Source of the DNA: Octopus vulgaris
Lineage: Eukaryota
Direction of reading: 5' to 3'
DNA: 64,000 nucleotides
Assembly: GCA_951406725.2 (NCBI GenBank)
Contig: OX597814.1
Span: 166,966,001-167,030,000 of the forward strand
Within the stretch, counting starts at the first letter, position 1; each line of letters begins with the position of its first letter. The translations under genes were made by a program, and so were the position numbers. Positions 1-64,000 of the stretch are shown piece after piece. The notes below the pieces were generated by a model. The model did not search any database. It was not told the DNA's origin and was given only the letters and a program-made list of their open reading frames with translations.

Positions 1-1620
1 CGCCTGCAGTCGACTACGAACACACAAACAGAAAAGGGTCTTTGCAATATACGAATGAACATCCAGCATATATTTATGGCAAAGCAGTTTAGCGGAGTCG
101 AGATCCTAGTTAACTCCGAACCCTTCTCACTTCAACACTCAGTGATCGCCCGCCGTAGTGATGACTTCGCTCTGTTTGGGAAGAAAGACAATAAGGCTAA
201 TAAAATAGGTTGGCTTTGAAGCGTTGTAAGCGAGCGAGTGATACTCTGCTGAATGAAAAGTGAATGAGGCAGGAGAACTGGATTGAGATCACAGTTGAAA
301 TCCTTCTCCGTGTAAAATCTGAACATCTGGATAAGATCCCAGACCTCAACTCCATGCCGAATGAGTTGAAGAGGGTAGAGGACCAAGATGCCTTCTTCCT
401 ACGCAATCAAGAGGAAAGAAGGGTCCTACTGCTGCCGACACCATCGCTGCAACAAACAACAGTATGAAACAACAAGAGAGGCAATAGCATCAACACCAAC
501 AAGTGTGAGTAAAAGTGCAGCAAAAACAACATCAGTACTGACATCAACAATTGCCGTGAGAGCAACAGCGCAACGCCTACAATCGCAGCAGCAACCATGG
601 AAACAGTAACAGCAGTAGCACCAACAACATCAATACCTACGTTGTCAACAGAAGCAAATGAAGTGACGGAAAGTAAGGATTACAACAAAAAACAAAACAA
701 AACAAAAAACAGAAGAAACAAAACACAGAACAACAATGCGTTCACATGAACACCACACACCGCCCAATCCACAGCAACAAATACCTCGTCACTGCCACCA
801 CTTATACGAAAAGGAACATATAGATGAAACACATAGATGAAACCACTGCGAACATACAAGAACAAAAGCAGCTGACTAACACACAGACCTAACAGGAACC
901 AGATCAACAGCATCAGCTAAACATTCTTCTCCACTTACAACAAATCGCATACATATCCAACTTTGAGCTACTAAGAAGAAAAAGGTAAAGAACAGCTACA
1001 TTACATAGCACAGAGTGGAGACCAAGAGACAGCGGCGATGACTTTCAATAAAGCAATGTGAAAGTCCTAAACCTAAAACTGGTAAGGATGCCAGACGACA
1101 GGTATAGGCAAATGAGAGTTTCCTGCATGACGTTCGAAACTCCAGCGCCATGTCCTCGAACAGGGTTTCCCTAAGAAACGCCATACACAGAAGGTAGTAT
1201 AATACACCAGGTTGCTTACAGAAGAACTGTTCAGATATGTGACCCTTTTTCTTCTTCCTTTCTTTCCTAATAATTTGGTAGCCCTGAAAGTAGGTTACGT
1301 CAGCACTCGTGGCCTGGGCTCATCCTGGAGGCAGAGAAGGCTGCCGAATGCCCTCACTTCGCTGGCTGTGGATGTGGTAGCAATTAATGAGATCAAGATT
1401 TCCAGCACATGCATTTCGGCGCCCATTTTTTAATGACTTTGAGATCTATGTATCTCTTAATCATTTGGTGTGGAGGCGGGATGACAATTTTCATTAGGAA
1501 AGGTGCAGATAGCACTAGAGAAGATTCCTGATCATATAGACCTGCCAAACGGAACTTACTGCTCGTTATGGCGACCGGTTGAAGGCCGAAGTTCCACACA
1601 TTTAGTATCACCAACTATCT
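1..1620 (+). mobile_element. Degraded L1/Tx1-like LINE fragment (ORF1 remnant and start of AP endonuclease)
   Basis: ORF 1212-1433 reads LKVGYVSTRGL...DVVAINEIK, resembling an APE N-terminus (NVRGL...QETK); broken, low-complexity ORFs upstream. Boundaries approximate. Confidence 0.45.
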
Positions 1621-2753
1621 AAGTACTTTCTTCTCACAACAGAACAAGCAGAAGTCCGGGCTGCTGCTGACACAGCAGTGGTAATAATATCAAAAGCAAC
1701 AAAAATAATAATATCAAACTAACGTTTGGTGAAGATCATGCCATTAGGGCCTTATTAAAAAGATTCTCAGAGGAGGACATGAGCATAAATCCTGTAAATA
1801 ATTGTTCAAATCTTTTAGTGAAGTCTCACAGTAAAGTATTCATTCAAGTACTACCATAATATATGAAGTTCTTTAAAACCAGTAGCCATATTCCACAGTT
1901 TATCTAAACTCCCCATCGAACTACTAGTTTCTTTGAATAACGCGGTTCGCATGGCGATCGAGTTGGGTCGTATGACTCAGAAAGTAAGTCAAACTTGCAA
2001 CACTTCAAGCACAGAAATATCATACCTCTCCTTTCTTTTCTTTTATAGTGTATTTGACTTGTGATATCTTGTTTTCAAACGCAGGATTATTGAACATGGA
2101 TTAATTTTCAGTCTCATAATATTTGGGTATGGATTAATTTTTAAATTCATCTACTATTGTAGAAACCAGTGACACTTGCTAAGAAAGTCAACTGTACTTG
2201 TAAAAGTTAACTGCACTTGCAGAAAAAGTCAGCTTCATTTGTTATAAAAGGCAGTTGCATTTGTGGAAGCCACTTGAGCTTATAGAAACTATATGCCCTT
2301 GTAAAAGGCATGTGCGGTTGATGATATTAGGTGCTCTTGTAGAAGCCAATTGCCCATATAGAAGCCAGCTGCCCATGAAGGAACCAGTTCACCTTGTAGA
2401 AGCTAGCTGCTCTTGTAGAAACCAGACCAAATGTTTTAAATCTCAATATTGTACTTCATTGCTGCAAATGATTTTCAAAATCCTGCAGCAAGGAAGATGA
2501 TTCCTCACTGAACGAATCTCAATTTGCATATGTTCGTGAAACGTTCTCTTTTCTTTGATATTAGAATGTTTCCGGCGAAGAATCCCTAGAAGCAGTGAAG
2601 TAACTTCAAACGTACGTCCTCCGCATTTATTCTCTCTTTTTTTTTTTTCCTTTTTCTTAAACCAGCAAGACTATAGGATGTGTCTGAGTTCATTCTGAAA
2701 TATCTTATAAGTTTTCATAGCCAAAGGAATGAAGTGAGAAAAATATATAAATA

Positions 2754-3741
2754 CTGTGTTGAGTCAAAAGTTTTGCAATATTTTGAAAACTTATTTGCGT
2801 TATTCAAGTTACAACAAAAGCAACTTAGCATTCAATGGGAAAAAATTTATATTATTTGCTCTCAACCGAAGCAAGGCTCTATAACCTCACTACCTCCACC
2901 TGGTCCAAAAAAAAAGTTGGAGGGGGTCTCTAATAAACCAAGCTTTCAGTCCAAAAAACTCTGAAGCCACCAATCTGCCAGTATTTTGATTCCATACTGA
3001 TACCAGTTCTTGTTTTTCGGGGTGAAAAACTTCTTCATTAAAGCTCCGACCTCTTCTTCGTTGCGTCGCGACCGTAGGCAGTGTCATGGATCGGAACAAG
3101 TAATAATCTGAGGGAGCTATGTCTGGGCTACATGTTGGGTGTGGCATCAGTTCGATTCCCGCAAGTTCCTGAAGTTTATTCCGGGTAGCAGTGTGAGGTC
3201 TTGCACCGTCTTGCTGCAGAATAGCTCGCTCTCTTTTAACCAATGCCGGATATATTAGCTGCACAATAACATACATCCACTTCAGCTTTTCGTAGTACAG
3301 GCTGGCATTGACGGTTCGACCGTCCAGAACGAACTTGTAATGAATTATCCCCCCTTAATTCAACCAGACGCAGAACATCACTGTGTTCAAAATGCTCATA
3401 TTAGGCGACGGGTTCCAGAAGCTGGCCCTTGCTTATGCATGCTAGGATTGCGGGAAGAATCTCAGAATTATTGCTTGTCAGCGATCTATGGTTTACTTCC
3501 TGCGCTCGCGACGATTCATCAACCAAAAGGTGGTGGAAATTCGAAGGTGGAAGCCTCGAAGGACAAGCAAGAACTGATATCAGCATGGGATCAAAGAACT
3601 GGTAGAAAAGTGGCTTCACGTTGTGCAACACGACAGCTCCTACTTTGAATGCTAGGCTTCTTCTTTTCTTTTTTTTTAATGCTTTTAACGATTAAAACTA
3701 GTAAGTTACCAAAATATTGCAAAACGTTTGACTCAACACGA
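2754..3741. mobile_element. Rearranged mariner remnant with two transposase 3' ends
   Basis: Inverted termini GTGTTGAGTCAAAAGTTTTGCAATATTTTG (2756-2785; 3710-3739 with 1 mismatch) flanked by TA; minus-strand QQDGARPH...SPDIAPSDYYLFRSM; plus-strand C-terminal HGIKELVEKWLHVVQHDSSYFEC*. Confidence 0.8.
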
Positions 3742-4081
3742 TAATACAGAAACTATATCTTCTTTCAAAACGAAAATTCTAACAAGCTCGCCACAAATAT
3801 CATTCCATTCATTTTTCGAATTTACACATGACTTGAAAAAGCAACAAAGTAAAGGTAACTTGAGTTGAAATTCCAAGACCACCTGCCTTACAAATGTACT
3901 CAGTATGTATGTATGAATGGATGTATGTATGTATGTATGTAGGTAGGTAGGTAGGGAGGCACCCATGTATGCAAATGAGTAGCAGAATTCGCAACAATGA
4001 AACAAAACTAAAAAGATATGTTTTATCTCATAGTTCTCTCTCTCCCTTCACTTCTCTCTCCCCTCCCTATCTCTATCACTG

Positions 4082-4123
<42 letters not shown>

Positions 4124-4124
4124 C

Positions 4125-4186
<62 letters not shown>

Positions 4187-4269
4187 TTATCTCTGTCTCT
4201 CTCACTCTCTCTACTCCAACATGGCTGCAGTCCAATGACAGGAATAAGTAATTATATACTAAACTTTTT

Positions 4270-4440
4270 TTTATTTTCTCTCTGTTTATTTCTGTGTTCT
4301 TTCTGTTGAAGAATGTAGGCTCGAAACGTAAAAGATTCTCACTTCCCGAGCGTTAAACTAATACATCTGTTTGTTGCTTACACACCCGTCTTCATCTTTT
4401 GTCTTGCTTGTTTTGTTTTTTTTTTTGTAAATTCCAACCA
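4270..4440 (+). mobile_element. Penelope-like pLTR-type short repeat with hammerhead-like motif (4298-4335)
   Basis: UCUUU-CUGUUGA-A-GAAUGUAGGCUC-GAAAC-GUA-AAAGA; the 3' end abuts (TA)n. The core has A6U. Confidence 0.5.
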
Positions 4441-4472
4441 TATATATATATATATACATACATATATATATA

Positions 4473-5743
4473 TTGGGTCATCCCATAAATAATGCGGTTT
4501 TTTTATACTTCTTTTATTTTTCAAAATTAAGATAAACAAAGTTCTTTTTTAATCTAAAATATACTTTCCTTCACTTTCTACAATGCTCTTCCACCTATCT
4601 GGTAGACTTGCAAGGCTCCTCTTCCAAAATTCACTTGTCCGTGACGAGAACTACTCTTCCAGTACTGTTCTGACGTAGTCTACAGAATTCATATTTTTTC
4701 CGTCCAAATGATTTTGAAGACTGCGGAATAAATGATAATCAGATGAAGCAATGTCTGGCGAATATGGTGGGTGGGGCATCGTTTCTCGTTCAAACTGCTC
4801 CAGCTTTTGGAATGTCATCCTTGCTGTATGTAGCCGAGCATTATCCTGATCGAAGAACACCTTTTGTCTTGAAACCAAAGATGGTCGTTTTTCTTCAAGC
4901 GCTGACCCAAGTCGCTCAAGCTGCTGGCAGTAGATCTCCTTTGTTATCGTTTGGTTTGGGTTCAAAAGTTCAAAGTGGACTAAACCTTTCATATCCCACC
5001 AAACATATAGCAACACCTTACGTGGGTGAAGACTTTCTTGAGCCTGGGGTGCCGGTCTTTCTCCTTTCCCTACCCACTGTCTTCGATGCTTGATATTTTT
5101 ATAGAGAACCCATTTCTCACCACCAGTCAATATTCGGTTAAAAAAAAAAGGTTCATTCGTGAGACGTAAGAGAGCAAAGAAGAGCACACATTCACTCTCT
5201 GCGTGCGATTAGACTCGGAGAGTTTGTGAGGAACCCATTGACCAATTTGCTGACTTTTCCGATGGCATGCAGGTATCGATGAATCGTCTGCTAGTTCCTC
5301 AACAGTTACGATGGGATTTTGTTCCACCATGGTTTGCAAGACGTCTTCGTCGAGCTCTACAGATCATCCAGGACGAAGCTTGTCTTCTAGGCTGTAGTTT
5401 GCGGCTCGGAATTTCTGGAGCCACCGTTGACACTGGCTTACGCTTATTGTCCGATTTCCCTATAAACTGCATTAGTATTCCTTACACTTTTCAACTGCGT
5501 TGTTGCCTTTATTGATCTCATAAAGCAAAATATGCTACATATGCCCCTTTGCTACTTCCATTACAGCTCTGAAAAAATAACTGTTAAAATCGAACTGCAC
5601 TCTTCAAAACTTGCACTAAGAATAAGTCCAAGGTAAAATTACTACCTGCTTTTATAGCAAGTTGATGCAGGTAGTTATTTCGTCTCCCTCCAACCTTTGG
5701 TTCATGCAATTGAAAAAACTGCATTATCTATGGGATGACCCTA
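4473..5743 (-). mobile_element. Near full-length mariner (DD34D), defective transposase
   Basis: TIRs of about 30 bp (GGGTCATCCCATARATAATGCRGTTTTT) in TA tracts; WVPHKL, TGGEKW (first D mutated), QDNARLH and YSPDIASSDYHLF motifs, frameshifted. Confidence 0.93.
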
Positions 5744-5769
5744 TATATATATGTATGTGTGTATGTATG

Positions 5770-5803
<34 letters not shown>

Positions 5804-7559
5804 TATGTATGTATGTGTGTGAGAGAGAACGCATATATGTGTGTAGGTAGGTAGGTATGTAAGTAATTATATATGCATGTATGCATCATTCCCTCTAACA
5901 CTACCGTGAGAATCCGAGCCCACGTGATCGCGTCAAAATGTTATTCTTGCCACTCTTCTAAGAGAAATCGCCCAAGTCGTATTAAATTTAAACATGTTTA
6001 TACACTTTTCTTTGTCAATGGCCATCCAAATAGAATTTTTTGTTGATATATTTGCCGGTGATACCATTTGAACTCAGAACATAAAGAACCGGAGCAAATG
6101 CCGCAAGTTATTTTTTTCTGACGCTCTAACGATTCTGCTCAACTAAGTCCTGCCTTTGACAAACATTTCAGTTCTTTGGATATAACTGTCAAAATGTGAT
6201 GCATCCATCGAACGAAACTGAGCAGAACGGGCGTGTGTTTTTTCTTTTATGAAATGTCTAACTTTGAATCTTTGATCCTTAATCAAGCAAAAGTAATATG
6301 GTTCCGTTGAGAAAACTCCCTTATCGTCATGGAATATTTATTGTTAAACACAGATATGGAAAAAAGAATCTGACTTGCATAATCTACCGAATAGAAATTT
6401 ATTATTCAGAACCAAATCACAAAAGAATGAGTTGTCGACTATATGAAGCATCAAGAAACCTATGAAGGAATACACCAAAAAACATATCAAGGTGCCTTAC
6501 AGTGGGATGTCATAGATTTATCTTCTTACACATTTTTGTAACATAAAATAAAACAAACCTTCTTCTAATACATGACATATCATTAAGGGTACTGTTTGTT
6601 TCACTAAATATTAGAACACTTCATTCGATGCGAGAAATTAATGTTTATTCATGCAGTACTTCTGATATGTCATGTGTATTGGCGTATCTCACAGTTCATT
6701 CTGTCATTTGGGTAACTGTAAAGTCTTTGTTTTCATGCAGGGTACCTAAAGACAAGTCAGCTTCTCTGAGATATACTTATGGGCACGACGAGTTGGCAGA
6801 GTCGCTAGAGCGCCAAATAAAATGCCTCGCAGTATTTATACCGATTCCCTGTGTACTAGGTTCAAATCTTGTCGAGGTCAATTTTGCCTTTTATACTTTT
6901 GGGGTTGATAACCACCAATCTAGGGCAGTGGATTGACAAAACCAAAAACGTTTGACTGGATGTCTTACAGTATTTGCTGCAGTTCTTTGCACTCTGAGTT
7001 CAAATCTTACCACGGCCTACATGGACAGTAGACTTAATCCATCAGCCGATTTAACACCACCACTGGGCACCTAGAGTGACTTTAACGAACTCCACTCTGC
7101 TGCAAGAATTCGCACCAGTTCTCCAGTTTGAAAGCATTTTCCTCCTTCTTTCCCACCAGCTTAAGGGACACTATAAAAGAATCGTGAGAGCTGCCTCTCC
7201 TCCTTACTAAAAGAAAAAGAAGAGAAACAACTCACCACTGTATTGTGACAAATCACTAGAGTCAACGAAGAAATTTCTAGATGGTCGCTCAATCTGTTTA
7301 AAGTAGCAGTCGAATCGCCCTCAAAACTTGCCATGCCATCTCAAAAGAAAAAAATACAATGCGTTGAATAATGTAGATCCACTCACCACACGTGATAGAC
7401 TAGCAGTTGCACGGGCACGAAAGCTACGTTGTTATCCTCATTCCGTAAACGGTGGCTTTTAACGAGTGGAGAGCTGAACCATCCTGGGGTATAGAGGATT
7501 CGCAATCTAGACTAGGATCTGAAAGTTTACCACACCATAGTGGGTTACACCATGGTTCC

Positions 7560-7765
7560 TCTGCTTTGTGGAAGAAGTAGGAAGAAAGAGTGAGAGAAAG
7601 TTGTGGTGAAAGGGTACAGCGGGATTCACCACCTCCCCACTCCGGAGCCTCGTGGAGGTTAGGTATTTTTGCTCAATAAACACTCACAATGCCCGGTCTG
7701 GGCATCGAAACCACGTTCTTACGACCGCGAGTCCACTGCCCTAACCACTGGGCCATTGCACCTCC
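7560..7765 (-). mobile_element. tRNA-derived SINE
   Basis: Minus strand begins GGAGGTGCAATGGCCCAGTGGTTAGGGC... with A/B-box-like motifs and continues into a non-tRNA body. Confidence 0.7.
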
Positions 7766-9477
7766 ACTTTTGCTGTTGTTGTTTTGTTTAGCCCTTGGTT
7801 AACTTTGATCAAGCAAACCTATAATCTAAAAGCCATTCTCCTCTGATCATCTCGTCTTTTTAGAAGGGTGTGTATGACTCCCTTATTAAATGTGTCACTT
7901 CCTTATTTAAGACCGAAGTGTATTATCTGAAGGAGATTTGTCTGTTATTACCAACAGATCGAGAGATCATGCAGAGGCTTCTTCCTCTTGATGACTTATA
8001 ATTCCTATTTATTGCTAGGTGAGTCTGGCTACTTTAAAAGTAATTATCTTAGTCATGGGTACAATGTAATGCCATTGGTGTGATACGAACTGATGGTCTG
8101 ACACTTATTCAACCGGTATTTCCATCTTTCCTCTCATCATTAAATCGACAAGCGGTTCCATGGTAATTTCTTTGACAAGAACTGTGTTTATCATGGAATT
8201 TTCGTGGGAGAATGCAACGGTGGTTTTCTTTTAGCGTTTTTTCACAAGAAACCATCTTGTACATTGACTATACACAATAGTGAAATAGTGAGAAGAAAGA
8301 AAAATCAGTCCCTATATTTGTCTGGTACTTTAATTACTGATTTCAAAGGGATAAAAATCAAAGTTGACTTCGGCGGGATTTGAACCCAGAGCCTGGCGAA
8401 CCGGTATAAATACTGCAAAAGCATTCAAGCTGAAGCTCCAACGATTCTTCCAGCTCGCTATCTCCGTCTAGTTTTTAACAATCTAATAATTTTCATTCAG
8501 CAACCCATCATATTTCAGATTCCCTAAATACAATTCCCATCCCGACTAAAACTTTCCAGACAACTCCTTCATCAATACGATTCCTTTTCTTATGGTTTTG
8601 TCATAGGAGAAATAACAGTGCTTATGCCCCTTTCCATGGCGTCCGAGAATGGTGGATTGAAAGAGAAGCTACGACTCGTGTATTGTAGCATAAGGAAACA
8701 TTGTACCAAAATATTCAGTTATCTAGCCACAGACTGGAAACCTTGTCTGATGTTTACGACAGAATGAACTCCACTAAAGACACACAAAGGTTAGGTGCTG
8801 GTATTAAAAACAGAACGCGGATTAAATCTACTATCCTAAATATGTTAGACAATATTTAACCGTTCTATCTTATCGGTTATCTTTCCACTTCGTTTCTAAC
8901 ATACAACTCAAGATTTAAAGATTAAGATTACCCCTATCCAAGCAAATCTTAATCCCCCCAGCTTCTACACGTCTTGTCATTCAATATAACTTGCGTTATA
9001 GTTATTCTAAGTTCAGATTTTAGGCTCTGAAATTATTAAGTATAAAGATATTTATCTATTTTAAAATTATAATAAAAAAAGACTAGGAGCAAAAATCAAA
9101 GGCGAATAAATAAACCTAATTTATAGTCAGGGGATAAAAAAATCTTTAAAAAAAAGTCGAGATTTTAAAAAATTGACTACACAAATATAGACATTGCATA
9201 TCGACTACTCATCTTTAGAACATTTTTGTCTTATTTTTATATTTTTCCTTTGTCATTTTGCTTTCGTTTTACTTCAAAATAAAGCTTTATTTTGTGTAAC
9301 TATAACAGAATTTATTTATTTTCTATTTTCATTCTATATTACATCTTTTTATCCATTTCATATTTCTCTTTTTGTTTGTTTTGTTTTTGGTTTTCTTAGT
9401 ATGGATAATGTTTAGAAACAGTGAAGGACAACTTTCAAACATAACGAATCCTTAGGGTCCAGGTGTTAATAGAAACG

Positions 9478-9600
9478 ACGCCAATCTGTCGTAGTATTGA
9501 TTGGCTTAGCATGTGTAAAAGATCGTCAACATGGCGGCTCTGCTAAAACGCCAGCCAATATTAACAGACCAGACGCCTGTGTTTGCTTAACATTGGCTTC
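9478..9600. promoter_or_regulatory. Promoter-like cluster: four CCAAT boxes and a YY1-like motif
   Basis: CCAAT 9481 and 9555, ATTGG 9500 and 9592, CAACATGGCGGC 9527-9538, in a locally CpG-retaining unique segment. Confidence 0.4.
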
Positions 9601-9696
9601 AGTACAGTTTTGTCAGTGGCACCATACGAAGTAAATTCATTTTTGTCAGTCTTTTGGTTTCTATGTGCGTGCGAATGAGTGTCTGCACGCGCAAGC

Positions 9697-9729
<33 letters not shown>

Positions 9730-9920
9730 TATGTGTGTGTGTGTGTGTATGTGTAACTGTGTCTATATGCACTGGAGTGTTCGGTTGAGTGCATGCGTAA
9801 GCGCACGCGTATTCTTAAATGTGTGCACAAACAGTATGACGCAAACAGTGTAGACATCAATGCGCGCGCGCGTGTGTGTGTATAGATATACAGATATATA
9901 AATATATACACACGTATATA

Positions 9921-9994
<74 letters not shown>

Positions 9995-10042
9995 CAAGTA
10001 CATATATATACATACATGCCTACATATATAATACATACATCC

Positions 10043-10122
<80 letters not shown>

Positions 10123-10169
10123 GTATGTATGTATGTATATATGTATTTATGTATGTGTACATATATATG

Positions 10170-10219
<50 letters not shown>

Positions 10220-10982
10220 TGTATGTATGTATGTATTTATGTATGTGTACATATATATATCTGTCAAGAAGTTTATCTATGCGCATATGAACAACAGAGA
10301 AGAGTTGTGTTTGTGTGTGCGTGTATGTGTGTACATGTGCGTTATGTGTGTGCGTGCATATGTATGTATGTGTATGTGTGTGTGTGCGCGCGCGCGCGCG
10401 CATTTGTATGCTTGCATGCATGTGTGTGTGCGTGCGTGCGTACGTGTGTATGTGTATGTGCGTATAACTCCTCTGCTTTCCTTACACCTCCCCCCCCACC
10501 CCACCCAACTAAACCATTTGGTTTTACCAAACAACAGAGTAATATATTCTCTTATTGACGCTGTCTTTATCACAGCTATTCAGTCATTGTGATGCTATTG
10601 TGCTGGTTTTATGCACTTCACCGCCCACCTCTCCTCCACAAACACACACACTCTTTTCTGAATGTATAGGAATTTCTGAGAATTATTTGCCGAAATTCTT
10701 GACTCCTGATTTCTCCTCTTTTCATTTCTTACTCTTCTGTCCTGCACGAAACACATTCTCTTTTTATCTCTTTCCTTTTCTATTAGTCACTGATCCTTTC
10801 CTCTTCCTCTTCCTCTCCCTCTCACTCTCCCTCTCTCCCTCTCTCCCTTCTCCCTCTACTTTTCTCTTTTCTCTCCCTTCTCCTTTTTCTCATTCTCTCT
10901 TTTTCTCTCTCTTTCTCTCTTTCTGTATTTATGAGTATGTCTGTATGTTAATATGTATATGTGCGTGTCTGTGTGTATAAAT

Positions 10983-11035
<53 letters not shown>

Positions 11036-11080
11036 TGTGTGTCTTGTGTGTGTGTGTGCGTGTATATGTATATATATGTT

Positions 11081-11125
<45 letters not shown>

Positions 11126-11328
11126 TAATGCACACATGCCCTGATGCCGATATCTTTATCTGTGATGCTTTCGTGTCGTAGTAGTTTCAATAAGACACGA
11201 AAGGAACGAATTTTAGAACTTTAGGGAGAATAAAGAAGAAATTATTAAAGAATTGTATAAAAAGTGCATTCTTTGAAGATAGGTAAATTAATCATAACGG
11301 AAGACGCATGAAAATATTGAAAACAAAG

Positions 11329-11410
<82 letters not shown>

Positions 11411-11764
11411 CATACATACATACATACATACATACATACATACATGCATACATGCATATATACATGCATACATATATGCATATATACATGCATGCATACA
11501 TGCATACATACATGCATACATACATGCATATATACATGCTTACATATATACATATATACATACATGCATATATACATGCATATATACATGCATACATACA
11601 TGCATATATACATGCTTACATATATGCATATATATACATGCATGCATACATGCATATATACATGCATGAATACATGCATACATACATAACATATCTGCCT
11701 ACCTATTTATTTATCTATCTATCCATTTATTTATTTATGGATATATAGATATATAGGCAGACAT

Positions 11765-11836
<72 letters not shown>

Positions 11837-11956
11837 CAATATACATACAATCATTCGTACATACATACATACATACATACATACATACATACATACATAC
11901 ATACATACATACATACATACATACATACATACATACGTACGTACGTACGTACGTAG
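9697..11956. repeat. Compound microsatellite field: (GT)n, (TA)n, (TATG)n, (GATA)n, (CATA)n
   Basis: Directly visible; explains the low-complexity ORFs here. Confidence 0.97.
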
Positions 11957-12510
11957 TATCACTCAGAATACCCGTGTACTGTCTATTCTGACCTCCTACA
12001 CTTGGTTTTTTGAGCTGGTCGCATACAAGAATTGAGAAACTGTGTTTCTGAAAATCTAAACAAACAAAGATGTAAATAATATACTTCTCTTATAAATAAG
12101 TCATCATGGCCTTAAAGCCATAATGGTCTTACATGAAGGGTGATCTGTAGCTCTGAAACATCAGCCAATCGATTGAGTTGTAAGTATTCAACCCCGATTG
12201 ACTCACAGATGTTCTGTGTTGCCTCTCTTCTTGTTTTATTGCTACTGCTATGGTCACTGCTCTTACTCATCTTCTTTCCGTCCATTGCCCTTTTCCTTAC
12301 CATGTCCATTACCCTTATTGTGTGATATCACCTCACAGCCCCTAGCCCCTGGCGCCGGTGTTAAACAATTCTCCCAATTACCCCACCAGAATTGTCTGTC
12401 TTGAATTTCCTCCTCTGATGTAGATTTTTTTTTTCTTTTCTACATACACAGACCTACAAATGTTGAGGTTAAACATCAGTCACAAACATTCAGCATCCCG
12501 TTGTGATATA

Positions 12511-13165
12511 TTGGGTTGAAGAATAATTCATGAGCGTTTTTTTTTTTTTTCCAAATTTAAAAATGCACGCAGAAATAAAACACATTGGCATGGTGTGTTT
12601 TGATTTTTTTAATTTTATTGATTTTTGTGTATTTTCAAATCATTAAAATGGAATGCCAAGTGGACAAAACTGACCCATTTCGACATCATTTGCTCTTTGC
12701 ATTTATTCGAGGCGTTAAGGCCGCTGGAGCTGCTCCTTGGATTTGTGCTCTGTATAGAGAAGGAGCAATGCCTCAAAGTACCGCCCGTCGTTGGTTTTCG
12801 AGCTTCAAAAATGGGAATTTTGACCTCAATGACGGACCACACACCGGTCAACTGAATTCGATGAAGAGCGATCGAATCAACTTTTTCACGAAATCCACGT
12901 CAAACGACCAGAGAATTAGCGAAGCAGATGGATTGTGATAAAAATGAAAAACTGTGGTGAACTACCTTCACTAAATGGGCAGGGTTCAGAAACTCAGCGC
13001 TAGGGTGTCACACACCTTGAGCGAAAACAACAAAAATCAACGCTCTACAATCGCCGCCAGTTTGCTCGCTCGACATCGCTCAACTCATGGTCACAAACAG
13101 CGTTTTCTTTACCGCGTTGCCACTAGCGATGAAAAATGGTGCCTTTACGCCAAAAATAAAACAGG
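12511..13165 (+). mobile_element. 5' half of a mariner element
   Basis: TA then TTGGGTTGAAGAATAATTCATGAGCG terminus; ATG 12648 MECQVDKTDPFRHHLL...; ends after TSDEKWCLY. Confidence 0.88.
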
Positions 13166-13577
13166 TTAACAGAGAAAGAAGTTCAAGGGTGCTCGAAACA
13201 AAAATTACTAACCATAAAATGAATGAGCCACAGTATAAATCTGAGATGAACATGAAAAAAACAAAATGGCCCATGCTTCTTTCCAATGAACATAAACAAA
13301 TATTCTGCACCACAACAGTAAAAAGAAATAAGAAAAAAGAGTGCAGTTGAAAGAAAAAGCAGTTAGTGCATATTTCAAGCGAAAAATAGCAAATCATGAG
13401 GTGAACTACTGACAAGTTTATAGCATTTCAGTTCAACGATTATTTCTATTCAGTCCAAGAACGAAAGATCCCGTTTAAGTACCCTGACTAACAAACATTT
13501 ACTAACAAAATATAACTTAGATTTTGCTTTTGGATTTGGTTTGTAAGATTCTTTATATGAGTTCGTGTGTTGAAGCA

Positions 13578-13846
13578 TATTCTGTTGTGTCTGGAGAGAA
13601 TCATTTTCTTTTTGTGCCTTATAACGTAACACACGCACCGGTAAAATTTCCACTCGTTTAATTTTTTTTTCCTAAAATTTTCGTTGCGTCTTGCAACCTT
13701 TTCAAGAGTCAATACAGGCAGAAAAGGTTGCAAGACGCAACGAAAATTTTAGGAAAATAAAAATAAGAAATAAGTGGACATTTTACCGGTGAGTGGACAT
13801 TATAAGGCACAAAAAGAAAATGACTCTCCCCAGACACAACAGAATA
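13578..13846. repeat. Fold-back (about 125-bp inverted arms, 17-nt spacer)
   Basis: TATTCTGTTGTGTCTGG...CCAGACACAACAGAATA; the innermost ~35 bp are perfectly complementary around 13704-13720. Confidence 0.92.
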
Positions 13847-14023
13847 ACTTAGATTACTATCCACAGCATTGTCACTGTAAGCTAATGTTCTCAATATACA
13901 ACATCCCCACAAGACATGATGTATCATAAGCATTCTGAAATGAAATAAGAAATAAAGAAAAGAAAATAATAAATAAGCATTGAAGTCATGGGACCGAGAG
14001 AATGTTTATAGAAGTCACATATA

Positions 14024-15305
14024 CAGGGTGTCCCAGAAAGATTTACCCATTGATGTTTCTTAATTACTCAAAACGAACTTAAGGTAGGATAATGAAATTT
14101 GTCACACACGTTCTAATGTAAATTGTCAATACATTACAGTAGTTACATTTCAAAATGACCATCTTTCACCTTGATCATAACCTGCAAACGAGTGGTCACA
14201 GAGCTGCATGAGCGCTGTATCATTTCATCCAATTTGACCCATGAAGACAGAAGGGCTTTCTTCAGATCTGACCCATTTGAATAAGAGCAAGCAGAAACAT
14301 TACTCTCTAATGGATGGACCAGATAACAAAATCTATGGAATTGATGCCTGAACTTGAGGGAGGCCATATTGTCTTGTCCCAAAAACCGCTGAAATGCTCT
14401 TTGCACCACTCCTGTGTCAAATTGGATGCATGGGTCTTGAGTGAAGATGCAACGGCCACCAAATGTTTCAGTGACCCAGGGTAACACTTTTTCATCCAAC
14501 ATTTCCACACAAACTTTACTGTTGACCTTGGCGCCAACATCGATGAAGATCAAGAGAAACTTGGACCCATCAGATGCAACTGCGGCCCACACCATGAGTA
14601 AAACTGGCTTCTGACGGCGTAAGTGACTCCTGCTACCTTCGGGCAAATTTCTTGCATTACGTGCATAAAAGCTGTCATTTTGCCTGGTGGTAACTGCCTC
14701 CACGGTGAAGATTTTCTCGTTGGACCAGATCAACACTTTGTTGGCGCGCTTCAGCTCAGCTAACATGGTTTTACCCCTGTCGTGCCGTTTCTTCTTGGAA
14801 GCTGCTGAAATTAGCTACCAGGATTGTTTCTTGTATGCAGTTAGCTTTAAATCCTCTTTAAAATCTTGTTCATCGACGATCTCGAAATATCAAGAGCTTT
14901 TACAGTTTCTCCTGCACTTCTGCGGGAATTTTGGTTCATTCGCTTCTTCATAGCTTCAACAGTTTGTTTGATACGAAATTATTGTTTTCTATCAGGGATT
15001 GGCTTGCTAGAGGTAGTAGCGGACTTCATATATCGTTTTCAGGTATTGAACACTGTTTTACGGCACATATTCAACTGTTTTGTTATGTCCTTGTTGCTCA
15101 ATCCATTTGTTTTCAAAGCGACAATCTGGTCACGTTTTGCTTTCGATACCATGTTTGTTTACAAACCTGTTATAGACGAACGAAACAATAGACACATGAA
15201 CAAAGGACATATGTAAATTTTTATGTAAAATGTAGCTAATATTACCGGAACTGATATTCTTTAGGAAAAGTTTTAAACATGGATAAGTCTTTCTGGTACA
15301 TCCTG
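14024..15305 (-). mobile_element. Tc1/mariner-superfamily element, maT/DD37D-like, defective
   Basis: TIRs CAGGGTGTCCCAGAAAGATTTACCCA / CAGGATGTACCAGAAAGACTTATCCA with TA flanks; WSNEKIFTVE, MVWAAV, FTQD and WPPSS motifs. Confidence 0.88.
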
Positions 15306-16329
15306 TAAAAGCAGCAACTAAATTAAAACAGAAGCGATCATATATAGGGTCATGCGATAAAATGGTGCCTTGTCTAAAACCTACTAGAATGGGATAAAAA
15401 AAAGTATATCAAAATGAAGACATTTGTGGGTTATTGACGAAGCATTTACAAATCTAGTACCCAATATAAATTTTCAGCTTCATGTTGGAGCAACACGCTT
15501 CGTACCATCTCACCTAGATAAAGACATGGCTGAACTTCTTGGGCTTCCAGAGAAAGAAAGTACGTGCGTAATTTATAAGCTATAGATGATTATTAAAATG
15601 TGCAGCAAAAAAAAAAAAGAAAAAAAAAACGCAAATTGTACTAAGTACTTCACTGGGGAACTCCGTTCTATTTTCAACTAGAAACTCTTTGAATGCTCTT
15701 CAGTCAAAATACCAAGATCTTCTTGAAGAGGATTATGATATCGTGACCAATAAACATTAAAGTTGAAGAGTGAATTGTTGTGCAAAGGATACTGGAATGA
15801 ACAAAACATTTCTTTTTTCATTTCCTCCTTTACAACTTTGTCAGTAGCCAGAGAACCAATCAAACAAACAGAAAATCAGTCAAGAAGAGAAAAATACATG
15901 CATACATACATACATACATACATACATACATACATACATACATACATACATACATACATACATACGCGCGTACGTACTTACATTTGTATATATGTATGTA
16001 CGTATGCATGCATGTACATTTGTATATGTTTAGTGATTTCATTGACCTACCAATCGATTAACAAAAATCAATTTGATTGAATATAGATTCGAGAGTTAAT
16101 AGATAGATAAGAGGATATGTATTTTGACTCGTGGGTGGGTAGAGACATTAATTGGTAAGTACATTCCTTAATCGATTGCTTGTTTGGTTGGTAGGTGAAT
16201 ACTAGGTAGACAGACAACCAACAGATAGATGGGATCGTATATAATTTTAAAAAATGAGGTATAAGAAAAATATTGAGTATAAGAAAAATTGTGTTTGAGA
16301 AAACTGAAATACGTTTTTCTTTAAATACA

Positions 16330-16970
16330 AGTACGCTTCTGTACATTTTGCCTTGGGGCTTTCTATCATTGCTTTGGTCAAGTACAATAAAGACTTTTAT
16401 GAGATCAGAACAAGCACGAAACATGTCCAGAGTTCACCTTTGTATTTACCGAAAAATCGTAAACATTTGTTCATTCTTTGACTAACATTGATTTTTCTCG
16501 CCGAATGAATATTTTTCTAGCTAGTTTTGCCATGACCTCTGCATTGAGTATATTACTAAAAACCAATATATTTAACGTTGAGTTTTGCTTATATAAACTT
16601 TCTTTTTTCACAATTGCCAGTAGACAACTCATGGCTAGTTTGTAAGGCTTGTTACACTTAAACCAGTCCTTCGAAAGATTCTATTTTTACAGTGTTGTTT
16701 AAATGTTATCGGTTGGTTAGAATATATGAGCCTTTTATAAACATGTGAAGTTAGGATATTCTATAAAGTTTTAGTTCTACCGCTTAGGCAAGTAATTTTG
16801 TTGAAATATAGGTGATCCAGAAAAATTGCTTGCTGAATATGGATGAGTTCTTTTGATAGGTTCCTTTATTCTATCTTCATGTATCTAGCCTGGAGGTTTG
16901 GAAATTGCCAAAATTTCAGTAAATACTTGTGAAAGTGACCGCATCTTCCAAAAATTCTGAATGTGAATTT
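16330..16970 (-). mobile_element. Possible degraded Penelope-like ORF (linker/GIY-YIG region)
   Basis: Frameshifted minus-strand traces resembling IFN....NILTSH and CLL.GNC; heavily decayed, extent uncertain. Confidence 0.35.
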
Positions 16971-16975
16971 AAGTA

Positions 16976-17459
16976 TCACAAATCCTCGAGTATAGTCCGC
17001 AGGGGATTTTTAGAGGGTTGTACCTCTGAAAAACCTAAACCTTGCGTATAATACGCATCCCTTCTCTAACTTGAGTCAAGGAGGTCTATATAACGTCCTT
17101 GGTTTGTAAAAATGTATACGGTAACGTCCTTTATTATTATTTTACATATAAATATTGTGCATTTTGTTTGCAGAAAATAAAGAAATAACAGTAATAACAG
17201 TAATAACGTTTAATAAATGTTCCTTACTGCAAGTTATGGATGATTCTTTTATGGCTTCATTGCTTTCAGGCTTAGCTTAAGGTATTTTCGCGCCCGACAT
17301 CACAAAATGCGTCTAAATAAACATTGCCGAACAGCAAATAGAGATTCGGATATTGCTTAGAAAATGATTTTCATTTTTAACCTCGTATATAGTACGCACT
17401 AGGGATTTTGACCTTTAAATTTTGGTTGGAAAATGCGGGTTATACTCGCGGATTTACGG
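16976..17459. mobile_element. pogo/Tc1-like MITE
   Basis: Imperfect TIRs (TCACAAATCCTCGAGTATAGTCCGCA vs reverse complement CCGTAAATCCGCGAGTATAACCCGCA), TA on both sides, internal repeats of the CG..TATA..CGCA motif. Confidence 0.7.
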
Positions 17460-18042
17460 TACTTAGATGAGCTGTTTTACTGCCTTTTCTACGATGTGTA
17501 CCTAACAGCACCTCGTACTATTATTATACTGTTTTGTTCTTAAATGTTCCATTTGATATCATATTTAATACTTTTTCTCTTTAAACATCAAACGTAGTTA
17601 AACAGTGACGTTGTTACCTTCTTGCACTTATTTCTGAAGTAAGCAGTATGGTTATGGCTATCACTGATTAAGTTTTCCTTTTACTTTGGCTCAGGTGCTT
17701 TTGGTGTTTGTAGTTCAATCTGCGTTGGTGGAATTAACTTCAAATTCGCCTATCACTACCTAGGTTTTTCAATATACATATATAAGTAGGCAGACCTTTT
17801 TATCTCAAAACGTGCGTTTTTCTGGCGTAAGTTTTGTTGGTTTATGCCTTTTTTGTACTTTTCATATTTGAAGTACCACTATAGTTCACTTTCAAATTGC
17901 TTCTGCTGAAGATTTTCACGTAGCAGAACTAACAGGGGAACTTATTGACTATTAAGGTTAGGAATTTTCTTAGCTATAATTTTACATTGTGAAGGTGCGA
18001 ACCAGTTTGTATTTCGTGGAGGGGCTATTCTTAGATATGAGG

Positions 18043-18126
<84 letters not shown>

Positions 18127-18563
18127 GCCTCTAATATTACCTTTCAAGCTGAAGGGATATTTAAATAAAAGGTTACTCCATCAAAGATCTCTGCTAGAAG
18201 AGCAGTTCGCGATCCTTCTAATAACATATTTTGTGTGGGTGTGTAATCTTTATACAGATCCTCTACTTCCCCAAAGAAACATTACAATTTGATTATAACT
18301 TGATTTGGACATCTCGATAGACTAATCTCCTCGGTGCATTATTAGTCATCATTAAATGCTGTTATTTTTGCTAACCATCGAAACTAATAAACTCTTTTCG
18401 AGTGCATTTCTGAAGTCAACGAAACAAACCGGCAACATTTATCATCATAACAAGTCATTTCTGTAATAAATTAGATAATATCTATACATACATAGATACA
18501 TAGATAGATATGTACATACATAAACACACATACATACATATATAAACATATATACATACATGC

Positions 18564-18649
<86 letters not shown>

Positions 18650-18673
18650 ATGCATATATATGTAAATATATGT

Positions 18674-18706
<33 letters not shown>

Positions 18707-18720
18707 CTGTCGTATATATG

Positions 18721-18753
<33 letters not shown>

Positions 18754-18764
18754 TTGTGTGTCTG

Positions 18765-18965
18765 TATTTGTCCCCCTAGCATTGCATAACAACCGATGCT
18801 GGTGTGTTTACGTCCCCGTCACTTAGCGGTTCGGCAAAAGAGACCGATAGAATAAGTACTGGGCTTACAACGAATAAGTCCCGGGGTCGATTTGCTCGAC
18901 TAAAGGCGGTGCTCCAGCATGGCCGCAGTCAAATGATTGAAACAAGTAAATGAAATGAATGAATG
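18765..18965 (+). mobile_element. 3' part of microsatellite-containing SINE
   Basis: Matches other copies in the window (21525-22960, 23190-24250, 53345-53645): ...GTCCCCGTCACTTAGCGGTTCGGC...GAAACAAGTAAA. Confidence 0.8.
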
Positions 18966-19074
18966 AATAAGTATAGCTTTATATATATATGTATGTATGT
19001 ATGTATGCATTTACACATAAAAACAGTAACAATGTCTAATTTACTGTAGAATTTTCTGCTGCTTAAATAAAGTG

Positions 19075-19105
<31 letters not shown>

Positions 19106-19678
19106 AGCCTGATGTGCCAACGGACAGCTTATGAAGTATTTTGCCCGGATTGATAATCCTTCACTATTAGCCATACACACACACACACACACACACGCGC
19201 GCGCATATGCTACATATATGTACGTATATGGATATATATGCATAGACATATTTACATACATACTATTTGTCTATTTATTTATCTATCTATGTACTCGTAT
19301 CTACCTATCGATAATATATAAACATTTCCTCTGCGATTATTTGGTAAACGCTGCCGAATTTTACACTTCTGTAAACAATAATAACGGAAAAGTTTGTTTA
19401 TTCAAAACAACACTATGAAAGTATAGTTCAAAAATCTGAGAGGACAATGCAAAGGTGTATGTTAGTGTAATGGTTAACACGCTTGTCGCGAATACATAGA
19501 TATGAAGATTCAACTCACATGATTACGGCAAACCCTACTTTTTTTCCACCCCCGTCGAGGGCTTATATGCCCCAGTATTAGACTATTTACCTTAGTCAAT
19601 GCACGGTGATCGCTTATAAGTCTTAAGTTTATAAATATTATTATTATTTACAGAAATATATATATATATATATATATA

Positions 19679-19878
19679 AAGTTAATCCAAACAAGAAAGC
19701 ACAAAAAAACACAACAACACGAGGACGTGGAACAAATATAGTATTATTGGACGCTCAGGAAAGAAGGAAAGAAGGAAGGTTTAACGTTTCGAGCGGAGCT
19801 CTTCGTCGGAAACATAGGAGAAGGAAAGATCCAGAGAAGGGAAGATAGAGGGAAAAAAATCGCCAACGGTACCCACGA
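19679..19878 (-). mobile_element. About 200-bp Penelope-like pLTR/retrozyme-type repeat with minimal hammerhead (19779-19813)
   Basis: GUUU-CCGACGA-A-GAGC(UCC)GCUC-GAAAC-GUU-AAAC; homologous to 37072-37272; abuts (TA)n. Confidence 0.7.
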
Positions 19879-21064
19879 TTAGCAATTAAGTTCCCGCCGT
19901 TTTTTTTTTATTTAAATTTTTTTAAAGGTTTAATAAAAAATAACAACTAATTAATCAATAATGTATTTACCCTTGTTGTTTACAACTTCTTCCCAACGTT
20001 CAACAAGATTTTCAATATCTCGTTGGTAGAAATCACCCGATTGAACGAAACTCCGCGCATAGCATTTGAAAGAGATCGAAAGAGGTGGAAATCCCTTGGT
20101 ACCAAATCAGGAGAGTATGACGAGTGCGGCAGCACTTCCCAGCCACGTGTTTGAATGGCTTTCTTGGTCATATTGGCGATATGAGGGCGGGCGTTGTCGT
20201 GCAGCAGAACTCCATGCCGACGATTAGGTCTTTGCTCTTGAATAGCCGTGTTAAGTCTTTCCATCTGTTGAACATAGAGTTCCGCGTTGACTGTTTGGTT
20301 CCGTTCAAGCAATTCGTAATGAATAATCCCTTCCAAGTTCCACCAAACGCAAAACATCGTTTTACGAAGATGAAGATCTTGTTTTACGCGCGGTGTCGCT
20401 TGTTTACCGGGGCTAAGCCATTCCTTACGCTGCTTCATATTGATGTACAGGCACCATATTTCGTCGCCAGTAACGATTCGGTAAAGAAATCGTTGCTTGT
20501 GTCCATGAGTTGAGCGGTGACGAGCAAGCAAATCAGCGGAGATTGTGGCTCTTTGATTTTTGTTGTCACTTAAAGCATGCGGAACCCATGCTCCATACTT
20601 CTGAACCTTTCTCATCGAGTGAAGATGCTTCTATATAGCAGTGTGGGAGCATTCCATTTCTCTGCCAGCTCCCTTGTCGTTTGACAAGAATTTTCGTGCA
20701 AAAATTGGTTTAATCGCTCTTCATCGAACCCGACTGGACGGCCAGAACGAGGTGCGTCTTTGAGGTCAAAATTTCCATTTTTGAACTTGGCATACCAATC
20801 ACGAGCAGTTCTTTCAGCTATGGCACCCTCTCCATACACAGCACAAATGTTGTGAGCAGCTTTCGCGGCCTTATAACCTTGATTAAAAGCCAAAAGAAGG
20901 TGGTGTCGAAAATGCTCGTTTTTCTTAACTTGACATTCCATTTTAATGATCTGAAGACAAATAAAAATTAACTAAAATTAACTAGAAAAAAAAAAGATTC
21001 CAAAATGATTCGAAAAAAATGCAATAAATTCCAAAATTTTAAAAAAATGGCGGGTACTTAGTTA
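19879..21064 (-). mobile_element. mariner (DD34D) with frameshifted transposase
   Basis: ORFs 20612-20941 and 19980-20615: WVPHAL, TGDEIW, HDNARPH, YSPDLVPRDFHLF; partial TIRs TAAGT(T/A)CCCGCC(G/A)TTTTTT. Confidence 0.93.
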
Positions 21065-21524
21065 TATATATATATCCTATCATATCATATCATATATATA
21101 GATATATACATAAGTATATACATACATGTATGTATATATAATACAATGTGGTATTATATAATGTTATATTATATATTATATTATATCATATTATATTATA
21201 ATAGTACTGCCATGTCAACCGACGTCGTAAATTCGTCATTTTTCTTTTTCTATTTCTCTCATTTCTCTAATTCTTTTTCCTTCTATTTGATGAAGGGTAA
21301 AGCTCCGAAACCTTAGATTCTCTTTTATTTCATTCATTAACCTATACATTGTTTTTTGTGCCATATTTCTACACTTTTTCAACCACGCATTTTGCATAAT
21401 TAACTTCGTGTATTGTTTGTTCATTTGTCTCCTCCTTACTTCATAACCTTATCCTTACACGTACACACATACATAAACACACTCACACACTCACTCGCAT
21501 AAGCATGAATGAATGTATTTTCTT

Positions 21525-21880
21525 TCACTCTTTTACTTGTTTCAGTCATTTGACTGCGGCCATTCTGGAGCACTGCCTTTAGTCGAACAAATCGACCCCA
21601 GGACTTATTCTTTGTTAGCCTAGTACTTATGGATCTTTTCATTTTGAAGGCCAGATTTTCCTAGTAAACTAAACAATTTGAAACTTCATATACTGGTAGA
21701 ATGTGTCAAAAGAAAACATTTTTGTAAACAAAATTGAAAACAAAATTGTAATTCGTAACTTAAACGTAGTTTAATTTTAAGAATTTTAACCAATGAAATC
21801 CCAACATCTTCGAATTTTAACCAATGAAATCCCAGCATTGCTGCGTTATCGATATTGATAAAGAAATATAGCAGACGCAC

Positions 21881-21972
<92 letters not shown>

Positions 21973-22960
21973 CACATGCATATACATTTGCACAAGCACA
22001 TAGTAATTAATATATAAGCGTACACACACATACAAACGGACATATACATACACACACATACGCACACAAGCATACATTACACGTTCGTGTTTTGCCACTT
22101 GCCGCAACAAATTTGCACAAAAGGTAAATAAACCAGAGGTGGGGGGTCAATGTTTCATCGTTTCGGGGTCGATAAATTAAGTACCAATTACGTACTGGTG
22201 TCGAGGATTTTTTTCCCAAATTATATCACAGCTTCCGACAAGCTGGGGGCATCCTATTATGAAAAAATATTTCGCAAATTTTTACAATACTACTCACACT
22301 CCACGCGCAAACTCGAGACCGATTTAGACATATTATTGTTTTGTTTTTGTTGTTTCTGACCCTTCAAAACCATGGGAGAAGCCTTTTCGGTAAAAAAAAT
22401 AAAGAAAATATTCAAAAAATATCGTTAATATTTTTATTGGGCGACGAAATTAATCGATTTAATTTCTAGCACATGTAGACGACAGAAGAAGAGGTAAATA
22501 ATTTGAGCTCGAATGCTGCGATTTCATTGGTTAAAATTCTTAAAATTAAACTACGTTTAAGTTACGAATTACAATTTTGTTTTCAATTTTGTTTACAATA
22601 ATGTTTTCTTTTGACATATTCTACCAGTATACGAAGTTTCAAATTGTTTAGTTAACTAGGAAAATCTGGCCTTCAAAATGAAAAGATCCGTACTTATTCC
22701 ATCAGTCTTTGTTGTCGAACCGCTAAGTTACGGTGATGTAAACACACCAGTATCGGTTGTCAAGCGATGTAGGGGGAAGAAACATACACACACACGCACA
22801 CATATACGACGGGCTTCTTTTCGGTTTTCGTCTACCAAATCCACTTTGGTCGGCCCGAGTCTATAGTAGAAGACACTTGCCTAAGGTGCCACGCAGTGGG
22901 ACTGAACCCGGAACCAAGTGGTTGGTAAGCAAGCTACTTACCACATATCCACACCTACGC
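21525..22960 (-). mobile_element. tRNA-derived SINE interrupted by a DNA transposon
   Basis: Head at about 22960 (…CACCTTAGGCAAGTGTCTTC…); 3' part at 21525-21630; contiguous once 21631-22697 is removed. Confidence 0.85.
21631..22689. mobile_element. Non-autonomous DNA transposon with ~180-bp TIRs and 8-bp TSD (Merlin-like)
   Basis: Termini GGATCTTTTCATTTTGAAGG... at both ends; TSD GTACTTAT at 21623-21630 and 22690-22697. Superfamily inferred from 5'-GG and the 8-bp TSD. Confidence 0.85.
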
Positions 22961-23189
22961 CTATGTATGTATGTATGTATGTATGTATGTATGTATGTAT
23001 GTATGTATGTATGTATGCATGCATGTATTATAGTAAAAAATTAAAAATATGTGCTGAACGTTGTCAGTTAAACCAAATTCTTCATCGCCTAATAGAAGTT
23101 CTTGGGTTAGAAAAATTGAATTGTTATATTTCTAAGAAAATAAAATTCAGAGTTTTACAACTTTTATCATTTTTTATCTATTATCTTCT

Positions 23190-23885
23190 ACTTCTTTTGT
23201 CATTAGACTGCGATTATGCTGGGACATAACTTTGAAGGTTGTAGCCAAACAAATCGACCCCAATACATATTTTTTGAAGTCTGGTACTTATTCTATCGTT
23301 CTCTTTTGATGAATTGTTAAGTTACAGGGACATAAACAAACCAACAATGGTCCAACTGTTACCAAGCTGTGATGGGGACAAACGCCAAGACAGACACACA
23401 TATGCATACATACATACATACATACATACATACATACATACATACATACATACATACATACATACATACATACAAGCCCGGCTAATCGCCGGTTACAGCG
23501 ACGACTGTTCCAGTTGATTCAATCCATGCTACAGCCTGCTCGTGAAATTAATGCGCAAGTGTCTGAGCACCCCACAGACACGCGTACCCATAACGTAGTT
23601 CTAAGGGACCTTCAGAATGTGACAAGGTTGACCCACTATACTTCAGGTACAACTCATTTTTGCCAGCCGAGTGGACAGGAGCAATGTGAAATAAAATGTC
23701 TTGTTCAAGGATAGAACCCGTCGCCATGAATCGCACTCACGACCTTACAATCTTTGTAAGCCTTGTACTTATTCTATCGGTTTCATTTGCCAAACTGCTA
23801 CATTACGGGAACGTAAACACACCAACACTGGTTCCCAAGCGGTGGTGGGTGATAAACACAGACACACACACAGATATATACATAC

Positions 23886-23931
<46 letters not shown>

Positions 23932-24255
23932 GTTGGGCTTCTTTCAGTTTCTTTCTACCAAATCCACTCACAAGTCTTTGATCAACCCGAGGCTATAGCA
24001 GAAAAACTTGCCCAAGGTGCCACGCAGTGGCACTGAACCCGGGACCATGTGATTGGGAAGCAAACTTCTTATCACACATCTACGCCTGCGATATATACAC
24101 ATCGGCCTTCTACACAGTTTCCGTCTATCATATTCACTCAAAATGCATTGGTTGACCCAGGCTATAGCAGAAGACACTTGACCAAGTTGCCGCGCCGTAG
24201 AACTGAACCCGAAACCACGAGACTGCTAACGAGCTCTTCTGAACTACATAGCCAT
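23190..24255 (-). mobile_element. Cluster of SINE copies and fragments
   Basis: Repeated matches to the SINE family at 21525-22960 (AAGGTGCCACGCAGTGG, GAACCCG, CTACCAAATCCACTCACAAG). Confidence 0.75.
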
Positions 24256-24358
24256 GTTTCGTTTTATAAAATTTATTTTACATCATTGTTTGACTGTATT
24301 ACTAGTTGTTGTCGTTGTAATTGTTTTCGTTAAGCTGTGGGTCACGGATTGTGTAAAT

Positions 24359-24713
24359 CAGTGGTTCTCAACCGGGATCCATATGGGCCCCTGATTTTCC
24401 ATATAAGATTTTTGGGGGGTCCACGCAACAAAATAGTAAATTGGGGATCCACAATAGTATCTTAAGGGCCCCTGATAAACTTCTGCATTAGATGTATGTA
24501 TTGGTATGTATTGCAAGAAACAGCTGGGTTCCTTTCTCTAATATTTAACGTATTTCAACATATACTAATTAATGTGGGAAAAATAAAATTGGGACTTTGA
24601 AAGAAGTTTCTATAAAACTAATTTTTTTAAACATCAAATGGCTATGGGGGAATACTAGAATAAAATAGTAATCAAAGGGGTTCATAGATTTAAAAAATCG
24701 TTGAGAACCCGTG
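24359..24713. mobile_element. hAT (Charlie/Buster-like) MITE
   Basis: CAGTGGTTCTCAACC ... CGTTGAGAACCCGTG; degenerate 8-bp TSD GTGTAAAT/TTGTAAAC with central TA. Confidence 0.78.
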
Positions 24714-25318
24714 TTGTAAACCTACGATTAAGGATGTTCTGGCCTTGACTATCCTTTCGTTTTGTAAGCCGATGACTACATTTTCACGAAGATAGTGCGT
24801 AATCTGAGGGAATTTGGCTGTTATTTCTACTGAGTCGGGAGACCGAATAAATGTCTCCTTGCCGGATCACGTTTTCAACAACTAAATTGTTTCTGAGCGA
24901 ACAAAGTGGAGGAGAGCTCTACCTCGTTTGCTGGAAATAGTAATCAAATTCTCTCAAATCATGCATTAGCGACTTGAATAAAGACTACATAGATCGATAC
25001 AGTCCTACAAACTTCAAAAATAATGGACGGAACGCCCCTGATATTAGGTCTGCTCAATCAGGACTGAGAAATATGAGCTATTAAAGTAGCAAACCTCTGT
25101 GCTGTCGTTAGAACTGCTAAAAATAGTAAGTAAAGCACCCTCAAATCACAGACTGCAATCATAAGATGCCAATAACTTGGTTCTGAATTAAAGGGATGAG
25201 ATGGCCACAGTGGTATCTCTTTTGATTATATTTAATTTAAAGACTCAATATTCCAAAGAATTTGTCATATCTATCGTCGGTTTTTAAAAAAATGTTTTAA
25301 GGTATATGTATGTGTGTG

Positions 25319-25643
<325 letters not shown>

Positions 25644-25645
<2 letters not shown>

Positions 25646-28600
25646 TTCACTGCGCCGCTATTCACTGCGCCAGAGACTCTGCACAAATAGTGACTGCATC
25701 TTCACGCATCTACCCGGCACTAGACGCACTACTGGCCAAGGCCAAAGCACGCATCCCACAATAACATCAACACCACCAAATAGTAAATCGAAATTCAAAA
25801 CACACACAACTCGGAGTCCCAAAATCTGCCGGTATTCCCAACGTGAGAGAACATGTCTACTGAGTGACTGTCCCTTCACTCATCTTCCAGGGACCCGACG
25901 CACAAACAGAAACGGGGCCTCAAGCCAACACACAAACCTGAATAACAATAAAAATAGAAACACACCATGCTGCAGTAATGCTGGTCCAGTCTTTTCAGGA
26001 AGACACAAAAACAACAACAACAAAAGTGGAAACTACAACCCTATCCAACAGTGCAACCACACCTCCAGCCAAAAACTGCTCCCTAAGCAGGAAAATTCTT
26101 TTTTTAGCCATGTTGAACATGGCAAAAGAGATACACAAAAACATTCTAGCCATCACTCAACACCATCCTATGCTATTACCCCAGTGCACCAATTCCCCAC
26201 ATTGCTGCCACTAACACACACAAAAAATCCAAGCCCCCTGCAACAGTCAAAACCAGCCACTACACTAACCTCCACATTCCTACTCAATGCACAAGGTGTC
26301 AGCCCTTCCATCAATGCACAAAAATGGAAGGTCCAATTCATTGAAGACTGGGTTGGTAACCATTCACACCACATCCCTTTCTTCATTCTCACTGAGACCC
26401 ACCTTGACAACTCCCACTTGGAAGCCGAAGTGAGAGTGAAGAATTTCACAACCATCCGCGCGGATCGTATCGGCAGGAGGAAGGGTGGAACTGCCATTTT
26501 CCTGCATGATTCATTTACGGCAGATGGAAATAGTATATTCTCCAACGGCTACTGTGAATCAGTCACCGTGCACAACAAAGCCAATGATCTGACAGTAATT
26601 GGACTCTATAGGCCGCCCCAAACACCCATACTGTGCTTTAAAGAATGCCTCAACAGCATTAAGTGCTTTATTCAACAGTGCCATTCTAGCAACATACTCA
26701 TGATGGGAGACTTCAATCTACCCTGTGTTGACTGGACTACAAACTGTTTGAAACCAAGCACTCCCGCCTCAACCGCTGACAAAGAAGCAGCAGAGTCACT
26801 TTTCGACTTTACGAATGAGTTTTTCTTGTCCCAACTTGTCCTTGCACCAACAAGACATCAGAACATTTTGGACCTAGTGTTTAGTAACCACACTAACACT
26901 ATACATAACGTTACAGTGGAAAAAACCCTTCTTTCAGACCATGACATGGTTCTCTGTAACATGAAATTCCACCAGCCGAAAGCTAATCCTAGTGACCTTC
27001 CTCCAGCCCACCCATTTGACAACATGGATCTCCATAAAGCCAACTGGGATGCAATCAGGAACGAGCTATCAAATGTTAACTGGTCCTTTACACATACACA
27101 CATCTCCACCAACCATAAAACATCTTGGCAGATCTTTGTAGACACCGTCACAGACATATGTGCAAAACACTCCCCACCAAGACCTGTGAACAAAAAGTGC
27201 AGAATCCCCCAAAACAGAAAAACCATTATCAGAAAAATAAAAAGAACAAACAAAAAAATTAACAAACTAAAGTACTGCCAACAGCAACACACACATTCGA
27301 CGGCTATCGCACTGCTTGAATCCAAAAAATATAACCTCCAACATTGCATGAAGTCCCTCATCAATAACCAAAGATCAGCTGAGGAGAAGTGGGCCATTGA
27401 AAAAATCAAACTCAACCCCAAAGTGTTCTTTTCATTTGCGAGGAAACGCAGGGTCACTGTCTCCACTGTAGGCCCTCTAATTGACGAAACTGGCACTCTC
27501 CAAGATAATGCCAAATCCATGGCCGAGATACTGCAGAAACAATACTGCTCTGTTTTCAGCAATCCTGATATGGCCGATCTGGGCTGTATCAGTGATGTCA
27601 ACCCCCAACACACTATATCGGACATAACGTTTAGTGCCCCTGATGTCTTAGCGGCGATAAACGAAATAAAACACAATTCAGCAGTAGGCCCCGATAGGTT
27701 CCCTGCTTGTGTCCTGAAGGTGTGTCGACACCAACTTGCATCTCCCCTTGCTAATCTGTGGAGAAACTCACTGGATGCTGGCTATATTCCAAAAAACCTT
27801 CTGTCCCAGTCTGTTGTCCCAGTTTTCAAAAAGGGAAACAAGTCCCTTGCAGTGAATTACCGTCCGATCTCACTCACCTCTCATATCATCAAGGTATTTG
27901 AGAGGGTGGTGAGATCTCAAATAACCCAATTTCTGGAAAGCAACAGACGGCTGATCTCCAACCAACATGGGTTCCGTAATGGAAGGGACTGCCTAACGCA
28001 GCTCCTGCATCACTTTGAGGACATTTTGAGAGCTTTGGGAGAGGGCTCCAACACCGATGTCATCTACCTTGATTTCAGTAAGGCCTTCGACAGGGTCGAT
28101 CACAAGATCCTATTGAAAAAACTATCCAACATTGGTGTCTCTGGAAAGTTACTGAAATGGATTAAGTGTTTCCTGACAGACAGATCTCAACATGTTGTAG
28201 TTGAAGGGGTAAAATCAAGCCCAGCCAAAGTCAGTAGTGGCGTTCCGCAAGGCACTGTGCTGGGCCCACTTCTTTTCATCATTTACATTAATGACATTAA
28301 TGACATCATCAAGCACAGCAACATAAAAATCTTTGCAGATGACTCCAAGCTACAGAAGGTCATAAATGAGGCGAGTGACCGGACATGCCTTCAGTCAGAT
28401 CTACTGGCTGTTATCCAATGGGCAGAAAAAAACAATATGCTGCTGAACGAGGATAAATTTGAGCTAATCCACTTTGGAAAAGAGGATGCCCTGAAACTCC
28501 CATACTCCCTTCCTTCAGGTGAAACTCTCACGGCGTCCAACAACATCAGAGACTTGGGAGTAATTGTGGACAACAACGTAAGCTGGGCCACTCATATAAA

Positions 28601-29219
28601 CACCAAAGTTGACATGGCCCGCAGAATGTGTTCCTGGATTCTCAGAACTTTCCAGTCGAGAGATATCCACACCATTATCCTTCTCTTCTCCACTTTTGCC
28701 CGACCCCACCTTGAATACTGTTGTCCACTGTGGTCTCCCCACACAATACAAGGTATCATAAAAGTCGAAGCACCTCAAAGGGCAATCACAAAAAAGATAG
28801 ATGGCATGACAGGCCTCGACTATTGGGGTCGACTAGAAAAGCTAAAACTCTATTCTCTCCAACGTCGTCGTGAGCGCTACATCATCTGCATGATGTGGAA
28901 AATATTCCATCAGCATTGCCCAAATGATGTTGGCATCACCTTTAAGGTACATCCAAGGCTTGGGCCCCGTGCCATCCGCCCAAAACAAAAATCGCACTCT
29001 CATCTCATAACAACAATACGGCACAATTATTTCACCTCAATTGGCCCCGCTCTCTTTAACATTACACCAAAACACATTAAAACAGAAACTGACCCTATAG
29101 GGTTCAAGAAGTCTTTGGACAGATTCCTTCAAGAAATCCCGGATAAACCCCCTACACCCGGATATGTCTCTGTAAACAATAACTCTCTACTTGAGTGGGC
29201 CATAGTGCCCAAATTCTGA
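25644..29219 (+). CDS. LINE ORF1 C-terminal part (tandem CCCH fingers) in frame with endonuclease/reverse transcriptase; no genuine start codon in this copy
   Basis: [20 protein letters not shown]; LNAQG, LTETHL, MGDFN, SDHD (APE); [36 protein letters not shown] (RT). Confidence 0.9.
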
Positions 29220-29309
29220 CTTGAAAGACTTCACCAGGTGGTGCTATTAAGTTAGACATGGCCTGGGCCAATAATGGCCGAAACCTATCAAAGTATCAAA
29301 GTATCAAAG
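25644..29309 (+). mobile_element. Young 5'-truncated CR1/L2-group LINE
   Basis: Uninterrupted frame with CCCH fingers, APE endonuclease and RT; short 3' UTR with GGCCA-ATAA-TGGCC hairpin (29266-29279) and (TATCAAAG)3 tail (29286-29309). Confidence 0.95.
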
Positions 29310-29644
29310 TATATATATATACATATATATATATACATATATATATATACATATATATATATACATATATATATATACATATATGCATGTATTTGTATGC
29401 GTATATGTATGTAAATATATTTATTTATTTATTTATTTATTTATATACATATATACAGAAAATTTTTTTAAAAGGCGAAAACATGTCCATAATGGTCATG
29501 CATAGTTATAAAGAGGGAAAATCAAGATATTATACTTTATAGACGAATATTGTTGGGTTTTTTGTTTCTGCTGCATATTTATTTCCAATTAACTTTTTCA
29601 TGCTTCCTCTAATTAAGAATATTGGTATAATTAAGAATATTTTG

Positions 29645-29850
29645 GCACATGGCCAGCAATTTCGATGGAGGAGTAAGTCGATTACATCGACCACACTGCT
29701 CAAGTTGGTACTTATTTAATCGCTCTGAAAGGATGAAAAGCAAAACCGACCTCGGTGGAATTTGAACTCAGAACGTGAAGGCGGACGAAATACCGCCAGG
29801 CATTTTACCATTTTACCCAGCGTGCTAAAGAATCTGCCAGCTCACTTCTT
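29645..29850 (-). mobile_element. tRNA-derived SINE
   Basis: Reverse complement of the GAGCTGGCAGA...GTTCTGAGTTCAAATTCC...CTTTCATCCTTTC family. Confidence 0.8.
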
Positions 29851-30617
29851 TCTTCTAATTAAATCTGAGATAAATTGCTCATGGAGTTACTTCCCTTGGA
29901 CTCGACGGAAAATTTGTGTTAATTACGTAAATTGATTGAATAATAATAATTTTTTATGACTTACAAATTCATTATTAATACGTTCCAGCAAATTTGAGCG
30001 TGAATATGCCAATCGCTGTAGTATTTTGTCATTGGAGAACAACTTATTTCAGGCGAATTCATGATACACTCGATTCATTAGCATATGGTGTAGCTGGAGA
30101 TAGCTACAGATAAAATATTATTAACCCAGATAAAATATTATTACTATTCTGTATTCTCAAAGATTACGAACAAGCAGAATCGCTACGCACCCACTCCCGT
30201 TAATGCTTTGTGGCATTCCTTCATACTTTACTTCAGAGGTCAAATGCCGATAAAATGGCCGATAAAATGAGTATCAGTTGAACACGGGGGGGGGGGGCGA
30301 TGTAATTGACTTAGCTCCTCACCTGAAATTGCTGGCCTTGTGCCAAAATTTGATTATATAATAACACAAATACGATGAAAATCAGTTTCAGTTCACGAAT
30401 TTCCATCGGATTAAGGTATTTAAAAATCTTATTAGGAAAACGTAATGTTGAAGAGTGAATGCGAATAGCAAAACATTTATTTTAGTACCAGCAAAAACAA
30501 AGGAAGATATGTATTAGAATTTTTCTTGTTATATATCACATTTAAACACATACATTTTTATTCTGATGTTTAATCTTATATCTCACATTCTGTATTTGAC
30601 ATATACTTGTTTTTACA

Positions 30618-30663
<46 letters not shown>

Positions 30664-32040
30664 TGATTCATATTTATAATGTATAATTTATACATTTTAA
30701 TTATTAATATTACAAAGTATAATTTTTATTCTTAATTTTTAATTCGTAATTTTTAATCTTTAATGCTTAATTGTATTGCTTATTTTTAAAGGGATGTAAA
30801 ATTAGATACATAATATTTTGACATAGAACCTGAAGATGTGTTGGAATAATTGTAAATCTGACGATTGCATATTTGTATTTATATATGTATATATATATAG
30901 GTATGCAGTTGTGTATATGTATATATATTGTAATCTTCCAATACTGAAACACGTTAGTTCCTTCATATTTAATAAATATAAGTATTAACTAATTTATGAT
31001 ATAATTAATGAAGCATATTATATACCCAGCTGGTAATTTCGGTTATATCCTTCAAGTATTATTTCGTGATGTGCAAAGTGATACCATGTGTTTACTGTCA
31101 GATATACTCATTAGGTTATTTTTGAATTATCTGAAATAGAATACTTACATATTGATTAATCCCCCAAAATTGAATATTGACTTTTATCAGATACTTTATA
31201 TATTTATAGATAAATATATAAATATACGATAAATAAGACCCCAAAGTTCGATATGCAGATGCATATAACGCTGTAGCGTTACACTTGATCGATTTGCAAA
31301 TTATATATATATATGAGCAAAACGCCCCCACCCCACTCCACCCCGTTTAATGGACGGTGCTGAGTTGTCAAACATTTAAACCAAATTTTCTCAAAACAAC
31401 TTAGTATCAAAGCAACGTAGTATCGATCGCAATAGCTGATGTACTTGCGCGTACAAATGCACGTTCCCACGGCTTTATCGATCGCATTCTCACCTGGAAT
31501 CGATTTTTGTAATGTTTTCAAGACTTATATACGGCCTGATACCATCGGTATCTACATATCAAATTTGACCACAATCAGATGGAGGATGCCCGAGATCCTA
31601 GAAGACACACAGACAGACAGACAGAACGGATTTTATATATGAAATATGTATACATATATATATATACGACTAGCTTCTTTCAGTTTCCATCTACCAAATC
31701 AACTCATAAGGTTTTATATATATATATTAATGGTATTGTTATTGCGTTATTACTTTTGTATATCTTTTTGTTATCTCTACAACAACATGTGTTGTGCGGA
31801 ATCTGATAAAGAGATTAGAGTAGAGTAATAGGCATGGTATATATGAGGAAATTCAATTAAATTCGCTTGACGAAGCACCCACACAGAGCTGTTGCTGAAA
31901 AATATTTAATTATATAGTAATTCTAAAGAACACACTTATATAATGATATAGAGATGTAAAGTCAGCAACTTATAAACCCAATAAACGTAGCGTTTGCTGT
32001 TAAAGCCTGCTATTTTCTGTTCTTGTGTTATATTATTCTT

Positions 32041-32208
32041 GTATGTATGTATGTATGTATGTATGTATGCATGTATGCATGTATGTATGTGTGTATGTAT
32101 GTATTATGTATGTATGTGTGTGTATGGATGAATGTATGGATGAATGTATGTATGTATGTTTGTATGTATGTGTGTGTATGGATGCATGTATGTATGTGTG
32201 TGTGTATG

Positions 32209-32242
<34 letters not shown>

Positions 32243-32547
32243 TGTATGTATGTATGTATGTATGTATGTATGTATGTGTATGGATGTATGTGTGTGTATG
32301 GATGTATGTATGTATGTTTGTATGTATGTATGTACGTACGTATGTATGTTTGTATGTATGTTTGTATGTATGTTTGTATGTATGTATGTATGTATGTATG
32401 TACGTACGTACGTACGTATGTATGTATGTATGTATGTATGTATGTATGTATGTATGTATGTATGTATGTACGTACGTACGTACGTACGTACGTACGTACG
32501 TACGTACGTATGTATGTATGTATGTATGTATGTATGTGTGTGTGTGT
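32041..32547. repeat. (TATG)n/(TACG)n compound microsatellite
   Basis: Directly visible. Confidence 0.97.
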
Positions 32548-32949
32548 AAGAGAGAAATAAGGATAAACGCAGGTTAATATTATAGTCCCTACGCGCATTT
32601 CCTTAATATGGTTGTTTAGAGAATAGGTGATGCGAAACCAATGAAATAGGTGACGCGAAACCAATGGTAGCCTTCTGATGCGTGCGAGTGTGTGTGTCAG
32701 TCCCCGTTTTCTGTCTTTATTTGTGTATGAGACTATCAGATGTGTGTGTAAGAGCGTGTGTGATGAAGCTGTAGTGTGCGTATGTACTGTGTGTACTTGC
32801 GCGTGTGTAAATGTGTGTATGCGCTTTTGTGTGCATGCGTATTTGTTTGTGTGCGGGTGCGTGTTGTGGATAGAGAGATGATGTGGAATAGAGATTACAA
32901 AAGTAGTAGGCATTGAGAAGCGTAGGTGTGTCATATATTTGCTACTGTA

Positions 32950-33279
32950 GGCTTCGCCCTTTGGTCGAACTTGACGGAGGCTTGACATTTGAGTGTCTGC
33001 CTGTGAGTTCAAATCCGACATAAAGGCGAAGCTGACAGATCTTTTAAGGCGGCGAGCTGGCAGAATCGTTAGCACGCCGGGCGAAATGCGTAGCCGTATT
33101 TCGTCTGCCGTTACGTTCTGAGTTCAAATTCCGCCGAGGTCGACTTTGCCTTTCATCTTTTCGGGGTGGATAAATTAAGTACCAGTTGCGCACTGGAGGG
33201 TCGATGTAATCGACTTAATCCCTTTGTCTGTCTTTGTTTGTCCCCGCTATGTTTAGCCCCTTGTGGGCAATAAAGAAAT
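32950..33279 (+). mobile_element. Composite SINE insertion: extra Pol III-like module (32950-33045) plus standard SINE (33048-33279)
   Basis: Perfect 17-bp TSD ATATATTTGCTACTGTA at 32933-32949 and 33280-33296. Confidence 0.88.
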
Positions 33280-33445
33280 ATATATTTGCTACTGTAAGTA
33301 TGGAGACGGGTAGCACGGGGGACTGTAGTGGAAGTATGTGTGCTAGTGTGACTGAAATAGAAAAAAGGAGTATGTGAGTGAGTGAGTGAGAGAGTGGGTG
33401 AGTGAACAAGTGAGTGAGAGAGTGGGTGAGTGAACAAGTGAGTGA

Positions 33446-33514
<69 letters not shown>

Positions 33515-33852
33515 TTGAAGTGTTAGATAATGAGCTAAACTGTGTAATGTAGGTGTGTGGATAACTTTGAGATGGGTGCTGTGTGTGTGCTTGAAGGAAG
33601 AGTTTAGATGAAACGGGGTAGAGAATTTAGACTGTGAGGGTCTAAAGTATGAAGAGAGGAAATTAATTCCTCCACCAGACGGAAACTGGAGTCCTGGTGG
33701 CCTCTATGTAAGGCCAGTCCGAACATAAACAAACGTTGCGGGAATAACCAGTCGAACGAAAATAGCTCGAGATTGCGGTGTCGTTACTGAATCTGATGTC
33801 TTGCAATTTGTTAAATGTACGAGGGGTGGTAAAGAGAGCAGTGGATGGATGG

Positions 33853-34296
<444 letters not shown>

Positions 34297-34820
34297 ATTA
34301 CCAGATTTTGAAATGTTTTTTTTACTTATTTAGCTTGTAGCACGAACTGATGTAAGGGAGATAACATGGTAACAAGTTTGTTAACCAGTTAAGTGGCGAG
34401 CTGGTGGAACCGTCAGATCGGCAGACGAAAATACCTCGCGGTATTTCTTCCGGCTCACTCCGTTCAAAGTTGAAATGCCTTTCACTCTTCCAGGGTCAAT
34501 AAAATAATGTGAGTTAAGTGCTGGAATTCATTTAATTTACGCTTTCCTCCTAAAATTATTGCCCTTAAGTCTAAATTGGAAACATCTATGAATCCAACTG
34601 TTAACAATAATACAATTATGAAAAGATGTTTATAACAGTATTTTAACACCGACTCATTCGTTTAATTAATACTCACTTGATTTAAATTATGCATAAAAAT
34701 TTCAAATTTCAGGGCAAATTTCCTTCCATTGTTTTTCATTGTTTTGGTAGTTTTGTTCAAGGGAGATAACAAGTAATTAACTCCCTTCACAAATATTTTT
34801 TAACAATTAAAACTAGAAAT

Positions 34821-35355
34821 TACGGAAATGTACTTGCATAGCAAGTGACCTGATCTGAGATCGTGTGCTGGAACGAAAACAATTGCAGCATGGAAGGTGT
34901 TTATAAGCCATTTAAGAAACACACAAAAACCGTTAGATTCACTTCAACATTTAAATTTTACGGAGATGTACTTGCATAGCAAGTGATTTGATCTGAGAGC
35001 GTGTGCTGAAACGAAAACAATTGCAGCGTGGAAGGTGTTTGTAAGCCATTTAAGAAATACACAAAAGCCGTTCGATTCACTTCAACATTTAAGTTTAATT
35101 TGTCAAAATATTTTCGTCGCTTTAAGACCGCGACCTGTTCACTGACAAAAATCTGTGCTGCATCAACATTTAAATTTAATTTGTCAAAATATTTTCGTCG
35201 CTTTGAGACCACAACAGCACGGAATTTTGTCAGTGAACAGGTCGCGGCCTCAAAGCGACGAAAATATTTTGGCAAATTAAATTTAAATGTTGAAGTGAAT
35301 CTAACGGTTTTTGTGTGGTTCTTAAATGGCTTATAAACACTTTGCACGCTGCAAT
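34821..35355. mobile_element. Tandem plus inverted pLTR-like repeat array with hammerhead-like motifs on both strands
   Basis: Direct units 34821-34958 and 34959-35160, partial unit 35161-35214, inverted unit 35215-35355. Confidence 0.75.
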
Positions 35356-35959
35356 AATAGAAATGATTTTTAAAAATTGGTTAATTTGGTAAATCAAACA
35401 CTCTTTAACCACTTCTTGAACACAGTTAGCGACACAAGAATATCTCGCCATGTCACTTTTAAGATTATAAGCTGAAATAAAAATAATTGCAATTTCTGTT
35501 ATTTTAAGTCTTCGTGTATATTTTGTTTTAACATGATCACTTTTCTTCCTGCAGGAATAAACTTCATTGATTTTGAGGGAACGAAAGACTGGGAGAAACA
35601 GTTGAGTGCTTGATTACATATCTAAAAACATTAATGCTTCTCTCTATATAGTTTTTCTATGCTGGAAGGGTCATTATACCAATAAGAAAAACAAGCAAAA
35701 TTACTCTTCCAAGATACATCTGTTTCGACATACATTTTCACATCAAGAATCTTGCTAACCAAATACAAAATGAAATTTCCCTACTTTCTAATCTCAAATA
35801 CTATCGGAATCATCTTGGCCCTTCTTTACCATAAAATTGTTTTCAACATCACAAGATGTCCCATCTTCATGAAATATAACCACATGAATCAAAGTAAGAA
35901 CTGTTGTGACTTAAACACTATAAGTAATATATGATGTATAAATAGTATAAACATAACTG

Positions 35960-36152
35960 TGCTGGTGGCACGTAAAAAGCACCCACTACACTCGCGGAGT
36001 GGTTGGCATTAGGAAGGGCATCCAGCTGTAGAAACAGTGCCAGATCAGACTGGAGCCTGGTGCAGCCCCTGGCTTCCCAGACCCCGGTCGAACCGCACAA
36101 CCCGTGCTAGCGCGGAAAACGGACGTTAAACGATGATGATGATGATGATGAT
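35960..36152 (+). mobile_element. RTE-related SINE or LINE 3' end with (GAT)n tail
   Basis: AGGAAGGGCATCCAGCTGTAGAAAC...GGACGTTAAACGATGATGAT; same tail as the RTE LINE at 55165; more copies at 38860-39395 and 50755-51260. Confidence 0.8.
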
Positions 36153-36398
36153 TACAATGTAAATAATGTGTGACATGATAATGAAAATGATGGCTAAATG
36201 CAGTCATGGTTGTGTGGTTATGAAGTTTACTTCCTAACCTTATGTTTTCAGGTTCAGTCCCACCATGTGACACTTTTGGTAAGTGTCTTCTATTATAGCC
36301 CTGGGTTGACCAAAGGCTTATGAGTTTAGTAGTTTGGTAATAGAAACTCAAAGAAACCAGTCCTAATGCATGTGTATGTATGTATATATATATATATA

Positions 36399-37060
36399 CA
36401 AGGGGAAATCAAAAATTATCCGCACTTTCACCATAGCATATCTTTATTATTGTCACACTGCCTTCTGCACATGTGTACTTATAGTTGGTACTATTGTGGT
36501 CACATGATCGAAGTTTGAGCCTGATCACGGCATTTTTCTTTCTGGCTTTACAGTGTAAGCATGGTCACTTCACTAGCAATGTGCACCAAAGAACAAAGAG
36601 CAGTGATTTGATTTCTCTGGTCAGAAGGTGTATCAAGTGCTGAAATTCATTGGAGGCTTTTAGCACAATACAGGGACAGTGCACTACCACATAGAAGTGT
36701 GTATGAGTGGCTCAAGAATTTTAAAAGTGGCCAGACAAGTGTGATGATTGAAGAGAGAGCAGGACACCCATCAACCTCCACCACTGATGAAAAGAGTCAA
36801 CAGGTTCGAGAGATGGTAATGGTGAGCCTGTTCACCATTAACATCTCTCAGATCACTGCTCTCTGTTCTTTGGTGCTCATTGCTAGTGGAGCAGCCATGC
36901 TTACACTGTAATGCCAGAAAGAAAAATGGTGCAATCAAGCTCAAACTTTGAGCACATGACCACAACAGTACCAACTATAAGCATGCATTCACAGAAGACA
37001 GTGTGACAATAATAAAGATATGTTATGGCCAAAGCGCAGATAATTTTTGACTTCCCCTTG
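36399..37060. mobile_element. mariner-derived MITE with duplicated 5' end (~210-bp inverted arms)
   Basis: CAAGGGGAAATCAAAAATTATC...GATAATTTTTGACTTCCCCTTG; both arms contain the transposase start (PLAMCTKEQRAVI); the left arm continues into the HTH region (VYEWLKNFKSGQTSV). Confidence 0.9.
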
Positions 37061-37071
37061 TGTATATATAT

Positions 37072-37272
37072 AGTTAATTCAAACATAAAAACACAAAGAG
37101 AAAACACAACAAGGCTAGGACGTGGAACAAGTATAGTATTATTGAACGCTCAGGAAAGAAGGAGGGTTCATCGTTTCGAGCAGAGCTCTTCATCAGAAAC
37201 ATAGGAAAAGGAAAGATCCAAAGAAGGGAAGACAGAGGAAAAAAAAATCACCAACGGTATACACGCGGTCAC
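37072..37272 (-). mobile_element. Second copy of the ~200-bp hammerhead-containing repeat (motif 37166-37200)
   Basis: GUUU-CUGAUGA-A-GAGC(UCU)GCUC-GAAAC-GAU-GAAC; homologous to 19679-19878. Confidence 0.7.
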
Positions 37273-37389
37273 TCATACATATATATATAAATACACAAAT
37301 ATACACAAATATATATAAACATACACCTATACATATATATTGTATGCATGTATATATATATATAGATATATACATACACACACATGCTG

Positions 37390-37822
37390 ATTTCTAATTG
37401 GAGGGAACATGTGGAAGGGGTAGACCCAGGAAGACGTGGGACAAAGTGGTGAGAAAAGATCTACAAATGTTAGGACTCACAGAGGGGATGACAGGGGACT
37501 GAGACTCCTAGCAGTTCGCTGTGCTTTAAAAGACACATCAAGCTCAGTAAAAGCTTGGTTGCTCTTGCATACAGGCTTGTCTCTTGCAACCCTCTCCAGC
37601 TGAGCATCCCTAATCTCACGGTAATCTCATAAGTACTGGTACCACATAAAAAGCACCCAATACACTCTGTAAAGTGGTTGGTGCTAGGAAGGGCATCCAG
37701 CCATAGAAACCTTGCCAAAACAGACATGGAGCTTGAACAGCCCTTCAGCTAGTCAGCTTCTGTTGAATCGTCCAACCCATGCTTGCATGGAAAATGGACA
37801 TTAAATGGTGATATTGATGATC
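37390..37822 (+). mobile_element. 5'-truncated RTE LINE 3' end
   Basis: EGTCGRGRPRKTWDKVVRKDLQMLGLTEGM C-terminal motif followed by the family 3' UTR and tail. Confidence 0.8.
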
Positions 37823-38258
37823 ACACACACACATAAACACATGTACTCTCCTGTCACAGTTAACAGATGAGGGTTCTGCAATTTCTTGCTGAATGACCTG
37901 CACAGATGATTCGTTTATAGTGATAAAATATTTGTGTTGTGTATTAGTTCATTCCCTCCATCAAACTGACATAGCCAGTACAGGTGCATGGTGTGCACCT
38001 GTACATCAAGTTCCGAAGTGATCACAGAGCAATAGGAAATGAAGTGTTTTGTTCAAGAACACAATGCACCATCCAGGACAGGCATCAAACCCGCAATATC
38101 AAAACCCTACATACAATGCCCTAACCACACACCCTCGTATACACACACATATATATATCTTCTGATATATCTAATGTAGGATAACATTTTTTCGAAAAAA
38201 AAATTTTATCGATGGCCAGCATATTAAAAAATACTTTTAAAGGTTAAATTTATAAACA

Positions 38259-38453
38259 ATTCATAAATAAGGGTAAATATGCAGAAAAATTGGACATATT
38301 GTCCATTAACCATATAATTTTTTCACAATACGCACGCTACTCGAAAAAAGGTCGACAGAAATTTCTAAAAAATGATATGGTTAATGGACAATATGTCCAA
38401 TTTTTCGGTATATTTGGCATCAGAAATTTTTTCGTTTGCCCTTATTTATGAAT
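38259..38453. repeat. Fold-back with a 32-bp perfect inner inverted repeat
   Basis: GAAAAATTGGACATATTGTCCATTAACCATAT (38284-38315) and its reverse complement (38375-38406), plus outer ATTCATAAATAAGGG arms. Confidence 0.85.
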
Positions 38454-38488
38454 ATATTTTGATATTTATATATATATATATATATATA

Positions 38489-38651
38489 TTGGGTCATTCC
38501 ATAAATAATGTGGTTTTTTCAGATGCATGAACTAAAATCCAGAGCGGGACAGGATAGGCTACCTGCATCAACTTGCTATAAAAGCAGGTAGTCATTTTAC
38601 CTTTGCCTTATTCTTAGTGCAAGTTTTGAAGAGTGCAATTCGATTTTAACA
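38489..38651 (+). mobile_element. 5' terminal fragment of the mariner family at 4473-5743
   Basis: TTGGGTCATTCCATAAATAATG...CTTAGTGCAAGTTTTGAAGAGTGCA matches the reverse complement of 5583-5743. Confidence 0.88.
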
Positions 38652-41600
38652 TGCTTTACACCATCAGAAGGATTGATCTTAACACTTCTGCTGCAGGGTA
38701 TAAGTCTTCTTGAGTATGACCAGGCACCAGGTATCTCAGTCCTTTGCCATCTTGCTTGAAAGGTTCAGGTTCCTGAGGTCATTCTTCATCATCATTTTAA
38801 TGTCCACTTTCTCTTGCATGAGTTCGATGGAGTTTTTGATGGTGTAAAGCACTAATGACAGTGCCATGTAAAAGTGCCTGTGCAGCATCACAAAAAAGCA
38901 CCCATGTGGTACCAAGTAAAAGCATCCAGGACACTCTGTAAAGTAGAAGGGCATCCAGCCATAGAAACCATGCCAAATCAGACTGGAGTCTGATGCAGCC
39001 CCCAGCTCTGGTCAAACCCATGCCAGCATGGGCAACAGACATTAAATGATAAGCACCACTCAAGTGTGATCATTACCAGCATCAACTTCCACATTCGAGC
39101 GAGGTCGTTGACAGTGCCACTGGACTGGCTCCTGGGCAGGTGGCACATAAAAAATACCATTTGAGCGTGGCCATTGCCAGTACCGCCTGACTGACCCTCG
39201 TGCCGGTGGCACTTAAAAGCACCCACTACACTCTCGGAGTGGTTGGCATTAGGAAGACCATCCAGCTGTAGAAACTCGGCCAGATCAAGATTGGAGCCTG
39301 GTGCAGCCATCTGGTTCACCAGTCCTCAGCCAAATCGTTCAACCCTTGCTAACCTGGAAAGCAGATGTTAAACAATGATGATGATGATGATGATGGTGTG
39401 TGCGTGTGTCTTTGTCCTGATTCTCTGAGAGTTGCAAACAAGTGTCAGAGTCATGCAAGTGCTGTCATTCATTTCTAATTGTCCATTGAAACATGTCCAG
39501 TCATGGGAAATATCTACTACTTTGTTTGGAAACAAGTGAATGTTGATAACAGAAAGGGCGTCTTACCACACAGCCATGCCCATGCTTACAGACAAATTAG
39601 GATTGTTAAGATAAACAGAAAAAAACAAACAAAAAAAATCAAATTCAAATGACATGAAGAATAAAAATGAAAAAATTTTTTTAAAAGGATAAGTTTTAAA
39701 TATTTATTTAATTCTTGATATATCACTGATGTTAGTACATCATAACAAATAAAATTTCATAGTTAAAAATGTTTTAAATGAAAAATCTCTAATGAATACT
39801 TTTTTTTCTGTCAGTCTGCCATGCCAACAACCACATAAAAATTAAGATGAATAAGGAGGATTTTGAAGACAAACTTATGTTGATCTGATGTCAACAACAC
39901 AAAGCAACCTTGTATTTTTTGCTTAATTAATTAATTTATTCTATTTAGATTTCACTTTCTGTTCATATTCACTTACCTCTCAAATAAAACTAAGTTTACT
40001 TAATTATGTTTTAACAATTCAAATACTTGCCAGTACCTCCTCCTTATAGGGTGGAAGAAAAATATTTTGAAAAAATAAAACAAACAAAAAAGAAAAACAG
40101 TGTAATAAATTTAACAGTGCAGAAACTAAGTAAATGTCACAGTCACTCGCTCGTAATGGGGGAAATATCCTTAATATCTAGAGATACATCTGCAAAATCA
40201 AATATGTGTGTATATATATATATGCGTGTGTGTGTGTATGTCTCAAAAGGTAATCTATATATCCAGCTTCATATGTATGCCGTGTCAGAACACCAAATAC
40301 TCTCTTATAGGTGCTTGGAGCATATATATATATATATATATAAAATACTTTTCTTTTTGTTTAGAACAGAGGACTTCAAAGCACATAAAGCTATAAATAA
40401 TACTATGTAAAAATTGGGTTGAAAAACTCTTTTGGACAGAAAAAGCTCCATGTTGTTATTTACAGCTTTATGAGCTTCAAGATTCACTGTTCCAAAAGCA
40501 CAATTATTTCACATTCTCTCAAAAGTTTATAAATTTTTATGCCATCAACAATATATGTATGTAAGTAAGTATGCCTGTATGTATGTATGCATGCATGTAT
40601 ACACAAATACACTGATAAATACCTGTGTGTGCAATGGCAAATTGGAAACAAAATGTATGAAATTCACTCAAATTAATGTTTCTAGTGTTAACTATTGTTG
40701 GCAACATATCAGTATGACCATGAAAGTTTAAAAAAAAAAAAAAAGCTTTATGTGTTCAGAGAATACAGTAACAAAAACAGAGATTTAAATAACCTTAACA
40801 ACATTTGAACAATTTTTCAATAAAACAATTATTTTCATGAACTGTTAGAACATTTAATAATATAGCTAGATACTCAATGTAAACCTAACCATTTAATTAT
40901 GAAATGGGAGTAGATAATAAAACCTTTCATTAAGCTTCACTGAATATAATAACACAAAATTGCCAAGCTTCATGGCAATATATTTATTGTATGATTTTGG
41001 TTATTATGAACTATAAACTAAAAAAAACCATACACTAGTGTTGCACCTTTTAAAACAAAAGCCAGTTGCTCTCTTTGCTCTAGTCGATAAAAAACGAGAA
41101 AATAATGCACATGCACACACACATACACATAAAGAAAAAGAAATGGCAGACCTGCCTTCTCCACAAATATTTGTAACAATGTAAGAAGTTTTGCAACAAT
41201 GGTTGTTGAAATAGATTCTTACAACAGCAGTACTTTTCATTTAGTCTCAGTACCAACACTTTCTCGAATATTTTCAGCTGAAAAGCTGAATCAAATTAGC
41301 CATGCAAGTTAAAATTCCATTCTTGTTAAAATGACTTAATAACAACCAAAAACAAATAGAAATCAATATCTTAAACATTTTGGCAAATAAGAATATTATT
41401 AAATCAAATCTTTAACATTGTCTGAAAAATCAAAAAAAAAATAATAATAATAATAATAAACTGTAATTCCTTTTTCTACATATCATCAACAACAACTGGT
41501 CAAATTAACTTCAGACTAAGGTTGGGATAATATTGTAATATGAAAACTAGAAAATAATTAAAAGATGATGTAATATAAACCAGCCAAATCAATATTTCAA

Positions 41601-44600
41601 AGTAAAACCCAATGATAATTGAGATAGATTTATTAAAACAAATTTTTTCCGAAGATATATCCTCAACGGAGGAAGATATATAATAATAATAATGAAATTA
41701 TTGTATATAGTGCTTAGGTGACCACAACTCATCAAAGGTGCATGTATGGTACATAGAATTATGTACAAAAGTCAGGAAAGTGAACAGTGTATGAGTCATG
41801 ATATACATGTGTGCATGCGTATGGAGTGGGGAATATCAGGTGTAGTATTGGGGAATTTCAGGAAGCATGGAGGTTTTAAAAGATGCAATGTCTCGGCACA
41901 GAAGATCTGTCTATATTTACTTTTCCTTGTCACTAGTTAGCTGTGGGAAGATTATCATTAGCAAAGTAATATGTTAGAACCTAACTAAAATCAACAAACT
42001 GGGAGCTAAGTTAGGAAGGAAAAAACAAACAAACAAAAAAAAAACATTTTTCATAATAATATAATTGATAATCATTATTCTGATCTAAAATAAATGTGCC
42101 ACAAGTTATTAACCAAGACCATTCTAACAGGAAAAGTGTGAAAGGGAAGAGAGCAAAAGACTTGAAAACATTTGTGTGGGTTGATGACATCAAAGAATGG
42201 ATTTGAAACAAGAGTCTAACTGACTGTATGCATGCAATGCAATACAGAGGGAGCTGGAGAGTCTTGGTAAGCCAAACTCTATACTCAGAGAGAGCACCTG
42301 GCTGGTCATGAAAATAAATATATAAATAAACTGAGTGTATGTGGTGCTTTACATCCAATTTTTCTTGACAGAATGGATGGGATAGGTTTAATTAACTCAA
42401 TTGTTTTGGGGTTTTTTTTCACATAGGACACTTTTCTAACTGATGATCACTAACCCACAGAATGTTTTTTATGATTTTTTTTTCTTTGTGAGTGGGGCCA
42501 GAGGAAGAAATGTAGTCAGGCAAGCTGGCACAAACAGATTTATGGTGTCCTGTTCAAAGGCAAAAGCAGAATGGCTAAAATTAGTTAGTACTTGAGACCA
42601 TATGATCAGTGAGTAGTCCAGTATTTAAATCTCGCAAACATTGTACAAGACAAATTATTCCATTATTGATCAAGCTGTTGATACATAGAAGCAATCATTC
42701 AGCAAACCAAGGTATAAAAACTATAGTTTTTGGTTTAGTCTTCCAAAATCAGAGTAAACTTTGTTACAAAAAACTCCTGCTTAACACACACACATTCATT
42801 TACTGGTTTTAGTCATTGGACTGTGACAATGCTGAGGAACCATATTCTGGGGTATAGTTGAACATATTGACCCCAGTACACACATTTATTGAGTGATTTT
42901 ACCAACCTTGAAAGGATGAAAGGCTAAGTTGACCTGGGCAGGATTTGAACTCAGAATGTGAAGTGATGTAACCAATTACAAGCTATTTGGTTATGCACTT
43001 TCAATTTGGTCAAACTGCACACAATGTATACATATACACACATGCACATATACACACTTGCACACAAACAAACACATTTATACACATATATACATGTAAG
43101 TATTTGTTTTATATAAATGATATACTCTTGATCTTGCATAATTTTGTTAGAGTAAACAATATTTTGCTTTAGATGATGCTTCCTTTTCCTTGTTATAATT
43201 AGTCTTTGCCCTGCTAAAATTAATATTCTAAAAATTCGTCTTTAGAAATTATAACATCAGGTTTGCAAATGCTGAAGAGAACGAAAATCAAATTTGGTAA
43301 TTTCTACCTTTTATTTAGTTTATTTACAGAGTCAAGCAGTTACACTTCAAAACTCAGACTCAAAATCCTGGGAGCTTGTTGAATTCTGTTTTATAACGTT
43401 CGAACATATTTTAACAAAACCAGATATGTAATATTGAAGTCAGGCCTGTATTATACTTTTATTCATATTAATCAAATATTAAAGTGAAAAAAAAAAAAAA
43501 AATTAAACAAAAGTAAACTATGTAGTTTGTAACAGTTCATAAACATCAAGTTCATAAACATCAAGTTCATTTATCCACAAGAAAAAGAAAATATTCTTAT
43601 TTAATTGATTGTCACTTGATGGTTATTTTCTTCTTTACTATGTATGCAAACTGATATTTTCATTTTCTTCATTTTTATAGACTTGTTTCTGAAAACTTCT
43701 CTGGATTTCCTATTTACATAAAAATTATAGAACTTGTTTTGTTAAGTAATGTATAACACAAGAGAATGAAGTTGAAACAAACAAAACTAAGTCACCAGCT
43801 AGCATAATTAAAATCTTTAAATAAGATCACATTTCTTCAATTAACTCTTTCATTGTCATTTGTAACTTTAGTCAAAGTAGCAAGTAGACTGCTTTACATG
43901 ACTTGAATACAAGCAAGCTGCCCTATTAAACTACAGTTGAGTAAAAAATATTTGATTTTATTTGGTTTAATGAGCCGCCAAAAAAACTCCAGAAACCTTT
44001 ATTTTCAATTGCATGGCTGTTTTAACTGGTCATGGACTTGGTTTTAGTTTACTGAGATATGTATCACCTTCCCACTTTACTGGTCTAAATCAATAATATC
44101 AGCACAAGATCACAAATTTGGAGGGATATAAACAAATTGATTCCAGTATATTACTGGTATCTTGTTCACTGTACCCCTCCCCCAAAGGATGAAAGGCAAG
44201 GTTAAGACCAGCAAATATTCGCAAGCAGAATGCAAAGTGACATCACAGAAAACCACATAACCTGTGGTCATTGTAGCACTGAAAGTGTTAATAGACAGAT
44301 TGCTAACATTATTTAAATAAAAAGTACAAAATGATAATTAAAAAGGACTAGATAATGATCATTCAGTAATAATAAACCTATCTAATTTCTGAACAGAAAT
44401 ACTAACACTGATATAACACAACAGAATACATAAAAAAATTTTGCCTCAAGCAAGAATTTGTTTTAACAAATCAATTTTCTAAAAATAATTTATTAAAAAA
44501 ACTTGAGCTAATCTATTAAATCATTTGTTTTTAGTACTGGCACTTCAATTTGTTTTAAATTTACATTCCTGAGCAAGCTATATTTCATTGTAATATTTCC

Positions 44601-44831
44601 ATTTCTCAACAAATCATATATTTAAAACACACAGAATTATGAAGAGGGATAATGATATGTCATATCTGATTTACTCTTGGACAGTTCATTCAATTCAGGG
44701 AAAAAAACAAAAATAAAATAAATAAAATAAAACAATTTTATTTAAAGAGAAAAAAAATTTTTTAACCAAGGTGCAGAATCATTTCCTATTCTCCTTCATT
44801 AAAACATAAGTCTATGGTTTGTTGAAAATAT

Positions 44832-44884
<53 letters not shown>

Positions 44885-45171
44885 ATAATATGGAAATGTG
44901 GCACCAAATATGAGGAAAGTTAAAAGGGAGAAAACAAAAAAAAAATTAAAGAGTAAGTGAAAAAGAGACAGGGAAAGAAGCCTAGCTAGCTACCCAAACC
45001 TTCAAGGTAGCTTCCTAGCTTTCTCCACCCTCTTCTCTCTTTCTCAACACTCCTCCTATGTGTGCTTAGTGGTTTGATGGCATATTTAGGCCCATGGCAG
45101 AATGGTGGCCTGTGTTCATTTTACAACAGTCAGAAACATTATCCAAAGTTCAAATACTGATGCAAATACAC

Positions 45172-45286
45172 TCATCCCTTAGCTTGTTTTTGAATATGTT
45201 GAATGAATTCATAATAAGACATAGTTGATTCTGTTCGGTCTTCCACAAAATGCTGGAAAAACAAATTTTTTCGTTTGCTGTCTTCT
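45172..45286 (-). CDS. SEC24B: SEC24A/B-like last coding exon with stop codon
   Basis: (R)EDSKRKNLFFQHFVEDRTESTMSYYEFIQHIQKQAKG*; typical Sec24 C-terminal EDRTES..SYYEF motif; TGA at 45172-45174. Confidence 0.94.
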
Positions 45287-45558
45287 CTGAAATAAACAAA
45301 CGGAAAAAAAAAACCCATTTAATTAGTTGAACACTCAGAAGATATACACAATCAGAACAAACATTATATGTTTACTGTGTAATTGCTTAGAATAGTATCA
45401 TGGAAATATGTAAAGAAATACCAGAGAATTTTTAATAAAGAAAAAAAAAAGATATAAATAAAGCTATTTCATTATCTTAATTGTCTTTGTAATTATCTTA
45501 AATGTTGAATTATAGCTTATTTTCCAGCAATCATTCCCAAACAGTTAATAGTTCTTAC

Positions 45559-45662
45559 CGAAGTATGATAAAGCTACAACCATAAGGCCGAGAATCCATT
45601 AAACTGTAAATGAACAAGTGCAGTCTTTCTGATGTAGGATTGTCCCGTTCTGGCAAGGAAGT
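45559..45662 (-). CDS. SEC24B: SEC24A/B-like penultimate coding exon
   Basis: TSLPERDNPTSERLHLFIYSLMDSRPYGCSFIIL(R); AAG acceptor, GTAAGA donor, phase 2. Confidence 0.9.
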
Positions 45663-46664
45663 CTTTGTAAAGAAAGAAGGAAAATTATAAACATGTATTG
45701 TTATGTTACTCAACAAGAATTTTTGACAAAGAACAACTTTATTTTTACACCATATGCCCAGAGGCATATGGCGTAGTGGTTAACAGCATGGGCTACTAAC
45801 CCCAAGATTCCGAGTTCAATTCCAAGCAGTGATAATAATAATAACAACAACAACAACTTTATTATTTGAAGAAATGAATTATCTGATATAAAAATAGAAT
45901 TGTAGCAAAACTGCTATAAGCATTTTATAAACAAATAAAAAGGAAAAAGACTACCTCATATCTTCTTCCTTCTTACATGCAAATATTCATGAATTTCAGT
46001 CCAACCATGACTACCATCCAATATATTTTAGTCACATAAAACCATACACCTTATTCATCACTAAAACCTAAATCTCAACTTTTATCTCAAACATATCTCA
46101 GCTTCAAGCCATCCTTGAACTGTTTTCCAAAAGGAGGTGTTTGTGCTTATATAGAATCTATTCTGTCTTATATATATTAAGAAAACAAATCTCTACTTAC
46201 ATTGGCATACAGTCCCTTTTTGTCATACCTACAAGTCCATTTGCTCTCTCTACCACTCTCTCAACTCCTCCAACCATCATCAACTGTGTAAGTAACTACC
46301 ATCCTGTACTGAGAACATTTTTGCTATCCTCATTGAAATCATTGCTCTTTGTGATTCAATTCATGCACCTCTTGCCTCTCTCACTCCCCATGTTAACATT
46401 GCTGGTATACATACTAGCATACTGCCACCATCAACTATCTGCATTAGTTAGTCATATCACAAACACAAGGTCTGTCCAAAACAGAAACTGGACTTTTAAA
46501 ACATCATACCAAACATCTGGCACAGTATTCTTGCAACAGCAATGCTGTGCACAGGAGACCTTGACCTACAGTTCAATTATCAGCTACATCAGTTAGTCAT
46601 TGATCTACACATACTAGAGCGATTGTATATTTAGTACATTTGGTGATTTGTCACAAGTTGAACA

Positions 46665-47015
46665 ATGAAGGGTTTGGAAGAGCAACAGATTTCAAATTGT
46701 TTAAAATTGGAAAAAAAACTTTTGCAGAAATTTTTCTAATGTTGCAACAGACCTATGGTGGGAATTATTTGAGCTGTGAACAATGCCACAATCGATGCCA
46801 GCATTTCAAATTAGGAAGAACATCTCCGCTTAAAGATGGTCTCAAAATCTGGATGACGCTCCACAACAATAACAATGATTATATCAACAATGTGCATACT
46901 GTGATACATGAAAACTGTTGCCTGATTCTCCATGTAGTTGCTGAAGAAGTAGGCATTTATAGAAGTTCATACCACATGATTTTAAAAGAAAAATTAAAGA
47001 TGCATCATGTCGCCA
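46665..47015 (+). mobile_element. Decayed mariner N-terminal fragment in a Sec24 intron
   Basis: FKIGKKTFAEIFLMLQQTYG...FKLGRTS...VAEEVGI...ILKEKLKMHHVA. Confidence 0.7.
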
Positions 47016-47666
47016 CTCACCACATTTGCTGTTCATTTCACTTACAATTTGATATAAACCTTGCTAAACTCACCCTCTAAAAACTATCTGCTTTACTATT
47101 GTATGCAATTATTTATTGTGAAAACTCCTTAAACCTACAAAGGTTTGCTTAAGTAACTACACAGCTAATTCAACATCCTAGAAATAGCAACTAAAGCTCC
47201 CTCAGATCGCAAATTAACACCTTAGAAAAAGAAAGAACACATTAGATAATGTGGTTATTGACATTCAAAAAAGTTAAGATAGTCATAGCTGAAATATCTC
47301 TGATGATAAATCTACTTGATGAAGGCTGAACTAGAGCTAAACAACAATTTCTGTACTCATTCTGCCAAAAAAGGCAACTAGTCCTGAAGGAATTTCTGCT
47401 ATCACCCTCAAACAGTATGCTTCTGAGATAACCCTTACTGTCACTAATTCTTTAATGTTTCCCTCCCCAAGGATATCAACTAATGAAATGTGCAATGTCT
47501 TCCACCTATAAGAAGTGCAACCCTTCTTATCTGACAAGGAAAAAAAAATTATGCATAAATGTTGTAAGCTGTTAGAACTTTCAAAATAACAAAGAGTTGT
47601 TACTTGAAGGATGTAAATTGATAGTAAATAATAAACACTTCATTAGAAAACAGAATGAATACTTAC

Positions 47667-47864
47667 CAGTCCATCACATAGCGAAGAGAAATCAGGCTTA
47701 TCAAAAACGTCCTGACAGAACCGATCACTAATAGCACCACCAATGAATAGAATCATAGAGTCAACTACATCTAATAAATAGGCACCATGTCTGTCCAAAT
47801 TGGCTGCTGACAGCTGTAGTACAGGTGCCCAAGGAACACTATTACCACCCCGATCAGTCACGTG
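47667..47864 (-). CDS. SEC24B: SEC24A/B-like exon (gelsolin-like domain)
   Basis: HVTDRGGNSVPWAPVLQLSAANLDRHGAYLLDVVDSMILFIG...DGL; CAG acceptor, GTAAGT donor. Confidence 0.92.
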
Positions 47865-48198
47865 CTGCAAAAGAATAAACAGAAATACCAATCACTTACA
47901 TGCCAAATTCAAAGCATTATAATTTACAAATTACACACCTTCAATGAATAAATAAAAGGTCAACAAAATTTGTTATTTGATGTATGGAGGTTGTAGTGGC
48001 AGACCAGAAAGGGAGAGATGAAAGGGTGTTGTGGTGGTTGTGTGATTAAGAAGTTTGCTTCACAGCCACATGGTTTCAGGTTCAGTCCCTGTGAGCACTC
48101 TTTGGACAAACATATATATACATATGCAGCCATCTGGTTCACCAGACCTCAGTCAAATCGCCCAACCCATGCTAGCATGGAAAGCGGACAATAAATGA

Positions 48199-48236
<38 letters not shown>

Positions 48237-48480
48237 CACACATACATATTTACATACATACATCTGGATGTACATATGATTAGTGTCTCATTTACATCCT
48301 GGTAACTTATCAGTTCAGCAAAAGAGAGACTGATAGAATAGCTGTCAGATATAAAAAAATTTTCTGGAGTCAATTTCATGTACTACAACCTTTCTATTTG
48401 GTGTACAGCATAGTCGCAGCCCAAAGGCTGAAACAAATAAAAGATTATAGGAATAAAAGAACAAGAATTAGAATACTAAC

Positions 48481-48615
48481 CTCATCATCCAAGTTATGTA
48501 CAGGATAAAGATTAGGGTATATTTTTTGTAACAAATAACACATTGGAAGTGTCTTGCACTGCTCCATAGCACACACTCGTTCATCAAGGCTGACATGTGA
48601 ACTCCGGAATGCCTT
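48481..48615 (-). CDS. SEC24B: SEC24A/B-like exon
   Basis: KAFRSSHVSLDERVCAMEQCKTLPMCYLLQKIYPNLYPVHNLDDE; CAG acceptor, GTTAGT donor. Confidence 0.93.
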
Positions 48616-48713
48616 CTGCAAGAAAATAATTCCATACAAATGTAGGATTAAGCACTGACAGAATGAAAATGTAAACAGTTAAATCAATTTATTCAGATTC
48701 TTAAATCATGAAG

Positions 48714-49300
48714 AACAAGAGCACTCAGAGAGTGCAAATCTCTGCCAAGGCAACACCAAAGTCCTCTCAACGATTAGAAAGAGGTGATTTTTAAAATGAG
48801 AATATCTGAAATAAACTCGACTGCTCTCACAAACAAGAGTACTAAAAATGAACCTGACCGCTCTTAAAAATTAAGTAAAAACACCGGAAAAATAATCTAG
48901 AATCCTTGTCCAGTACCTAATTGATCCCAATGGTAGTCATGAAATGTGAAGGTGGCTGTAGAAAATTTAGTAACAGTAATAAATAGTTTATCCTTATCTA
49001 ATACAAGCCAAAGTTAAGAAAATCGCCATTCGAAATAGTTACAGCTTAAAGGGAGATAATTGAGAAAGACTTGAAAGTTAACATAAGATCGTAATAATAT
49101 AAAGTAAATATAACAAATAATCCAGAATCCTTGTCTGGATCGATCCCAAAATCTAATCAGTTCATGCCAGCTATGAGGCCAAACATCGCTGAAAGTGTCA
49201 TCCAAATCCATCAAGCAGTTCATGAGATATCTTGTCTATGGTCAAACAAACAAACACGACTCAAAGCAATACCTCCGCCTTCGCTAAGGCAGAGGTAATA
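48714..49300 (+). mobile_element. Helentron/HINE-like non-autonomous element
   Basis: 5' ACAAGAGCACTCAGAGAGTGC..CTCTGCCAAGG subterminal motif; internal repeats; (CAAA)n; 3' hairpin TACCTCCGCCTT-CGCT-AAGGCAGAGGTA. Confidence 0.6.
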
Positions 49301-49349
49301 AAATATCTTTACATCTTATGGTCGTCATATTGTAAAATTGGCTAGATGA

Positions 49350-49752
49350 CATTCTTTTCTACACCAGGCACAAGGCCCAAAATTTTGGGGGAGGGGGGTC
49401 AGTCGATTAAATTGATCCCAGTACGCAAATGGTACTTAATTTATTGACCTCGAAAGGATGAAAGGCAAAGTCAGCCTCAGCAGAATTTAAACTCAGAACG
49501 TAAAGACAGACGAAATACCTATTTCTTTACTACCCACAAGGGGCTAAACACAGAGAGGACAAACAAAGACAGACAAATGGATTAAGTTGATTATATCGAC
49601 CCCAGTGCATAACTGGTACTTATTTAATCGACTCCGAAAGGATGAAAGGCATAGTCAACCTCGGCGGAATTTGAACTCAGAACGTAACGGCAGATAAAAT
49701 ACCGCTAAGCATTTCGTCCGGCGTGCTAACATTTCTGCCACCTTACCGCCTT
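49350..49752 (-). mobile_element. SINE with internally duplicated body
   Basis: Two GAAAGGATGAAAGGC...AACTCAGAACG units; short ATTGGCTA direct repeats flank it. Confidence 0.85.
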
Positions 49753-49963
49753 ATTGGCTAAACAACATTAAGAAACATATGCATCGTCTTATTTCAATAA
49801 GAATTTTTTTTTTTTTTAAATATGAAACAAGAGATGTTATTTATCAATATAGAAAGATGCTGTTTTCACATATTTTCATAAAAAATAATTTATTCATTCA
49901 TTTCTCTAAAAAATTTTTTATAACTTACTTTAGTCGCAATTTCAAAGAATTTAAATCACTTAC

Positions 49964-50142
49964 ACTTTTTAGTAAACTCAACACATACAGTGGTAACAGA
50001 CGCAAAGAATAAGGACAAAGCAAGTTTCCTATTCTGCTGGCAGATGACTGTGATGATGCATATGAAGAAAGGGCATCCACTGCAGCGATGATGAGAGCAT
50101 CTTGTGCATCTCCCAGGGAGCTACTCAGGGTACGGTCCACAG
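49964..50142 (-). CDS. SEC24B: SEC24A/B-like exon (helical domain)
   Basis: AVDRTLSSSLGDAQDALI...CPYSLRLLPLYVLSLLKS; CAG acceptor, GTAAGT donor. Confidence 0.95.
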
Positions 50143-50352
50143 CTGAAAGTAGAGGTTTAAAAATTACACATTTGAAACATCACAGCAGGAACATTAATTA
50201 GGGATAAATTTGTTTATTGGTCTCATAAATGTGTATGTGGCTGTGTGCATGTGTCTATATGTCTATATATATATATATATATATATAATAATTTTTTGCA
50301 TAATGAGATAAAAAAACCAAGGCTGTGTAGATATTAGAACATTTATAGATAG

Positions 50353-50404
50353 GTCTTACAGCTGTTTCCAGGATATTTATTTATTATATCCCTTCATCGG
50401 AGAC
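50353..50404 (-). ncRNA. Minimal type-I hammerhead ribozyme motif (downstream copy)
   Basis: GUCU-CCGAUGA-A-GGGAUAU(9 nt)AUAUCCU-G-GAAAC-AGCU-GUA-AGAC. Confidence 0.6.
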
Positions 50405-50548
50405 GGTGTCAGAGGATGATTAAGTAATACTTAATTTAGCTAGTAATACTTAATTTATATATATATATATCTTAGACAAAATGAGATAACAAAGTCTAGG
50501 CTGTGAGGAGTTTTCAGGACATTTATAAGGAAAAATATATAGATATGT

Positions 50549-50594
50549 TCTTACAGCTGTTTCTGAGATATCATGGACATCTCTTCATCAGAGA
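50549..50594 (-). ncRNA. Minimal type-I hammerhead ribozyme motif (upstream copy)
   Basis: UCU-CUGAUGA-A-GAGAUGUC(CAU)GAUAUCUC-A-GAAAC-AGCU-GUA-AGA. Confidence 0.62.
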
Positions 50595-51254
50595 TAATAT
50601 GGGTTGTTAAATAGAGGTAAATATTTGAGCTTGAAATAAAGAATTATTATGGAAAAGGAGGAGATAGGGAATATAGAGGGAAATAAGAGAATGAAAGCAG
50701 AAATAAAATATAAAATATTGTAGTTGCAGTTCCATTATTCAAACTGCATATATAATCATCATCATTTAGTGTCTGCTTTCCAGGCTGGCATGGGTTAGAC
50801 AGTTTGACTGAAACTGATAAGCTGGGGAGCTGTACCAGGTTTCAATCTGATTTGGCATTCCAAGATTGTAATGAGTGCATTTTACGTCCCACCAGCACAA
50901 ATACCAGTTACAAAGTATCATGCCAGTACCCATATCATCATCGTTGTTTAACATCCACTTTCCATGCTGGCATGGGTTGGATGGCTTGACTGAGGACTAG
51001 CAAGCTGGGAGACTGCACCAGGCTCCAATCTGATTTGGCAAAGTTTCTACAGTTGGGTGCCCTTCCTAATGCCAACCACACTGAGGGTGTAGTGAGTGCT
51101 TTTTACATGCCACCATCACAGAAGCTACTCAGGTGACACTGGCATCAACCATGTACGAATGGTGCCTTTTATGTGTCACCGGCACGGGTGCCAAGCAGAC
51201 ATCATTAGCATCGGTCACGCTCAAATGGCACTTTTTACATGTCACTGGCACAGG

Positions 51255-51304
<50 letters not shown>

Positions 51305-52438
51305 GTGCAGACATGATTGAATGGCTCAGAAGTTTTACTTCACAACAGTGAGGTCTTGAAGATAATCCTACAGTGCAGTCATATCCATAAATCAACCCAA
51401 ATCTTGTGAATGAAACTGAATACATGAAAAGTGTGGAAGCCTGTTAGATGAACTACTTTGATTATTGAATACATTTACCAGGTACTATTCGATGTGTTAC
51501 ATACTAGTCAAGCTATAGGTTATATGATAAATAAAATACGTTTCATTAAAAATTAAAATAATCAAGTACAAAAAAGAAAGCAATACAATTTCTTTCAAAT
51601 TTCTTTTAACGATTTTAATAGATGTAAAATCAAGACAATGGGGGAAAAAAGGGTTTCGCTGAGTCATTAACACATTTTTAGTTCAAAAGTAAAAGATTAA
51701 TGACTTATTTATTTTCAAAATTATAAAAACCATTACCAATTTCCTTAAAAAGTATACCAGGGTGTATCTCCTTTTCAGCTAAACAATATAGCACCATGGA
51801 AGACAACTTTGTCCTCAGACTATTCCAATAAAACTCCTAACTCCTACAACATTTATGCCCAGCAGTCAAAGACTGCCACTGTCCACCCCTGGGTAGTTAA
51901 ATCTCTTCCTATATTAAGGAAATGCATAAACTCCCAAACACAGTAAGGATGTCTCTGCTTACAGCAGTGAAGACTCTGGACAGTAGTAGCTCTGAATAAA
52001 TAAAGACCAACAGAGGGTAGAAGTGATATTTTAGTTGTCATAGATAACCTCTCTAGTGCCAGTGGCATGATCAAATACACCAATTCTACATTGTGAAGTG
52101 GTTGATGACAGGAAAGGCTTCTAGCTGTTTAAAAAAAATGGCCAAAATATTGAGATGCACACAAAAGAATTAGCCAGTTTTTCTTTACAGCTTCGTGTGC
52201 CAGATGAAAAGGGTCATACCAAGTGGAACCAGCTAACTCATGCCAGCATGGAAAATATGGACATATATGATTTACATTTGTTAACTTTTTTCATAAAAAT
52301 TTTATATTGTATTTCACTTAAGCTTTAAAAAAGTCAAATAATCATTTCTAATTTTCTAAATGGTCTCAACTTACATATTTTCTTGCCAATTTGATATCAT
52401 ATAGATCTGGAAATGGAAATGAAAAATACAAAACTTAC

Positions 52439-52549
52439 CCATCTTGGCAAGAAGAGCTGCAATGGCTTGCTGGTCAGCTCCGGCATGGACTGCACTCAGT
52501 TCAGTAGTTACTGGCAAACACAGCGTATGAACTCTTATCCGTCGTTCCC
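52439..52549 (-). CDS. SEC24B: SEC24A/B-like exon
   Basis: GERRIRVHTLCLPVTTELSAVHAGADQQAIAALLAKM; T-run followed by AAG acceptor, GTAAGT donor. Confidence 0.95.
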
Positions 52550-52597
52550 CTTTAAAAAAAAAAAAAAAGGTAAAAATAATGCATATCCAGGACAGAA

Positions 52598-52875
52598 AGT
52601 TAGTTAGTTAATTTTTTGGCTCAAAAAGCAAAAAAGCAAGGCCATGTAGGGGGACATGGAGTTAAGTACAGGGTGGTGTTCATGTAAAGAGTTCAGGCCA
52701 CTTGTGGTCAAGGGAGACTTTGAACCGAGCAGTCGTCGGCATCTTCACCATCTCGTCCGGCAGCTTATTCCACGGATCCGCAACCCGGACGGAGAAAGCC
52801 CCTCTCCTTCGATTGAGATGAAATTGTCGCAGATAGAGCTTTTCGGAATGACCCTGCAGCCGACAAGATATGTAA
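52598..52875 (-). mobile_element. 5'-truncated CR1-type LINE 3' end
   Basis: RLQGHSEKLY...FSVRVADPWNKLPDEMV...FKVSLD; (AACT)n tail. Confidence 0.85.
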
Positions 52876-52924
52876 TTTAAAATCAGCAAAACAACAGGTG
52901 TAGTTGTGTAGCAAGATGTTTGCC

Positions 52925-53342
52925 AGTGACGAGCTGGCCAAATCGTTAGCACACCAGGTGAAATGCTTAGTGGTATTTCGCCTGTCTGTACGTTCTGAGT
53001 TCAAATTCCACCGAGGTCGACTTTGCCTTTCATCCTTTCAGGCTCGATTAAATAAGTACCAATTACGTACTGGGGTCGATATAATCAACTTAATCCGTTT
53101 GTCTGTCCTTGTTTGTCCCCTCTGTGTTTAGCCCCTTGTGGGTAGTAAAGAAATAGGTATTTCGCCTGTCTTTACGTTCTGAGTTCAAATTCTGCCGAGG
53201 TCGACTTTGCCTTTCATCTTTTCGGGGTTGATTAAATAAGTACCAGTTACACACTGGGGTCGATATAATCGACTTAATCTGTTTATCTGTCCTTGTTTTG
53301 TCCCCTATGTATGTAGCCCCTTGTGGGTAGTAAAAGAAATAA
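52925..53342 (+). mobile_element. SINE with internally duplicated body
   Basis: Same family and same duplication junction (AAAGAAATAGGTATTTCG) as 49350-49752, opposite strand. Confidence 0.87.
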
Positions 53343-53711
53343 GATGTTTGCTTCCCAACCACACAGTTCCTGCTTCAGTACCACTGCGTGGCAACTCGGG
53401 CAAGTGTTTTCTTGTATATATATTTATGTTTGTGTCTGTGTTTTTCCTCCACCACCACCACCACTTGACAACTGGTGTTGATGTATTTACATCCCTGTAA
53501 CCTAGCAATTCAGCAAAAGTGACTAATAGAATAAGTACCAGGCTTTAAAAAAATGGCCTAGGGTTGATTTGTTCAACTAAAACCCTTCATGGCAGTGCCC
53601 CAGCAAGGCCACAGTCAAATGATTGAAACAAGGAAAGATAAAAGATCAAAAGAAGTTTAAGCTATAGTCAAATGCACATTCAGAAATTGAATAATGAAGG
53701 GAAATATTTAC

Positions 53712-53885
53712 CTTTACTTGATGTATATAAAAGGGCAGCTTGAAAACAAGCAGTATTGCTTTCATTTAAGGATTCCTCAATGGACATCTGCATTCCAAAC
53801 CCAGCATCAGGATTGATATTTGGCAGTGAAAGAAGATCTGTTGAGCGAACGAAGAAGTTTCCATGGAAAGTATGGATACTGAGAC
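53712..53885 (-). CDS. SEC24B: SEC24A/B-like exon (beta-sandwich)
   Basis: GLSIHTFHGNFFVRSTDLLSLPNINPDAGFGMQMSIEE...FQAALLYTSSK; CAG acceptor, GTAAAT donor. Confidence 0.96.
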
Positions 53886-54688
53886 CTGCAAATGAAAAGG
53901 CAAAAAATTATTATAAATATTATCAAAAGACTAATTTTAATTCTAGCAGCATATCTAAAAAAAATTTTTTTTAAATATGTATCTATTATAAAATACTATA
54001 AAATACTTTTCTTAAATATCTAAGATATGTAAAATACGTTTAACCCTCTTGGAACACCCAGGCCGATTGATTGGCCCAAGTGATACAAGCTGAAAAGACT
54101 TTGAAGTCAATCCATCGGCCCGATGAAACAAATGTTGGAAATGGGAGTTTTGAAGTACAGTAACCAATCAGAGATCGACTTTCAGTACATTTTTTTTGTT
54201 TTTTCACAGAAACATTTATACTTATGATTCCATATATTTACATGTGCTGTGTTGTTTTAGGTTTTCTTTTTGTGATAGATGTATTGTACTGTTTATAAGC
54301 TTTCATAATATATATATATTATATATATATGGTTTCGGGTTCAGTCCCACTGCGTGGCACTTTGGGTAGGTGTCTTCCACTATAGCCCCGAGCTGACCGG
54401 AGCTTTGTGATTGAATTCGGTAGGTGGAAGTAATTGCCGTGTGTGTATATGTGCGTGTAGGTGCTTGTGCCTCTCCCAAAGAGAGAGAGAGGGATATAGT
54501 TTTACATACTAATAAAGTAGTTTTAGGTGCTTTAACTTTGGTTTCCACATGCACCCATCAATTTCAATCTCAACAGAAGAAAATTTTAGTCTTCTTGGCT
54601 ACACAAACCAAAACACTGCATGTCTCAAAAAGATTAAAATATTTTTTTTTTAATTAAAATTTGAAAGAGAAAACTGCCTTTAACCTAC

Positions 54689-54847
54689 CTCTAGTGCAAC
54701 GGATTCTCATCACAGCCTCAAAGCCTATTTTACGGTAAAGGTAACGTGCAAAATCAGACTCAAATTTATCAGTCATAGGAGGACTCCTGACAGTATGGAA
54801 TGATGGGTAATGGTACACACAGCCACCTGAATATTTGGATGCACAGG
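54689..54847 (-). CDS. SEC24B: SEC24A/B-like exon
   Basis: ACASKYSGGCVYHYPSFH...YLYRKIGFEAVMRIRCTRG; CAG acceptor, GTAGGT donor. Confidence 0.95.
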
Positions 54848-55164
54848 CTGCAAATAAAACAAACAATTGTATTAAAATAGAGTGCATAACAATACAAATT
54901 CCTAACAATTTTATGTGTATTATTATCACCATCATTATTATTATTATTTGATGAAAACTCTTAGCTTATTTTGCTGGGAATGATGAAAAAGGGTCAGCTA
55001 TCCACAGCTAGCAGACAAAGGTGACATTTGTTTACTAATCATGCTTCAAGAATCCTCCAGAGAACACTTGCAGTTCCAAGCAATGATGATTTTTGTAGGC
55101 ATTCTATCTTTACATTTGTACCAATCTTTTTGAGCCATGTTGATACTTCCAATGTTGTTATGAT

Positions 55165-58100
55165 TATTCATCATCATTATCATTATTTAACACCCGTTGT
55201 CCATGCTGGCATGGGTTGGACAGCTTGACTGGGCTGGCACACTGGAAGGCTGCACCAAACTCATCTGATCTTACATGGTTTTCTACAGCTGGATGCCCTT
55301 CCTAACACCAACCACTCCAAGTGTGTAATGAATACTCTTATGTGCCACCAGCACGGGTGCCATTTGCGTGACACCGGGGTGTATTCAAGTGCACTGGTAT
55401 GGGTGCCAATTTGTGTGACACTGGTATCTGCCATGACTGTGATTTTGCTTGGCTTGATGGGTCTTCTCAAGCAGAACATAGTGCTAAAGGTCTTGGTCAC
55501 TGCCTCCATGAGGCCCAATGCTCAAAAGGAACTCCATCACTTCGCCTGTCAGGCCCAACACTCGAGAGGAACTCAGCCACTCTGCCTCCGTGAGGCCCAA
55601 AGTTTATAAGATGTTCTTTACATGCCACCAGCATGGGTGCAATTGGCTTGACAGGTTCTCTCAAGCGCAGCACATCGCCAAAGGTATCAGTCACCTGTCA
55701 TTGCCTCTGCGAGGCCCAAAATTTGAAGATCATGCTTCACCAACTAATCCCATGTTTTCCTGGGTCAACTTCTAGCACAGGTTCCCTCCACAGTTAGAGG
55801 TCAGCACTTCTTTACACAGCTGTCCATATCCATCTGCATCACATGACCATACCAGCACAATCATCTCTCTTGCACACCACATCTGATTCCTCTTATGCCT
55901 AACTTTTCTCTCGTTAAACATACACACTGACATTGTATATCCAGCAAAGCATACTGGTTTCATTTCTTTCAAGCCTACACATGTCCTCAGCTGTCATAGC
56001 CCATGTTTCACTGCCATGCAGCATGGCTGTTCGCACACAGACATCAAACAATCTGCCTTCACTCTGAGAGAGAGGCCTTTTATTGCCAGCAGGGGTTGGA
56101 GCTCTCTGAACTTTGCCTAGCCTAATCTTATTTTCACAGTTATGCTCACGGAGCATCCACCTCCAATACTAACTTGGTCACCTAGATAACAGAAGCTATC
56201 TACTACCTCTAGCTTGCCCACTTGGCAGTTGATGGAGTCTATTTTCTGTGCATTTTCAGTATTTATTGCACCTGTGCACCTATCACATACAAAAGTTAGT
56301 TTCCCTATTAACTTTCCTCTGATGTTGCTGCACCTTTTATGTGTTCATAGCTTACACTGGGTGCATCTTATGGAGTTTCTACCTATGCCTTTTCTACAGA
56401 TTGAGCTGTGCCATCTACCTGAAGGGATTTGTGATTTGTCTGCCTTCCTACTTACTATGACTATGGTTTTTGTTATGTTAACTCTAAGGTCCTTTAATTC
56501 TAGACCTTGCTTCCAAACCTGAAACTTTTCTTCTCTAGTTCAGGTAGTAATTCAGCTAAAGGAGCAAGGTCATCAGCATAGAGCAGTTCTCAGGGGCAGC
56601 CTGTCTTGAATGCCTCTTTTATTGAACAAGAGGGAGCTGAGCACTGATCCTTGGTAAACCTCTACTTGTACCCTGAATTTTTTGCTGTACTCACTGCCTA
56701 CCCTCACCTTACTTGTAGCATCCCTGTACAAGGCCTGTATGGTTCTCACCATCCACTTGTCTATCCCTAGTTTCCACTAAGGGGACTGTCAAAAACTTTC
56801 CCCAAGTCAACAAAAGTCAAGTACAGAGGTTTATCTTAAATTAGGTAGTTCTCCTGCTGTTGCCTTACCAGAAATATAGTATCAGTGGTGCTTTCTACTT
56901 GGCACAAAACCAAACTGCATCTCATCTACATTAACTCTCTCCCTAATTAGTTGGGCTATGACTTTCGTCACCTGGTCCAACAGTTTTATACCTCTGTAAT
57001 TATTTCTATCAAAGGCATCACCTTTCGCTTTGTAGCAGTTGACTATGCTGCTGCTACACCAGTCATTGAGTATGACTTCTTTGAACTATCTGATTTACAA
57101 TACAAGTGACTAGACCATAACCCACACTGCCAGATATTTTAAGCATCTCAGTGGTGATTCCTGATGGGCTGGGAGCATTCCCTGTCTTCATATCCTTAAT
57201 TGCTTTATCTACCATGGTACTGTCAATTCAAGTAGCTGGTCCCTCAATTTGGCAGACTCACCTCCACCCATTCATTCTCCATGTTCAGCAGTCTTTCAAA
57301 ATGGCATCTCCAAGCCTCTTTCTTTGCAGATTCATTAAAAGCAAGTGCACCATCATCCTTGCGGACACATTTCTCTCCAATGACATCACAATTTTCTCTC
57401 ACACACTGTCTTGCAATCCAAAATACTTCAGTTTTTTAATTCTCACTATGCTGAACATAGGCAAACTTTTTTTTGGTTTTCCCTTTTGCTAGATATACTT
57501 GTCTCGTAGCTTTCCTTCTGGTTATCTGATACAGTTCCCTGCTGCCCCCACTCTTTCAGGCATGTTTCCTTGCTCTAATGGCTCTGTCTACAGTATTGTT
57601 CCACTACCACGTTACCCTAGGTCTGGAATGGACTTTGCACCAACCACAGATTTGGTCTGTGGCACTCAGCAATCTGTCTTGCAGGAATTCTCAGTTGCCC
57701 TCAATGTCACAAGTTTGTAGCTCCTCCTCCCTCTCATCAAATTTCTCAATTAAGATGTCCCTAAATCTTTGACCATATGAAGGGTCCTTAAACTTTCAAA
57801 TCCTTCTTTTCCAGATTGGTTTGCTTCTTGGTATCTTTCTGGCTTGGAGTCTAAAGTCACTAATGACTAGTCTATACAGTGGGGTACATTCTTCACCAGG
57901 GAGGGTCTTTGTATATAAGAGCAACCATGCACCTCACTGTCTGGTGAGAATGAAATCAATCTGGCTAGCAGAGTTATCTGATTGATAGGTTATCAGGTGG
58001 CTGGCTGGTTGGCTTACTGAAGTTGGTGTTGCAGATCAAAAGGTTATTTGCATCACAGAACTCCAGTAGCCTTGTTCCCTCTTTCATTTCAGGAACCAAT

Positions 58101-58526
58101 TCCATGGCCCCCATAAACACTATGGAAGATACCAGGCTGCAGTCCGACATGCCCATTGAAATCCCCAGCCACAACGATGAGATTATTGTCACTCATCTTT
58201 GAGGTAGCCTGTAGAAGAATATCATAAAAGTGGTCCTTCTGTTCATTTGGTAGGCCCACTTGTGGGGCGTATGCAGATATAACTGTAGCTATACTATTCT
58301 GCAAGACTAGCCTGAGCTTAAGTACTCTATTGCACACTCTGACTACCTCTATAACCTTATCCACCCATTTCTCTGCAAAAAATATGCCCACACCACCTAC
58401 TCTGTCACTGTTACCTTTCCAGAAGATTTTATACCTATCTGTCTTGCCTGTGAGGAACATGGCTGAAGCTCCTCTCCACATTACCTCTTGGATACAACAT
58501 ACATCAACATGCCTCCGTTCAAGCAT
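55165..58526 (-). mobile_element. Degraded 5'-truncated RTE-clade LINE in a Sec24 intron
   Basis: APE motifs DVCCIQE, ISAYAPQVG, AGDFNGHVG; RT LLYADDL near 56570-56590; AMLHGSETWA; (ATG)n-type tail; many frameshifts. Confidence 0.9.
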
Positions 58527-58598
58527 TATTATTATTATTATTATTAAGCAAATGTCAGGGAAAAAACATACTAAATAAGAAATTCAAAATATACTCAC

Positions 58599-58722
58599 CA
58601 ACAGTGGCAATGTCAGCATACTGAGTATTTAACATGAATAAATCAATAGCAACTTGTTGAGCAGAACAGTCCAAGGCAAGCTTTTTGTAAAAATCTGTTG
58701 CTGGGCCAAGATTTGGAATATT
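58599..58722 (-). CDS. SEC24B: SEC24A/B-like exon
   Basis: NIPNLGPATDFYKKLALDCSAQQVAIDLFMLNTQYADIATV; TAG acceptor, GTGAGT donor. Confidence 0.95.
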
Positions 58723-61072
58723 CTAAAATGCATTAAAACAAATAGTAGTTAATACAACTATCAAATATGATAAAATAATGCTTTCTTACAATGGTATAAG
58801 ACTACACATTTATAAAGAAGAATTGATTGATCTGAACCCAAGTACAATACTGGCACTCATATAGATGAAAGGCGAAGTTAATCCAAAAGAACAAAAGGCA
58901 ATGTTGATCTCAGTGGAATTTGAATTCAGAACATAATGAGCCAGAAAAAATACCACTAAGCATTTTGTCCAATTTACTTATGTCCATCATTAGGACATAA
59001 GTAATGTGTGTGTAAAGTTTGGTGAAGATCAGTTGAGAATTGTGATAATGTATGCGTTAGTCATTATACACACACATACTCCAATTTATATATACTAGAC
59101 TAGATGATAATATCAACTGAAAGAAAACCAATTTTTCCAGTATAGAAATTAATACCTATTCATCTATTGATTACTTTTTGCTAAGTGAAATTAATTTCTA
59201 TCAAGTAAAATAAGTAAAAGAATGTAAAAGAACCAGAACATTCATTTGAAACAGACTAAAGTAGAATTCAAATAAAATGATATTAAAGAAAATAGGCAAA
59301 CAGTTGATAAAGAGTACAAGCGCTGTATTCTATGAAGATGAAATGTATAATTAAAAAAGAATCCACACATTTTTCTATTTAAAAAATTGGAAATAGCTGA
59401 TTTTTTAAATTTAACATTCCATAACTTGTGTGAATAAAGATAGCAGATAAGTAATTTGTATCTCAATGAAGTGTGTTAAATGAACGTGAGACAGAATATA
59501 AATTGTGTGATGTGTAAAAGAAAGAGAATACAAGTGTTTGAGAGCATAATAGATTGAAAAATAAATTACAATGTTAATTAGAGAAAATTAAAAGATGCAG
59601 TGAAGATATGAACAAAAGTTTTGATGAACTTTTTCATAATTAACATGTAAAGCAAATTACATATGAAAAGAACAAAGAAAATTTTTGAAAAACTTCAATA
59701 AAAAAAAAAGAAATGGCAACAAAGAGGTTAAGATAATTAATGATAAAACAGCAGTAAAATACTCAGCTGTTGTAATATAACTGCTAGTGTTAATATGAAA
59801 GAAAAGCTAAGAGAAAAGCAAACAACTAGTTTAACTACTTAAATAATAGAAAAGAGGCCAAATGTAATAGGATTGAAATTTCAATATCTTAGAACCAATA
59901 GAGAATTGAAATAAACTCTATAAGTAAATATAATAATAAAATGAAGGTCAAAATACTTGACAAGAAAAGAAATTATTAGATTTTGAATACATCTATCCTT
60001 ACCATGGAATAATATGGTATGCTCGCTGTGAACTATGTTGCTACACTTATGAATAGATCTGTGATAATACAAGTTGGTGATCAGTCAAAGATTCTGCTTG
60101 GACCACAAAAATATAGCTCGGCAACCATCTATATGCTCAGAACAACTTGGGGTCTTGGAACAAAACCAATTTCTCCCATATGATCTACTATTCATTTAAC
60201 ATTATTTTTTGTAACAAAACACTAATGAGAAATGCAGACAGATATATCTAGAAATGTTCCAGGTTATCATATTTTAATTTTCATGTAAGATGATATGAAA
60301 TTGAAAAAGTGTAGACATACAATAAATTTCCTACATCAACAGCATTTACTCAAAAAAGCTTTTATTTCTCCATTTCATTTTAAAATCAAATCTGTTTGCT
60401 ACATCCACTTTTTGTAATTTCTTTACTCTCCTCTCCCTTCATCAGTCTACATGTTGAAAATGTTCAACAAGTATTCCCAAAAAATGCTTATCTAACTTAT
60501 TTCAATCAAATGAAATCTCATCTAATGTCTGTTTTACAATCATTTAACATCTGCTTTCCATGTTGGCATGGGTTGACGGCTTGGCAGGAGTTAGTGAACC
60601 AGAGGACTGCACCTAACTCAAATGTCTGCTCTGACATGATTTCTATGGTTGGATACCATTCCTAATACCAACATCTTTATAGTGTACAGGATGCTTTTTA
60701 CGTGGCACTAGTCAAGAAAGCAGAGTGTTAAGCAAAGGAGATTTGGCTGCTATTTCTAGCATATCAAGCAACCATGCATTGGCTCTCTTTTTTGGCTTGA
60801 GTAAAAGTATGTTACAGTTAAGTGTACATATTTATCAACAACTTGCTGTCTGTTGCCATCAGCTAGAACTTTTACATGTTATACACTTCTATCTCTTTTC
60901 TAATCTAATTCTGTAGTAATATTATCTAATTTATATCGCCATGCTTCTCACAAAAACCATTGAATATTCAATCATTTATTTGGCTCACTTCAATGTTTTA
61001 ATCTCAGTTACTATCCAAGGTTCCTGGGTCTTATATTTTGATAGAATTTGAAAATTATAAGTCACAACATAC

Positions 61073-61329
61073 CTTGTTTGATTTAGAAATGTCTTCTCTA
61101 ACTTGAAGTGCTCCAGGTCCTGCTGAAGGCAAGCATGTTTGAAACACAGTTATTCTTCCTCCAGTTGGACTAAGAAGTTTATATGAAGCTTCTAAAGTGG
61201 CTCCTAGTGCATTTCCGGTTTCCATGTTGTTTGCAAAAAGCTGAGGAAGTTGTTGCAACAGGTCTTGCACAAGGTCATGGCTTTCATGTAAATTCACTAG
61301 CAAACTGTCAGGTAATGGAAGGAAAATAT
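61073..61329 (-). CDS. SEC24B: SEC24A/B-like exon
   Basis: DIFLPLPDSLLVNLHES...TGGRITVFQTCLPSAGPGALQVREDISKSNK; TAG acceptor, GTATGT donor; phase fits neighbours. Confidence 0.95.
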
Positions 61330-63138
61330 CTACAAAAAAAGTCAAAATAGTCAATTATAACCTTTAAGACATTTTCATTTACATTGAAGTTTCTCAATCA
61401 TTTTTTACCAATGGATCCCTTTGATTCCTATTTTACTTGGATAGACCCTCCTAACCATTTGATGTGTTATTAAATCATATTACATTATATTATTAGGAAT
61501 TATTCTTTTACTTGTTTCAGCCATGCGGCTACAGTCATGTTGGAGCACAAAAAAATTTTTAATATTTTGCATATTGTAAAAGCATAACCGATTTATTGCA
61601 GATAAATTCGAACAGCAAAATTTTATATGGACCTCCAAGGACCATACAGATACCAGTTGAGACCCAATAATACAAGTTGTAAAAATTTTTTTAACAAGTA
61701 CATTTTGTCAATCAGAAATATCTTTATTATGTTAGATGAATTTACATTTTCTTCCTGATGAAAAATTTTCTAATTTTTACTTAGTGGAAAGAATGTAGAT
61801 ATTTGAAATACTGATAGACTGAAAACTTGAGTAATTAAGTTAAAACTGTTCATCATAGTTTGAACTATGACCAACCAGGATTTCAAATCTCAATCCCCTT
61901 CTAAAGCCAGTCTAAAGAATGTTATCCCATCTTCCAACTAGATTTACTGAAGCATGTAGACTAACATAATTTGCTTAAAAGGACAAAACAATGTTTATTT
62001 AGCCCTTTCATTATCATATTTCTGTTGAAATACACTGCTTTGATTCAATAAATTTTAAAAATAAGGAAAGATTTAGTAAAACAGGTGTTGTTTTTAATCT
62101 GGTATTTAGAACAAAATTGCCATAGAATTTTGAGAAAAGGCTTTAGTTTAGATCACTTTACAACAAGAGGTTTGTATCATAAAATCAGAGGTAGTCTTAG
62201 GTGGGTTGGTATCAAAAGGGTTAAACTTCTAAAAGGCAGAAACTATGAAGTGCCAGTTATGTTTTCAATATCTCTCTGTTCTGAGTTCAATTTAAATCTT
62301 TTAAAGGTCAACTCTGCATCCATGTGTCCTATCAATAAAATACCAGTCATGTATGAGGGTTGATTCAGCCAAATTACCTCTATATAACATAACTTCATAA
62401 CTGTGGCAAATAAGAAATCAATATTTGATGATGATGATGATGGTGCTAACATCTTAATACTTCAAACAATACATTCAAGATGAAATAAGATATATTCAAA
62501 TGGATGGTGAAATTAGTACAACTAGTAACAAATTCTGAACAAATGATCCTATGATTTAAATGGTCTCTATATTAGTAACAAATCAACTAAAAAAGAATCA
62601 CAATTCATACTAGGAGTGCCAATCTAACTTGCTTTTACTTATAGTAGTTGCAGGTGGGGAAGAGTCACAGATTTGGGTGCAATCTCTGTCGGAACAATAT
62701 GAGAAATAGGTCAAGAAGAAAGACAGTTTGAAAAAAAGACTTTCTATTTCTTTACTGAGAGGCATCAGCACTTAAGACAGATGTAAAGAGATAATGTAAA
62801 GTAAATATTGAGGCATGAATGATAGCCTGGTAAAGGCAAGAAGAACAAGAAGATTGTTCACATCTAACAATGTTATATAAGAATAATATAGAACAGTGTT
62901 CTGCAACCTTTTTTTCACTTGTGGTACACTTATATTTTTTTCAAATTTCAGCAGCACACCTAAACTAAAAATATAACTAAAAGTATAGTGAAAAAAATTA
63001 TTTTCAGGTTACATTACACTGCTGCACACCTAGCATCGTCTCGTGACACACCAGTGTGGAGCAATGATGTGGAATGCATTAAGAGGTAACTATAAAACCA
63101 CAGAATCTAGAATAAATATTAGCAACATGTAAACTTAC

Positions 63139-63303
63139 CATCTATGTCAGAGACAGTCAGCATTTGAGGCTGAGACAGACCTTCAGCTAAATTGAAAAAA
63201 TGGATTGCTCTATCAAAAGCTATAAAACCTATCTGTGTACGTGAATCACCAGGTAATTTTTCTAGTTCTGCCAGTAAGGTTTTACATACAACTGTAAGAT
63301 AAC
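63139..63303 (-). CDS. SEC24B: SEC24A/B-like exon (first visible; trunk/vWA domain)
   Basis: Translates (G)YLTVVCKTLLAELEKLPGDSRTQIGFIAFDRAIHFFNLAEGLSQPQMLTVSDID(D); CAG acceptor, GTAAGT donor. The symbol denotes the SEC24A/B subfamily; upstream exons are beyond the window. Confidence 0.93.
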
Positions 63304-64000
63304 CTGAAAAATATAAATAAGATATTTAGAAAATTTCATTTATGATTTTCAAAATGATTTTACCAATTACAAAAATATTTATGATGTATGAAACATTAAT
63401 TAAAAGAAACAATTTATTTTAATTGTAACCTTTAAAACAAGTGTTCGTTGTATTCCTCCCAAATACTGGAGAGAGTCAAATTGCAGTAAAAACCTAATTC
63501 CTTCTCAATGATCTCAAAATTTTGTTTTAAAATTAATTCAAAAATTAATATTTTGATATTAGCCAACAAAAATTAAACTAAATCTTCATATCCTAAATAA
63601 AAATCACTATAACAACTAAGAGAACAGGAATAATGTCAATTTAAATTCTTTGAATCACTCCCATTCTGTTATGCAATGATACTGGAATAGCACACATGTG
63701 ATTGCTATAAATTGACACTTTTACATGAACTATTTAAATAAGATTTTCACAAAGGATTTTTTCCAGTGTCATTCAAGACAGTAATTGCTTCTAAGGTAAG
63801 TCAGATCAAGAGTTTTGCTTCAGAATAAACAGCAACCTATGTGAGAACATTGTTGGCGCGAACAAACTAAGAGCTAAAAACTGAGGTAGATTTTCTATGG
63901 TTGGATGCCTTTCCTGCTGCTAACCTTCCATTATACACTAAGCATAATAGCTTTTTACCACTACAAGTAGTGTTATATTATTGAAGGGTTTTATATTGAT

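Follow-up and report, generated by a model that had tools for sequence, protein, structure and literature searches.

A conserved slippery heptamer as a candidate −1 frameshift site between ORF1 and ORF2 in a deep clade of LINEs

The LINE copy in the window and its ORF1/ORF2 junction

The window, a 64,000-nt stretch of Octopus vulgaris DNA, carries a 5′-truncated copy of a young, two-ORF, APE-type LINE (25644–29312, + strand, as are all features of the element given below). We refer to this LINE as family A; its full length is ∼4.65 kb. The insertion site is a (TA)n microsatellite, and a short duplication is found at the 5′ junction. Compared with a full-length copy, the window copy shows 99.75% identity over the part that extends from 445 nt before the T-run described below to the tail. 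What remains of ORF1 upstream of the T-run (25657–26098) encodes a remnant of a first CCCH finger, a second CCCH finger (from ∼25824) and an Asn/Thr-rich linker; the start codon and the Myb/SANT-like N-terminus are missing. The ORF2 frame (26100–29219, 1039 codons) encodes a ∼60-codon low-complexity linker, an AP endonuclease (motif I, FLLNAQG, at 26277) and a reverse transcriptase (RT), with Pfam matches to PF14529, PF03372 and PF00078. Neither an RNase H nor a C-terminal zinc knuckle gave a Pfam match in ORF2 at E up to 1; their absence from ORF2 is a trait of the CR1/L2 lineage. The element ends in a 3′ UTR and a (AAGTATCA)n tail (29220–29312). AP endonuclease followed by RT in ORF2, 5′ truncations and a repeat tail identify it as an APE-type two-ORF LINE. 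Elsewhere in the window, six open frames of 150–220 codons at 3354, 5208, 14814, 20630 (−), 46604 (+) and 58583 (−) look by eye like pieces of mariner/Tc1 transposases and an RTE-type endonuclease piece.

The two ORFs meet at a slip site (26099–26106) that reads U_UUU_UUA, with six Ts, in the family and has seven Ts in the window copy (26099–26105, then A at 26106). The seventh T places ORF1 and ORF2 in one frame. The resulting long frame (25236–29219) contains no Met codon from the 5′ junction (∼25644) to the first Met of ORF2 at 26700, inside the endonuclease, as the earlier note had described. In six-T copies, the ORF2 (−1) frame is bounded upstream by a TAA (26084–26086) that lies four codons 5′ of the slip site. 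The C-terminal 35 codons of ORF1 (26107–26214; stop at 26212–26214) are amphipathic, end in ...CCH* and are out of frame in the seven-T window copy, where they form the end of a separate frame (25942–26214) terminating in CCH*. This frame had been read as a natural ORF1 C-terminus, and in six-T copies it is indeed the amphipathic tail of ORF1. A CTG in the ORF2 frame (26205–26207), 7 nt 5′ of the ORF1 stop, is a candidate reinitiation codon; family B, introduced in the next section, has an ATG at the equivalent place. Another potential ORF2 start, an ATG at ∼25978, was rejected because it lies in the third frame.

Six Ts are the commonest state of the run. We counted exact patterns of five, six or seven Ts with identical flanks in the whole 2.8 Gb genome. 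Of the 315 copies found, 209 have six Ts, 100 have five and 6 have seven, so that U_UUU_UUA stands in ORF1 phase in 209/315 family A copies. The earlier note had proposed six Ts as the family form and had named a majority of seven-T copies as the outcome that would count against it; the counts favour its proposal, but they also contain five-T copies, a third of the total, that it did not foresee. Contigs from 8/8 public sequencing runs likewise read six Ts, though such contigs drop minority variants and may hide rarer lengths; a 30-base tag from one of them has a single match, in a decayed, truncated copy (L115). In a DNA search whose ranking is biased to near-identity with the seven-T query, 28 six-T and 2 seven-T copies were seen among the 30 loci taken from the best 40 of 538 candidates scored. 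Family A copies are up to 99.9% identical and many have intact frames. One copy (L051, G000:C14:30376000-30382500) falls in long patches of its ORF2 to much more divergent sequence and may be either a chimera of A and B or a mosaic produced by assembly.

A seven-T source lineage was rejected, as no variant is private to all six seven-T copies; two of the six are rich in further indels. In the window copy, a dead and 5′-truncated insertion, the seventh T is an indel of this single copy, for which mutation and error are alike possible. It had been suggested to hard-wire an ORF1–ORF2 fusion. The frames are joined, but since this copy is 5′-truncated and lacks the ORF1 start, its fused frame cannot be made from a start of its own.

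The usual layout was read from 20 copies, each in a 10-kb stretch; 19 of them are six-T and one is seven-T. A typical six-T ORF1 starts at an AUG 1115 nt 5′ of the first T, stops 112 nt 3′ of it and encodes ∼410 aa: a Myb/SANT-like N-terminus (PF13837, E 2.4e-5, below the curated cut-off), Gln-rich stretches, two CCCH fingers (weak Pfam matches) and the amphipathic tail. ORF2 is in the −1 frame and opens 12 nt (four codons) before the T-run in 19/19 six-T copies. Its first Met is codon 204, beyond endonuclease motif I, in 18/19. An in-frame ATG just upstream of the endonuclease, the other outcome named in advance as adverse to a frameshift, is absent from all 19 six-T copies read.

The heptamer across the reverse transcriptase clade

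Three more families in the same genome reach the junction: B, whose ORF2 is 79% identical to that of A; C, with 37% identity to A; and D, with 56% identity to C. The matches to a protein query in this genome are apparently family B copies, and a metagenome scan yielded 80 LINE loci. In a quick RT tree of 117 rows, built without bootstrap, families A–D, nine metagenome loci and 20 database proteins fall into one clade (SH-aLRT 100), a grouping defined within this tree. The database proteins (n = 35) come without DNA context and served only for alignments and the tree. Five of the clade's nine metagenome loci reach the junction (L116, L117, L118, L119 and L121) and four do not. Most of the nine members that reach the junction share 32–47% ORF2 identity.

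A slippery heptamer is present at the homologous spot in 9/9 clade members with a readable junction. Seven (A, B, L116, L117, L118, L119 and L121) carry U_UUU_UUA. Family C carries U_UUU_UUG, whose G at the seventh position is outside the eukaryotic consensus, and family D carries A_AAU_UUU, encoding NFV in place of SFL. The strict X_XXY_YYZ consensus therefore holds in 8/9 members, with C (Z = G) as the exception. Downstream of the heptamer, the −1 frame is stop-free over overlaps of 97–403 nt; upstream, it is closed by a stop 1–8 codons 5′ of the heptamer in 8/9 members and 21 codons 5′ in family D. Conservation of heptamer and overlap in related families, which had been put forward as a check, thus extends to all nine readable members.

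The conservation of the heptamer exceeds what the encoded protein needs, as judged by codon resampling, saturation tests and the heptamer swap in family D. Distant members have nearly saturated silent sites (fraction with the same codon 0.30–0.47, against 0.34–0.38 expected), and only two other in-phase U6 runs occur in ∼7,400 ORF2 codons. Given the ORF1 amino acids, the codon choice at the heptamer has P = 0.011–0.115 per element, with a product of 10^−12.4 over eight elements and about 10^−9 without A, the discovery case, and B, its close relative. For a fixed ORF1 protein, a −1 frame without stops has a joint P of 10^−8.2 (493 codons, eight elements, D left out); all of these products assume independence and are overstated by the shared ancestry of the elements. 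Openness of the overlap does not reach significance in family A taken by itself (P = 0.36). Taken together, these comparisons indicate that the slip site is real, family-wide and kept across a deep LINE clade.

AUG codons show no such conservation. An AUG before endonuclease motif I is absent in 6/9 clade members and present in 3/9; in C and L119 it lies between the slip site and motif I. Within 30 nt of the ORF1 stop and before motif I, one member (B) has an AUG, five have only near-cognate codons and three (L116, L118 and L119) have none of the start-like codons tested. Five members (C, D, L117, L119 and L121) place the ORF1 stop inside motif I, at exactly the same position, 2 nt before the motif I Asn codon.

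ORF1 is of the Myb/SANT-like plus CCCH type in families A and C (and, by eye, D), while L116 encodes PHD fingers plus CCCH (L050:3731-4957, L089:520-1458, L315 and L116:3-2750). A term search of the part of a survey covered here (PMC4120745) did not find the Myb/SANT-like plus CCCH combination among the published CR1/L2-lineage ORF1 types. An ATGGCC motif in the 3′ UTR (window 29253–29280) is kept in B, C, D and L117, though their ORF2s are ∼40% identical; it is possibly a recognition element. Families A–D mostly sit in (TA)n microsatellites, often with several families adjoining (window 25260–25660 and 29313–29380; most loci L001–L318), which suggests a target preference.

Long ORF2s with upstream sequence are available for 36 of the 80 metagenome loci. 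A −1 arrangement with >150 open codons upstream occurs in 20/36, from which L145 and L181 were dropped as broken ORF2 pieces. Among the 18 retained, three of them from the clade of families A–D, codon resampling predicts 5.4 with a strict in-phase heptamer in the overlap, and the observed number is 15 (P = 2e-9, with rows that are not independent). ORF1/ORF2 overlaps are seen, for example, in L122, L124–L127, L129, L135, L138, L139, L141, L146 and L167. In seven of the 36 loci, ORF1 and ORF2 share one frame with a single stop (L140, L144, L152 and L153; also L133, L155 and L193); the stop is UGA-C in four of the seven, and UGA followed by C is a readthrough-like context. A +1 arrangement is found in four of the 36, and five have no clear arrangement.

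RNA structure and loss of Ts at the slip site

A hairpin surrounds the slip site in family A. The GCCATGT-TGA-ACATGGC stem at 26107–26123, which the earlier note had pointed out directly behind the T7A run at 26099–26106, is in the sequence, is stronger than chance would give and is longer than described. In an extended form (26097–26131), the U-run itself pairs with AAAAGAG (−15 kcal/mol, z −3.6; 0/200 shuffles as good). A similar hairpin is predicted in B and C, where the U-run is likewise folded with AAAAGA and, in C, in a different codon phase; it is not found in the five metagenome relatives. The stem begins 0 nt after the heptamer, where a ribosome on the site would melt it, and is thus an unlikely stimulator, in agreement with the reservation about its missing spacer voiced at the outset. 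The U-run hairpin of A, B and C may instead attenuate the shift or have another role.

Published work supports a 7–8 nt spacer between heptamer and stimulator and reports that a bare heptamer shifts at ∼0.1% (PMC3561942, in the part covered). At normal spacing, a strong classical stem-loop is found only in L118 (∼7 nt downstream). Family A has a weak, interrupted alternative stem (26112–26161) that would form once the first hairpin is melted and is a candidate weak stimulator (−10.3 kcal/mol, z −3.4); it is not conserved in B (−3.5 kcal/mol, z −0.1). The remaining six elements have nothing significant at normal stimulator spacing, in a test confined to stem-loops. Across the clade elements folded, no conserved 3′ stimulator at 7–8 nt was found, and predicted pairing between the 3′ tail and the sequence after the slip site beats the control windows in 0/6 elements (fraction of 80 controls as good, 0.075–0.875).

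Single-T loss in family A is a site-specific hotspot. Five-T copies account for 100/315 (32%) of family A, 5/97 of the five- or six-T copies in B and 3/20 readable copies in C. Other 6–7-base runs change length in at most 10/78 copies, and mostly in 0–3, in a sample of 79 family A copies (40 of the 100 five-T copies and 39 six-T copies). A five-T subfamily was rejected: a diagnostic variant is absent, and five-T and six-T copies are mixed over a poorly resolved tree. Some five-T copies are identical to six-T copies over 3 kb, and together with the missing diagnostic variant this means that T loss recurs. Two variants are skewed to five-T and seven-T copies, in small counts (5/37 vs 2/48).

Copies that have lost a T make up a larger share of families A and C, whose hairpins are strong (−16 and −17 kcal/mol), than of B, which has a weaker one (−10 kcal/mol). 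This trend fits slippage of the RT at insertion and fits a hairpin sequencing artefact equally. We regard it as quite possible, in a tentative proposal held jointly with further claims, that the family A hairpin around the slip site makes the element's own RT lose one T in a third of new copies. In five-T copies, ORF1 would end at UUU_UAG with ORF2 then in +1, and this UUU_UAG is a possible +1 shifty stop into ORF2.

Routes to ORF2 and comparison with known systems

A programmed −1 frameshift at U_UUU_UUA that yields an ORF1–ORF2 fusion is the best reading of these sequences, and we consider it probable. Most ribosomes would terminate at the ORF1 stop, and their product would be a Myb/SANT-like, CCCH-finger protein with an amphipathic C-terminal helix. 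A minority would slip back one base at the heptamer and make an ORF1–ORF2 fusion, in which the helix is exchanged for the linker, endonuclease and RT, much as Gag relates to Gag-Pol. The stimulus may lie in the intrinsic slipperiness of U6A, perhaps aided by lineage-specific 3′ structure, rather than in the zero-spacer hairpin.

Termination followed by reinitiation, as in SART1 and L1, would restart translation at a nearby AUG or near-cognate codon and release a free ORF2 protein, leaving the heptamer as a relic or a second route. For two-ORF LINEs this is the mechanism that has been tested (PMC2881922, in the part covered), and the ATG of B and the CTG of A, both 7 nt 5′ of the ORF1 stop, would suit it, as would a start-like codon within 30 nt in 6/9 members. 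Yet reinitiation does not predict a −1 frame that is open for 97–403 nt and begins at the heptamer, nor does it sit well with start codons that are not conserved and have no tested counterpart near the stop in L116, L118 and L119, or with an ORF1 stop within motif I in 5/9. The missing conserved start codon is itself compatible with reinitiation, because that of L1 is described as AUG-independent. On balance we consider reinitiation unlikely.

Two further explanations dispense with a ribosomal shift, and both appear less likely still. RNA polymerase could add a U at the T-run, so that seven-U mRNAs are read as a fusion. The instability of the run among copies (five Ts in 100/315 and seven in 6/315, against a maximum of 10/78 in other runs) is what such slippage might leave behind, but under cis preference seven-U RNAs should be copied, yet seven-T copies make up 2%. 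Moreover, family D has no U6 run and still has an XXXYYYZ heptamer, and six Ts are a short run for polymerase slippage, which leaves this explanation very improbable. Slightly less probable again is that there is no recoding signal at all and that the T-run arises incidentally from a conserved Phe-Leu opening the ORF1 C-terminal helix. The x-F-L followed by an amphipathic stretch is in fact kept in 8/9 ORF1 tails. However, the codon choice required has a per-element P of 0.011–0.115 at near-saturated silent sites, D changed its amino acids and kept a heptamer, and six AUG-less ORF2s would be left without a start.

How LINE ORF2 is translated is an old open question, with tested answers only for L1 and SART1 in the parts of the reviews covered. 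If the frameshift is real, these LINEs make an ORF1–ORF2 fusion rather than a free enzyme, and consensus models with an AUG-less ORF2 are to be read as frameshifted, not broken. A seven-letter site kept over a deep animal LINE clade permits a precise reporter test, and family A, young and with many intact frames, is suited to a retrotransposition assay.

Recoding in non-LTR elements has been raised before. The part of PMC5009743 covered here names only HeT-A, TART and L1. A search for the term ‘frameshift’ found it absent from PMC4120745, PMC13343379, PMC10294476 and PMC9115989, and a slippery site in CR1-group LINEs did not appear in the titles and abstract openings searched, a coverage outside which lie most subscription journals and Repbase Reports. 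As far as the parts of the sources covered here go, recoding is proposed for Drosophila HeT-A, where the shift is within gag and there is no RT (PMC5009743), and is suggested for Paramecium LINEs, as a predicted +1 shift or readthrough (PMC5405496). The LINEs of the CR1/L2 lineage (Jockey superfamily; ORF1 types I–V) resemble those described here in their two ORFs, APE and RT, and short tandem-repeat tail (PMC4120745, in part); the ORF1 PHD fingers of L116 are a further point of likeness.

A precedent among non-LTR elements is given by Dictyostelium TRE5-A and TRE3-A, APE-type elements whose ORF2 is stated to need a −1 frameshift (PMC5911963, in the part covered). The earlier remark that frameshifting is less well known for LINEs than for LTR elements must be read with this statement in mind. 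The TRE elements belong to another lineage and host, carry an ORF2 zinc finger and target tRNA genes (PMC5911963). Their description, in the part covered, gives no slippery site or assay, whereas the clade examined here keeps its heptamer. SART1 and L1, in which ORF2 is translated by coupled reinitiation (PMC2881922 and PMC5009743, both in part), share with the present elements a bicistronic LINE mRNA and a low ORF2 output dependent on ORF1 translation. In SART1 and L1, however, a stop-start junction or short spacer yields a free ORF2 protein, whereas here the frames overlap and most members have no AUG.

The junction also resembles that of HIV-1 gag-pol. The heptamer and its phase are the same (PMC3561942 and PMC5009743, both in part), and in both systems a nucleic-acid-binding ORF overlaps an enzyme ORF, and a slip would replace the C-terminus of the first protein. 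Unlike HIV-1, the LINE is a non-LTR element without a conserved stem-loop 8 nt downstream and without a protease to process the fusion, and the heptamer of families A, B and C is part of a hairpin. The LINE junction, with its inferred shift, probably works like that of retroviral gag and pol.

Follow-up and report, generated by a model that had tools for sequence, protein, structure and literature searches.

What is the 96-nt piece of DNA that precedes the SINE at 33,046 of the window (the whole stretch analysed here, 64,000 nt of the Octopus vulgaris genome), and how did the two come to be inserted as one? A sequence-only reading of the locus had described the piece as a vault-RNA-like Pol III module, brought in either with a read-through transcript from an unannotated gene upstream of a SINE or as part of a dimeric SINE subfamily. 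We conclude, with a probability of roughly 80%, that it is a retrocopy from an unnamed family that comprises at least 24 hairpin RNA genes, likely transcribed by Pol III, and that template switching by a LINE reverse transcriptase likely linked it to the SINE. As far as searched, this family is undescribed, and events of the kind that made the chimera are known.

The insertion in the window

The insertion is flanked by a target-site duplication (TSD), ATATATTTGCTACTGTA, whose two copies match at 17 of 17 positions (Table 1), and the SINE head GGCGGCGAGC begins at 33048, 98 nt past the first inserted base, so that both the perfect duplication and the early start of the insert were borne out. 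The second SINE copy named in the earlier reading indeed lacks the additional head: 49753-49521 aligns to insert positions 96-330 only. No other SINE copy of the window carries the 96-nt head, all of them being without the first 95 nt. Octopus SINEs have been catalogued as OK, OR1 and OR2 (PMC4824008, PMC4758252).

The A-box-like element, the B box and a closing CTTTT (33041-33045) are present in the letters as described; the boxes were called with the usual A- and B-box consensus sequences. The predicted fold of the 96-mer is stable (-37.8 kcal/mol, z -4.13; one of 200 shuffles was equally stable). It contains the panhandle of 32950-32958 with 33025-33033 and the inner hairpin that had been noticed; the rod is longer than had been thought, as the A-box and B-box regions pair with each other.

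Two further features of the window concern retroelements. A young LINE lies at 25236-29216 (+ strand), as an unbroken frame of 1327 codons that encodes endonuclease and reverse transcriptase domains. The SINE is often followed by a second, 5'-truncated tandem unit, joined through the tail with a 184-nt period (window 49401-49753 and 52914-53340; L005:1807-1989).

Table 1. Features of the insertion (window coordinates), its retrocopy relatives and the vault RNA genes of the genome
Feature	Position or locus	Strand	Remark
Left TSD, 17 bp	32933..32949	+	identical to 33280-33296
Full-length retrocopy of C9-family RNA, first base to oligo-U end	32950..33045	+	R2 94.6 bits, the copy itself being a row of the R2 training set
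Basal stem 5' arm, partner 33022-33033	32950..32962	+	fold and pair counts
A-box-like element, also paired with B-box region	32962..32973	+	most conserved block of the family
Apical hairpin, variable part of the family	32978..33002	+	folds, alignment and pair counts
B box	33005..33016	+	TTC invariant in 22/22 alignment rows
T4, copied Pol III-type terminator and fusion point	33042..33045	+	T>=4 near here in 23/24 genes
Full-length tRNA-type SINE with the usual leading AA	33046..33279	+	3.9% from the majority of 34 other copies, picked for likeness to this SINE
Right TSD	33280..33296	+	identical to left TSD
SINE-fused retrocopies	window, L002, L004, L005, L066, L067, L070, L103
Solo retrocopies	L003, L069		A-rich tail and duplication
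Vault RNA gene loci	C8:17,838,737-17,900,539 (L016, L017); C8:49,747,988 (L012)		above Rfam cut-off

A cluster of genes on C9 as the source family

The assembly searched comprises 2.8 Gb in 227 contigs. Used as query, the window head found five places, and two exact patterns found five and three retrocopies, all of these missing the C9 cluster. The cluster surfaced with the head of L002, which matched 11 places, two of them 16 kb apart on C9, without SINE and without duplication. A further search added one more place. A model built from five retrocopies (R1) added a dozen matches between these two loci, and a second one, built from seven retrocopies and 15 genes (R2), gave 24 matches of at least 35 bits inside C9:66,330,376-66,381,706 (about 52 kb), nine of which lay outside its training set. 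Five weaker R2 candidates in the cluster showed the same layout on inspection. At E<=0.1, R2 had no match in the 70 kb before or the 30 kb after the cluster, in the vault stretches of C8 or elsewhere in the window; as it was applied to these regions, 24 genes is a lower bound. Nor was a second cluster found with genes of two other subfamilies as queries, 8/8 and 2/2 of their matches falling inside C9. Fifteen pattern matches in metagenome contigs, the best scoring 22.7 bits with R2, were taken as chance.

Sixteen of the 24 genes lie on the + strand and eight on the - strand. They are about 90 nt long and all begin with a purine; an A-box-like block is found in 21 and the core of a B box in 20, the complete B-box consensus being present in 2/24 genes versus 8/10 retrocopies. 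A terminator of at least four T occurs at positions 79-101 in 23 of them. An AT element at -34 to -22 precedes 20/24 genes, none of ten retrocopies and 3% of random positions, by a pattern that was composed after the genes had been inspected; a TATA-like element is similarly placed in the vault and U6 genes of this genome but falls outside this pattern. Paralogues are only about 65-75% alike, yet the upstream element and the terminator are kept. This layout suggests that the C9 genes are likely transcribed by Pol III from a hybrid promoter that would combine the AT element with the internal A and B boxes.

No TSD directly flanks any of the 24 genes, the nearest case being an 11-mer with one mismatch at a distance of 164 nt, and the 100 nt downstream of each gene are free of SINE starts. 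The segment is therefore not confined to a SINE consensus, since independent C9 loci exist; of the origin first proposed, the unannotated Pol III gene is upheld and the read-through mechanism is not (see below). Among the 76 of 548 long frames of the window and the cluster region compared with Pfam there was no host gene for synteny, the matches being to transposon domains, plus two below cut-off. The cluster also contains a fragment of a GIY-YIG (Penelope-type) element (L075:4515-5126, - strand) and one of a mariner transposase (L073:3080-3463, - strand).

The largest subfamily (14 rows, C9:66,348,270-66,375,584) has a distinct upstream element in common. It has no retrocopy outside the cluster (8/8 matches inside), which suggests a younger age or silence in the germ line.

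Retrocopies and the place of the window copy

Ten retrocopy loci were collected, eight fused to a SINE and two solo (Table 1). They extend from the first base of the gene to the terminator, and a TSD adjoins the first base in five of the nine tested. C17 has three of the fused copies (L066, L067 and L103) within 111 kb of each other, two of them 98% alike; they look like DNA duplicates and probably represent one event. In L004 (1587-1740), the head is preceded by two SINE fragments oriented like it, with no duplication found; this is possibly a three-part chimera.

The window copy falls into a clade of six rows (99/99) with the gene C9:66349331, to which it is 85% identical over 86 nt. L005 is 92% identical to the same gene, L070 87% to C9:66331603 and L069 83% to C9:66336162. 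The window, L002 and L003 copies cluster apart, with weak support, and have a different 3' end. The closest gene shares just 85% identity with the window copy, its A and B boxes are altered and its fold is weak (z -1.58), so that the true parent was not found among the C9 genes; the parent paralogue has presumably been lost, has diverged or is unassembled, in a family that would turn over by duplication and loss.

Assembly of four DNA runs on the window head gave single-copy contigs only, the source genes being absent from the output. In a run labelled as another organism, the head was present on two contigs, one of which also had the L003 tail; part of the retrocopy set therefore predates the split from that organism. 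The flank of the window had no cover in this run, a blank that carries no weight.

U6 is known to exist as a free RNA and has left copies of the same kind; the full-length retrocopies can therefore be read as indirect evidence that C9-family RNAs occurred in germ cells on several occasions. C9-family RNA thus appears to have been transcribed in the germ line. Four runs presumed to be RNA yielded no contig on the solo copy L003, a blank to which we give no weight.

The family folds into a rod

The family alignment (22 rows) is nearly gapless, with a mean column identity of 70%. The predicted structure is a rod of 23 pairs over about 84 nt, in which a basal stem is followed by a mismatch, five pairs, a second mismatch and the pairing of the A box with the B box; an apical hairpin of five pairs tops it. 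Paired cells make up 83% of the alignment at these positions, compared with 31-47% in slid controls. Changes on both sides were observed in 17 of 28 pairs (11.8 in shuffled alignments, one of 500 as high) and 45 further pair types are present (none of 500 shuffles had as many), counts to be read with the caveat that the structure was derived from the same, related sequences and that arm-to-arm conversion could mimic covariation. The double changes lie mostly in the basal stem, that is, outside the promoter boxes. Pairs 1-86 and 15-72 are weak, and in one subfamily the apical hairpin adopts another register.

Folded singly, ten of 14 C9 genes reached z<=-2.4 and four did no better than shuffles. 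These folds and the pair counts favoured the rod over a tRNA-like cloverleaf, which was dropped, and ARAGORN called no tRNA gene in the window or in L071-L074.

Possible function of the rod

The RNAs would act by shape and not by sequence, as short mimics of dsRNA: some 23 bp interrupted by two conserved mismatches, with a tip that varies and a 3' tail of about 10 nt. Recognition by shape fits the observation that pairing is kept despite the exchange of basal sequence, while the mismatches are fixed and the tip varies. By analogy with snaR and vtRNA2-1, the nearest working models, we tentatively propose, at somewhat less than even odds, that they bind and tune dsRNA-binding proteins of the NF90/ILF3, PKR, ADAR or Dicer/Exportin-5 type, as decoys or partners.

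Several known systems resemble the family. In adenovirus VA RNA and in the pre-microRNAs that viruses make with Pol III, the type 2 promoter lies within a rod-like RNA, which interacts with dsRNA sensors and Dicer; the C9 family differs from both as a host-encoded multigene cluster, and a search of viral contigs with the family pattern gave no match. The snaR RNAs of great apes are likewise lineage-restricted, fast-evolving and highly structured products of multi-copy, clustered Pol III genes with an intragenic promoter (PMC2094060, PMC7073466). They are rich in testis (PMC2094060, PMC7073466) and bind the dsRNA motifs of NF90 (PMC2094060). Whereas snaR is 117 nt long, Alu-derived and arranged in tandem repeats (PMC2094060, PMC7073466), the C9 genes are about 90 nt long, spaced, on both strands, preceded by an AT element and without a source element that we could find; homology is not claimed. 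Finally, vtRNA2-1/nc886 binds PKR and yields small RNAs (PMC7073466).

A wider proposal, which we put well below even odds, is an octopus-lineage expansion of an entirely new class of Pol III dsRNA mimics, two dozen paralogues with exchanged stem sequences, that might titrate ADAR or innate sensors in an extreme A-to-I editor, the SINE chimeras being a fossil record of the germ-line Pol III transcriptome.

Alternatively, the genes could encode pre-microRNAs made by Pol III, from which Exportin-5 and Dicer would produce guides of about 22 nt out of the basal stem, each paralogue with its own seed. The length of this stem (about 23 bp), its subfamily-specific sequence and its preserved pairing agree with this idea, as do the small RNAs derived from vtRNA2-1 (PMC7073466). 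However, the 3' tail is about 10 nt rather than 2, none of 16 genes matched a microRNA family in Rfam, and no match to the family motif was found in the readable supplements of PMC9699675, which makes microRNA precursors an unlikely identity.

The genome has true vault RNA genes

The C9 family shares with vault RNAs (RF00006) a length of about 100 nt, Pol III-type internal A and B boxes that pair with each other, a panhandle, an oligo-T end, clustered paralogues and a variable centre, and the similar AT-rich upstream element and the presence of a major vault protein (MVP) gene with MVP repeats at C26:12.73 Mb would also suit a strongly diverged second class of vault RNA, bound to TEP1 and the vault particle. 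The model results are against it. Neither Rfam nor ARAGORN named the 96-mer. RF00006 gave no match at E<=10 for the window copy or 16 C9 genes and none at E<=0.5 for four other retrocopies; conversely, R2 did not match 15 vault loci, the C8 vault cluster or intact SINE heads. Rfam had first been run on 30 kb of the C9 cluster, where microsatellite noise was among the matches listed, and the 16 genes were then rescanned singly: no Vault, Y RNA, tRNA or microRNA family was found, and four matches at E<=10 were far below cut-off.

In the genome itself, RF00006 gave 29 matches, 20 of them above the 34-bit cut-off, from 49 scored candidates. Six loci are gene-like, with an upstream TATA-like element and oligo-T: five at C8:17.84-17.90 Mb, where two pairs are a duplicate at a spacing of 55 kb, and one at C8:49.75 Mb. 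The 5' and 3' vault motifs are present in these matches of the genome and absent from the C9-family alignment. Compared with vault RNAs, the C9 RNAs have a longer rod and a structured tip, and their genes number at least 24, versus four vault RNA genes in human. With canonical vault RNAs already in the genome, the vault identity first given to the 96-nt piece fails, and a second vault class is decidedly unlikely. Vault RNA homologues had been reported in two lophotrochozoan lineages (PMC2770079), so that the vault RNA genes found here are a new member and not a first.

Formation of the chimera

The other explanation offered for the fusion was read-through from a gene with a SINE inserted at the terminator, or else origin as a dimeric SINE subfamily. 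In its favour, the window and L002 junctions are of equal length, the two share three common SINE variants and one clade for them was not rejected, and L066, L067 and L103 are near-identical fused copies. The three C17 copies nevertheless look like DNA duplicates, as described above, and the window copy and L002 differ at a linked pair of SINE variants that is found in 8-9 of 34 other copies. The heads of the fused copies belong to at least three clades and their junctions differ.

The SINE bodies of six chimeras differ by 3.5-10.1% from the majority of the 34 comparison copies, which were picked for likeness to the SINE of the window, and have no rare change in common; variants common to at least three chimeric bodies are all frequent elsewhere. 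The tree of SINE bodies is star-like, with no starred branch. An AU test did not reject one clade for the six bodies (p 0.087) or for the window and L002 (p 0.36), which leaves a lost fused source possible for this last pair. We rejected a dimeric SINE with a fused master, given three head clades and no shared rare SINE change, although one clade of SINE bodies was not formally rejected (p 0.087); a dimeric subfamily is also contradicted by the numbers, eight fused copies versus a SINE with 2456 first-look candidates. Read-through as a general mechanism is refuted, as none of the 24 genes has a SINE behind its terminator.

Other small RNAs behave in the same way. Twelve of the 15 vault loci outside the C8:17.8 cluster have a repeat head at most 13 nt downstream, of four kinds, two being this SINE, and ten of the 20 U6 loci examined (from 48 matches) are fused to a repeat head. 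Two U6 loci are fused to this SINE, with a TSD around the whole. The same 5' fusions in U6 and vault RNA make template switching likelier than read-through. This is a stronger argument than that from the SINE bodies: heads of three clades, U6 and vault RNA all occur fused, and none of the source genes is followed by a SINE. Altogether, read-through or a dimeric subfamily is a very unlikely source of the chimera.

We consider instead that template switching likely made it: a LINE reverse transcriptase would switch template from the 5' end of the SINE to the oligo-U end of the small RNA. AA stands ahead of 21 of 26 ordinary SINE starts, which assigns the AA at the junction to the SINE, and the junction is then oligo-U followed by the SINE's own start. 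As in U6/L1-type chimeras, a full-length small RNA lies 5' of a retroelement within a single TSD (PMC6789731, PMC11838501, PMC4476161), and here the source genes lie elsewhere without the SINE, the nearest being a sister paralogue. The octopus chimeras differ from U6/L1 in their 3' partner, which is either a SINE of full length or a short tail element and not a truncated L1, and in their invertebrate host. L1 chimeras with tRNA, 7SL, Y, 7SK and Alu RNAs have been described (PMC11838501); the words 'vault' and 'invertebrate' do not occur in the main text of that paper. Ligation by RtcB has been shown for U6/L1 chimeras (PMC6789731). The reaction depends on a cyclic phosphate and a 5'-OH, termini that are unlikely to exist on a primary Pol III transcript and at the intact 5' end of a SINE.

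The vault retrocopies fused 5' to four different repeats are L011, L013-L015, L018-L025 and L027, and the U6 retrocopies fused 5' to repeats are L104, L108, L109, L111, L117-L121 and L123. Vault RNA (7/15) and U6 (7/20) most often have the same fusion partner, a short element some 60-70 nt long.

Remaining alternatives

A functionless or selfish repeat derived from a tRNA or SINE and expanded locally is highly improbable. Rapid turnover, several decayed members and a near-identical triplet at the left end of the C9 cluster are what such a repeat would leave; however, the compensatory stem changes lie outside the promoter boxes, diverged paralogues without TSDs have kept their upstream element and terminator, R2 misses intact SINE heads and no tRNA was called. 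A mollusc counterpart of the Ro60-binding Y RNA or stem-bulge RNA is scarcely tenable: size, clustering and terminal stem agree, and the role is unfilled in this genome in that RF00019 found nothing among 51 scored of 527,416 candidates, but the C9 family has no Y RNA model match and no conserved single bulged C. Ro60 binding requires a fixed sequence, and in the C9 family the adjoining pair (columns 18-69) switches between C-G and G-C among paralogues.

Significance and other observations

No paper on the C9 RNA family was found in the literature searched, a scope outside which lie most subscription journals, Repbase, SINEBase and MirGeneDB. Vault RNA, tRNA and polymerase III are absent from the main text of PMC9699675, and a text search of PMC12506671 gave nothing relevant. 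New structured Pol III RNA families rarely turn up in animals, and this one, with clear structural constraint, outnumbers vault, Y and most snRNA families in genes. RNA regulation being a central question in cephalopods, 24 loci with predicted ends and promoter offer a defined target for small-RNA work in this group. Collecting the sequence between TSD and SINE head is a general route to small RNAs not yet known.

Some features outside the C9 family were also recorded. Two weak matches to hammerhead ribozymes, of about 25 bits and below cut-off, lie at L005:2438-2489 and 2617-2682 (- strand), and L011:57-168 forms an almost perfect hairpin of about 45 bp that is probably a miniature DNA transposon. 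Five variant U6 genes form a tandem array with a spacing of about 1.1-1.4 kb at C1:139,423,726-139,428,422 (L112-L116), and the variant U6 of this array has its own SINE chimera (L117).
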